Positions 1 through 64,000 of a stretch of DNA of 64,000 nt are shown here, piece by piece. Both the position numbers and the translations under genes were made by a program. Every line of letters starts with the position of its first letter. Position 1 is the first letter of the stretch. The notes under the pieces are model-generated. The model made no database searches, was not told the DNA's origin, and saw only the letters and a list, made by a program, of their open reading frames with translations. The DNA comes from Felis catus. Lineage: Eukaryota. The stretch spans positions 58,344,001 to 58,408,000 of the forward strand of contig NC_058382.1 in NCBI RefSeq assembly GCF_018350175.1, written 5' to 3'.

Positions 1-995
1 GTATTTTCGTGGAGACCCCCGTCTTTCACGACCTTGTGTCTTCCTGCCGCCCCTGCGAGACTTGGCTGCCGTCCGTCCAAAGTGGGGTCCTCTTCCAAAG
101 TGGGGTCCTGGGGTTCTGCATTCAATCCCATCATTAGAAAGGAACCGGGGGAGCTTTCCCCCGAACTTGGCGCTTACGACCTGATCCTTTGAAAATGTTG
201 TTTCCTCTAATTAGAGCCAAAGGGACATAAAATCATGACCTCCGTCCATGATCTCAGATAAGTGACCAAGATAGGACTTAACAGGATTTTTTTTTTTTTC
301 TACAGAATATAGGCTAAACACTTCATTGGCATTCACATTCTAATAGATTACATCCTTAAGGAAATTCCAAGAATACTTAGAGGAGCCCGCACTCTCGGCA
401 GCGGAGGATCCTAGTACAAGAAGGTCTGTACGAGGAATGGGTTTTCCTCCAGTAGCTCGATAAGACTGCCAAATCTCAAAAATCAGGCGCCCCCTTTCCC
501 CTCTGAGCGGTCTTCAAAGTAGAAAATTCCAGGGCTCCACCACAAGATGGAGATGGTCGGCACAAGCCAATTCTGTAACTCTTAGCTGTGTATTAGCCAC
601 TTAGCAGCGGAAATCTCCCGCACCCCACGGAAACCAGTACCTGACTTCTCCCGTCTTACAGTAGCCAGTCCCAACTTTTTGATCCAGCACTTAACTTAGA
701 CTCCTTCATTCTGCCTTGACCTGAGGAAGGCCACGCTGATTGGTTGTGTTACTTTGTATGTGCCCTGTGCTCACTTGCTAGAACAGTAAAACCAGTACAT
801 GGGAGGGAGGAGGGATGCCTCGGTCACTCTGGGGGCAGTTTAGATGCTGTGAAATTAAACCTGTTCTAAGTGTACTTGTTTGAATTAATTGTATTGTAAT
901 ATTATTTGTTGAATGTAGTAATTAGGTATTTATGAATATATTGCTGTAATTTCTGACAACATCCAAAAAAATAAAATCTTCCTAAATCATGTTAA
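1..995 (+). other. GSE1: Terminal part of a long 3' UTR of a plus-strand gene, probably GSE1
   Basis: Repeat-free, ends in an AU-rich block with several UGUA motifs (~870-950), AATAAA at 970-975 and a GU-rich element at ~1004-1018. Gene identity rests only on recalled synteny (GSE1 converges on GINS2); no coding sequence is in the window. Confidence 0.65.
970..975 (+). terminator. Polyadenylation signal AATAAA of the upstream plus-strand gene
   Basis: AATAAA with upstream TGTA motifs and downstream TCTGTTGTATGT. Confidence 0.7.
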
Positions 996-2067
996 GAGGC
1001 AAATCTGTTGTATGTCCTAATAGGGCCAAAAAAAAAAACAAAAAAAACAAAAAAAAACAAAAAAACCCAGCAGCCCAGCCATCTAGCTTTAGAGAAAGGT
1101 ATTAAGGGGTGAGGTCTGAGCTCTACAGGACTCCTGGCTCTCCCCAGTACCGTGCGGTTTCATTCCAGAAGAGTCCCCAGATGAAAAGGCAAGTCCTGTC
1201 ATCCGAAAGCAACCCTCTGAACTGTCCCCTTAAATGACAGACAGCAGTCTTCTCCGTGTCTGGCCCTTCAGTGCTCAGATAACAACCATTGGCTGTTTGT
1301 TGGAGGACAGCTGGGGAGCGATCTGGAACGGAGAAACAGTGCTTGAGTCACGTCAGGTGAGTTTGGGCTTTGAACACTAAAGGGCAAACACCAGAAGCTG
1401 TTCTTTCTGCTCAGCTGATCACGCGTGTAAAAGTGATCACTCCGAAAAGCCCGAGGGAGAGCAGGCTCCTGACCGTGCTACTATCCAAAGCCAGCTGGGT
1501 ACAGAACCTTCTATCCCTTGTATGCCTCCAAAGCATCATTTCTCCCCTCAAGGTAAGGTAATTTCTAGAGCGATTCTAAACCGCAATTGAAAGGTATTTC
1601 TCCTCGGAAAAGAAATGATCCTTCCTTGAGACACTGCCTCCAGCAAAGTCTCTCCTCTCCATCAAGGGCAGCAGCACAGGCCCTCCCAGAACAATGCCTT
1701 GAGCCTCGTCATGTGCCCCAGAGCACACAATCCATTTTTCCCACGCTTTAAGTTCTTAGTTCATGAATCTCCTTGTGAAAAGTCTACAGGGTCACCACAA
1801 GTCAAGTCCCTGCAGAACCTTTACTCCTTCCTTTGTCCCATCTCCAGCTTACTTAGGGCCGCCTTTCCCAGGCCCCGGACTTTCTTCATTCTGTTCTCCT
1901 AAGGCCTTTTCTTCTCATACGGGCCATGTCTTGCAAATCTGTGTCTGGGTTCATCTTTTCTTTGTATAATCAATCCAAGGAATCCTAAATCATGCCAAGG
2001 CCACATGTCCTGCCACCTCCAGAATGGCTTCTGAGTCCAAAGATGACCTCTGGTGTGGTCTTGCACG

Positions 2068-2241
2068 TTTTTTTAACTTTGAGAGCTTACGTGCACGCAC
2101 GCACACACACATGGCAAGTGGCAGAGAGAATCCCGAGCAGGCCCCATGCTGTCAGCGTGGAGTGCCACGCGGGGCTCAGACCCACAAACCAGGAGATCAT
2201 GTCGACTCAGACACTTAAGGTACTGAACCACCCAGGCGCCC
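2068..2241 (-). mobile_element. CAN-SINE between the two convergent poly(A) sites
   Basis: Reverse complement of GGGCGCCTGGGTGG head and SINE body. Confidence 0.85.
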
Positions 2242-2417
2242 GGCTGGCTTTCCTCCTGATAAGCAGCCCTGCACCTTAACCAGAAGTACCCAAGAGAACA
2301 GCCTGAAGATTACCCCTGATCTCCATTTGATCAGTCAGGCCATTTCAGCCATGGGACTTGCTCCCTTGGTAGTAATGCAGAAGAAAACCCCAGTGCAAGA
2401 ATTGGGCGGATTCCGTC

Positions 2418-2423
2418 TTTATT
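2418..2423 (-). terminator. GINS2: GINS2 polyadenylation signal AATAAA
   Basis: First AATAAA on the minus strand after the GINS2 stop (~485 nt), followed by GU-rich GGGGTTTTCTTCTG. Confidence 0.7.
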
Positions 2424-2907
2424 GGGCTCAGATGGTGAACTGTGTCCTCCTCTGTGAGCAAACTCAAGGAGAGGCTGAGTTTAGCCCAAGAGATCAGCGC
2501 TGGCCAAGAAAGGAAAGTCCTAGGCCACATCGCCACTCCTACCGTATCACTCTTTAAAACACAAAACATCACCGAACGCTCACCCACACGACAACCACCC
2601 GGGAGGCCGGAGGCTCTGCTAGGAAAGATCCCATGTTTCGCCAAAGCTGCTTTCTGCCCCCCGTAAAAGAACAGCTGGCTCCCAGAGACAGATGTGGAAT
2701 TCAAGTGTCTCGATGACTGAGCACGAACCTGTTGCTTTCCACCAATGTCACGAACCCATTCCTTGTTTGGGTACACAGTTTCTCAGGCGTTTAAAAACGG
2801 TTCTAGAACACTCCAGAAATCAGAGTGCCCCTACCACGTCTTGGGCACGCACACATACCACCTGGCACGCCTCCGGCCGGCCGTTCTTTACACATTCGGG
2901 TCTTTCT

Positions 2908-3033
2908 CTAGAAGTCTTGCGACTGGACGCTCTCCGAAGGTTGCAGGTTTGTACGGAGTTTGTACATGTGATTGAGCGCTTGTGTGAGGAAAGCCCCGCT
3001 GGTGTTGATTTCCATCAAGGTCAGGTTATCCAG
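2908..3033 (-). CDS. GINS2: GINS2 coding exon 5 (126 nt including TAG)
   Basis: Acceptor ttttag|[53 protein letters not shown] at 2910-2908. Confidence 0.96.
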
Positions 3034-3147
3034 CTAAAACGCAAGAGAGAACCGACTGGGTTGGTTGAGGAGTGTTTGATTTGAGAAAATGTAAAATCTA
3101 CTGAGAGGGGGCGTCCCTCCGCCCCGCCCCGCCCCCACCGCGCCCAC

Positions 3148-3274
3148 CTTGGCATGGGCCTCCTGCTGCCGCACGAAGCTATCCGCAGACACCCGCAGTT
3201 TGGCGATGCGAGTATCCCACACGTCCTTGATCAGGGTCCGGATCTCATCCGCTTTCGGGATGTTGTCTGAAGCA
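3148..3274 (-). CDS. GINS2: GINS2 coding exon 4 (127 nt)
   Basis: Acceptor ccctcag|T, donor AAG|gtgggc; [42 protein letters not shown]. Confidence 0.96.
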
Positions 3275-4399
3275 CTGAGGGAAGCAAATGTGAACAAAAT
3301 CACGTAAGGAAGCATTTGGTAGACTACAGACGGCAACATCTGGGGAGAAGTGGCCTTTACTTTTTCAGCAGGCTCCACACCCGAATGGGGAGCTCAAACT
3401 CCCCGCCCGCCCCACCCACTGAGCCAGCCAGGTGCCCTTCCAGGTAGAAGTGGCTGTTTAAAAACTGCTGCTTGGGCTCAGGGAAACACGAGCCGTTATA
3501 AATACAAAATGCGTTTCCCTTTGTTTTCAGTTTGAAGAGGTAGACGTTTCTGGCGGGTAAGCGGGGTGCCAAGAAAATTGAGCCACGATCCATCCGCACA
3601 AAGTTACTTGTGCTCATGTCAGCTGCCCCGCGGCAGGCCGCAGCGCGGGACCTTCGGAGAGTAAGCTGGAAGTCGGACATCCTCTGTCTCAGGGTAACGG
3701 AGCGTTCTGTGCCGTAGAATTTCCACCTTGAATGAAGTTGCTTCACGGGCTGGCTCAAAGGTCATGACTTCCGTGCTCACGCCTCCTCGTTTATCCAAGG
3801 GCTTACAACCCACCAGGGGAAGACGACAGCCCTGTGCCAGGCACTGGGCTCGCACCACAAAGCAGTTCTGGCCTCCCCAAAGCTCTGAAGGCTAGGGACG
3901 GTCCCAGTCCACAGAGAACACAAGTACGCTTACAGAAACCGAAGAAGAAACTGCGCATTAGCATAAACCCGGCAAACCTATATCCGGTGAATTCTGGGTA
4001 ACAGTTTGGAGCCAGCAAGGGTCAGCGTGACAGCCGTCCCGTTGGGAGCTAGATTTTCAACTAACCTTTGAAGGAGAAGACAAAAGAGAAGACGAAAGCA
4101 GAGGCCAACACCATCCGCCACCAGGCATGCTGGGAAAGCTGAAAGTAGCTTGTGATTAGCAGTGGAGAATCCGTGGTATAGAATCTACACGGTGGATTGG
4201 ATTGAAGACCCAAACATTTGGATCTGACGCCCTGAATAGCAGGTTAAGGAACAAAAGACTCCAGCTACTTTGTTAACTGAACTGCAGAACAAAGCTAAAA
4301 TTAGGGCCCCTGGCCGAATGAGTTACAAAGAATTCTCAAACAAGAGTTTCGATAGGAACCGCATACATAAGACACTGAACTTCAGAAACTAAACGTGTT

Positions 4400-4578
4400 G
4401 GGGCGCTGGGGTGGCTCAGTCGGTTGAGCATCCGACTCTTGATTTTGGCTCAGGGTCACGATCTCGTGCTGTGTGCGATCGAGCACGGCGCCTGCTTGGA
4501 ATCCTCTCTCCCCCTCTCTCTGGCCCTCCCCTGCCCGTGCTTGCTCAAAAAATAAAAAATAAAAAAACAAAAACTAAA
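4400..4578 (+). mobile_element. CAN-SINE
   Basis: GGGGCGCTGGGGTGGCTCAGTCGGTTGAGC head, CT-rich region, A tail. Confidence 0.9.
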
Positions 4579-4929
4579 GATGAGCAGGCCCCTCACCTCG
4601 GCGTCCGTATTTTCCTTTCCAAATCACCTTCTCTGCTGCCCCACGAGGCTCTCAGATCCGTCGGACACCCTCCCGGGGCCTCTGCAGCCCCAGAATAACC
4701 GCCCGGGCTCCCCTACCCTGCACACCTGCCCCAACAACTCTGCTTCCCCAAACATAACAGGTCCCTGCCTCCTACCTACAGCGTCCTCTCCTCTCGTCAA
4801 CTGTCCCTCGTTTTTCAAGCCAAGGATCCCTTCTCTGGCACCAGCAGGCGGCTGCATCCCGACATAACGGGAACGGCACTCCTCAGGCTGCCGGTCAACA
4901 GGCTCACACCGCTCGCCCACTGACTGGGC

Positions 4930-5220
4930 TTGTGAGCAGGGGACAGGCAGAGAGGAGAGCGAAACAAAGAATGCCACACCCCAACGTGGGGCTCGAACTC
5001 ACCAACTGTGAGTTTATGACCTGAGCCAAAATCAAGACGTGGACGCTTAGCTGACTGAGCCACCCAGGCGCCCCATGCTTTTGTTATTTATTTAATTTTT
5101 TGTTTTCAGAGAGCAAGCACGCAAGGGGGGGGGGGGAGGGACGGTGGAGGAGGGGGAGAGAGAGAGAAACTAAGGCCCCATGCTCAGCACAGGGCCCAAC
5201 TGAGCCACCCAGGTTCCCCC
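4930..5220 (-). mobile_element. Two CAN-SINE copies or fragments
   Basis: Heads CTGAGCCACCCAGG at ~5055-5074 and ~5200-5220. Confidence 0.8.
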
Positions 5221-5761
5221 CATTTTGCAGATCACATTCGAGTATCTCCCAAGTAAAACTCATCCACGCTTGCCTGCTCCCCTCTACTGACGTCATTCGT
5301 TCATTCAACAAACGTGTGCACCAGGCACCGTACTAGTGCAAATTAGTCCCTACCCATTCCCACTAGCACTGGGGTGGGGGTGGCAGGGCACGGCCACACG
5401 AGTGCCTACGAGACCACAGCTGACAAACGCCACGAGGCTACAGAGCTGCCGAGAGGACAGGCACACAGAACCTGTGAGAGAGCCCCGGTCGGGCTAAACC
5501 AAAGGAGGGAGCAGAGAACAGAGGGACCTACTGGACACAGGGAACACAGTACGGAAGCCCCGAGGACCCTGGAACGTGTGCAGAAGTGAGAGGCCGACGT
5601 GGGAATCAGAGGGAAGAAGGTGTAAGAGCCGTGAGAGAAGGCAGGAGGAGCCCAGGCTAGGCGGCGCTTTGCAAGCCGTAATCAGGACATCAGCCCAAAC
5701 CCCGGACAGGCTCCAAGGAACAGGGGAGTCCCAAGCCGCTCCGTCTTTAAAAGACTACTCT

Positions 5762-5955
5762 GGGGCGCCTGGGGGGGCTCAGTCGGCGAAGCGTCCGACT
5801 CTTGATGTCGGCTCAGGTCACGATCTCCTAGCTGTGAGATCAAGCCCCAGGTCAGGTTCCTTGCCCGGCGTGGAGCCTCCTTAAGATTCCGTCCCTGCCT
5901 CTGCCCCTCTTCCCAGCTCACTCACTCGCTTGCTCAGGGGGGAAAAAAAAAAAAG
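5762..5955 (+). mobile_element. CAN-SINE
   Basis: GGGGCGCCTGGGGGGGCTCAGTCGG head, A tail. Confidence 0.9.
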
Positions 5956-6463
5956 TTTTCCTCTTGAACAACAAAAAAGCAGCAGCCAACGGGGAGCCAG
6001 AACTGGACACAGGGCAACAAGAAGCGACTGCACTAGCGGGCTTTCATTACAGCTAGGGTTCCGAGCGAGCGCGAGCCCTCTGGCCTTTCCTGCGGAGGCC
6101 GTGCGAGAACTCCCGCGCACAAAGACCGAGGGGTAGAGCTTCACTCATAGAGCCCAGCTACGGTTAAGAACAAAGGCTGGAGAGGACAATGGAGGCTCAC
6201 ACCTGGGTCCAATGCCAAGTGACAGAGAGCCGAGGGACGGCCTAGGAGAGGGAGGGGTGGGAAGAGGAAAGGGAAAAGGAGGGAGCCCAGGCAAGGGTGC
6301 GTGCACACACACGCCTCCCGGATTACCGATCTGAGGAACCGGGTGGCCAGGGACGCCGCTGACCGCAGAGGTGAACGTGCGACAGGATAGGAGGGACAGG
6401 CCAGGGGAGGAGAATCACGAGTTGTATCCCACAGGTGGGCTCTAAGAAGGGAAATATACTTAC

Positions 6464-6563
6464 TGATTTAACAGGAGTTTGGTAAGTTCCATGTAGTAAG
6501 GGCTAGGCATAGGGGTAAATGTTTCTTCCTTTCGCTCGTGATCCCTAATCTTCTCCAACTTTT
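6464..6563 (-). CDS. GINS2: GINS2 coding exon 3 (100 nt)
   Basis: Acceptor atttcag|AA, donor TCA|gtaagt; (E)[32 protein letters not shown](H). Not in the ORF track. Confidence 0.96.
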
Positions 6564-7082
6564 CTGAAATTTAGAAGAGTATACGTTTTACCATCACCAC
6601 ACCCAGCGTATTTTTTAAGCCTTCCAAATGAACCAAATGTCTCTATTACCTATTCGATTAACTAACAAAAACATGAAGAAGAGGAAAACACTTTTTGGAA
6701 TAACACACCAGTCACCAGATGGTTCAGGGTCTATTTCCCCCAATATTTCTCTTATGGAAGGTCGTACATTTCCTTCACCGTTGCTGCTTTGGCCCGCAGG
6801 GTCTATTGCTGAAGAAAGGACGTCAGAGTTCTTAGGGAAAGAGCACAGCGTCCTGCCTTTGATGCACAAAGGGACCGGATGCTGGAGAAACTTACTTAGG
6901 CGTCTTCCAGAAGAGAGCAAGACGGCTCTACACCGCGGCCACTGCGGCCGGGGCGGGGGGCGGGGTGAGGACACTGGAGGGCTGGATGCTCGCAGCCGGA
7001 GTCACCCGGTGGAGCCCAGTCCCATCTCCCTGTCTCACTGGTCTGAGAAAGTCCTGAACCTGAACCGGCCACTGTTGCTAAA

Positions 7083-7084
<2 letters not shown>

Positions 7085-7125
<41 letters not shown>
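7085..7125. repeat. (AC)~20 microsatellite in GINS2 intron 2
   Basis: Perfect dinucleotide run. Confidence 0.97.
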
Positions 7126-7126
<1 letters not shown>

Positions 7127-7814
7127 CTATGCTGGGGGGTCTCGCTCTCAGTGGTGGCCCCCATTGTCCCCTGGTGCCATACTGCAGCCCAAAGTTCGAG
7201 CCTCACACTGGGTGTAAACATTCTCCCGACAGCAAACCATTTTTCCAAGAGTTAAACTTCCTTTCTTCGACCACTCAGGGGGGTGTGTATTCTACCCTTC
7301 CACCAACACAGCTCACCAAGACCCCCATAGCCTCTGCTCAGCCAAACCCAATGGTTCCATCTGTCCTCACATCTGACAAAGATCAAACCTCCTCAGGGCA
7401 GATTTATTATTTGATTTCTGGAACACCATGCTCTGAGTACTCTTGTCTCGCGGATTCTTCCAGGCCTTCCTGACCTCTCTCTCAACACTGGGAGATAGAG
7501 CTCAGTCCCCTGACCCCTTCGCCACCCAAACCACATCCCACGTGGCTTCATCCTGCCTCATTTAAATACCATCTAAACACTCCTGATGACCTGCTCATTC
7601 ATATCCCCACATCTCCCCTTCCCAAGCTCCCTGACCCAAGACTCCTGCTCACATGATTTATACCTGGATATCCAATAGGCACCTCCAGTGTAACATGGTC
7701 AAACCCCGCCTCCTGGTCCCCACATCGGCCCTCACGCTCCTGCAGTCTCCCCCAGCTCAGGGAACAGCACCTCCGTATCCTTCTGTAGTTCAGGCCAGCA
7801 ACCCTGGCAACCGT

Positions 7815-7997
7815 TTTTTTTGTTGTGGTTTTTAAGTTTACTTACTTATTTTGAGAGAGAGAGGGAATCCAAGAGGGTCCATACTGGCAGCACAGAGACC
7901 GAGGCAGGGCTTGAACTCAGGAACCGTGAGATCAAGACCTGAGCCGAAATCAAGAATCTGACGCTTACTTAGCCAACTGAGCCACCCAGGCACCCCC
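7815..7997 (-). mobile_element. CAN-SINE
   Basis: T-rich tail, head ...CTGAGCCACCCAGGCACCCC. Confidence 0.9.
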
Positions 7998-8090
7998 ACC
8001 CTGGCATCCACTCTTAACTCTCCTCTCAGATCCCACAGCCCGTCCTTCAGCAAATCCTGTGGATTCTTCCTTCAAAATACACCTAGGGGC

Positions 8091-8285
8091 GGGGCACCTG
8101 GGTGGCTCAGTCAGTTGAGCGTCCAGCTCTTGATTCGATTTCGGCTCAGATCGTGTCACAGTTTGTGGCTTTGAGCCCTGAATAGGGCTCTGCGCTGAGA
8201 GCGTGGAGCCTGTTTGGGATTCTGTCGCCCCCTCCCTCTCTGCCCCTCCCCTGCTCACACGCTCTCTCTCAAAATAAACAAACTC
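8091..8285 (+). mobile_element. CAN-SINE
   Basis: GGGGCACCTGGGTGGCTCAG head; TSD-like CAAA(A)TAC(A/G)CCTAG on both sides. Confidence 0.9.
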
Positions 8286-8459
8286 AAATACGCCTAGACT
8301 CCAACCACGAATGCCCACCTCCAGCAACTGGGCAAACTACTCTCAGCCTGGGTTACGCCTCACTGCCCTCGCCCCACGCACATCTTCTCCATACAGCTGA
8401 CTGATTCTCCTCCAGTATCTAAACCAGTATGAAACACCTCTGTTCAAACTCTGCAACGA

Positions 8460-8920
8460 GTCGAAAAGACTGACATCACCCAACGTTGGCCAGGATGCGG
8501 AACAGCGGGAGCTCTCCTACACTTCTGGCGGGATAAGTGACAGCCCAACCACTCTGGAGGGCTGGCTGACAGTTTTTTTACAAAGTTAAGCACAGTCTGC
8601 CCTGTGACCTGGCAATCTGCCACTCTTGGTATTTACCCAAGAGAATTAGAAACATAGATCCACAAAAAGACTTGGACAGGAATGTTCATAAGAGCCTCAT
8701 TAGCAATGGCCCCAAATGGGAAAGGCTCCAAACATCCGCCAACAGAACAATGGGTGACCGAACTGGAGTACTCCACCGTGAATGAAACACTGCTCGGCAA
8801 CAGAAGAATGACGTAATGGCATGTGCAACAGCCTTAAATAAGAGAAGTCAACACCTACCAGGTGATTCCGTTTAAAGGACACCCAAGAGCAGGTAGGACT
8901 CCGCTATGGCCGCGGAATCG
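8460..8920 (+). mobile_element. Ancient L1 (L1M-type) ORF2 end / 3' UTR fragment
   Basis: Diverged L1 phrases GTTGGCCAGGATGCGGAACAGCGGGAGCTCTC, CTCTTGGTATTTACCCAAGAGAA, GAATGTTCATA. Confidence 0.7.
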
Positions 8921-9943
8921 GAAGGCGGCCCGCTCCCGGGCCGAGCCTACTGACTAGTGCTGTTTCACTAGTACTCACCCCAGTGTGGCCTCGGCCAGTG
9001 AAAAAGCTCGGGTTAATGCCCTCCACACCTTCTCTGGCCCTGATGGGCCTGCGACAAGACAGCCTCTGCCCCCGTCACCTTGGGTCTGGATGGACCCAAA
9101 CTGCCGGAACAGGAGGTAGCACTAACAGAGCCAGACCTGGCAGCGTTCCCTGCTTTGGCAAGAGCCCCTCAGCAGAAGGAGCTGGGGGTTTCCCTTCGGG
9201 GCAGACCCACCAGGGCCGCCAGCCCCCACCTTTAGGACCGGAAGGAGAAGATGCCCACAGTCTTTCCGGAAGTGTACTTGACAGTGGCTGGCTCGGAGGG
9301 TCCTTGCTTCTAGGAGGGAGGTGCCCCCGAGTGATTCCCAATTGGCAGGGGATGATCAAAGTCACTCAGAGGCCGTTCACATTCCGTATGGACCCCCCAT
9401 TCCAAATAAAATGAATGTTCTTTGCTAGAATGAGCCGCTTTTGTCTCAGGGAGGAAAAAGACCGCAAAGGCTCAGGATGAAGCCTGGCTGCATTGTTGTG
9501 TCTCATCTTCTTTTTTCCTGAGGCATAATTAACGCACCATACAACTCACCCATTTAAAATGTACAATTCGACAGTTTTTAGTATATTCAGAGTTGGGTGT
9601 GATCTTTGGGTCTTTTTTTCGCTAGCATCACGTGTTCAAGGTTCATTCAGCTGTAGCATAACAGGTACTTCCTTCCTTGATGTGGCCAAATAATATTCCC
9701 TTGTTTGGGATGATGCATCATTTGCATGCATGCCCTACCATGTAAAAGGACTCTGAGCCACATGCTAGCCTATAGAAGTATTTTCTAAGTAAACCGTATC
9801 CCTGATGTGGGGCTAAAACTCACGACCCCAAGATCAAGCGCTGCATACGGAACCAGCTAGGGGCCCCAACAGAGTTACTTTTTAAAAGTCCCAAGAAATG
9901 CCCCTTCAACGTCGTAGGATAGTTTTAAATGTAAAGCAAGTTG

Positions 9944-10388
9944 AGGGGCACCTGGGTGGCTCAGTCGGTTGAGCGGCCGACCTCGGCTCGGGTCACGATC
10001 ACACGGCTTGTGAGTTCAAGCCCGCGTCGGGTCTGTGCTGACAGCTCAGAGTGTGGAGACTGCTTCAGATTTTGTGTTTCCGTCTCTCTCTGCCCCTCCC
10101 CTGCTCATGCCCTGTCTCTCTCTCTCTCTCAAAAATAAATTAAAAAAAATAAAGTTGAAATATCTGGGGCGCCTGGGTGGCTCAGTCGGTTAAGCGTCCA
10201 ACTTCACCCGGGGTCACGATCCCGCGGTCCGTGAGTTCGAGCCCCGCGTCGGCTCTGGGCTGATGGCTCAGAGCCTGGAGCCTGCTTCCGATTCTGTGTC
10301 TCCCTCTCTCTCTGCCCCTCCCCCGTTCATGCTCTCTCTCTGTCTCAAAAATAAATAAACGTCAAAAAAAAAAAATTAAAAAAAAAAA
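9944..10388 (+). mobile_element. Two tandem feliform SINEC_Fc copies (9944-10150, 10166-10388)
   Basis: Near-consensus ...GCTCAGAGCCTGGAGCCTGCTTC...GATTCTGTGTCTCCCTCTCTCTCTGCCCCTCCCC... with A tails. Confidence 0.92.
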
Positions 10389-10605
10389 GTTGTAGTATCT
10401 TACAGTCAAAACCTAAGCGAAAATTGGTATACATGCCTCAAACCAGCGTGACATTGGTAATAGCCATGCGCGAACTCTGCCGGGTGAGTCTCCAACCACT
10501 CATTAACTTCAGCTGATCAGCGGCTGGTGGCCTGCGTGGAAGGGGCCCCCTGCTTCCACCCGAAGGGCGGGGGTCACCCCAGCTCTGCTCCACCCACATG
10601 CTTAC

Positions 10606-10720
10606 CCACATCCATCCACTCAGGAGGAATCAGCCGACACTTCTGTCTTTGTTTCAGGTTAATCGCCAACCACAGAGGCACCTCCACCGGTAAGCCGGGG
10701 TTGAAAGGCCCCAGGTCCCC
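10606..10720 (-). CDS. GINS2: GINS2 coding exon 2 (115 nt)
   Basis: Acceptor ttttggtag|GGG, donor G|gtaagc; [38 protein letters not shown]. Confidence 0.96.
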
Positions 10721-11130
10721 CTACCAAAAGAAAATCGAGCCCCCCAGTAAGACAAAACAGGGCAACGAGCGACACCGGACCCCACTGCTGTCCAACAAGA
10801 GAAAGGGCGCCGCACAAGCCGAAACCCAAAGAAATCTAAAAGCCCAGCTGCGAACACAGACCCAGGGAGGCCGCTCCAAGCGAGGGAGCAGAACTGTGCT
10901 CACCTGCGCACACCTGGCCAGCCCACCGGGGCCGGTTTCGGGGAGGACGGGGAACAGCTGAGGGGCCGGGCCCAGCCCGCGGACTTGGTCTCTCCGGGCC
11001 CAGACTCACAACGTCGCCCCATCTGTTCGTCCCCTCGTCTCCTCGGCGTCCCTCGCCCTCCGTTCCCCCCTCTCGTATTCCGACCCCCGCCCCGCCTTAC
11101 TCCCCCCGGCCACTCAGGGTTCCCCCATGA

Positions 11131-11806
11131 CCACTCGGAGTCCCCCCACCCTGTACTCCCCCCCTCCCAGCGACCACTCGGCGTCCCCCCACCCTGTACT
11201 CGCCGCTCCCAGCGACCACTCGGCGTCCCCCCACTCCGTACTCCCCCCCCGCCACTCGGCGTCCCCCCACCCTGTACTCCACCCTCCCAGCGACCACTCG
11301 GCGTCCCCCCACTCCGTACTCCCCCCACGACCACTCGGCGTCCCCCCACCCTGTACTCCCCGCTCCCAGCGACCACTCGGCGTCCCCCCCACCCCGTACT
11401 CCCCCCCCCGCCACTCGGCGTCCCCCCACCCTGTACTCCCCCCTCCCAGCGACCACTCGGCGTCCCCCCACTCCGTACTCCCCCCTCCCAGCGACCACTC
11501 GGCGTCCCCCCACTCCGTACTCCCCCCACGACCACTCGGCGTCCCCCCACCCTGTACTCCCCGCTCCCAGCGACCACTCGGCGTCCCCCCACTCCGTACT
11601 CCCCCCCCCGCCACTCGGCGTCCCCCCACCCTGTACTCCCCCCTCCCAGCGACCACTCGGCGTCCCCCCACTCCGTACTCCCCCCTCCCAGCGACCACTC
11701 GGCGTCCCCCCCACCCCGTACTCCCCCCGCCCCCGCCACTCGGCGTCCCCTATCCCGTACTCCCCCGGCCACTCGGGGTCCGCACCCGTACTCCCCCCCG
11801 CCCCCG
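11131..11806. repeat. GC-rich minisatellite (VNTR), about 17 units of 33-43 bp, in GINS2 intron 1
   Basis: Core CCACTCGGCGTCCCCCC recurs at 11131, 11174, 11216, 11252, 11294, 11331, 11373, 11411, 11453, 11495, 11532, 11574, 11611, 11653, 11695, 11736, 11769 (first and last degenerate). Confidence 0.95.
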
Positions 11807-11917
11807 CACTCCTCCCCACTACTCGGCGAACTGGAGGCCAGGCGTCCGCAGAAGCTCCGGCACTAGGGCCTTTCTCAGGAGCTGGGGTCTGAGGCAAATG
11901 CCCGGCCCAGCCCTTAC

Positions 11918-12007
11918 CCCGATGAGGTAGATCTTGTCCAGGCTGAAGTTTGGGATAATGGTAACCAGCTCCTTCTCAGCCAAAAACTCCACTTCAGCCG
12001 CGTCCAT
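11918..12007 (-). CDS. GINS2: GINS2 coding exon 1 (90 nt)
   Basis: agcATGG start; [30 protein letters not shown]; donor GGG|gtaagg. Confidence 0.97.
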
Positions 12008-12009
12008 GC

Positions 12010-12650
12010 TGGCGCCTCCCGCAGCCCTTCAAGGTCCAGGGAAGCGCGGAAGCCTCAGCTTTCCCGCCACCGCGCGGGGCCCGGCCCCCGGCCGGAACGA
12101 GCATCGGCAACCAATAGCAAAGCGGCGCTCTCCCCTGAGCGGCGGCAGGCGGGGACCGCGGCCGCTTCGAGCCTACGGATTGGCGAGGGTCAACGAGGCT
12201 GAGAGCAGACCACGCCCCCCGGCTGCGGGCCGCGTCTCCAAGCCGCGGGGCCCCGGCCCCGCCCCTCAAGCGTCGCCGTCCCGCCCCTCTCACACCCCAA
12301 CCCCGCCCCTCCCGCGGCCCGGCGCCGCCCCTCTTATGGCGTGACCATGCTCCTCTTGCGGCCCGACCCCGCCCCTCCCTGATCGACCCCGCCCCCGGCC
12401 CCGCCCCTCTGATGGCCCGCCCACCCCCTCCCGCGGGGCGGCCCCGTACCTTTCGAGCCAGGCCCCGCCCCCTCACGTCCCGTGTCGACGTCCTACCCCC
12501 CCTTCCGCGTCCCGGCCCCGCCCCTCTCCCGGCTCCTCCCCGCCCCGCCCGCGCCGCCGCCACACCCCCTCCCGCGGCCGGAAGCGTCCAGACCCCGCCC
12601 CCTTCTCTCTCCTCTCTCGGGCTGTGCCCCTGGTTCCGCCCGTCCTGCTG
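12010..12650 (-). promoter_or_regulatory. GINS2: GINS2 CpG-island promoter with E2F site, two CCAAT boxes, GC boxes and ETS motifs
   Basis: TTTCCCGC at 12060-12067; CCAAT at 12111-12115 and ATTGG at 12179-12183; many CCCCGCCCC; CCGGAAG near 12578; very high CpG density. Confidence 0.85.
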
Positions 12651-13484
12651 CTCAGCTGTCACCATGCTTCCGTGTCCATTCACCTGTCCCGGACGCCTAA
12701 TCGCCAACACTCTGATTTAAACTGTGGGTGGAGTTCGGGTGACGTCTACATTGGGTCCCGCACAGGGCCGGGAGTAAATGCATTTATTATTAGGCCACGG
12801 CGTGACCTGGCTGGACAGACGGCGCCGGGGCCCCAGTGGAGTGAAGGAAAGCCTAGTTCTCTTAACTTCACACCCTTCTGTCCTGTCTTTACATATTGGT
12901 CAGAACCTATAAAAATGCGCATTCCTCCACCCCACCCGCATGTTCCAGCTCAGAAAGTTCGGGAAGAGGCTCAGAGTTCGTACGTGGGCAGACTCCAGGC
13001 GAGTTTCCTGAAGGCTGCTGCACAGTCCCTCCACGCGGCGAGCTTTTGTAACACCTGATAGTGCTTCTCACACTCTTCTGTGTCAGAATCCCCTAGAAGG
13101 TGTCAACGTGGACGCTTGTAGAAACTGAATGTTAACCAGGGCCAGGAAAGCTTGCTGGGAGGTGAAGCTGCTGGCTGCAGGCTAGAAGGGACAGGCAGTG
13201 GGCTGAATGAATCTGAACCCTTGATCACTAGGCCCTGGAGACAGGCGGATTCCAGTGTTGTGAATGCGACAGGAAAGCTGCCCCACCCCAGGTAGCCCCA
13301 TGTTTTCCTCCCTAGCCCCCCTGAAACTTGCGCCATGCACCTGCCTCCTGTAGGGTTGCCAGAGAGATGAAGTAAGGCCATAATTAAGTTCTGCCCACCC
13401 ACATGGCCTAGAAAGCTATGTCTGCTGTTTATCTGCTTTGGAAAATCTCCTTCATTGTATGCCATTTATTAAGACAAACACTTT

Positions 13485-13745
13485 CAAAGCCTGGCTGTCT
13501 CAGTCTGTGGAGCAGGTGACTGGTTTTTTTTTCTTTTTGGGGGGGCGGGGGGCTCAGGACCCTCTTTTTTTTTTTTTAAGTAATCTCTAGACCCAGCGTG
13601 AGTCTTGAACTCATGACCTTGAGATCAAGAGTCAGATGTTCTACCAACTGAGCCAGCCAGGCACCTCAGAGGGAGCTATTCTTGATCGTGGGGTCCTGAG
13701 TTAGAGCCCCTCATTGAGCGTGGAGATTTTTTGAAGGAAATAAAA
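13485..13745. mobile_element. Short plus-strand CAN-SINE interrupted by a minus-strand CAN-SINE (~13563-13665)
   Basis: Plus head GCCTGGCTGTCTCAGTCTGTGGAGC resumes at CTTGATCGTGGGGTC after the inverted copy. Confidence 0.7.
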
Positions 13746-14509
13746 GGGGGGGGGGGAATAAATAAAAGGTCCCTCTGGATGCTGTGCGACGGAAGGCAAG
13801 TGACTGCTTTGAACCTCAGTGAATGAGAAGAACCCTGGGATGTTTGGGGAGCGGGGGGAGCTGCAAGCCACCTGGTCCCTCCTGAAATAGAAGCTCCCTC
13901 GGGCATCTGCAGAGGGTGTATGCCAGCTTGTCTGGGTTTTGACTGATAGGGGAATGTTTTCTTGACTGGCAAATATTTGTGCTCCGCAGTTGGCGAGGCT
14001 TCCCTCCCTGATTTTCACAGCCTGGAAAAGAGCAAAGGAAAAGAGCTGGGGGGAAAGCTGAGGTGCAGAGAGACCACGCACGACGGGACGAGTGGAAAAG
14101 CTGGCAGAGCCCGGGGGCCACATCACCTGAGTCTCCTTGTCCTCGTCTGTAGAACAGGGGTAGGGCCGCCCTTACCCCACTGGGCTGTTGAGAGAACACG
14201 ATGAGACAGAGAGCATTACACACTGTAAAAATGATGACATCTTGGGGTCTCAAACAGGAGCATACGTCGGGGTCACCTGGCCGGGGGGGGGGGGCACGGT
14301 TAAATGTGTTTCCATACCCAGAAGCGTGGCTCGCAACAGTTGAGAGGTGGAAACCACTCAAACGTCCTTCAACCGAGGGACAGAGGAACGAAACATAGCC
14401 TGTACATACTGTGGAATATGATTCAGCCACAGACAGGAATGAGGAACTGATTTGTCTACAATGGGGATGAACCTTGAATTCATTATGCCACTTGAAAAGA
14501 GCCAGTTAC

Positions 14510-14690
14510 AGGGACGCCTGGGTGGCTGAGTCGGTTGAGCGTTGGACTCTTGAGTTTTGGCTCAGGTCAGGATCTCATGATCGTCCTGCTTAATTAAGAT
14601 TCTCTCTCTCCCTGTTCCTCTGCCTCTCACCTGCTCACCCTTTCGTGCTCTCTCAAAATAATAATAAATAATAATAATAATTAAAAATAA
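14510..14690 (+). mobile_element. CAN-SINE
   Basis: GGGACGCCTGGGTGGCTGAGTCGG head, (AAT)n tail. Confidence 0.88.
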
Positions 14691-15163
14691 AATGCCTTCC
14701 CTAAGCTCCAGATGTAGACTTTCTGATTCAGTGACCATACACACCTTACTGTCTCCCTGGAGGTTTTTATAACTGGGAAAATTGGAAATTGAAGGGATTT
14801 GCTCCAATATGGTTCAGCTCTGAGCCACTCTTGCGGTCCAGAGAGGGCTTCCAAATGCCTGTCCTCACGGCTGGTCTTTGAAAGTGGGGGAGACAGGATA
14901 CAGATGACGGGGAAGGAAAGGCGTAGGGACAGACCGGAGGGATGTGGCGCAGGTAGCCTGTTGCTTTAGACTGGGTGGTCAGAACTCTCACACCACTACT
15001 GGCTCTTGTAAAACAATGCCTCCCCTCGAAGGTGGGGGTGACCTGAGTGGTAATGAATTAAGAGCTGGAGATGAAATAAATGGGGACAAAGTGACAACCT
15101 TACTGTGCAGAAGAATTCCAAACGATGTCTAAAGAGACTGCCCTCAAGAAGGTGGATACAGGA

Positions 15164-15376
15164 GGGGTACCTGGGTGGCTCAGTCGGTTAAATGTCTGAC
15201 CCGGCTCAGGTCATGATCTCGCGGTTCGTGGGTTCGAGCCCCACGTCGGGCTCTGTGCTGACAGCTCGGAGCCTGGAGCCTGCTTCGGATTCTGTGTCGC
15301 CCTCTCTCTGCCTCTTCCCCGCTCACCCTCGGTCTCTCTCTCTCAAAAACAAATAAACAGTAAAAAAAAAAAAAAC
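15164..15376 (+). mobile_element. SINEC_Fc
   Basis: Near-consensus feliform SINE with A tail. Confidence 0.92.
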
Positions 15377-15546
15377 CAAAACTATCAAATTCATCAAAAA
15401 CAGAGTCTAATAAACTGTCACAGAGTGGAGAAGCCTAAGGAGACATCACTCAATGTCACTTGGGGTCCTGGAACAGAAAAAGGACATTAGGGAAAACCTG
15501 AGCAAATGTGAGTAGGAGTGGGCTTTAGTTAATAACAACATATCAG

Positions 15547-16446
15547 GAAACAAGTGCTGGTGAGGATGTGGAGAGAGGGGAATGCCTTCCACTGCTGGTG
15601 GGAATGCAAACTGGTGCAGCCGCTCTGGAAAACAGCATGGAAGGTCCTCAAAAATGAAAAATAGAACTACCCTACGATCCAGTAAATTCTACTACTGGGT
15701 ATATATCTAAAGAACGCAAAAACACTAATCAAAAGATACATGCATCCCTATGTTTATTACAGCATTGTCTATAATAGCCAAACTATGGAAGCCGATAAAT
15801 GGATAAAGAAGATGTGTGCATATATACAATGGAATATTACTCAGCCATAAAAAGGATGCAACGTTGCCATTTACAACGACATGGATGGAGCTAGAGAGTA
15901 TAATAAGTGAAATAGGTCAGAGAAAGACAAATAGCATATGATGTCACTCATACGTAGAATTTAAGAAATAAAACAAATGAAGAAAGGAGAAAAAGAGAGG
16001 CAACCCAAGAAACAGGCTCTTTTTTTTTATGTTTATTTATTTTTGAGAGAGCTAGAGAGACAGAGTGTGAGCAGGGGAGGGGCAGAGAGAGGGAGACGCA
16101 GAATCTGAAGCAGGCTCAGGCTCCGAGCCATCAGCACAGAGCCCAAGGCAGGGCTCGAACTCACAAACCATGAGATGGTGACCTGAGCTGAAGTCGGCCG
16201 CTTAACCGACTGAGCCACCCAGTCTCCCCGAGAAACAGGCTCTTAAGGACAGAGAACACACTGATGGTGACCAGAGGAGAGGTGGGTGGGAGATGGGGGA
16301 AATAGGCGATGGGGATTCAGGAGGGCACCTGTCCCGATCAGCACCGGGTTGTGTGAAAGTGTTGAATCACTGGATTGGACACCTGAAACTCATAAACACT
16401 GCACATTAACTAACTGGAAATAAACCTTGCACCTAAAAAAAAAAAA
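15547..16446 (+). mobile_element. 5'-truncated carnivore L1 (ORF2 end, 3' UTR, poly-A), interrupted by a SINE
   Basis: GGTGAGGATGTGGAGAG...GGGAATGCAAACTGGTGCAGCC...CAATGGAATATTACTCAGCCATAAAAA; poly-A at ~16435-16447. Confidence 0.9.
16022..16230 (-). mobile_element. SINEC_Fc nested in L1
   Basis: Perfect 14-bp TSD AGAAACAGGCTCTT at 16008-16021 and 16231-16244. Confidence 0.93.
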
Positions 16447-16630
16447 AATAATAGTGTATCAGAATTGGTTCGTTAATTTTGAGAAATGGATCAGAGTAGG
16501 GCAGGGGGAACTAGGTGGGCACTCTATGGGAACCCTCCATAGTATTTTTGCAACCTTTCTGGAAATCTAAAGCTATTCTAGAAAAAAAAAAGAAAAAAGA
16601 AAAGAAAGAAAAGCTTATTTAAAAACATCT

Positions 16631-16745
16631 TGGGGCACCTGGCTGGCTCAGTTGGTGGAGCATGTGACTCTGGGTTTCGGGGGGGGGGGGGGGGGGGGGT
16701 CATGAATTCAAGCCCCATGCTGGGTAGAGGGACTACTTAAAAAAG
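16631..16745 (+). mobile_element. Short CAN-SINE with an internal poly-G run
   Basis: GGGGCACCTGGCTGGCTCAGTTGG head; G run at ~16679-16699. Confidence 0.8.
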
Positions 16746-19040
16746 AGAAATCTCTCCTTTAGGGGCTCCCCCAGGCATCTCAACACCCCTGCAATTGAAC
16801 CTGTTGCCTCCTTCAGGATAGTCAGGGCTACAATACCTTCGGTTACGTTAGAATTCAGCCCGGCAGAATGGGACTCAGAAAATGAGTCAGCACCTTGGAC
16901 TTGGGACCTTAAGGCAGCGGACCTTTCCTACAATGACACAAGTGTCCTGGAGCTGCCCCCTCCAGTAAGGCAGCCACTTAGCCCCATGTGGAAACTGAAC
17001 ATTTGCAGTATGAACCACAGACTCGGGCCCGGGGTCCTCTGAAGGGTCAGGCAGCCTTGCCTCTGACGTTGGGCCCGCGACCCGCCGACGCATCCCCGCA
17101 GGTGATTCTTGGGCTGAGCGTGTTTGGGAAGCACCTGTGGCCCATCTGTGTTCATTCAATCCTTGATTAATTTACCTTAAAGTCTGAATCCCGGCCACGT
17201 GAGGGCGATTTTCTTCTAGGGAGGGGAGCGGCCCAGCACGGTGACGAATTGCCCTGCAGAGTGGAGGAGGTCGGGGAGGCACCACCTGCTTGTACAGGGG
17301 AATCACCTGCCCTATGCCCAGGCCGCACCTGGACTGAAGGAGTCACCACCTCTGGGGCGTGGCCCGGCCAAGGCTAAAGGCCCCTGAGCTGATAAACGGA
17401 CTCCAGGCTCGTTCCTGTGGCCTCTGGGAGGAGCCCGGGGGAAGCTGTGACTCACAGCTGGTGTCACCAGGAGGGGGCTGGAATTATAGTCACGGCTGCA
17501 AAAGGGAAATGCAGACTGGAAAACACCTTCATTCCCTGGTCTCGGCTGAAACAAGTCATTAGATAGCTCAGAGCAGGGGCCTGATGATAGGGCTGGATGG
17601 CTTCCCTAATGGGGACGGGCCACCCAGCTGAGCCCCAGGAGCCTGAGAGCCATGGCTCCCACGTGGGGGGCCGTCTCCCCTCCAGGGGCTCCAGGGTGAG
17701 GGTGATAACATGACCTTCTGGCCAGCAGTGACTCTGACCGACGGGTTCAGCTGACCGGCTCCAGCTGTGGCCCACTCTGAACGTCGCCACCTCCCGGAGC
17801 CACCGCGGGGCTTGGGGGAGGATGACACAAGTGATGCTCAGAGGTGATGGCTCCTACTCTAGGCGGGAGTGGCCTTCCTCAGGACGGCCCTCGAGGCACC
17901 AGTCTCCCTGCTGAGTGTGCAGCAGAGGCCGGCTCTCCAGGGCCTGCTGGGTGAGCTGAGGACAGGATCCTGAGCTCAACGAAGGGCCTTCGGAGGGATG
18001 TGGGTTGGGACGTGACAAGAACAGACTCACGTCTTAGGACAGAGCTGCTGTGGACGCAGCGGGCGTGGGGTGCGGTCTAGCCGCGGGAGGCTGGAGCAGA
18101 AGTCCAGGTGAGCCGTGGCAATGGCCTGGCCTAGGGCAGCCGGGGGGGGGGGGGGGGTGGGGGTGAGGGGTGCCAAGAGTAGGGACCGTCTAAAAACAGA
18201 GCTCAGAGAGTACCTGCCGATCCAGAAAAGCCCTGCAGCACAGGTGGCCAGGGCGGTTCCACCTGTGGCTCCAGGCAGCCGCCCTTCCCCGGAGGGCCCG
18301 CGACCTTCCCCCTCCAGGCAGGCCTCCAGGGTTTGGCGGGGGGAGCCATCCTGCCAGCCGCTGAAGCACATCACGGCTGAGCCGGGCGCTCTCAAATGGC
18401 TCCGACATGGTGCGAATACACTCTTGTCTTTCTGCCATCTGCTGCTGTCATTAAAAAATTACATTTCCATCTGTTTTCACGCTTTTCTCCCCTCCCAGCC
18501 TCCCCTCCCGGAGGCATGCAGCGAGAGTCCCTAGTCAGGGGCCGGGACGTTCCCTCCCCTCCTGGAAGCTGGGAACTTCTCCGGGACACGCCCGGGTTAC
18601 GGGTGACAGGCTCTCTCGGCGGCCAGAGCCCTTCATGCCCCTCCGTTTCCTCTCCATTCGCCACTTAACCGCCACCCTGCTCCACACCCCAGCGACACAC
18701 ACTTGGGGGGGAGCCATTTACAAAGCGTTTTTATTGTTGGTTTTAATCGGCATGCACCACTCTGGCATCACAAATAAATGAAAAATAAACTACAGACATT
18801 AGTACCCATTTCCCCCAGGATGTATTTAAGGAAGAAGAGAATCAGGAAGTGAGAATCGGGGAGCCATGCTTTGGGCTCAACTAAGTCATCATTCTAGACC
18901 AGCTCCAGAGAGACACCCACTCCCCACCTAAATATAAGCACCACCCCCCCCATCCCCCGCCTTTAATTGAAAGAGGACTTCGGCTGCCTCCATTCTGACC
19001 TCAAACTGTTTTTTGTTTTGTTTTCTGAAGATTTTATTCT

Positions 19041-19831
19041 GGGGGCGCCTGTGTGGCTCAGTAGGCTGAGCCTCTGGCTTTTTTTTTTTTTTTTTTTAAT
19101 TTTTGAGAGAGGGGGAGAGAGAGGGGGAGGGAGAGAGAATCGCAAGCAGGTTCCATGCTGTCAGCACACAGCCCGATGCAGGGCTTGAACTCACAAACTG
19201 TGAGATCATGACCTGAGCCAAAATTGAGAGTCGGGTGCTTAACCGACTGAGCCACTCAGGCACCCCCTGACTGTTTTTTTTAATGATTACTTATTTATTT
19301 TGAGAGAGAGAGAGTGCATAAGCAGGGGAGGGGCAGAAAGAGAGGGAGAGAGAATCCCAGGCAGGCTTCTCTCAGTCATTACAGAGCCCGACACGGGGCT
19401 CAATCCCAAGAACCATGAGATCATGACCTGAGTCAAAATCAAGAGTTGGTCACTTAACTGACTGAGCCACCCAGGTGCCCCTGAGTGTCTGACTCTTTTT
19501 TTTTTTTTAACTTTTATTTATTATTGAGAGATAGAGACAGAGCATGAGCGGGGGAGGGGCAGAGAGAGGGGGAGACACAGAATCCGAAGCAGGCTCCAGG
19601 CTCTGAGCCGTCAGCACAGAGCCCAATGCAGGGCTCGAACTCACGAACTGTGAGATCCACCAACTGTGAGATCACGACCTGAGCCCGTCGGACACTCAAC
19701 CGACTGAGCCACCCAGGTGCCCCAAAACGATTTTATTTCTTAAGTTATCTCTACGCTGAACGTGGGGCTCGAACTCACAACCCTGAGATCGAGAGCCGCA
19801 CGCCCCACCAGCTGAGCCAGCCGGGCGCCCC
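19041..19831 (-). mobile_element. Cluster of four minus-strand CAN-SINEs plus a plus-strand head fragment
   Basis: Minus-strand heads ending at ~19267, 19482, 19723 and 19831. Confidence 0.88.
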
Positions 19832-19839
19832 TGGCCTCA

Positions 19840-20267
19840 AGCTTGCTGCTTTGGGTTCTTTCCAGCAACTCTCTCCGCTCAGGCAGAAGACCCTGAGGGC
19901 AGAGCATCCTGTGATGGGAACAGAAGCTGTCCCCTCAAGTGATAAGCCCATCAGCCCTGACAGCCCGCAAGACCTCTCGTGACTGACCCCAGACAGTGGT
20001 GCGTTTGGCTTCACTGCCTACCAGCACGCACCCACCCACCTTTGCCCCACACTTTCCTGAGATAAACTGGAAGTATTTTCTGGAAGTATTTTCGGCACTT
20101 TGGAGAGTCTTTGAGCCGCTGGTCTGCTGTCTTCCCAGTGTCGGCCTCAGAGGAATAAATCCCTTTCCTGTCTCTGCCTCTGGATTTTGTCAGCGACCGG
20201 CGGCCAGACTTGGTCTGTTGGGGACCACTGGAGTCCAGTGCTCGGGCACCCTTAGGCCCCGGCTACA
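19840..20267 (+). mobile_element. Probable ERV1-class solo LTR fragment (MER34/MER39-like)
   Basis: LTR-like GGAGAGTCTTTGAG...GTCTTCCCAGTGTCGGCC...AATAAATCCCTTTCC and 3' end GGCTACA; family from memory only. Confidence 0.5.
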
Positions 20268-20917
20268 CAACGAAGGGTCAGGTCCACACAGAACTGAACA
20301 ACTGCACAAGGTTGTGACCACACAGGTGGGCCTGGTGGCTCTTCTCAAACACAGCTTTGCAAACATCAGCATTATTGGGCACCTCCTGGAGGACTTTTTG
20401 GATCCTGGGCCACACGTTATTATTCTAGGTTCTGTGTGTTCGTACGTTTAACCCCCCCCCCCCCCCCCCGCCAAACCTACCTACTATCCCTGCTTGAAGG
20501 TCAAAGACACTGAGGCTCCAAGAGGTGAAGTCACTTGCTGAAGGTCGCCCAGGGACAGACGGGGACTCAGGCTGGGAAGCAGGAATACATGATCACAGCC
20601 ACAGAATCCATCTCGGACTTCCCAAAACATAATCTGCATTGGAAGGAGATCCCTACTCAAGGATCCCTACTCAAGACAGCACACTCAAGTTCGAGAAACA
20701 CTAGTGTAGACCAGAACGTTCCTCAGGGATGCCTCACCGACACCACCAAGGGGACAAGGGCACGGAAGGCGGGGGGTGATAGTGTGCTAACTCCCATCCG
20801 TAGGGAAAGAGGGGTGCTCCCAGATGTGTGAACTCCCCGGTCCTGGCAGCTGACCTTGAGAGCCCCCAGCTCACCTGCCCCTGCTCCAGAGAAAGCCTTG
20901 GAAAGAATCGGGCAGGT

Positions 20918-21020
20918 GGGGACACCGGGGTGGCTGAGTTGGAGCCCCACGTTGGGCTCCACCCTAACAGCACAGGGCCTGCTTGGGATTCTCTCTGCCT
21001 CTTTCTCTGCCCCTCCCCCA

Positions 21021-21066
<46 letters not shown>

Positions 21067-21316
21067 CGCGCGCGCGCGCGCACGTGTGCTCTCTCTCGCT
21101 CTCAAAAAAACTTAAAAAAAAAAAAGAAGGGGCGTCTGGGCGGCTCAGTCGGTTGAGCATCCGACTTTGGCTCAGCCCATGATCTCGCGGTTTGTGAGAT
21201 CGAGCCCCGGGGTCGGGCTCTGTGCCCTCAGTGCAGAGCCTGCTTCGGATCCTGTCGCCCTCTCTCTGCCCCTCCCCTGCTTGCACTCTCTTAAAATAAA
21301 TATTAAAAAACAAAAA
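20918..21316 (+). mobile_element. Two tandem CAN-SINEs
   Basis: Heads at ~20918 and ~21129, each with an A tail. Confidence 0.88.
21023..21089. repeat. (GT)n(GC)n compound microsatellite inside a SINE tail
   Basis: 67 bp of uninterrupted purine/pyrimidine alternation. Confidence 0.95.
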
Positions 21317-22534
21317 GAATGGGTCAGATGCTTGCCGTGCACCCCATATTCATACCTTCAATGTCCCACAATCCTCAGGTGCCCGTGGCACTGTCTCCAT
21401 TCCCCGCATGAGGAAACTGAGGCCCAGAGCTGTTGGTGACCTGCCTGATCATACTACTAACATTGACTGTTCATTCCGTGCCAGGCACCGTATAGCGGTT
21501 TTACACAGATTATTTTACCTAATCCTCAAGATACTCCCCACATTATCCTCTCTTTCTGGGTTAAAAACAAAAAAAAAGGTTCAGAGAGGTCAAATGACTT
21601 TCTAAGATCACACAGCAAAAGCGTCCTTGCTGGTACCCACTCCCCCCATTCTTTCTCATGGCTCCTATGAGGGCTGCAGTGGGGTGCCCGGCCCCCCATT
21701 TTCATGCCCTCCCTGGGCAAGAGCTTGCCCTGAACAGGCCCCCTCCACCTCGCCCCTCCCTTGTGGGAAGAGAAAGCCTCCTTGAAGACAGAGGCAGGTG
21801 CTGGGCAGTGAGTAGTGTCATGGGGTTGACTGCAGCTTTGGGTGCAGATGTCACCAGGAAAGGTCCCCGTCCCCTTACTCAGTGGGCAGCCACCCGAGGA
21901 TGCTGGCTTTAGCACCGATCAAGCCTCCAGCTACAAGAGGCCAAAAGCCCAGGACTGGTGTGGACACCTTGGGCCCCGTGAGAGCAAGGGAACTCACCCT
22001 GCCCCTGCGAGCAAGCCACATCCAGCATCCTGGGACCGCACAGCCTCTGACCAGCCCCTCCTGCCGGGGCTCCAGCTCACAGCCCGCTTCCTGTTGCCAT
22101 GGGCACTAAAAGCCTGGGATGAAGCCATGATTAGCCGCAGCAGGTTGCTGAGTGGGCTGGAGGCCTCTAAGCTGTGCCCAGGGAGACGTGGGGGCTCCCT
22201 GCCGGCCTGTAGACTGAGCCGGTCTTCAGGGCTCGTGCCCAGCCCCAGCCCTGAGGCCCAGCATCCCCCTGGTGCCCAGAGTCATGGGCTGGGGGGACCC
22301 CCGAGTCAGGAGCAGGAGCTGAGAATACCCTTGCATGGCCTGGCTTGTGCTGCGTGCTCCTGACGCCCTCCACGAGAACATACTGGCGCGGTGGCTGGCC
22401 ACAGCAGGAGACACGCAAAGCTGATTTGAACCCAGCTGCGGCCTGACAAAGCTCAGCTCCTCAAGGCCACCCAGGGACCAAGGAGTGAGACACGGAGGCT
22501 TGCTGTTCCAAGCCGCTGAGTTTGGGCAGCATGT

Positions 22535-22878
22535 GTGTGCCCATCTGTTTGTGTTGCTGGAACAGAAGACCATAGATTGATGACTTACCGACAACGGAAA
22601 CGGATCTCTCGGGGCTCTGGAGGTCGGGAAGTCCAAGATCAAGGCACCAGCACATTCGGTGTCTGGTGAGGGCCTGCTTCCTGGTTCAGAGCTGGCCGTG
22701 TCCTCCCACGGTGGGATCTCTCTGAGGGTCTCTCTCTTAAGAGTGTCAATCCATTCCTGGGGGCTCCACTCTCATGACCTTGTCACCTCCCAGAGGGGCC
22801 CCCCCCTCATACCATCACAGTGGGGATTAGGTCTCAACATATGAATTTGGGGGGTGGGTACACATTCATCCTATAGCA
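22535..22878 (-). mobile_element. MaLR solo LTR (MLT1A-like)
   Basis: CTGGAGGTCGGGAAGTCCAAGATCAAGGCACCAGCA...GTCTGGTGAGGGCCTGCTTCCTGGTT...CAACATATGAATTTGGGG...CCTATAGCA. Confidence 0.85.
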
Positions 22879-23034
22879 GGGGTCGTTTGTTACACAGCAG
22901 TATCACAGCAAAAAGAAGGCTGACTCATACGCTATCTCTAAGCGCTCCCTCCAAGAGTATCTTAGAAGTTCAAAGTGCTCCAAGGTGTGCCTGGCACACA
23001 GCTAGCTGTATGAGTGCTAAATAGTAAGCACCTC

Positions 23035-23354
23035 GGGGCACCTGGGTGGCTCAGTCGGTTAAACAGCCAACTCTTGATTTTGGCTCAAGTCACGGACTCA
23101 TATTTGACGGGATTGAGCCCCACGTCAGGCTCTGTAGTGTTGCAGAGCCTGCTTGGGATTCTCTGTCTCCCTCTCTCGGGCCCTCCCCCACTCTCTCTCT
23201 CTCTCAAAAGAAATAAATAAAAAACATTAAAAAATAGAAAATAAAAAACCTTGAGCACCTGTTGTGACCTCTGGGAACAGGCTGGTGTATGAGACTGTGT
23301 CACTACCTTCTGGAATTTTCTTTATTTTTAAAAAATGTTTATTTATTTATTTTT

Positions 23355-23402
<48 letters not shown>

Positions 23403-23574
23403 TCAAGCACAAGCAGGGGAGGGGCACAAAGAGACAGAGAGCGAGAATCCCAAGCAGACTCTGCACTGTCCGTGCAGAGCCTGATGCGAGGCTCCATCTC
23501 ATGAACCGTGAGATCATGACCTGAGCCAAAGTCAAGAGTTGGATGCTTCACCCACTGAGCCACCCAGGCGCCCC
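23035..23574. mobile_element. Tail-to-tail CAN-SINE pair (+ 23035-23250, - 23317-23574)
   Basis: Inverted SINE copies; (GA)n run in the second. Confidence 0.88.
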
Positions 23575-24104
23575 GTGGACTTTTATTTTCTAAGGGTCAC
23601 GTGTCAGGGCGCTGGAGGGTTGGCTGTGGGTACGATCAGCCCCAGCTGGTGGGACCCCGGGGGTGCCCGATCACCTGAGAACTTGCACGGCAGTGATTAT
23701 GACACAGGGAAAGGGCGTCTCTCTCATAGGAGACGGGTGGGACAGACAGGGTGCTGTGGAGCTGGGGCCAGAAAAGACTCCCAGCCGGCAAGGCCCGTCG
23801 TAGAGGAGCACCAGACTGCACGGGGCTGGGACCCGGGGACAGGCAGTGCACGAACGCGGTGACGGATTATGCTTTCCCAAAACGGCCCCCATCTCCCATC
23901 CCTATGCTCTTCCTGCAATGTGCCTTTGACCTTGTTCCTTCCATCGGAGTGGGGGGCCGGGTGGTCTCCACGGAAGAGGCTCCGATGGCCCGAGCTGCAT
24001 CTCAGTGCACAGAGGGCCACGTGGGCGGGAAGCAGGGCCAGGGAAGGCCATTCCTAGGACCCAAGGCAAAGTGGACGTGCGGGCCCTCGTTCAGCATCCA
24101 GGTC

Positions 24105-24285
24105 AACACCTGGGTGGCTCAGTCAGTTGACCGTCCGTCCGATGCCGGCTCAGGTCATGATCTCAACGTTCGTGAGTCTGAGCCCCACGTCGGGCTCTGC
24201 TCTGACAGCACTGAGCCTGCTTGGGATCCTCTGTTCCCCCCACCCTCTCTCTCAGCGATAAACAAACACTAAAGAAACCAAAAAA
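24105..24285 (+). mobile_element. CAN-SINE
   Basis: CACCTGGGTGGCTCAGTCAG head and body. Confidence 0.85.
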
Positions 24286-24649
24286 GAATCGCAAGGCCGC
24301 AGGGCCTTAAAGCAAGCGCGGGCCCTCCTGAGCGCGGCACCGTTGGACTGTGCAGGCTGCACAGCCGCCGAGCAGGCCTCGACTGTGGGCCCACCGTACC
24401 CGGGGGCGCTCAGCCTTCCAGCGCACCCGGGGTCCTCTGCAAGCCTTGCCTCTGCCAGGGGCCGGGCCAGAAGTGCCAGGTGGTTCCGGAGGGCCCGGCC
24501 AGGGCCAAATGGAAGGAGGACACAGACCCCCTTCCTCACCCCTCGGGCGGGGACGGCGCTGAACGGGGCCCAACACCGCCTCCCCAGAGACCCCAGGGGT
24601 GACCGGCTCCAGGACCCCCTTGCCGGCTCCTTCCCTTCCCTGCCTCCCT

Positions 24650-25186
24650 CCTCGTGCAGTACAGAAGGAACCTCCCGGAGAGGTCTGGCCTTTGCCCTGG
24701 GCTCCTGGGAGGTGACCTCTAGGCTCTTGGAATGTCCTGCCGATAAGAGTGTCTTTGTTTACCTGGAGCCTTGGGCCGCGAGGAGCAGTCTAACAGTATG
24801 ATTTACGGTAAGCCTGAGTCACTCCCTACCGGCCTGACCTCCAGAGGGGCTGGAGACTGAGGTCACCACATGGGCGGCCAGCCAAGTCTATGTGGCCACC
24901 CCCTCCCCCGGTGAAAACCACAGACACCGAGGCTCAGGGTGCTCCGGGGGCTGGCGGGACCCGAGCGTGCGTCATCGTGGTTGCTGGGAGAATCAAAAGC
25001 TGTCCACGAGACCTTCCTGGGAGCTCTCTTCTGGGCCCCACCCTCGTCGGCTCTGCCCTTTGTGGATGGTAATCTGCATTCTTTCACTGTAAGAAACCAT
25101 AAACACGCCCGTGGTGGCGTTTCTGAGTTCTGCGAGTCCCTCTGGTGAATCACCGAACCCCCGAGTGGTCTCGGAGTCCCCCGCAC
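24650..25186 (+). mobile_element. MER21-type solo LTR
   Basis: CTTGGAATGTCCTGCCGATAAGAGTGTCTTTGTTTACCTGG...CCAGAGGGGCTGGAGACTGAG...GTTGCTGGGAGAAT...TTTCTGAGTTCTGCGAGTCC. Confidence 0.8.
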
Positions 25187-25666
25187 GGTACCTCCCACCC
25201 CCCTCCCTCCCTGTGTGCTCCCGGATCACCTTGCAGATACACTCTTTTCTCACAAAGCCTCGGCTCAGACGCGGCGCCTTCGGGAGCCCGGCGAGCACAG
25301 CAGGCAAACCCGAACCAACAGGAGCCACGCGGTGTCGGGCAGAAGCCGAACACAGGTGTCACCACCAGAACGGGGCAGGACGGGGACACTAACAACTTAA
25401 CGTCCTTGAGAAAAACGAAACCCGCAACCACTGCCTCCCATCCTAGACGGGCATTATTACCAGGATCCCACAGCTGACAAGGACGGAGCTGGGCACGTGA
25501 CTTCGGGGCAGTGAGCAGGTGGAGGGCCCGAGACCATCCTGAGGCCCCTGCGGCCCGCCCCGCCCCGCCCCTCCGCGTGGAGGGATCCTCGGAACCTCTG
25601 CGCCCGCGTGTGCTTCGTCTCCTCTCCAGCCCAAGCAGCCGGGCTCGCCGATCGTTACAGATGGCC

Positions 25667-25672
25667 TTTATT
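25667..25672 (-). terminator. C16orf74: C16orf74 polyadenylation signal AATAAA
   Basis: TTTATT on plus, ~435 nt after the TGA, at the end of an AU-rich block with an upstream TGTA in an otherwise GC-rich UTR. Confidence 0.75.
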
Positions 25673-26106
25673 TATAATGCAAAAAAGAAATCATAAGCCA
25701 CTTTTTGGGCTGTTTCGGTAGCTGTAAAACCACATGTACAAAACAGTCACTCCTCTGCAAGGAGTTCTTGAGTGTGTGTGGACCTCCCGCGTGCCCGTCT
25801 GCGTGGCCCGGGGCGCGGGGAGGGTGAGCGCGTCCTGACGGCCGTCGCCACGGCTCCGGGGGCAGCACGAATGCATGGGCAGTGGAGGTCCGGTCCGCTC
25901 AGTGGGGTCTGGGAAACACGGTTCCGGACGCAAGCAGGGCTCCTTCCTTGCTCGTCCTGCGACCTGCCGGGCACCAGGAGCCTTTGTTTTCCCGTCCAGG
26001 GGTCGCAGCGCATCTGTCCCAGGCAGCCTCGCCCCCAGGGACTTGTGGAGCCGGGGCCGGCCGGAGCAGGAGCCGGGGAGGACGCTCTCCGACCCGTGCC
26101 CCTTCC

Positions 26107-26165
26107 TCAGGCTTCGGGGTCTATGTCTCCGTCCTCTGGGCACGGCCCTGCCTCGTCCAGCCAGA
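26107..26165 (-). CDS. C16orf74: C16orf74 last coding exon (59 nt including TGA)
   Basis: Strong acceptor ttctctttctcctag|TC; (V)WLDEAGPCPEDGDIDPEA*. Confidence 0.92.
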
Positions 26166-27149
26166 CTAGGAGAAAGAGAAGGAATCAGCGTCTGGACAGC
26201 CACCCGCCGCACGCAGAGCTCCAGGCCCAGTATCTCTGGGCTCCCCCTGCACAGTGGCAGTGGCGGTCAGGATGCCGACGGGGGGCCCCGGTGACACTGG
26301 GTCTCGTGGGCCTTCCCCACGCACCCTCCACCCACACCCAACGCAGAGCTCGCCCGGGGCCCCGGCCGAGGTCCCTGGCATTCTACCCTGGGCCCCACCC
26401 CCGACTTAGCATCTTTCCGGAGAGGACTTCAAGCCCAGGGCTGGGCGGGGAGGTCCACACCTCCACGCCGCTGTCCTAGAGAGGGAAGTTGAGGCCCAGA
26501 GAGGGGAAGAGCTGCTTCGGGTCAGCCAGGGGAGCCCCACTCCTCACCACCTGCGGAAGCCCCGGGATCTAATCATCACTCAGCCAGCAGCCCCGGAGGA
26601 AGTGCTACCCAGGTCTGGTGGTCTCCTCCAGCCCTAAGTGTCACTGGGGAGGGAATATCAACAACACGGCCACTGTGCAGGGCGTGAAATCAGACCCGAC
26701 CTTGTCACGAATCCCCCCCAACCTCTGAGGCACCATTTTACAGATGGGGAAACTGAGGCTCGGGGACGTAGAGCCTCTTGCTGACGGTCACAAGGTGACA
26801 GGCCACAGAGCAGGGGTTTGAATTCAGGGTTTTCCGACCCCGAGGTCTGTGCCCTTGATCCCCTGCCTCCGTTCTCTGCAAGGGGAAACGCGGAGGCACG
26901 GGGTCTGAGCAGATAGGACAGGAGGGTGCCCCCCTGGCAGTCTCTGCACTGATCTGTCCCCGGAGCTGCTTAAGCTTAAAGGGGACTCTCCTGCGAGCTC
27001 AGGGCCTCTGACCTCATAAAGTAACCCTAAGTCTCCCCACACCCACATTGGCTCTGGGGGCCAGGAAGGTGGTTGCGAACCCATTTTACAGATGAGGACA
27101 CCAAGGCTGGCAGGGAAGAATGCCTAACATCAGCCCGCACGGAGCTCTC

Positions 27150-27800
27150 TGGACACTGGAGCAGGAGCCTGGGTCTTCTCCCACCTTGCTGTGTGCCCCT
27201 GGGTGAGTCACTGCCCCTCTCTGGACCTCAGTTTCCCCATCTGTAAACTAGAGATAAGGGTGTTACTCATGAGCCTCAGGGTTGGAAGGAGAAGGAGACA
27301 TTATGAGAAGCATTCAGCCCGGTGCCTGGCACTTGGGAAGGGGACACAGGAATGTGACCCAGTGTGAGTCATTACTGAGAATGGCCCAGCCGCAGTCCCT
27401 GCACAGGGCTCGACCCAGAGGGGGTCCAGTGGCTTCCTCCGGATCCTCTAACCCTGGTGGGCAAGCTGAGATCCAAGCTTAGCCCTTCTGGAAAAGTCTA
27501 TCCAAGCCCCCATGCCAGACTTCGCCAGCCCCACGTCAGCCTTGTGTCTGGTCCCCCGCAGGAGCCATCAGGCGGGACTGATGTCGTGATGGCTGGTTGG
27601 CTGAATGATGCTAGCCGCTGACTGGGAGGGCGCCTGGCCTGGGGCCCACAGAGCGAGCTCCGGACCACACCGCTGGGTCTGAATCCCAACCCTGCCACTT
27701 ACCAGCTATATGGCCAATGTCTCACCCTCTCTGGACCTCAGTTTCCCCATCTGTTAAACCGGGACCTAACCCAGAGTTACCCTGAGGACTCCACAAGAAA
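27150..27800. mobile_element. MIR fragments (others at ~21400, ~26700, ~42350, ~47050, ~48100, ~56480, ~63100)
   Basis: MIR core CTCTCTGGACCTCAGTTTCCCCATCTGT at ~27218 and ~27727. Confidence 0.7.
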
Positions 27801-28328
27801 GTGTGCTTACTGCTAACGTCATCATTATTTTTTATTACTATCATTCATGACAGCAGCCTCAGCACTTAGGGCGGGCGTGGCTCGGTAAATCTCTTCGATG
27901 AACAAACGAACAAGTTGTCCCACCGGCTCCGACAGTGTCCACAGAGGGGCAGGCGGGGACACCGGTCCGCGTCTCTCTCTGGGAACAAGTCTCTCTCCTT
28001 GACCCCCCCCCCGGAGCGAGCTGCATCTCGAAGGCCCGGAGACGGGCTCGGCCCAGAAACGGTCTGTCCTGTCCACTGATCGGCTGTGGCCAGCAAGACG
28101 GAGCACCCGTCCCCAGCTGGCGGGGGAAGGCACAGCCATCCATTACCTTGCTGGGTTCCCCCAGCCCCATCCATCACTCTCCCCGGCTGCCGGCAGGGGC
28201 TGTCTAGCTAATTACTTAATATGCCACATCTTGCTGAGGCTGGTACACGCGAGGGGCCCACGGTGGAACGGACGCAGATTCAAGCATACATTTTTAACAA
28301 ACCCCGGGCAGGTGGGGACGTGAGCTCA

Positions 28329-28688
<360 letters not shown>

Positions 28689-30439
28689 TCAGCAAGGAGG
28701 GGAGTGCTGGCCTCGCTCCGCGCAGGGGGACGCTGAGGCGCAGGGCAGTTCAACGGCCCCTCCAGGCTTGCGTCGTCCAGGGAGGGCACTGAGTTTCGCC
28801 TGCTTCGTTCACTAACGTGGCTCGGGTGCCCGGAGCAACGTCTGATACCCAGAGGCCCCCGGAACACGGCTCTCAAGTGGGGCACGGAGCGCAGCATGAA
28901 CCAGAACTGGCCCGTCTGCCGCGCGGAAGGAACCCCTCACGCGGCCACTCCTCCCCCACATCCCCTTCTGGAAGGGCATCTGGGAGATGCCCGAGTTCTC
29001 CCTCACGCACCTGACTGGATTCCCCAGGGGAACCGTCCGGGTCTGGAATCTTCTCTGTGCAAAGATTTTCTGATTAGGAATTTGGGGTCTTTAATAGACA
29101 CGGGGCTGGTCAGGTTTTCTGTTTCTTCCTGTGTCAGTTCAGGTGAGCTGGGCTTTCCCGGGAGGAATCTGTCCATTTCTGCTACTGTTGGTGGATTCCT
29201 TGCTCCGTGGCTGCTACTAAGTACCCACGTCACCCACGCCACACCCTTGCTCCGTCCTTCCCTTCTGAGTTAGGGGACCCTGACTCTCTCCTCTCCCTCA
29301 ACGTCCCAGCCAACCTAACCCATCACAAGCCCGCAGATGCCATCATCCCTCGGTGGCTTTGCCGCCCTTCTCCCTCCCTCCTCAAGCCCCTAACTAGCCT
29401 CTCTGCCAGAAACCGCGAACCTGATCATACCGCATACCTGCGAAACCCTCGCGGCCTCTTGACAACTAGCTACAAGCAGTTCTCAAAGCGTGTTCCCTGG
29501 AACACTGGCCTCCCGGGGTTCCACGACCAAATGGGTTTGAGAATAGCACATATTTGAATGTTGACTGGACCCCACCTAATCTATCTTTCTCTTGGGGATT
29601 CTCGTGCATGTCAGAGAATGAAAGGCTCTGAGAAGTCCTGCAGTAGGGAAGCAGCTCTTTAATTGCGTTTCACCCTGGGCTTCCTGAATTTAAGTAATCT
29701 TGGGGTCTGTTTTTGGAGGAATGCCTGTTGCTATCTCACAGAACCATGAATCGTGAAATACATGTTGGGAGATATTGATCACGAATTGCAGCCAACCCCC
29801 CCAGCCCAGCTTTCAGCCTTCAAGATCTGGCGCAAACGACCCGCAGCCTCATTCCCCGCCACCGGTCCACACTCCCGATACTGCTCACAGCTCCCCAAAA
29901 CCCTGGGCTCGCGACCCAATTCCTGCCTGGAATGTTCTTTCTTTCTTTACCAGGGGAATGGGCTCCTACTCACCCTTCAGAGCCCAGCACACTGGGCTCT
30001 TCTTTCGGGAAGATGTCCCAGCAAATGCGGTCCCTCCCTCCTTTGTCCGTCTACACGGATTCACTCCTCAACCTTCTTCCGGCACTGATCAGACTGTATT
30101 GAGACATTAGTTCTTAATTCTGTCTCCCTTTACCGTGAGCGTCTGGAGGGCAGCCAGTGACTCCCTCCTCTGTGATTCCCTTGGGCCCGGCATAGCACCT
30201 GGGAGAGAGCAAGCAGACTGCTTCACATTGTGAATGCGAAAGGACCTCAGGCACCACCGAACTGGGTGTGAAAATCCTGGTCTCCGGGCCCCTCCCCTTT
30301 GGTTTCACCCCAAACAGCCTCCAACTGGGATGACATTTGCTCAGGCATCTCGGGCCCGGGCCACAGCAGCAGCTGAGGAAACGGGGTCCTCGACGGCCCC
30401 TGTGGGGCCAGGGCGTGGCTCTGAGGCATGTCCCCAAGA

Positions 30440-30881
30440 GGTGGCGTCTGATTCACCTCCCCTTTGGGGTGCAGGGTCTTAGCAAGGCTTCCAGCACACG
30501 GAATATGATGGAAGGCCTGGGTGGGGCTTCCAAGATGAGGTCACAAAGGACGCCAACTTGCTCCTTGCCTCCCGCTCTGGGGGAAGCCGGTTGCCACGCT
30601 GCGAGGACCAGCGAGCAGCCAGCGGGCTGGGGTTGGGGGAGAGCCCGTGCGGTGAGGAACGGGGCCTCCTTTCTACCAGGAAAAAAAGGGTCCTCCAGCC
30701 CAGTCAAGCCTTTGGATGACAGCGCAGCCCCGGCTGCCAGCTTAAACGTCGCCCCACAAGAGACCTGGGGCCAGAAGCTCCCACTAGGTCATTCCTGAAT
30801 TCCCAAGCCACAGACGCTGCGACATAATGCCTAAGCCACTGAGTTTGAGGGCAGTTTGTTGCACAGGACTGGAAACGGATA
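30440..30881 (+). mobile_element. MaLR LTR (MLT1F/G-like)
   Basis: CCAGCCCAGTCAAGCCTTTGGATGAC...TAAGCCACTGAGTTTGAGGGCAGTTTGTTGCACAG...GATACA. Confidence 0.75.
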
Positions 30882-31279
30882 CAGTCCACATAGCCTGCCC
30901 CGACCATAGGAGGAAGGGGCAGCAGGTGCACGGTGGGAACAGCCAGACCCTCTGTGTTGTGGGAAAAGAACAAGGGGCTTCTGAGGGAGGCCTCTGGTCA
31001 CCTAAGGGGTGTTCCTCTGATGGGCGGCTCGTGCCTGGTCTGTCAGAGACAGTCTGTCCAAATCCGCAAAAGCATGAACGTCACATGACCGGAAGCAATG
31101 GAATGAGGCCGAATTCTCGGCCCATCTGCAGCGGGGCCTGGGCTCTGCGCTCAGAAGAGCTGCCCGTGGCCGGCACAGTGGCGAAGGCACGGGCTCTGAG
31201 CCGGGCCGGCTGCTCACTGGCGGTGCGACCCTGGGCAAATCACATCTCCTCTCCGGGCCTCTGTGTGGTGAAGAATTTA

Positions 31280-32300
31280 CCCGTGCCCCAAAAGAGGTCC
31301 GGCCTCTGTTCTCGGCTTCCGGGAGGTGATCTCTAAGGCCCTGGGATGCCAGGCCTGGCGGGAGAGCCTTTGTGTGTCTGGGGACCCTGGGCACATTGGA
31401 GAGTCCAGCCACGCGGGCTTTGGGTGAAGCCCAGAGGGACTGGGGACAGACCCGCCACATGGGCAATCAACTGAGCCTCTGCAATGGGGTTCAATGTACT
31501 CGTGTCCTCTGCTGTGACAAAGCACCACGGACCGTGGGGCTCCAACAACAGAACTTGGCTCTCCCCCAGTCTGGGCACCGGAGGTCTGAGAGCCAGGGGC
31601 CAGCAGGGCTGGCTCCTGGAGAGGCCACGAGGGAGACCGCGTCCCAGGCCTCTTCCCCAGCTCTCAGTGGTTTGCGGACAACCTCTGGCGTTCTTTGACT
31701 CACAGACACATCACCCCGGTTTCCGCCTTCTTCTTCACACGGCTTCTCCCTGTGTGTCTGTGTCCAAATTTCCCTTTTTGTAAGGACACGAGTCATACTG
31801 GAGCATAATCCGGAATTATCCACGTTGGATCATCGCCCAATCCAGTATGACCTGTTTTTAACTTTACGTCTGCAATGACCCCATTTCCACATGAGGTCAT
31901 GTTCTAGGGTACTGCGCGGGCTAGGACTCCCATATGTGAATCGGGGGGTTGGGGGGGCGCGTGATTCAACCCGGAACACCCACTAAAAACTCTGAACACC
32001 GAGGCTCAGGAGATCCTCGCCGATGGGCACCACGCCGTGTGTGCGAGCGTGCGTGTGCGTGTCGCACGTGTGTACCAAGAAGGTCACGCCTCTGTGATCC
32101 CGTGGGCAGAGACAAGGAGAGCTCCGTCTGGAACTTTCCTGGACTCCACCCTACGCACCGCCTCACTTGGCCGACTCGAATCTGGGTCCCTTCCCTGTAA
32201 TCAACCATAACCACGAGTACAAGGCCTTTCCGTGAGTTCTGTCCTTCCGGGGAACGATCGAACCCCTGAACCTGCAGCTGGTGCCAGAAGTGAGGGTGTC
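31280..32300 (+). mobile_element. MER21-type LTR split by an MLT1 LTR
   Basis: Left part ~31280-31494 and right part ~31979-32300 both resemble the 24650-25186 copy. Confidence 0.65.
31495..31978 (-). mobile_element. MaLR solo LTR (MLT1B/C-like)
   Basis: TGT...ACA termini; TGTGTCCAAATTTCCCTTTTTGTAAGGACAC...GTCTGCAATGACCCCATTTCCA...GATTCAACCC. Confidence 0.8.
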
Positions 32301-32984
32301 CTGTGGACTGTGTTCCCTCTGACTTCCTGTTTTCGCTGACAAAGCGGGGTGGTCGGATCCCGCTCCGCGGGCTGGGGCGAGGCTGTCCTGGCACACGGCC
32401 TGCTCCCAGCGGCAGCCTTCCCGCCCCACGCGGCTTCCTTCTTCACTCACACCAAACTCGCGGCCGCAGCGACGCCCCGGGCCCCTCCCCATCCTGAACC
32501 CTGATCCTATTTCCTCCCTGGGGTGGTGCCGTGCCCCCCTCTTCCGGCTCTGCCAGGCCAGTTATTCTGCAGGTGGAGACCGTATCTCCCCACCAGACTA
32601 CGAGTCCCTGGGGAGCACCCACCAAGGCTGCTGCCAACCTGATCTAAAGCCGTGCTTTGCCATCCTCCCTTAAAGCAGCACAAGCCTGGATGTAAAACAG
32701 ACAAAAGAAAGCCTCCAGGAGGAGGCCCTCCTGTAATCACCGGTAATCACTGACATTCACAGGTTATTTGCTGCGTGCCAGACTTCTCCTTCGGTCTTCA
32801 CTGCTCCCCCGCGAGGTGCCAAGTCTAACCAGCCCCATTTCACAGACGTGGAGACTGAGGACCAGAGAGGGGAAGAAGTACCTGCATTCAGTTGAACAGC
32901 TAGCGTGTGGGGTACAGCCAGGATCCCAACCCAAAGCCAATCTGCCTGACTGCAAGACCGGGTGCTTCTTGTAATTCGATACAA

Positions 32985-33200
32985 TGTAGCTGGCAAACTT
33001 TCTGCACAGGGCCAGACGGTACATATATTTCTCGCTCCGGGGCTGTACAGTCTGTGTTGCAACTGCTTAACCTTGCCATCAGCACAGGAGAGCCGCGGCT
33101 GCCAGGGTGCAAATGAATGAGTGCGGCTGTGTTTCAATAAAACTTTATTTGCAACAACGGGAAGCGTGCTGGGTTTGGCTGTGGTTCGCCAGTCCCTGCC
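32985..33200. mobile_element. MER58-type hAT MITE
   Basis: GGCAAACTTT...GGGCCAGA...AAATGAATGAGTGCGGCTGTGTTTCAATAAAACTTTATTT...CCCTG. Confidence 0.8.
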
Positions 33201-36200
33201 CTGTGCCATCCAGAAGTCAGGGAGTTTGGATCTGGAACGCACCTGAGGTCCTAATAGGCAGTAACAGAACCTCAAAAGCCTGAGGCCGGTTGATGCTGAA
33301 AACAAGAAGGAAATCCCAAACCTGGCTGCTGTCCTATAGGGACAGCGCCTACCTCTGAGGGGTGTGGGGGTGGAGAAAATGAATGAATTCACGTAAAGCG
33401 CTTGCCCAGAGAGCCGGGGGGGGGCCTAGAGTGTGCCCCATCCCTGTTAGCTTTCTCTATAATCATCCATAAAAAGCGTCTCATGGGGTGCTGGTAACAA
33501 AAGGAGGCTCTGATTATTGTTATCTGTAACAGGAGGGAGCCTCCCTGCTCTGTCTTCAAGGCCCCTTCCTCGGAGAATATTCCCAAGTTCTAAAATAAAA
33601 TGCTAATGGAGAAGAGCCACACTCCTCCCAGGGCCCCCACATTTGCATTTTAACGGGTTCTGGGAGCTTGGCGACAAAGCCCACTTTCTTAATCGAGAAG
33701 CATAAGGTCACTCAGTGGGCCCTGGAGAGATGCTGGAGGCAGGGAGGAGGGAGGGGAGGGGAGGGGAGAGGGAGGAGGGCAGAGGGCGGAAAGAGGGAGG
33801 GCAGGACTCCAGAACCTCTCGACACCCCCCACCCCCACCCCCGGGGGCTGCCCAGCCTCCAGCAGAGGGAAAAAGCTCTCAGGAGATAAAGTCTACTTTG
33901 GGGATTAAAAACAAATGCCAACCGTGCCCCAGACAAGGAGCTCATTTGTGCTAAAGCCAGAATTGTTACTCGTTAATTATGTGCCCGCCTCAGGCCATTA
34001 AAAGCCCATTTCCTGAAAGGGGTGGGTTTGGCTGGGATTCCAGGGGGCCAGGCCCCGAAGAGGCAGGGGACTGGGAGCAGATCTCAGCACCCCAGCAATA
34101 CTGGAAGATCTCGGGGTGCCTGTGCAGGAAGCTTGGGGCAGGGACTGGCAGTCACCTGACCTTGACTGGGCCCCTGCTCTGGGGCACACGCTGTTCTTGG
34201 CCCTGGAGAAGGAGCAGGCCAGGCAGCCAAACCCCGGCCTGTGGGAGCGGGTGAAATGGGGAGACGCTGTGCTCGAGGGCCGGACAGACATTCCCCTGGA
34301 ACCTGGTTCTGCTCTCTCCCCGGCTCCAGGGAAGTGGTTTCCCATCTTGGCTGCCCCACGGGGACTCATCTGGGAAGTTTGATGCAGGGCCCCACCCCCA
34401 GGGAACCTGATCTCACTGTTGTACTTGGGCCACCGGGATTCTTAAAAGCGTCCAGGTGAGTCCAACAGCCAGGGCAGGGAGTCCCCAGGCTAGGGTGACC
34501 GTGGGGACACAGCGGCACCACTCTGGGCCTAGTTCCCCGCCATAAAAGTAGGGTTAATACCAGTCTCATAGGAATGAAACACTGGTGTGGGGCACGTGCC
34601 GGCCAAGTGTCAGGGAAAGGGCCAAGGGTGACCAGCTGGCTGGGGCCTGGGGGGGGGCCCCGGGTTGGGGGCCACTGCAGCTTTGTCACACCCCCCCTCA
34701 GGGTGGATACTAGGACCCTGGCCGCTCTCCAGGCGAGGAAAGAAGGTGCCAAGGATGAGCACAGGCTGCGTGGCTCCAGGCCTCCCCCTTCTGGTGTCAG
34801 CCACCACCTCCCAGCCTTCAGAAGCCCCGAGCCAGGCCTGTGCCCTGCTCAGGACGCCCCAGCTCCCCGGGGCCAGGGCCCCTTCCCCTGCAGCTCTCCG
34901 GGGGCGGGGGCGGGGGAGGGGGCCCAGGCCACTCGGAGGCCACAGCGGACACCTGCTGCCTGCAGCAGGCATCGTGGCTCACGGGCGCCCTCTGCTGCTT
35001 CTTTTGAAAATGGCGCATGGGCCGGCACCCAGCTTGGAGACCCCGTAGCGCACAGCGTGACTGTTGGGCTTGCGACGTCGTGGGGGCCAGAACGTACACC
35101 TGGGCTTTGGTACAGCGCGCAGGGACTCCACCTGTTTGGGCCTGGTTTCCTCCCCTGCGAATGGAGGTAACTAATGGCCTCCACCTCCAGGGGGTGTTGA
35201 GGGCTCTAGGACCCACAGTGGGGGCTGCGCTCCAACCCGGGGGGGGGGGGGGTGCGGTCATTAAGTGCGTTTGCAGGGGAGAAACCCAGAGTCGGTAAAC
35301 ACACGGGGTCACCAGGAGCACGGGATTCTACCCTTAGCACTCGCTCATTGGTTCAGCCCGAATTAAGTACCTGCGGGGCGGGTGCACCCGGCTGATACTC
35401 ACAGGCCCCCGAGGCCACCCCCGCCGAGGGACAGCTGGAGTGGGGGCGGCTCTGACAAAATATTCCTGGTTCCAACTCAACACCCGCAGGCGCGTCTTCC
35501 GAACTGGATTGGAATGGCCACTGGCTCGGGAACGAGGGAAGACGGAGTCTGACTCCGTCCTGCTGGCCGGCCGTGACGTCACCTGGCTTGGCCCGGGCCT
35601 TCTCCCCCGATGCTCCCGTCCCCTGTAGCGCAGAGCCGGGCCCAGGGAGGTGCTCCGTGGGCAGGCACGTAGTGTATACCTACTGTGTGCTGGGCCTCAT
35701 ATCGGGGGCCAGGGACACAGCAGGGAACAGAAGGGTCCCAGCACGTGCTTCTCGGCGCCTTCCTCCACCTCCAGGCCCCAGTGCAGAAGTGAGACCCGGA
35801 AGATTCCAGGGTCAGCCGGGAAAGTAGAGAGGCCCCTCCGCTGTTTCAGGCCGCAGGTGGGAGGGCTCACGCTGCTGCAGCTGGGGGCTGTGTGACCCCC
35901 TCCCCCCCTCCCCCCTGGGGAAGTTATCATCTGGTCCTCCCAAGGAGGCCGACAGTGCGAGAAGCCCATCTTCCGGATGCACACACTGAGGTACAGAGGA
36001 GTCAGGGACCGCGGCCTGGGTCATGGGGGAACTGACAGGGACCCTGCCTTCCCAGGGGCCAGGAAGCAAATCAAATACTGTCGGGAGCCTGGGTCAGTAT
36101 TAAGAAGCCGATGATGGGAAGGAGCCCCCGGATAGCGTTAGACGGTGGGAGTCAGGGATTCCCGGAGAGGCTGATCACAGAGTGGAAGGAGAAAGGCGGG

Positions 36201-36829
36201 GAAGGTGAGGGCACTTGGGTCAGCCCCAGCATGCACAAAGGCCCTGGGGCAGGAACAGGGTGCGCTGGGGCCAGCACTAACTCCTGACCGGATGTCGGAC
36301 TGAGCGCAGGTCTTTCAAAACACAAGCCGAACGATGCCTCCAAGGGTTCCAGATGCACTTCATTTTTTTTTTTTTTTTCATTCCAATTAAGCAGAAAGCC
36401 TTGCACGATTACGGCTGAGGCCAGAGCAGTGAGGGCGGTTTTACCTTTTCCAGGCAGCCTGGGCCCAGTGGAGACAGCAGTGGATGTTTTAAATCTCTTT
36501 TTAATTAAGGAAAAAGCCCCAGCTTGCGTCAGGGATGAACTGCGTGAGCAAGAGCCCGGGAAGACACGCCAGAGAGAGGGAAGGGCAGGCAGGTGGGGTG
36601 GACGTGGCTGCCACCGTCAGCCCCCCTCGGCCCGCCCACCTGCCCCCAGCGCCAGGGCGGACTCCGGTGGGCTCCCAGCCCTGAGCCTCTCCGGAAGGCT
36701 CCCTGGGTCTCGGCCAGGGGGGTGGGGGTGCAGTGAGAACCAAAGTCAAAGAAAGCAGGCAGAGCCCCTGGCACGGGCCCGGCTCACAGGAAATGCTTGG
36801 CGTGTGCAGCTCCAGGCTCCTCCGCATCC

Positions 36830-37126
36830 ACACCGCTGACGTTTGGGACAGACTGGGTTTTGTGGAGGGGGCCGCCCTGTGCCCAGTTAGGGGGGCTAGC
36901 CCAGGCCTCCAGAGGCTGTAGCAGCCTCCAGCCGTGACAACAAAAAATACCTCCAGATGCCACCGGTCTTCCCCGGGGGTTGAGTTGGCAAATCAAGTGC
37001 AAATAATTTTTTAGCACAAGTCCCACGCAATATTTGGGACACGCTGGCACCCGACAATTATTCCTCGTTTACCTGAAATTCAGATGTGACTGGGCATCCT
37101 GTGTTTTCCCCCTAAATGTGGCAACT
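36830..37126. mobile_element. MER20-like fragment followed by a MER53-like palindromic MITE (~36982-37126)
   Basis: GTGACAACAAAAAATACCTCCAGA; GTCCCACGCAATATTTGGGAC centre; AGTTGGCA...TGGCAACT ends. Confidence 0.7.
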
Positions 37127-38865
37127 TGGCGCGAGGGGGAGGAGTGCAGAATCCCCCCCAGGCGACAAGCGGAGAACCACGGTTCTAGCTGTTACTAATT
37201 GCCACAAGAGCTCGGCCGTCCAGAGCCGGTGCCTGATAGCCATTGGCCTCCTTTGTCCCCAGTGGCCTGCCTGGATTCGCGGGACGGGGCTGCAGGATGG
37301 CCAGAGCCACAGGGACTGGCGTCCCCACTCTGCCTTTTGCCGGCTGTGTGGGCTGAGCAACTTTCTTGCCCTCTCTGAGCCTCTGTTTCCAGACTCACGG
37401 AGGGGATAAGTGAAAGGGGGCTATCCACCGGCCTCCCTTACTAGGACACAGATGCGAGCTTTCACCCAAGAGACTGACCTGTAAGCCGCAGGGCTCCCAT
37501 AAGGACACGTGATGCTCAGTGAAGGTGTGTGGGGCCCGCTGGCCACTAGTGGGTGGGGTCATATCATTAGGGCTGTCAGCACAGCCACTGGGGCCACCGC
37601 ACGAGTCGATGCCTGCCAGTCCCAGAGGCAGATGGTGAGCGGGACTGTCCTGAGCAAACATGTGAGCTCCTGGGGAACCTGGGCCCTGAGGACAGGCACA
37701 CGTCATTCCAGGATCTGCACCCGCCGGGCACAGAGCTACCAGCCTGACACTGCCCTGCACACCCTGATGCCAGGGCGAGTGCAGCGAGCCTTCTCAGAGC
37801 GTTTGCTGCTCTGCACAGGCAAGGGGTGGCGCTGCCCACGGCCGGAGGGCACACTGGCCTCCATGGAGGGAGAAGACAATGAGGACCACCCCCCGGCACC
37901 TCGTATGGAGGGCCTGCCGCGCCTGGGACTATCTAGACCACAGCCCTGAGGGGGTGGGGGAAACTGAGGCAAAGACCAATCATCCCACTTGCCCCTGATC
38001 ACACGGCCGCTGCCCACAGCACACGCCCATCCTACCAGAGGCAGCACCGTGACGGCTGGAAAGTTCTGGGTGGTGACCCAGGACATGCAAGGCTGACACA
38101 CAGGAAACTCTGCACCAGCTCTGCCCCAGAGCGTCCCCCGTGGTCCTCACGTTGGCGCCTGGGGCGGGCGGCAGACCAGCCCTCACTTCACAGAAACGGA
38201 GGCCTCCGCCTTGGGCCCCGGGACACACGGGGCTCCCCGGTGACTTCAGAGAGGGTCTCAGACGAGTTTCAGGCATGGCCTGGGCAGCGCAAAGCTGCTT
38301 GCTCCACACGACAGGTGACAGGTGACACGCACAGAGGTCTCGGGCAGGTAAAGATCAGGCACAGGAGAAGCTATCGGTGCGGTCAGGGGTCGGGGGAGTG
38401 GTCCTAGGGGACCCTTCTGTTTCTGGACGTGGCCGCGGGCCGGTGCGTGAAACTCCGTCCAGCGGCTCCCTTACGGCCTGTGTCTTTGCTCTGTCCATGC
38501 AGACCTTTCTCTCAGAAAAGCTACGACGCATAATCTTCCCCAAGATACCACTTTGCACCCGTGAGACCAGCGAGGAAAACAAAGGCCGTGAGCGCTACAT
38601 TAGCTCAGTCATTCCCCACGCGGTGGGTACTCCTGAGGCCACGTGGCAAAACTCTCAAAACAACAAGGGCAGGCACGCTCCTACCCAATGGCGGGTCTAC
38701 TGCCACCACTCGCGTTGGAAAAAGAAAAGGAATACGGCCAAGACCATGTGTGCACATGCAGACATAGAATATTCTGGAAGGCGACGCAAGGAAGCAGTGA
38801 CCATGGCTGGCTCCAAGCAGGTGGTCAGAATGGAGGTAAGGGCAGACTTACTCTTTACTACATAT

Positions 38866-39083
38866 CCTTTTTTTTTTTTTAAGTTCATTTATTTATTTAT
38901 GGGGGGGGGGAGAAAAGCATGGGAGGGGCAGAGAGAGAGAGAGAGAATCCTGAGAAGGCTCTGCACTGTGAGCACAGAGCCCAACTCGGGGCTTGAATCC
39001 ATGAACCGTGAAATCATGAACTGTGAGATCTGAGCCAAAACCAAGAGTCAGATGCTTAGCCAACTGAGCCACCCAGGCGCCCC
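38866..39083 (-). mobile_element. CAN-SINE inserted in an old L1 3' fragment
   Basis: T tail and head; TSD-like ACATA(T/C)..TTTT. Confidence 0.85.
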
Positions 39084-42000
39084 TTCCCAACATACTTTTT
39101 GGTACATTTTACATTCTTTACCACGGAGGTACTTTATATATTCAGAAAATAAAGTGATAAAAAAGAGGAAACACTTTCTAAGGAAGGCTAACATAGACGG
39201 ACTTAGGTAGTAGGAAGGAGAAAGGTGGGCATTGTGGTCACCGGGCCCAGGGAAGCCGACAGGGAACCCCACAGAGTCCTGGGGTGGGGACACCGGGTCT
39301 GGCTGGTCCCCCTCCCGGGCCAGCAGCATTGGCAGCTGGAGTCCAGCCCGCCAGGTTCTGCTCTCAGCTAACCCCCCAGGCACCCTGTTCTTCAAGGCTT
39401 CTTCACTTTGAGACAGCCGTGGTGACTGCTTTGTGAGTCCCCTTCCTTCCAGAACATTCTCTGTCTACACATGCAAATTCTTTTCCTTTTTCCCACCGAG
39501 TGGTGGATTTAGCCCCCCCACCCCCCTGCCTTGTTCCTTTCACTGAACCGTGCGTGTGGTTCTCCAGCTGCTCAGAAAGAGTGGCCGGTCCTTTTTCACA
39601 CTTTCGTGGTCTCGCCTGCATGGCCCACACTTCTGACCCACACGTGGAAGGCCCATGGCCAGGACGCCAGGGTGGCCGCCAGGAGCTGAGGCTGGCTGTA
39701 GGGTGGCTAGGACTTCAAGGTCAGGTGTCCTCAGGGCTCGTCCCTTTGTGGCTCAGCCCTGTCCCCCAGGACCAGGCTAGTCCCCAGCCACCTGGAGTGC
39801 TGCCTGCTGATGGGCCCCTAGGGCCTGCCCTCCGTCAAGCTGGGAGGGGCCGAGGTGTGGCGATCGAGGCGCTCAGGGCCAGGCACACCCACACTCCCCT
39901 CATCTCGGCTCTGCCCAAGGTCATGCCCCTCCCGGCGTAGCCCTCCACCTCGTCCAGTAGATGGGCAGGTAAAAGGCCCGTCCCCCTTGATCTAGGACAG
40001 TTGTGTGGGGCCATCTCAGGTACAGAGCCCTGGAGCTGCGTCCAAGCAGGTGGGACTGTGGAGGCGTAGCTGGTGCTCAGAAGCCCAAGCCTGCCCTCGG
40101 GCCACCGGCTTCTATGGCCAACCTTAGGTATGGGTCCCTCAGGGCGCCGCAGGCCGGTCAACCTGACTGTGACCCTCCTGGCAACCCCTCCCTTCCTCCC
40201 TAGGACAGCAGGGTGCAGGTGGGGTCAGCCTGAGCAGGACACGGGGCTAGATCCTGGCCATGAGCCTGGAGGGCTGTGGGCTCTCCTGCGGGGACAGGGC
40301 ACGGCCAGATGAAGTGCCATCTGCTTCGGCATTTAAGACCGGCTCTGATTACCCACCCCTCCTCTGAGTGGGTGGGGGTCTCCCCGCCCTCCGAGCCCCT
40401 GCCTTCTGGGTTTCCAGCCAAGCTAACCTTGTCGCCTTGGACAGCCAGTCCCCAGCCCAAGCTCCACCTGAAAAGCAAGGACACTGGATCCGAACGGTGG
40501 TTCTCACCCTGGGCTGCACAGGCGAATCAGCTGGAAGGCTTCGTAAACACACTGGTGCCCAGGGCCCACACCCCAGCTGAGTCCTAACCCCCCCCCCGGG
40601 AACGGGCCAGGGCTGCACCATTTTGAAAGCCATCCACGTGATTCTGAAGGGCAGGGGATGCTTCGACCCCTGGTCTGCACCGATTCCCGTGCTTCCTGTG
40701 ACTAATAGAAGACATTCTGGGTCCCACGGCTCAGCTGTCATGGCCCTGCCTGTCCCCGTGACCTCACCTCCTCCTGCGTGGCCACTCATTCCCGCCACAC
40801 ACCCTTCTTCAGTGCTCATCAGCTCACCCAACATGTTCCTGTCTCAGGGCCTTTGCACCTGCTGCTCCGTCTGCCTGGAACACTGCCTGTGCATGGCTGG
40901 CTCTGATGTACGCACGGCAAGAGGCCCTCAGCCGCCTCGTCCCCACTTTACCTCCCTTTACTGCCGTCACTGCAAAATCTACCCATCTGGGTCTCGTGCT
41001 CACACACCCCTTTCTGCCTCTCCTACGTGGGGGCAGGGACTCTGAGCTGCTCACTGCCCTTCCCTGGGGTCCGGTGCAGTGCCTGGCATGTAGCAGACAC
41101 TCAACCACAGATAGAAGGTCGTGCCAGAACAGTGCTGGTCTGGGCTCTGTCCCGCATGGGAAGGGGGGTGCAGGGGTAGGCGGCGAGGTTAGGGCTCCCC
41201 CCCCAGAGCTCCCAGCCCCCACTGGAGTAAAGCCCAAGTTCTGCCCTCCTCCCCTCCCACCTGGCCGCTTCTCTCCCTGAGCACCTGCTGCTCTCCGCTC
41301 TCCTTCCCCACTCTCTCCCAGACCAGCTCTCGCAGGCTTGCTTGCTGCCAGGCTCGCTCGCTCTCTCTCTCTCCCCCTCTCCCCTCTCTCCCAGCTGCAC
41401 AGCGGCCTTGCTCCTGTCTGAAGCCCTGTATCCAGCCCTGGGTCAGCGCACAGTAGGGATGCAATCAATGTTTGTGCAATGAACGGTCCCCAGACGGACC
41501 CCACCGGCAGCATCGGGCGGCTGGAACCAACCGTCTGCCCTAGACGGGGCCGCGGAGTGACTCTCATCTGCGCCGGGACCCGCGGTGAGCGCTGGGCCTC
41601 CCGACACCAATCGGAAGAATGGGCATCCTGACTGCCAGCCCCAACCACCCCATGCCTGGGTTACAGGCCGAGTGGGGGAGAGGCTCTGAGACCCTGCGCA
41701 ATTCCCCTGCAAGGGAGAAATGCCCTGGGCAGTCGGGGGTGCCGGGGAGGGCATGCCCGTGTCCCTTGTCCCCACCATCACCATTGTCACCTGCTCAGAA
41801 GAGACTAAAAACCCCAACATCGGCCAGATCCCAACAGTGGGCCGTCCTCCCCAACAGCCAGCCGGTCCTCCTCAAGATGGTCAAGGTCTCGAAGACAGGA
41901 GCTTCTGAGAAACCCTCACGACCAGGGGAAACTGAGGAGATGCGACAAGTCGTTGCAAGGTGGGCTCATGGGACAGCGAAGGGGCTTGAGGGGCAAGTGG

Positions 42001-43152
42001 AGGAAAACCCAAACAAAGCATGGACTCCACCTATACTAACCTGTTGGGACTGATCTGCTGACCCGGATGAAGGGGCCAGTGTGCTAACTCTCGGCGAAAC
42101 TGTAGATTTGAAACTGTACTTCCTGTAAATCTAAAACTGTTCTAAAACACAGTCGTTAAGACACTTGACCAAGCCACCAACTCTGGACGCAGTCTCCATC
42201 TCCTGGTCCCCTTTCCTCCCAGCCCCACCTGGCCCCAGAAGGACAGTCGGCTGGGACTAGCCCGGCCCGGGAGCCCTGTCTGCTGGGTAATATCTTCAGT
42301 GCCTAAGATAACTCTCAAAACCTGGCCCAGGGGATGTCCTCACTCATCATTCCACTTCACAGATGGGGAAGCTGAGGCTCTGATATAGGAAGGGATTTTC
42401 ACAAAGCTGCACTTAGTCAGGGCACACCTGGGATCCGAACTCAGCTCTCTCTAACCCCAGAGCCACGTCACCAGTGTTTCCCCAACTTGAGCAGGCACCG
42501 GAATCCCCCAGAGGGTTTGTTAACCGCCCGCCCCACCCCGAGTTTCTGACTCAGTCGTCTGGGAGGGTCTCACACGTCCAACCGGTTCCCAGATGACGCT
42601 GAGGCTGCAGGTCTGGGGACCCCAACGAGAACCACACAGCCCTACCGCGCTGTCTCCCGGGCAGCGCCACCCCACGCTCAGGCACGGGGAAACCACTCAC
42701 CCCTCCCTGCCGCCTGCTGAGCCCGCCCCTCCTGCCTGGCCATGTGACCCGGGGCCTGTGCCTCGGTCTCCCCATCTGCGAAGTTACCTCCGCTGCCCAG
42801 CTGTAGTAAGGATTAAAAGGCAAATCCGGGGAACTCATTCCAGGAGCAGTTCCTGGCTCACGGGGAGGCCGGCCACGTGCCTGACCTTGGATGAGAGGGC
42901 ACCAGGGAGGAGCTCTTTGGACAGTGGAGCACTCCCAGTCGCCACGGCTGCTCCCGTCAGGCCCTCGGGCAGCAGGACCCCACTCCCAGGGCTCCTCTGT
43001 GCCCACTCGCCTTGGGGACCGGAAACCAGGATGTGTTTCTTTCCCACACCACACCCTCACCAGCTCCTGCCTCGGGCGGGGTCTCTGCCATCAGACCAGA
43101 AGGGCACGCTCCCAACCCTCGCGCAAGGGGCTCAGGGGTGAAGTGACTCGCA

Positions 43153-43428
43153 GTGGGGTGATGGGTGTCCCCCCATATCCACATCCACCTGGAACGCGAC
43201 CTTATTTGGAAACAAGGTCTTTGCAGATGTGATTAGTTAAGAACGTTGTGATGAGATCATCCTGGATTTAAGGCTGGCTCTGAGTGCAAGGACAGGTGTC
43301 TCCGTACGAGAAAGGACACAGAGACAGGGAGGAGGCCGTGTGGGGACAGAGGCAGGCAGGGAGGTCTTCCCCTGGAGCCTCCGGAGGCCCTGTGGCGACC
43401 CCGCGGGCACCGTGGTTTTGGACTTCTC
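43153..43428 (+). mobile_element. MaLR LTR fragment (MLT1B/C-like)
   Basis: GACCTTATTTGGAAACAAGGTCTTTGCAGATGTGATTAGTTAAG...TTTTGGACTTCT. Confidence 0.8.
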
Positions 43429-43521
43429 ATCAAGTTCTGATCAAGAATTCACCATCGATCCTAACAATGTGACTGGGTCACTCGGATTTCTGGAGTTTAT
43501 CCCAAAGAAGTAATAAGTTTC

Positions 43522-43725
43522 GGGGCGGCGTGGTGGCCTGGTCGGTGAAGCGTTCGACTTCGGCTCAGGTCACGAGCTCACGGTTCGTGCGTCCGAGTCC
43601 CATTGTCAGACTCTGCACTCACAGTGCGCAGCCTGCTCGGGATTCTCGCTCTCCCTCTCTCTCTGCCCCTCCCCAGCTGTGCCCTTTCCCCCGCTCTCAA
43701 AAATAAATTAACAACAAAAAAAGGA
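43522..43725 (+). mobile_element. CAN-SINE within an old L1 fragment
   Basis: SINE body and A tail; TSD-like AAG(T/GA)AATAA(CA)GTT. Confidence 0.85.
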
Positions 43726-45960
43726 AATAACAGTTAACAAAATCGGAAATGAAAGATGACCAAAACGGCACCATTTACAAACGCAACAAGCTGGAAATGA
43801 CCCAAGGCCAACTGTTGGCGGAAGGCGACACAGGCATCAGAGCGTGGAAGGACGCGCAGGGCCCACACTAAACACAGACGGGTCTCGGCCCCACAGCCGG
43901 GTGACGGCACGCCTCTGCGGGCGGCGAGGGCAGAGAAGGTAAGGTGGACGACTGCGTGCGCTGTGCACGTCCCTGGCGGCAAGAGTCAAACTCAGGCTCC
44001 GCAGAGCCTGGGTGGTGTTGGTGAAGCACAGAGAGCAGGTCCTGTGCCCAGCTTCCCCCGCCCCGCTGCCCGTCCCTCTCAAGTGGCCTGCCACCTCCAG
44101 GGATCACGGCTGTGAGAGGCTGGTGTGGCTGGTGGCAGGCCTCGCCCCTAAGAGCTACAGTGAAAAATACGCGAGCAGACCTCCCTCGACGGCACTGCCC
44201 GTGTCCCGGCAGGTGGCTCCTCGGGGGCCAGGCTGGAGGTGGCCCTTTGAAAGGCTCCCAGCGCCAGGAGCATTCGGCCTGCTGCCCTGCAGGGGCTTTC
44301 CCTCCGGGGAGGGGAGAGAGGGCGGCGGTGTGGTCCCCAGCGCCCGGGGCGTCCTCCCCTGCTTGGGCCCAGAGGTTCCTCCAAGGCCTCGGTTTACTTG
44401 TCAGAGATGTGCTGGGACAGCAACCCAAAGCCCGGGACCGTGGCCTCTGCACACGAGGCACTCTCACTCCGCCTGAAAGAGGAGGGCCTGAGCACATCAT
44501 GCTGAGTCAAGCAGGCCAGTCACAAGAGGACCGATACTGTACCACCCACTCAGATGAGGTGCGCGGGTGCCCGGGGTAAGCGCTTTGACAGAGACAGACG
44601 GAAGGGCGGTGGGAGGCGGGGCTGGGAGAGGGGGCGGGGAGGGAGGGGGTGCAGCGGGCGGGGGCAGAGTTCCGGTCCGCAAAGCGGGGGCGGGCTCGGC
44701 CGCACACAGCGTGAGTGCCCTTGGTGTCACGGCCCTCACTGTCCACTTACACATGGTTAAGAGAGCGAACTTTATGTTACGTACGTTTCGCCACGATTAA
44801 AACCCAAAACGATAAGCTGGCGCCGCATGCCTCCTCTGTGCCCCGCGCCGGGGAGGCCCGCAGCGAAGCCTGAAGGATGACGGTCCGTGAGCTCCAAGGG
44901 CGGGGTCTGGATGCGACGGCTGGCCCTCCCCTCCCAGGTGTGCGCTCAGCAGGTGCCCCTCCCCCCCCAGGTGTGCGCTCAGCAGGTGCCCCCCCAGCCC
45001 CCACTCCTGCGTGGGCTCAGCCTGCGGCCTCAGAGGGGCCGGGCCCTGGCGGGAGGTGGGCTGCTTCCGCCTCTCCAGCATCCCCGTCCCCACTTTGCAA
45101 ACGACACCCTGTTGGTGTCCGGGGAACCACTGCCGCGCACCTGCTCCGCGTCTTAGAGAAACTGTCCATCAAGATGCCCCACCCCCTGGGCAAGGGGCGG
45201 GGCCCATACCCGAAGCGAGGCCCATCAGATGCGCTCCTGAGCTCACCCATCCCGGCAGGGGGACTGGAGGTGGTCCTTCTGCCTGGCCCGGGGCCTTCCC
45301 ACCCCCCTGACTTCCTGCGGCGAAGGGATGGGGCCAGGGACACCCCCAAAACATCCAGGAGGTGAGTCAGCTCTGCGAGGCATGCCACCCACACGGGCGA
45401 GGGAGGGGCCATCAGAACGACCCCCAGGTTTCAGGCTGGGAGGCGTCGGCCACTGAATAACGGGCTTCAAGGGGAGAGGTCTCCCTGTGGACCGTGACTG
45501 GACATCAGGGGCTAGGTCACAGAACAGATGTCTGCACTGCCTCTGCCAACACCTACCACGTGCCACCGTGACGCTGTGTCCTTCTAGGACCTTCCCCGGG
45601 CCCCAGCAGGCCGAACCCCCTATGCCGGTGACACCAGGCCCGCGGGGTGCAGAGCAAAAACGCCGTGTGTGCCCGGCTCTTCCTCCCTTACTCTCCGCGG
45701 TTGGGATTAGTCCCCCTGAGGGAGAAGCCAAGGCCCAAGGGCACCGTGGCCACGTCCCTCTCCTGCCAGTGGCAGGGAAGGAGGAGTGCTGAGAGTCACA
45801 GCCCGCATATATAAGGCACCTGCTGTGTACAGATGCTGCCTTGACTGGCGGTGCCCCCTCCCTCTCCGGGGTGTGCCTCCTGCTCTCTCCTGCCTCATTC
45901 CTGCACCGCCCCTACCTCCCTGGGCCCCAGAAGAGCTGGTGGGGGAGCCGCCCCCCTTAC

Positions 45961-45988
45961 CTTTCAGGCAGGACAGCTTAAGCCCCAT
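45961..45988 (-). CDS. C16orf74: C16orf74 first coding segment (28 nt; whole exon 45961-46006, 46 nt)
   Basis: Acceptor ttctctctccgcag at 46008-46007, perfect Kozak gccgccATGG, MGLKLSCLK(G), donor AAG|gtaagg. Confidence 0.93.
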
Positions 45989-47799
45989 GGCGGCGCGTCC
46001 GCAGGCCTGCGGAGAGAGAAGGGGCTTGCTGGGTGCTGGCCATGTGCGGCCAAGCCCCCCCCCCCCCCCCCCCGCAGCCCCACGGGTGCACAACAGGAAA
46101 TAGTGGGGAGAGAAACCGCCAGTGACTGGCGAGGTCAGGGTGCGTGCTGGCTGCATCTGGGCTGAGTTTGCTCAAAGATGAGCCTGTGCTGGCGGAAAAA
46201 GCTTTCAGGTGCCTCGGAGCTAAATATACTGGAGGTCCTGGAGCGTGGGGTGCAGCTGAGGTGAGGGTGTGGTCGGGCCGCCCTTCGGAACCGAAGCCAC
46301 CTGGCCTTTCCGTTAAGGGGCTGCTGACTTCAGAAGCAGCAGGGCAGGGGGGCACCCTTGGCCAGCCTGCAGGTGGCCCTGAGCCCGCCGTGATGGGCTC
46401 ACCTTCTGTTATGGTGCAGCCGCTCTTTATAAATGCGCGTGCTTTGGAGATCTAACAGATTGAGGCACCCGGGCCTTGGTCCGTGGGAGTTAAAACTGTC
46501 CCAAGTGTTCTCACGATCTGCCGGCCGATTGATGGATAAAACAGGGAGCAGCTGACGGGGTATGCGCCTGACATTCCACGGCAACAACCCCGGGAGATGT
46601 TACTACTTCCCCATTGACAGATATGGAAATCAAGGCTCAGAGAGCTGGTGTCCCCTGCCCGAGGCCAGCCAGCTTCCTAGGAGAGGGGAGCTGGGGTTCC
46701 GACCCCGGGGCTGCCCCTCCAGGGGCCTGTGAGGCTTGCAGGCCCTTCCAGGGAAGGCGAGGCTCTTGTTTTCACCTCTGAGGGTCCTTGTGTCTGAGGG
46801 TCGATGGGGGCGGGGTGCTTATCCCTCCTTTCACAGGGAGCTGCCTGTGTGCCAGGCTGGGGAGGGGAGAGGGATGGAGGGGGCTGGCAGGGGGGCCCAT
46901 CATCTCCTCGTCCTGCACAGAGGCTGGCACCGATGCCTAGGAAATGCTGGGGTCCCCCAGGCGTCCATGACGTGGGTGCTGTGCTGGTTCCCCCCCCACC
47001 CCCGGAACTTATCAGTCATGCAGCATCTCGGGCACACCCAAATGAATCGGTATTTTAACAAGGCCCCCTGGGAGTCGTGTGTCTGTTAAGGTCAGAGATG
47101 CTGGCTCTGGGCCAGAAATTGTGGGGGTCTCAGCGTGGAAGATGGGGGGCAGTGAGGGTGTGGAGAAGTGGCTGGAAGTCTGGGAGACACGCAGGTCAGG
47201 AGATGGGGGGGTGGGGGTGGGGACTTGGAGGGACCCAAGGGGAGGGCTCTGATTTCATCCAGGCTGGGTATGTGGGACAGGCAGGAAGGAGGTGGCCTGG
47301 AGACATCTGCTGGGGGATGGGCTGGGGACACGAGTGGGAGGGAGGGAGACAGGGCAGGGGAGGGACAGACACCCGTGGAGCATCTCTGACTTGGCCAGCT
47401 GACCACAGCCAGCTGACCACAGGCAGGTTCCTCAACCAACCTGGACTTCACTTTCCTCATCTTTAAAATGGGGAGGATGCTCTTGGAGGTGTCACTGAGC
47501 AGCATGGAAAACTGAGTTATCAGGGGGGCACAAGGCTTAAGAAGTGTCAGCTGCTGTGGTTTATGACAGTCCCAGAGAGAAAACGGGTCTTGGTTTCCAG
47601 CAGGGGGTCTTTCTCCAGGGCTGTGCTGTCCTGAGTGTGGTCCTGGCCCAGAGGCCTGGGACAAGCGATCGCCGGGAGCTCATGAGAAATGCCAGCTCTC
47701 GGGACCCATCCTGCCTGCAGTCTTGGGGGCTGTATCCAAGCAAGACGCAGGGGAGGCTCAGCACAGCTGCCGAGGCACGGGGCCCAGCAAGATCGCCTG

Positions 47800-47921
47800 G
47801 GCACTTATTAGCAAAATACCGATGCCTGGGTCTCACCCCAGAGATTCCGGGGTAATTGGCCTGGGGTGTGGGCCTGGCACTGGGATTTTTAAAAGCTCCC
47901 CAGGGGATTCTAATGTGCAGG
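47800..47921. mobile_element. MER5-type hAT MITE (similar fragments at ~13050-13250, ~34350-34500, ~42470-42640, ~59580-59720)
   Basis: CTGGGGTGTGGGCCTGGCACTGGGATTTTTAAAAGCTCCCCAGGGGATTCTAATGTGCAG. Confidence 0.7.
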
Positions 47922-48499
47922 ATGAAATGCCATGGAAAGGGTGTCCTTCCTCAGGGGGAGAGGAAGGGCTGGGCTGGGGGAAGAGAGAGCCCGTGAGCAT
48001 AACGGGTGTTATTTCTGGAGCGTTCACTGTGTGCCCAGCACCCACCAGAGCTCCTGGACCGAGATTCCTGGTCAGTTAATGCTCCCAACAGCCCTTAGGG
48101 GTTGGGACCATCCCCACCTCACAGAGGAGGAAACATAGGCACAGAGAGGTTCGTTTGCACAAGGTCTTATGGGTAGCAAGTGGCAGGGTCAGGATTCAAA
48201 CACGGCACTTTGGGCCCTAGAGCGACAACACTTCCAACCACAGGGCTGGGAGGGGGAGTGGTAGGCAGGGGGGTGGCCTAGACCTTCCCTCTGTCTCTCC
48301 CCACCCTCCCCGGCCCAGGGGTCTGCAGCCCTGAGGTCAGGCTCACGAGCAAATACAGCCAGGGCCACTGTAAGCAGCCCGCATGACATCACGCTTTGTA
48401 TGGTGCACCCCACTGATGTCACTGTGCCCTTCTGGGTGGTCCTCAAGTGGTGGCCACAGTGCACCCGACAGATCGCACATGCATCCCATCTCAGGGGTT

Positions 48500-49780
48500 A
48501 TTATTTTTAAAAAAAACTATTTATTTTGAGAGAGAGAGAGCAGGAGCAGGGGAGGGGCAGAGAGAGAGCAGGAGGAGGGGAGGGGCAGAGAGAGAGGGAG
48601 AGCAGGAGCAGGGGAGGGGCAGAGAGAGGGAGAGCAGGAGGAGGGGAGGGGCAGAGAGAGGGAGAGCAGGAGCAGGGGAGGGGCAGAGAGAGGGAGAGCA
48701 GGAGCAGGGGAGGGGCAGAGAGAGGGAGAGCAGGAGCAGGGGAGGGGCAGAGAGAGCAGGAGCAGGGGAGGGGCAGAGAGAGAGAGAGCAGGAGCAGGGG
48801 AGGGGCAGAGAGAGGGAGAGCAGGGGAGGGGCAGAGAGAGGGAGAGCAGGAGCAGGGGAGGGGCAGAGAGAGCAGGAGCAGGGGAGGGGCAGAGAGAGGG
48901 AGAGCAGGAACAGGGGAGGGGCAGAGAGAGGGAGAGCAGGGGAGGGGCAGAGAGGGAGAGCAGGAGCAGGGGAGGGGCAGAGAGAGCAGGAGCAGGGGAG
49001 GGGCAGAGAGAGGGAGAGCAGGAGGAGGGGAGGGGCAGAGAGAGCAGGAGCAGGGGAGGGGCAGAGAGAGGGAGAGCAGGAGCAGGGGAGGGGCAGAGAG
49101 AGGGAGAGCAGGAGCAGGGGAGGGGCAGAGAGAGAGAGCAGGAGCAGGGGAGGGGCAGAGAGAGGGAGAGCAGGGGAGGGGCAGAGAGAGAGAGAGAGAG
49201 CAGGAGCAGGGGAGGGGCAGAGAGAGAGCGAGCAGGAGCAGGGGAGGGGCAGAGAGAGAGGGAGAGCAGGAGCAGGGGAGGGGCAGAGAGAGAGCAGGAG
49301 CAGGGGAGGGGCAGAGAGAGAGAGAGCAGGAGCAGGGGAGGGGCAGAGAGAGGGAGAGCAGGAGCAGGGGAGGGGCAGAGAGAGAGAGCAGGAGCAGGGG
49401 AGGGGCAGAGAGAGGGAGAGCAGGAGCAGGGGAGGGGCAGAGAGAGGGAGAGCAGGAGGAGGGGAGGGGCAGAGAGAGCAGGAGCAGGGGAGGGGCAGAG
49501 AGAGAGCAGGAGGAGGGGAGGGGCAGAGAGGGAGAGCAGGAGCAGGGGAGGGGCAGAGAGAGAGGGACAGCAGGAGGAGGGGAGGGGCAGAGAGAGAGAG
49601 AGGGAGAGCAGGAGGAGGGGAGGGGCAGAGAGAGGGAGAGCAGGGGCAGGGGAGGGGCAGAGAGAGAGAGAGCAGGAGCAGGGGAGGGGCAGAGAGAGAG
49701 GGAGAGCAGGAGCACGGGAGGGGCAGATAGAGAGTGCAGGAGCAGGGGGAGGGGCAGAGAGAGAGCAGGAGCAGGGGAGG

Positions 49781-49832
<52 letters not shown>

Positions 49833-49957
49833 CCCAAGCAGGCTCTGGACAGTGCAGAGCCCGACTGGACGCGGGGCTCGATACCACCAAGTTTGAAATC
49901 ATGACCTGAGCTGATATCAAGAGCCAGTGCTCAACAGGCTGACCCCCCAGACGCCCC
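48500..49957 (-). mobile_element. CAN-SINE hosting the internal minisatellite expansion
   Basis: A-rich tail at ~48500-48530, SINE body and head at 49830-49957, degenerate TSD CCATC(T/C)CAGGG..TT on both sides. Confidence 0.85.
48530..49830. repeat. SINE-tail-derived minisatellite, about 40 units of ~25-38 bp
   Basis: Unit GAGCAGGAGCAGGGGAGGGGCAGA(GA)n tandemly repeated, almost no T on plus, ends in a pure (GA)n run. Confidence 0.95.
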
Positions 49958-50652
49958 CCCATCCCAGGGTTTAGACAATGGTTTATGAGGAGGTCTTCCT
50001 GGAGGAAGTGATGAAAAACCACCACCGTGCTGTGGGTGCAGGGGGAGGACACAACCAGGGCAGCAGGGGCGCCGACACTGAAAGGTGGGAATATTCGTTA
50101 TGTATCTTTGTGTTTGTTTGAAAAGCACTACAAGAGTAAAAAAAAAAAAATTATCTGTAGGCGACAGTATGGGGTCAACGCTCAGTTCTCTGATTTTTAT
50201 CACTGGACCGAGTCTGTCAGAGACCGAGTCTGGACACACACGCCCAAGGGTCCAGGGCCATCACGCCTGCAACTGAACTCTCAGCTTGCACAGCTGGAAA
50301 GTCAAAACACGCATGTGTATGTGCAGAGGCAGAATGTGGCCAAACGTTCATCTCTGGGGAAGGGCACGAGGGGCACCTGGTGTTCTTGCAACTTTTCTGG
50401 AAGCTTGAAACTATTTCCAGGAGTCAACCAGGGAAAAAAAACGGCAGAGACAACAGGGGTCCCGCAGCCCCTGTGCCCAACACCGCGGTGGCACGGGAAG
50501 TTGTGTGCATCGGACCCCGTTTTCCTAGAAACTTCTCTGATGCAGTGGGAGGTGTGCTCTATGCTGTGCTGGGAGCACCGCCTCCCTAAGAGTTGCCTCG
50601 AATTGACAGGTGTGGTCCCAGAGCTGCCTTGTAGCTTAAAAAATACCCGTCT

Positions 50653-50821
50653 TGGGACGCCAGGGGGGCTCGGTCGGCTCGGCGTCCGACTCTTGATTTC
50701 AGCTCAGGTCATGATACCATGGTTCATGAGATAGAGCCCCACGCTGGGCTCCCCACTGACAGCACAGAGCCTGCTTTGGATTTTCTCTCCCCATCTCTCT
50801 CGGCCCCTCCCCTGCTCCTTC

Positions 50822-50854
<33 letters not shown>

Positions 50855-50865
50855 GTTTAAAAATA
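50653..50865 (+). mobile_element. CAN-SINE
   Basis: SINE body, CT tract and A-rich tail. Confidence 0.88.
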
Positions 50866-50885
50866 ACCACCTCAAAACACCCAGC

Positions 50886-51135
50886 AGGGAAGGAGGGAAG
50901 GAAGTGGGGAAGGGAGAGGGAGGGAAGGATGGAGGAAAGGGGGAAGAAAGGAAGAAGGGAGGGAGGGAGGAAAGGAAGGGGGAGGGGGAGGAGAGGAAGA
51001 GGAGTGGGATGGAGGGAGGGGATAAGGGGGGAACAGAAGGGGAAGGGGGAGGGGAAAGGGGAGGTGAGGGGAAGAGGAGGGGAGGGAGGGGGAAAGGGGA
51101 GGGAAGTGGGGAGGGGGGAGGGGCGGAGGTGGATG
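50886..51135. repeat. Polypurine GA-rich low-complexity tract
   Basis: About 250 bp almost entirely G/A on plus. Confidence 0.9.
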
Positions 51136-51892
51136 AAAGAACAGCCGATGAAGCAGGCAAGAGGCAGAGGAAGCAGGCGTGGCCCCAGCTGGCGCAGGGA
51201 CACAGGACAAGAAGCTGCGCCAGGGTCAGGCAGAGGTGGCACCTAGGGGTCGCGTCAGCGTGCAGCGATTGTTTCAGCTTTCTAGAATTCCCGGGTGCTG
51301 AATGTTCACAAAGCGCCGTTCCTCATCCCAGCGCCCCGCCATGCCTCTCCTCCAGCTCCTCCCTCCCCACGGGACAGAAGGTGGGCGGCAGGTGGGGAGT
51401 GGCCCTGGGGATCGAGGAAGAGCTGGGGTCCAAGAGCTGTGTGACCTCAGCCAAGGCACTTCCCTCTCTGAGCCTGAGGTTCTGAAGTTCGGCCCCCCCA
51501 GGCTCTGTGTCCTGGTTTGTGAAACAGGCATCCTGCCACCAGCCTCAGGGACGGTGGCCACTGTCACTGTCAGTCACTGTCACGGAGCAGTCCCGGGAGG
51601 GCACTGCATCAGAAGACTGCCCGGGGCATCCCGAGTTGGGTCCAGAGGAGGAGGTGCTCCCCGGGGTGACCCACTCCCTCTGGGGTGGGGGGTGGGGGCT
51701 GAGGGCGGAGGGCCAGCCCGGAAGAGGCAACGGAGGCTGCGTGGGAGAGGCCCCGCGTGGGAGAGGCCCCGCGTGGGACGGGCTGAAGCTTGATTCTACA
51801 CCTGTGTGAGTGGAGGCCTTCCTTCACGGTCATTCTCACGGCAACGACAGCTGACTGATATCAAGCGAACGCTTTTAAAAAGCCAAGTCTTT

Positions 51893-52345
51893 GGGCGCCT
51901 GGGTGGCTCAGTCGGTTGAGTGTCCGACTTCGGCTCAGGTCATGGTCTCACGGTCTGTGAGTTCGAGCCCCGCGTCGGGCTCTGTGCTGACAGCTCAGAG
52001 CCTGGAGCCTGTTTCAGATTCTGTGTCTCCGTCTCTCTCTGACCTTCCCCCGTTCATGCTCTGTCTCTGTCTCAAAAGTAAATAAACATTAAAAAATAAA
52101 TAAAAAGCCAATTCGTGAGCCGAGATGATTATAAAAATTACTCCGCTCAGGGGCGCCCGGGTGGCTCAGTCGCTTGAGCGTCTGACTTTGGCTCAGGTCC
52201 TGATCTCACAGCTGGTGAGTTCGAGCCCAGCGTCGTTGGGCTCTGTGCTGACAGCTCGGGGCCTGCTTCGGATTCTGTGTCTCCTTCTCTCTCTGCCCCT
52301 CCCCTGCTTACACTCTGTCTCTCTCTCAAAAATAAGTAAAACCCC
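51893..52345 (+). mobile_element. Two SINEC_Fc copies (51893-52105, 52150-52345)
   Basis: Near-consensus heads and bodies; TSD-like AAAAAGCCAA around the first. Confidence 0.92.
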
Positions 52346-53203
52346 TACAATTTTTTAGAAAGTAACGATTTAATGGGAGAAAGATCTGGCGGGAGGGGTC
52401 CCCCCCGGGCTCCAAGTGCAGTCAGGCTAGTTTAGGTATAAATGTTCTCTCTTTCACACTTTTGCAGGAGTGTGAAAAACCTCCCTTTCATATTGAATCG
52501 GGCTGTTTATGTTCCCTTGGAAATATCAGATTGTTAATTATTTGCACAACAGCTTGAAGTAGAACAGGTTCTTTCCTGCACCCAGGCATAAAAATCCCCC
52601 TACGCCAAACGGCCACGACAGGGACAGGCAATGATACAAACTTCCTTCCTCCCGCGGTGGGGGGGGGGGGGGCCTGTCCCTCCTCTGCGCCATCAAGATA
52701 GATGGGGATGAGCTCTTTGCACACCACACGGCCTGCTCTGAAACCATGAGCATCTCCAGGGCAAGGACACGCTTGGCCAAGTTTTCACGGCAGCCTTCAA
52801 GACACTACCACCGGCCCACAGCAGTGAGTGCCTGCCGGCTCACCTACGGGTTCGCAGTGCAAAGGGAAAAGTCAACCGGTTTGTTCTCTGCACAGAGCAG
52901 AGCAATTAAGGCGACGCGCCGGCCGGCTGGGGGGCCGGAGCGGGCGGGGAGGTGCCTACTTCTAGAAGGCTGGCCCCTGGGGGTCTGTCTGCTGATTCCC
53001 TCCCTTCAGTTCCTACTTTTGCAGCTCAGAAGCTGGGCTCTAGAGGGGGAGATACAATCTTTCTGGAGTGAATCATACAGGTCTAGGGTTGGAAGTGGCC
53101 GTAGATAAACGGTTCCTGATAAAATATAGAGTGTCCAATATGGGACATACTCATATTAAAAAATCCTTCATCATTTATCTGCAGTTGAAAACTGGGCATC
53201 CTG

Positions 53204-54125
53204 GTTTTTTTTTTTTTTTTTTTTTTAAAGATTGTCTTTTCTTTTTTTAAAGTGCTTATTTTTGAGAGAGAGACAGAGCGTGAGTGGGGGACAGGCCAAG
53301 AGACACAGAATCCAAAGCAGGCTCCGGGCTCTGAGCTGTCAGCACAGAGCCCGACGCGGGGCTTGAACCCACAAAACTGTGAGATCGTGACCTGAGCCGA
53401 AGTCGGATGCTTAACCGACTGAGCCACCCAGGCCCCACTTCTTTTCTTTTCTTATTTTTCTCTTTTATTTTTTTTTTCTTTTCTTTTTTTAAAGTAGGGT
53501 CCACACCCAATGTGGGACTTGAACTCACAAGGCTGGGATTAAGAGTCCCATGCTCTACCAACTAAGCCAGCCAGGTGCCCCTTAAAAATTTTATTTTGGG
53601 GGCACCTGGGTGACTCAGTCAATTGGGCATCTGACTGTTCTTTCGGCTCCGGTCACTATCCCAGGGCAGTGGGATTGAGCCCTGTGTTGGGCTCTCTGCT
53701 GAGCATGGAACCTGCTTAAAATTCTTTCTCTCTCTCTACCCCTCTCCCCTGCTCGCAATTCTGTCTCTCTCTAAAATTAAAAAAAAAAAAATAGGGGTGC
53801 CTGGGTGGCTCATTCAGTTAAGTTCAACTTCGGCTCAGGCCACGATCTCGCGGCTCCTGGGTTCGAGCCCCGCGTCGGGCTCTGTGCTGACGGCTCAGAG
53901 CCTGGAGCCTGCTTCAGATTCTGTGTCTCCCTCTCTTTGCCCGTCCCCTCCCCATGCTCTCTCTCTCAAAGGTGAATAAACATTAAAACACTTTTTTAAT
54001 TAAAAAAATAAAATTAAAACAGTAACAGTAAAAAAGATTTTAAGTAATGTCTACCCCCAATGTGGGGCTCGAACTCGTGACCCCAAGATCAGGAGGCGCA
54101 TGCTCCACCGACAGAGCCAGCCACG
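53204..54125. mobile_element. Cluster of five CAN-SINEs in mixed orientation inside a MER53-like element
   Basis: Minus 53204-53436 and 53440-53581; plus 53598-53792 and 53794-54020; minus 54035-54125. Confidence 0.85.
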
Positions 54126-55123
54126 GGCATCCCGAATTCTTATTTGCTAGAGCCGGCAGCTCTACACAGAGGCGGCCGTCGTTCTAACATGGGTCTCCCA
54201 GATGAGGACACGGAGACCCAGAGAGGGAAAGTGAGTGAAAGGCAGAGTCCAGCTGGAAGTCGGACCCTGGTCTCTGCAGAGCCACCTCCCAGAAGAGATC
54301 AGAATAACCCTCTCAAGGTGGCGCCTCCTGAACAAAGACCTCACCTGAAGCCCAGGGAGAGGGCAAGGGGGAAGCATCATCGCTGAGGAATGAGACACTC
54401 TGCCTAAGTGGGTGGGCCCACGGCAGGAGGGAACCAGGTGCCGCTCCCAGCCAGTGGGGGTGGGGTGGGGTGGGGGGGAGGGGGGACCTGGGCAAGCTGT
54501 CCACACCTGGGTCCGTGTTGCAAACACAGGGGAGCAGATACTAACAGGCTGGGCACGCTGGGCTCCCCGTAGGCACAGGGAACATCTTGGTTTTCTTCCT
54601 TCTTTAGAAAAGGCACTTTCTTTTTGTCACAGGCTTAGAATTCCTGCAATTCCAGCCAGAGGGTCTGTGCCGGGAACAGATGCTACGAGCGTTAACACGC
54701 CTCCCATCCTGGTACACAGAGTGCAAAACATGAACATCTCCTGGCCTTTGCCCGCGGGCCTGCAGGAGGCTGTGAGCTCCTCTCCGAGAGACAGCGCGGG
54801 GACAGAGAGCCTGGGGACAGCTGCCAGGGGCCAGCAGCAAGTGAGAGAGGATGGGGGGCAGGGCACACACTGACCTTGCCAGCTACTATTCTGTCACGGC
54901 ACAGGGTGCTTCCCTGGGAATGACCGTCTAACTTTGAGCAAAATACTTGCCCACTGCCTGCTTGGGCCTCTGTGTGGTCAAGTTCAATGCTTGAAAAGGT
55001 TTGTGTACCTTTTCAAATGTCATATGCCAATAAAAGTGGTTATTTCAAAATAAGAAGTATGCTGTTAGAAGTCAAGGTAATGGTTAATGAACCACGGGTT
55101 AATTTTAAAACATGTGATTAAAA

Positions 55124-55620
55124 GGGCGCCTGGGTGGCTTAGTCAGCTGAGCATCTGATTCTTGATTTCGACCCAGGCAGGTCGTGATCTCACAGTTCGT
55201 GGGTTTGAGCCCCACGTCAGGCTCTGCCCTGACAGTGCAGAGCCTGCTTGGGATTCTCTCTCTCCCTTTCTCTCTCAAAATAAATAATCATTAAAATAAA
55301 AAACATGCAGTTAAAAAAAAATTTTTTTTAAGTAAGCTCCACACCCATGGTGGGGCTCGAACTCACAACCTTGAGATCAAGAATCATTTGCTCTTCTGAC
55401 TGAGCCGGCCAGGTGCCCCCCAAAACACGCAATTGTTTGTTTAAAAAAAAATTTATGTTTGTTTTTGAGAGAGAGAGAGAGAGAGACACAGAACCCGAAG
55501 CAAGCTCCAGGCTCTGAGCTGTCGGCACAGAGCCCGACGTGGGGCTCGAACCCACAGGTTGTGAGATCATGACCTGAGCCGAACTTGGACGCTCAACTGA
55601 CTGAGCCCCCCAGGCGCCCC
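55124..55620. mobile_element. Three CAN-SINEs (+, -, -)
   Basis: Heads at 55124 (+), ~55420 (-) and ~55620 (-). Confidence 0.87.
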
Positions 55621-56599
55621 ATGCAATTGTTTTTTCTAGCAGCCTTGATGACAGGAGCCACAAACTACCAGCCCACAGCAGTGAGTACCTGCCAGCTCAC
55701 CTCCTGAAGGTTTTCAGTGTAAAGAGAAGAGTAAACGATGCCCACTGCCTGTGGGGGACAAGGAACCAGCACTGGCTCCCAGGGAAGACTGTGGCTGGGG
55801 GTGGGGGGGGGCGGTGTGCAGGAGGAGATTCCTGGGGGAGTTCTACTTCTGGATGTGGGTGCACGCTTTTGATGGGCACCTATTACCACGTGTATATTGT
55901 ACCGTGATAATATTTTAATGGGTGGGGGGGGGGGTTTGCACTTGGTGGTCCCAGAGGCCTGGCCTTGCCTCTTTCCCGCCCCATGACCTTCACAAGCCTC
56001 TGTGTCCGCATCTGTAAAATGGGGATAACACCAGTATCCGGTCAGAGGATGAAAAGGAACAACCCAGGTGATGGGACCAGCTCCCACCACGGGGTCTGGT
56101 ACGGCGGGGCTCGCTCCGTGTTCAGTAGCACTGCTCTCTTTCCATGCCGGCTGAGGGCAAGTTCCAGGCTCAAGTCCTCAGAGGGGACCTAAACTTCGGC
56201 TCAGCGCCCACTGAGTTGCACCCCACCAGCAAGGGCTTCCAGGGAGAGGAGATTAGGTGATGAAGCTGTCAGCCTCCTTGGGGCTTGCAGAGGGATTAAG
56301 TCTTTCCATAAATACACTGCTTCCCTCCCTCCCTCCCACCCTTCCATCCATCCGGAGGAACCGGTACCCAGGGTGGGGACGAAGAACCCAAGGTGGGTGT
56401 GGCCCGGACAAGGTAAGTGGGAGGGCTGGTGCAGGGATCCTTGGGGGCTGGGCAGGAAACACCAGGGCCTGCCGGTCCAGCCGCGCCTCTCTGAGCCTCA
56501 GCTTCCTCATCTGTAAAGTGGGGTGTTCGTCCCACAAAGGCTGCACGATCTCAGAAGTGCCTTCACCCCGCTGCCTTCCATCTATCCTCTGGCTGCTCA

Positions 56600-58050
56600 G
56601 CCGGCACAGGCTGACCCTGCTGTGGGTTCCACCCAGGCCCCGGAGCCCGGAGCCTCGGGACAGTCCGACCGCCCTTGACCCCGCCCCCCACGCGGCCGAG
56701 CGAGCGGAGCTGCGGGTCTCCCTTAATGAGAGCCTCCCCGGGTTCCGCTGAGCTCTGCCTGCCCGGAGAAGGCGCGCGTGCGTTCACACTGGTCGCCCTT
56801 TGCGGTTGCAAACCTGCTTTGATGCCCTGGGAGCCGAGGGGGCCCCTAAGTGAGGCGGCTCATAAATAATATAGTTTGAAATACTCGATCGAGGGGAAAT
56901 GGTTCCTCTCGAGGCCTCCTGCCCCCACCCCCGGCTGGGCTCCTTTCCAGCTCTGAGGAATGGCGGTCTGGCCCATTCCCGAGGAACTCGTGACAGCGCG
57001 GGGTGTCGGCTGGAGAGTGGGGGGCCAGAGGCGGCCACGCGCGGACACACCCCCCACCCGCCCCGTGTAAGTTGCAACACGGCCAGAGGGGCCCAACTCT
57101 GCCCCAGCCCGAGTCTCCGCAGAAAAGTCTGCGAGAAGTTAGGGGGACGTCCGGGCCGCGAGGGTTCCCCGCCCCCCTCCCCCCACCGCCCCTGGGGACC
57201 CTCTGGCCTCCCCGGGCGCGCCCTTCCCGCCGCGGGAGCCGGCGGGGCGTGGACGCCGCTCGGGGGACTGCGGCTCTCGGGGACCGCGGCGTCCACTGGA
57301 AGGGGTGGGCGGGCGGCGCGGGGCACTCACCGCTTCCTGGGGGGCTCACTGCGGAGCCGCGCCCGGGGCGCACGGGGCCCACCCGGGCGCTGGTGGCGGC
57401 GGCGGCCGGGCTCCGGGGGCCGCGGCGACGAGCCTGCAAGAGAGAGCAGCGGGGGTCATGGCCCGGGCCGGGTAGCGCACTGGGGTCCCCGCTCCGCCCC
57501 GGCGGGCGCTCCTGGCCGCCGCCGCCGCCGCGAGCACGCCTCCCGCCCCCCCTCCCCTCCCCGGCCCCTCGGGGCGGTGCCGCCCGCAGCCCCGCCCCGC
57601 CCGCGGGCGCCGGATCGCACGGCCTGGGCGCGGGGGCGGAGCAGGCCCGCCCGCCGCCTCCCGCCGACCGTGCCAGGGGCGCGCCCGGCGCCCGCGCCTC
57701 CGGCCTCCCGCCTCAGTTTCCTCTCGCCCTGCCCGGAGGAGGAGGAGGAGGGTGGGGCCCAAGGAAAGTGTGGGCCCCTCCCCGGGGCTGGGTGCCAAGC
57801 TCCCTGAAGCCGTGTACCCCTGCCCGGGGTGGGGGGGGGGGAGGGGGGCGGCGGTGCGTGGAGAGGGGCTCCGGGGCCACCCCCTACCGTGTGGTCATAC
57901 TTGAGTCGGCCCCGTCGCCCGGCTGCAGGGAGGGGAGGCTCCAACATCCCGCCATCCCCAGTCCCCTACCCCAGCGCGGGGCCCTGGGGACAAGTTAGCA
58001 ACGTGCCCCCACGTCTTAGGGGAGCTACGGGGCCTCGGATGGCCCTCGTG
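56600..58050 (-). promoter_or_regulatory. C16orf74: CpG island / promoter of C16orf74
   Basis: Very high GC and CpG density, multiple GC boxes, repeat-free, surrounds the exon 1 donor. Confidence 0.85.
57331..57560 (-). other. C16orf74: C16orf74 non-coding first exon (5' end approximate)
   Basis: Strong donor GCG|gtgagt at 57331/57330 inside the CpG island; transcription start not determinable from sequence. Confidence 0.7.
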
Positions 58051-59284
58051 ATCAAAAGGCAGCCTCCCTGGTGTCGGGGTCTGGCCCCTCTGCTCTCTGC
58101 CCGCGCTATCACTCTTCACCTCTGGAGGTGACAGCTTCAGATATTTGCTGATAGCCAGCTGGGAGTAACTCCCCAGTTCCCCTCCCGGTGGGTACAGAGA
58201 TCTTTTATCCAAATGGGCTTCTTAGGAGGCTCCCTGGTGTGGAGGTCTCGGTTGGCACCGACCCAGCTAGCCAGGAGGAACAAAAGTGTCCCCTCCAGGG
58301 TTCTTTCTGTCCCTCATGCCAGCTCCATCTAACACGCCCAAAGTCTCCACACCCTGTGCTGTGTGTACTTCTGGAGGCTTGGAAGGGGAAACTGAGTCAC
58401 AGAGCAGGACAGTGACACTCCCTTGGCGAAAGCAGGAAAGAATTGAGTTGCAGGAAATACAGTCAGCATCCTAGCTGTGTTCGCCCTTTGAGTCATTCCT
58501 AAAAATGCTGCAATCTTTTTGTATCAAAGTCAGGAGTGACAGGTAGAAATGTATCCTGTTCCCCTCCCAAAAGGACAGAAGGGGGCAGGGTTAGGGACAG
58601 GATGCTCCTTCCATGGGTCCCCACTGGGAGGGAAGGTGGGCTGCCCAGGGTCTTGCGTCCTGGCTGTGAGCTGTGGGGCAGGGCTACTCGGAATTGTCTC
58701 CTTCAATGGTGGCAACACAGGTGTGGGGGAGGCCCTGGGGACGGTGGGCACAGCCACCAGGGCCTTGTTCCTGCCAGGTGGAGACCAGCGAGGCCTTTCC
58801 AGCAGGCAGAGAAGTCCTCGGCCGGCTGAACGGATGCTCGTTGTGAGATCAGCATTTCCGGGCCTCGGTTTCCACAAGGGACAAATGGGGATCTATTCGT
58901 GTCTACAAAACCTTTTGGAGCACTTACTCTGCGCCAGGCACCGGGGAACCCCAGTGTGTAGGATCACTGTCAGTGACGGCGTCACCTATGCACGAAACCC
59001 CCACGTCATCACCTGCTCAGGACGGGCCCTGCGAGGGGGAGACCCTGATGCTCTCTCCATTTCCCCAGGGGTCTGGGGCACAGGCCAGCTAGTGGGCCCA
59101 GGGAAAGACTTTGTCCCCATTCAGGGCGGGAGGTTGGGGGTTGCTACCGAGAGGTGGCCAGGAGGATGCGTTTTGTCAACAGCAAGGGTGGAGATGAGGA
59201 ATGCAAACAATCCAGGTTAACTTGCTCCTCCCCCGCCCGGCTCCCCCTCCCTCCCCCTCCGTCCCCCGGGGAACAGGAGGGGTT

Positions 59285-59500
59285 GTGCTTCAGTGTGTCA
59301 GAACTGCTCAGGGTCTGCACTTGACATTGACATCCTCCCGGGGCTGGGTCATTCTCTGTCATGGGGGCCGTCCTGGGGACTGCGGGATACTGCAAGGCAT
59401 CCCTGGCCTTCACCCCCTGGATGCCACTAGCATCACCTCCCCCTTTGCAACTTGTGACAGCTAGACACCTGTCCACTGGGGGGCGCAGTCACCTGCTCAT
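59285..59500. mobile_element. MER20-type hAT MITE
   Basis: GGGATACTGCAAGGCATCCCTGGCCTTCACCCCCTGGATGCCACTAGCA...TTGTGACA. Confidence 0.75.
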
Positions 59501-59890
59501 CCCCTGAGTGGATTCCAGCGGTTCCGGGGGGGGGGGGGGCGGGGCGGGGGGGGGGAGGTGAACAAGCAGATAAATGAAAATGCATAAAGCAAACGCCCAG
59601 GCCCAGGCTCACCCCAGGGATCCCGGCCTAATTGGACCAGGCAGAGCCCAGGTAAGGGTGTTTTCTAAAAACTCCCAGGTGACACACGCATTGGCTGCTC
59701 CCATGGAGAACCTCGAGTCTAACGTCAGAGTCCACTTGGCAGACTGGGGACTTAGGGACACATCAACCAAGTGCCGTGTGTGACACGGGTACAGATCCTG
59801 ATATGCACAGACCTGCTATGGAAAGGTATTTGTGAGGTAACAGTGGAAAAAGGAACAGAGTCTGGGTATTAGCTAATATTAAGAAATTAT

Positions 59891-60145
59891 AAATTTGAGA
59901 AACAGCTGGACGTAGGGGAAGGGAAGGAAAACTACGATAAAAACGGAGAAGGCAAATTGTAAGAGACTCCTAAATACAGAGAACAAACTGAGGGTTGACA
60001 AGGGAGGTGGGTGGGGGATGGGCACTGAGGAGGCCACTTGTTGGGAGGAGCTCTGGGTGTTGTAGGTAAGAGGTGAGTCACTGGATTCTACTCCTGAAGC
60101 CAAGACTACACTGTACGTTAACGAACTTGAATTTAAACTAAAAAA
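59891..60145 (+). mobile_element. 5'-truncated carnivore L1 3' UTR inserted in an older L1MC-like fragment
   Basis: AAGAGACTCCTAAATACAGAGAACAAACTGAGGGTTG...poly-A; TSD AAGAAATTAT at 59881-59890 and 60146-60155. Confidence 0.8.
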
Positions 60146-60282
60146 AAGAAATTATTACTAATTTTAATAGATACGGCAGTGGTATCATTGTGCTTTTAAA
60201 AGCTCCTGTTAGCGATGCGTATGGACGTGTATTTATGGGTCAATTTGGTATGAGGAGTAGTTTGTTTTAAAAGTGTCCAGGA

Positions 60283-60503
60283 GGGGCGCCTGGGTGGCTC
60301 AGTCGGTTAAGCGTCTGACTTCGGCTCAGGTCATGATCTCGCGGTCTGTGGGTTCAAGCCCCGCGTCGGGCTCTGTGCTGACTGCTCAGAGCCTGGAGCC
60401 TGTTTCAGATTCTGTGTCTCCCTCTCTCTCTGACCCTCCCCCATTCATGCTCTGTCTCTCTCTGTCTCAAAAATAAATAAACGTTAAAAAAATAAATAAA
60501 TAA
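60283..60503 (+). mobile_element. Young SINEC_Fc
   Basis: Near-consensus; perfect TSD AAAAGTGTCCAGGA at 60269-60282 and 60504-60517. Confidence 0.95.
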
Positions 60504-60537
60504 AAAAGTGTCCAGGAAAATAAAAAGGTGGCGGAGA

Positions 60538-60755
60538 GGGGCGCCTGGGTGGCTCAGTCGGTTGAGCGGCCGACTTCGGCTCAGGTCATGATCTCACGGT
60601 CCGCGGGTTGGAGCCCCGCGTCGGGCTCTGTGCTGACAGCTCGGAGCCTGGAGCCTGTTTCGGATTCTGTGTCTCCCTCTCTCTGACCCTCCCCCGTTAA
60701 TGCTCTGTCTCTCTCTGTCTCAAAAATAAACGTTAAAAAAAATTAAAAAAAAAAG
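60538..60755 (+). mobile_element. Young SINEC_Fc
   Basis: Near-consensus; TSD AAAAAGGTGG(C/A)GGAGA at 60522-60537 and 60756-60771. Confidence 0.95.
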
Positions 60756-62559
60756 AAAAAGGTGGAGGAGAGAGACAAAGCAAATGACGGGAAACGTGGA
60801 TAGTTGTCGAAGTTACGTGGATGCTCATCAGGCTGTCCTCTCCACTTGAGTGTGTGTTTGCCACTTTCCAAAGAGAAGCACCTGACGGGCTTAGTCGGTG
60901 GAGCTTATGACTCTTGATCTCGGGGTCGTGAGCTAGAGCTCCACACTGGGTGTAGAAATCACTTAAACACATCTTTAAGAAAAGAAAAAAGAAAATTTCC
61001 GAAAATAAAAAGATTTTGGTTTAAAAGAAAAAGAGAGAGGGGGGGGGGCCTATGTGGGCACTGTTCTTCAGGCAGCCGGGGGAGGTACCCACCCCCTGGA
61101 GCTTGGGCTTGGTGTGGGGGTGGGGTGGGATCTGGGAGCGGAGGCTCACCTTGCACCCCCACCTGGAAGCAGCCGTTACTGAAGAGAGGAGAGGAGTGGG
61201 CAGCCTTGAACCTGCAGGCCGGGGGCCCCACACCAGGCCTGTGACCAGAATCACCTGGAGCTTTGGGAAAAGGCAGGTGCTGCAGGCCAGGGGAGGCTTC
61301 CTTAGGTGTGGGCCCGGCCGGCCCCTGACACCTGTCCCCAAAGCCCTTCCTTTTCAGCCCCAAACCCCTTGGTCTGCAGAGGAAGCAGGCCTCCCGGCCC
61401 GGCCCCTCCCCTGGGGATGAGCCCAGCAACAGCTTCCTGTGCGGGACTCAGCAAGAGTCCCCAGCCCTGACAGGGTGCCTGCATGTGCCAGAGGCTCTGG
61501 GCTCTGGTGGGTGAACAAGACCGTCGAGAGCCCTGGCCCCGTGGACACTAGGGGCTGCGCACTGAGAAGGAAACTAAAATGGTAGGAGGCTGCGAAGGGT
61601 GGTGGCGGGGAGCTAACACTTTGCAGAAGGTGGCCTTTCGGGAAGCCTCTGGAGGGCATCAGGAGGAAACGCTAGCTTCGGGGATTCTGGCTTCAGGGCA
61701 GGTCCCAAGAAGGGCAGAAAAGGGAGCACAGTTATAGGACAACTTCCTCCCCCTGAAACGTCTCCTCCCCCACTGCCCTAGCCCCGCCGGCCCCTCCCGA
61801 CTTCCAGAGCTCTGAGCAAGGGTCCCTTTGCCAGTGTGGAACCGCAGCCTGTCGTGGGTTCACCGGCCATGTCGCTGAAGGTCTGTCTGTCACTAGCAGG
61901 TAAGCCCCCAGGAGGCAGGGACCAGGTCTGCTTTGCTGACGGTCACATGGTTGGCAGAGTGCAGGCACTCCACGCTTCAGGGAGAATGGGGTGTGAATGA
62001 GTGGACGAAGAATTACAAGTCCTCACAAGGGTTCTGGGGGACTAGGGGACCAGACGCGTCCCAGACGCTAGGGCCCATTCCCAAAGGGAGCCATCTGTCA
62101 AAATGCCAACCAGCGCAGTTGGCTGGGGGAGCTGTAGGGCAGAGCCCCTCTCCGAGGGTGCTGTGCCCAGATACAGGGAGGAGCTGGTCCTGTCTCTGTG
62201 ACCTGGTCACTTGGGGCCCTTCTCAGCTGTCACAGAGGGGCTGCATGGAGGAGGGTGACAGTCCCCATCTGGGCTGCATCAGGAGATGGGGCCAGAGGCC
62301 ACGGAGAGGAGGGGAGGTGTGGTTGTTCCGGAACTTTCTGGGCCTAGACGGACATCAGGCAGGCCCGAGTCTCAGCGGGGACCGAGGGTGGGCTGCGATC
62401 TGGGACGATCGCGGGACAGCCCGTGATACGGCACAGGGTTGGGGTGGGGGGGCCGTGGTCCTGCAGTCTGGCCTCCTAGCAGACCCCACATGGGTCTGAG
62501 AAGCTTGGGTCTTCCTGGTCACTGTGACGCAACCACCCTGTACCCTGGGAGCACCACCG

Positions 62560-62758
62560 AGTCACGGGTGGCTTGGAGGGATGTGGGTCATCTGACAATG
62601 GCAAGTCCCCATCAGGTGACAGCAGCCCCAGCCTGTGCCCGAGAACCACCTGGCCGAGCCCACGCATCCCACAGAACTGGGAGGAAATAGAACACAGTCG
62701 TCGTTTCAAGCCACTTAGCTTTGGGGCATTTGTTACACGGCAACAGATTGCTGAGACA
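62560..62758 (+). mobile_element. Old MaLR LTR 3' part (MLT1H/J-like)
   Basis: GTTTCAAGCCACTTAGCTTTGGGGCATTTGTTACACGGCAACAGA. Confidence 0.7.
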
Positions 62759-64000
62759 AGCTTCTCTGGAGTGCCAAGCATAGATGTGATCTGAGTTAAT
62801 GCTTTGTTTAAGCTTGGCCTTAGTTTGCTGCAGTCAGATTTATGAATTATTCCGCAGGTCCAAAAAAGCACAGAGCATGAGAAAACGTGCACCTACAACT
62901 TGCTATATTTGCTCGGGTTTCTGTTGTTGCCGTGACAGACACTCGAAGCTCTGTGTGTCCCCCTCCCCAATCTCACCCCCTTCCCGGCCTGTCCTCCTGG
63001 CTGCGAGGCTGACCGTCCTGCTGTGCCCTGCTGGATACCTGTGCACTCACAGCCGGTCTGCAGTTGCCTGGGTTTGCCTCTGGGGGCGCCGTGCCAGCCA
63101 TTTTACAGATGCGGAAATGGGGCTCGGAGAGGTGGACCGAGGCTGCCGGGCTGGAGAGGGGCAGGGCTGGCCTCTCTCGCCAGGACCCCCCAGCACGGGG
63201 TGAGTGGCAGGTGGCTCCTTCTTTCCGGGGGAGCTTTGGTGTGCGTGCGTGTGCTCGCACGGTGCTGCGGGATGTTGGGAACGTGGGCCATGGGACTGGG
63301 GATTGGGGATTGGGGATGGGGCGCCTGGAGTTTATTCCCCGAGGGTGGACGGGAGCGGCCCTGGCGAGGCCACGGCCGGGGCCGGGGGCCGGGTACACGG
63401 GACTGGTTGTGCCACCCTCTCCCTTTTTAAATCACAATTTTTCCTTTGTATTCATTTCATATATTAAGCGAAATGCAGATAAATGCGTTCTCCTTCACAC
63501 AGGACACAGTAAGTGTTCTAGATATAAATAAACACTGGCTGGAAACACTCTTGCCAATGTGAGTCTTACAATGATAATTCAGTTTTCTTCAAATGTCTCC
63601 ACATATATGTTTGAAAATTCCCTAAGTAAAAGTTACAAAAGAAACACAGGCCCTGGGGAGACAGGCCCCAGGAGACGGGGACTAACTAGGTGGCTGCACG
63701 GGGGGACGGTCTGTGCTGGGCTGTCTGCCCCAGAGGGTCCCTCCCCGAGAGCCTTTGCTGCTCTGAGGTCATCAGCAGGGCCACAGGGGCTCAACCCCAC
63801 CCTGGGGGAGGCTGAGACGCCCCCTCTTCACGCCCCAGGCTGGGTCTGGCTCCCTCCTCAACGCTCCTCAAATGCCCAGGGCCCTCCAACGTCCATGACC
63901 ACGCTGTCCCAGCAGTTTTGTGCCCCTGGGGGATGGTGTGAGGGCTTGGCTGGGGGCCGGCAGCAGTGAACGAGTCTCATCCCTGCGTCCTGGTCAGCAC

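Follow-up and report, generated by a model that had tools for sequence, protein, structure and literature searches.

We consider it somewhat probable that an ordinary, sequence-independent AUG upstream open reading frame (uORF) in exon 1 of feline C16orf74 lowers production of the 76-aa myristoylated protein C16orf74 (calcimembrin/MICT1) from those transcripts that start upstream of position 57459. Positions throughout are those of the window, the whole stretch of 64,000 nucleotides of Felis catus DNA that was analysed (NC_058382.1, positions 58,344,001 to 58,408,000), and the uORF and the exons of the gene lie on its minus strand. As uORFs go, the element is unremarkable, and its human copy already has an entry in a catalogue of translated ORFs (PMC10032668).

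The uORF occupies 57346..57459, with its ATG at 57459-57457 and its TGA at 57348-57346; the ATG has a G at -3 and an A at +4, and the 37 codons that precede the stop include a run of five prolines. The start, stop and translated peptide given in the preliminary description were all reproduced exactly, and the spacing it had claimed between the uORF and the main start codon was likewise confirmed, the 33 nt being made up of 15 nt of exon 1 (57331..57345, with the GT donor next at 57330) and the 18-nt leader of exon 2 (45961..46006). The main ATG in exon 2 (45988-45986) stands in an optimal Kozak context and is followed by Gly2, described in the available text of PMC12612047 as the myristoylation site of the human and mouse proteins. 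Exon 3 (28430..28573) encodes the LxVPxIxIT motif, to which the same text assigns a role in calcineurin binding (PMC12612047), and the coding part of exon 4 (26107..26165) runs to the main stop codon. Translation of exons 2-4 gives 76 aa that match the felid C16orf74 record P0221 at every residue. Because the 33-nt spacer amounts to 11 stop-free codons, the uORF and the main CDS share one frame in cat and are separated by a single TGA, which lies 61 and 205 nt upstream of exon junctions 2 and 3. Within the spliced cat leader an AUG and an in-frame stop precede the main AUG, which is the geometry of a regulatory uORF.

The locus holds several further features. Intron 1 of C16orf74 contains a 1.3-kb purine-rich tandem repeat with periods of 32 and 58 (48528-49829) and a G/A-rich low-complexity tract (50886-51123), while a 42-nt C-rich minisatellite of about 16 copies (11129-11766) lies in the GC-rich stretch between C16orf74 and GINS2. 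GINS2-like exons were placed on the minus strand at 2911-6567 by matches of P0052, a camel record in which C16orf74 is fused to GINS2; a musk deer record (P0062) shows the same fusion, and a plateau pika record (P0035) fuses EMC8 to C16orf74, and such fusions point to transcriptional read-through or to faulty models. In cat, the model P0004 ('isoform X1') carries 56 residues from the intron-2 stretch 29009-29176 in place of exon 2; these residues presumably resemble LINE-1 ORF2, and the model may represent an exonised repeat without Gly2. Many ortholog models start at an intron-2 Met just before exon 3 (28574-28640) or at the exon-3 Met (61-64 aa forms), and such starts are another route to a form without Gly2. 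Human variant V3, as described in the accessible part of PMC5584151, resembles these models.

Exon 1 lies inside a CpG island (57201..57800) with a GC content of 0.81-0.85 and a CpG observed/expected ratio of 0.79-0.91. Consensus matching in the island returned six GGGCGG boxes, with starts at 57652-57499, and neither a TATA nor a CCAAT box between 57201 and 57800. A match to BBCABW, an initiator-like motif, is found at 57484-57479, 22 nt before the uAUG, again as a consensus match only. On whether the uORF lies on the cat mRNA, the analysis covers these promoter motifs, and the human ortholog is entered in its catalogue as a uORF. A search of sequencing runs gave no match recorded as RNA among those listed; 20 of its 24 rows contained at least half of the 26 sampled words, and the 14 of these guessed to be RNA, with shares of 0.73-0.81, are not counted here as evidence of transcription. 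Folding of the leader gave a structure no more stable than those of shuffled sequences (z +0.1 and +1.1).

The leader is 83-85% GC, and we compared it with 5000 dinucleotide shuffles for each leader length. An ATG was present in 50-79% of the shuffled leaders, a closed first uORF in 9-20%, and a first uORF of at least 30 codons in 2-10%; the probability of meeting no stop in 36 codons is 0.82 in this leader. Taken from sequence alone, the uORF is within chance expectation for a GC-rich leader. What raises it above chance is that its human ortholog appears in a Ribo-seq catalogue and that its start codon is kept in other mammals. In all six frames of the leader Pro, Ala, Gly and Arg together make up 65-75% of residues, and neither a Pro/Ala-rich composition, which any frame of this DNA gives, nor the length of the ORF is taken as evidence for a peptide.

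Identifiers of the 'riboseqorf' type, we presume, denote ORFs seen in more than one study. The human ortholog carries such an identifier, c16riboseqorf131, and is listed in supplementary file 2 of PMC10032668 as a C16orf74 uORF of 39 aa at chr16:85750945-85751064. The cat and human ORFs lie in the same gene and exon, with homologous start and stop codons and alignable peptides; in a by-eye comparison 32 of the 37 cat residues were identical, including all of the first 15, and the human ORF differs in adding two prolines. The catalogue entry labels it 'primatomorpha - young' and records 0 MS studies and a PhyloCSF score in primates of -54.48, and it assigns the ORF no function (PMC10032668). 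Given that cat carries an intact copy, this dating is doubtful: the comparison suggests that c16riboseqorf131 is older than dated and predates the primate-carnivore split, so that one catalogue entry would appear to be dated too young. The same catalogue lists two downstream ORFs of human C16orf74, c16norep127 and c16norep128, at chr16:85707538-85707907 (PMC10032668). Three human C16orf74 transcripts are described in the accessible part of PMC5584151, which mentions no uORF there. Among the papers listed by our literature searches there was none on a C16orf74 uORF, on a switch between uORF and extension or on an overlapping acceptor, and c16riboseqorf131 was absent from the main texts searched, supplements and some reviews lying outside their scope.

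The state of the uORF in other mammals was read from annotated long C16orf74 proteins that cross exon 1, that is, from proteins and not DNA, a sample biased toward species in which some frame is open toward the CDS. With a match defined as at least 8 of the 15 residues of the first 15 codons, 293 proteins were compared with this block: 15 matched its uORF-frame reading, 11 its -1 reading and 0 its +1 reading. The 15 uORF-frame matches reduce to 11 named species once a frame-patched donkey model, a duplicate macaque and two further records are left out, and Met stands at the uATG site in these 11 placental species besides cat and human. In-frame extensions begin at the codon in Rhinopithecus (52 aa), Macaca (51 aa), three sciurids (42 aa), four muroids (35-36 aa) and Dama (41 aa, from a record marked as of low quality); the Pipistrellus frame from the uATG overruns the main ATG, out of frame. 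Nine of the 11 records in the -1 frame have His-Asp after Gly, as ATG (or ACG) with G at -3 would allow, and the uATG is lost in the other two, Pteropus medius and vaquita. From the unbroken -1 frame between the ATG site and the TGA site in dingo, Myotis, Rhinolophus, Phyllostomus, horse and pika, we infer that the uORF is probably closed in these species as it is in cat.

Two donkey records were set aside, P0053 because it matches the first-15 block but mixes frames, and P0100, which has similar first letters and no alignment further on, as uncounted. When residues 1-52 of the Rhinopithecus extension served as a protein query, only 2 of 22 candidates were recovered, both already in the set. 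We also gave up the in-frame 33-nt spacer as a conserved trait, the main CDS continuing the -1 frame in dingo, Myotis and pika. With the frame shifted or the stop lost in four lineages or more, the picture at the protein level is of a start codon that is kept across placental mammals and of a frame, length and stop that are variable. Of the cross-mammal alignment of ATG, frame and stop that the preliminary description had proposed as a check, the ATG is widely kept, but the frame and the stop differ between lineages.

The preliminary description had also allowed that, if transcription starts upstream of 57459, the gene might be effectively bicistronic, with a second Pro/Ala-rich micropeptide. 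The 32/37 identity between cat and human, the invariance of the first 15 residues in several primates and squirrels, and the -1 frame left unbroken from ATG to TGA site in dingo, the three bats, horse and pika, in keeping with a retained uORF, are what such a functional microprotein would lead one to expect. Identity over the first 15 codons, however, is 0.87 on-frame vs 0.84 off-frame (11 proteins each, the on-frame set averaging farther from cat). When the off-frame protein substitutions were mapped to single bases and then read in the uORF frame, the 5' block gave 6 synonymous vs 8 non-synonymous changes (3 unassigned) and the 3' block 2 vs 5 (1 unassigned); leaving the two ATG-lost species out of the 5' block gave 4 vs 5. 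Pooled, the 8 synonymous vs 13 non-synonymous changes are a small sample inferred from proteins, in which there is no synonymous excess over the fractions of 0.40 and 0.46 expected without selection (p 0.52 and 0.91). This small protein-inferred sample, like the PhyloCSF score of -54.48 in the human entry, gives no sign of purifying selection on the uORF amino acids. Frame and stop are not conserved in the manner of a conserved peptide either, given the extensions in Old World monkeys, sciurids, muroids and Dama and the overlap in Pipistrellus. The cat peptide is absent from our protein collection, and 0 MS studies are recorded for the human ortholog in the one 2023 table (PMC10032668). The constraint, as far as these comparisons reach, acts on the DNA or RNA and not on the peptide. 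With a composition common to any frame, a labile frame and stop, and neither a synonymous excess nor a coding signal or MS record in the human entry, the bicistronic claim is without support, and we regard a functional second microprotein as very unlikely.

A different product, probably of the homologous start codon, is known from mouse. The available text of PMC12170882 describes a 111-aa isoform of mouse MICT1 that gains 35 aa through an alternate start site, lacks N-terminal myristoylation and is cytosolic; in mouse brown fat the 76-aa form is dominant and the 111-aa form a minor band. Stable membrane association of C16orf74 requires Gly2 myristoylation (PMC12612047, available text). Since the 35-aa extensions of Acomys (111 aa) and of two gerbil models begin at an AUG homologous to the cat uATG, the mouse 111-aa form probably starts at the homologous codon as well. 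The mouse 111-aa sequence was not found in protein-record searches for C16orf74 orthologs, and in the rat record P0293 the upstream sequence is different.

Read-through of the TGA in cat would add 49 residues, for an isoform of 125 aa that, like the 111-aa MICT1 of mouse, would be unmyristoylated. The stop-free spacer of 33 nt and the 49-residue extension would permit this, and in other lineages real extensions do begin at this AUG. The cat uORF stop is followed by G, however, and not by the CUAG that is the context of leaky stops; moreover, the spacing differs in dingo, Myotis and pika, whose main CDS continues the -1 frame, and one in three spacers would be in frame by chance. We find such a read-through switch scarcely credible.

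The uATG also overlaps a second kind of signal. A 3' splice-site-like element (57434..57458, minus strand) comprises a TnAy branch motif, a pyrimidine tract and CAG, and an exon using it would begin at 57433. Its single TnAy branch-type motif has its A at 57456, at -23, and overlaps the uATG. Judged by pyrimidine and T count, the acceptor ending at 57434 ranks first of the 33 AG sites in 57960-57332; 14 of its 17 tract positions are pyrimidines, vs 14, 13 and 16 in the gene's own acceptors, and the preceding 38 nt hold no AG. By these simple counts, as distinct from a trained splice model, a candidate branch point, a pyrimidine tract and an AG precede exonic sequence. The models of four orthologs, in three frames, switch to exon-1 sequence exactly at the acceptor base, identities rising from 0, 0, 1 and 4 of 12 before the switch to 6, 7, 8 and 7 of 10 after it (yellow-bellied marmot, goat, rabbit and reindeer, respectively); these four models, which skip the uATG, are by-eye selections from gene predictions as opposed to reads. 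Entry at 57433 would give the transcript an ATG-free leader of 121 nt. No upstream cat exon was found by tblastn with 19 ortholog proteins against the window and 30 kb upstream of it (36 kb beyond exon 1), a weak negative because such upstream exons are non-coding. Exon 1 fits a hybrid first/internal exon.

Splicing is the main confound, because a 3' splice site could preserve the block without any role in translation. On this account exon 1 is hybrid, splice signals and promoter elements fix its bases, the uORF is translated on few transcripts with little effect, and the ATG owes its survival to three neighbouring positions that make up the branch motif. We rate this as possible. It would explain why the score of the acceptor at 57433 is on a par with those of the gene's real acceptors, why the only TnAy sits on the uATG, why ortholog models in all three frames switch at that base, and why the frame is labile and off-frame identity, at 0.84, is close to the 0.87 on-frame. 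On the other hand, gene predictions may choose the site for its acceptor-like look, quite apart from the by-eye choice of the four models, and the weak tblastn negative within 36 kb offers no cat exon from which to splice. The A of the ATG persists, as does the G at -3, although the branch point does not demand them, the branch-point consensus preferring a pyrimidine where they stand. In addition, the human ORF is catalogued as translated and the mouse product has been detected, each as reported in the sources available.

In the reading that we prefer, that of a uORF that represses irrespective of its peptide, scanning ribosomes would initiate at the uAUG part of the time, the codon having a purine at -3 and no G at +4, and after 37 codons, with 33 nt left, would seldom re-initiate at the main AUG; re-initiation is poor after a uORF of such length with short spacing. 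The mRNA may in addition face NMD, exposure being possible because junctions 2 and 3 follow the stop by 61 and 205 nt and the NMD rule is one of 50-55 nt. The main protein would then come from leaky scanning or from transcripts without the uAUG, produced by a later start site or by splicing into 57433. Where indels put the AUG in frame, as in Old World monkeys, squirrels and muroids, the extended form would bury Gly2 and in this way also divert output from the membrane-anchored protein.

The translational gating proposed in the preliminary description is plausible insofar as the human ortholog is catalogued as translated and the start codon is widely kept, while repression itself is a prediction. 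That description did not mention the frame shared with the main CDS, the mouse 111-aa isoform or the acceptor within the uORF. Counting against gating, chance alone supplies a uATG to at least about half of the shuffled leaders, and His-Asp also fits ACG. Conservation of the block is weaker as support because the block is also a candidate 3' splice site, and many transcripts may lack the uAUG, given that the 76-aa form is dominant in mouse brown fat and the long form is reported to come from an alternate start.

A broader proposal is that the start codon has been kept across placental mammals as a diverter that limits a myristoylated, membrane-bound calcineurin adaptor. The uORF would be repressive in human, cat and probably dog, horse and several bats; rodents and Old World monkeys would make a cytosolic form with LxVPxIxIT that could compete for calcineurin; and, because the codon overlaps the branch motif of the internal acceptor, start-site or splice choice would toggle it, so that one 25-nt element would couple 5'-end choice, translation and membrane targeting. 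Taken jointly, these claims are unlikely to hold, and it is the switch between lineages and the overlap with the splice signal that deserve testing. C16orf74 output matters in brown-fat thermogenesis and in several cancers, and its action needs Gly2 myristoylation (PMC12612047 and PMC12170882, available text). If the uAUG gates C16orf74, the mRNA level would misreport the protein level, and mouse would be a poor model for the human leader, since the same codon gives an isoform in mouse and a closed uORF in human.

Compared with known systems, the cat leader shares with that of mouse 111-aa MICT1, as reported, an upstream in-frame AUG on an alternate-start transcript, probably the same codon; it differs in that the muroid stop is gone, which yields an extended cytosolic isoform, whereas in cat the TGA closes the frame. 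The general class to which the cat uORF would belong is that of the sequence-independent repressive AUG uORFs of mammalian leaders, which it resembles in its adequate AUG context, in a stop near the main AUG and in a start kept more than the peptide. Unlike that class, the cat start codon overlaps a candidate branch point, and its repression is putative. Hybrid first/internal exons, finally, are a known class (10.1101/2021.05.27.446076 and PMC11797052, available text), and cat exon 1 is like them in being a CpG-island first exon with a 3' splice-site-like element that is internal in some ortholog models; it is unlike them in that the choice between the two uses, of which internal use in cat is a candidate, would also include or exclude the uAUG.
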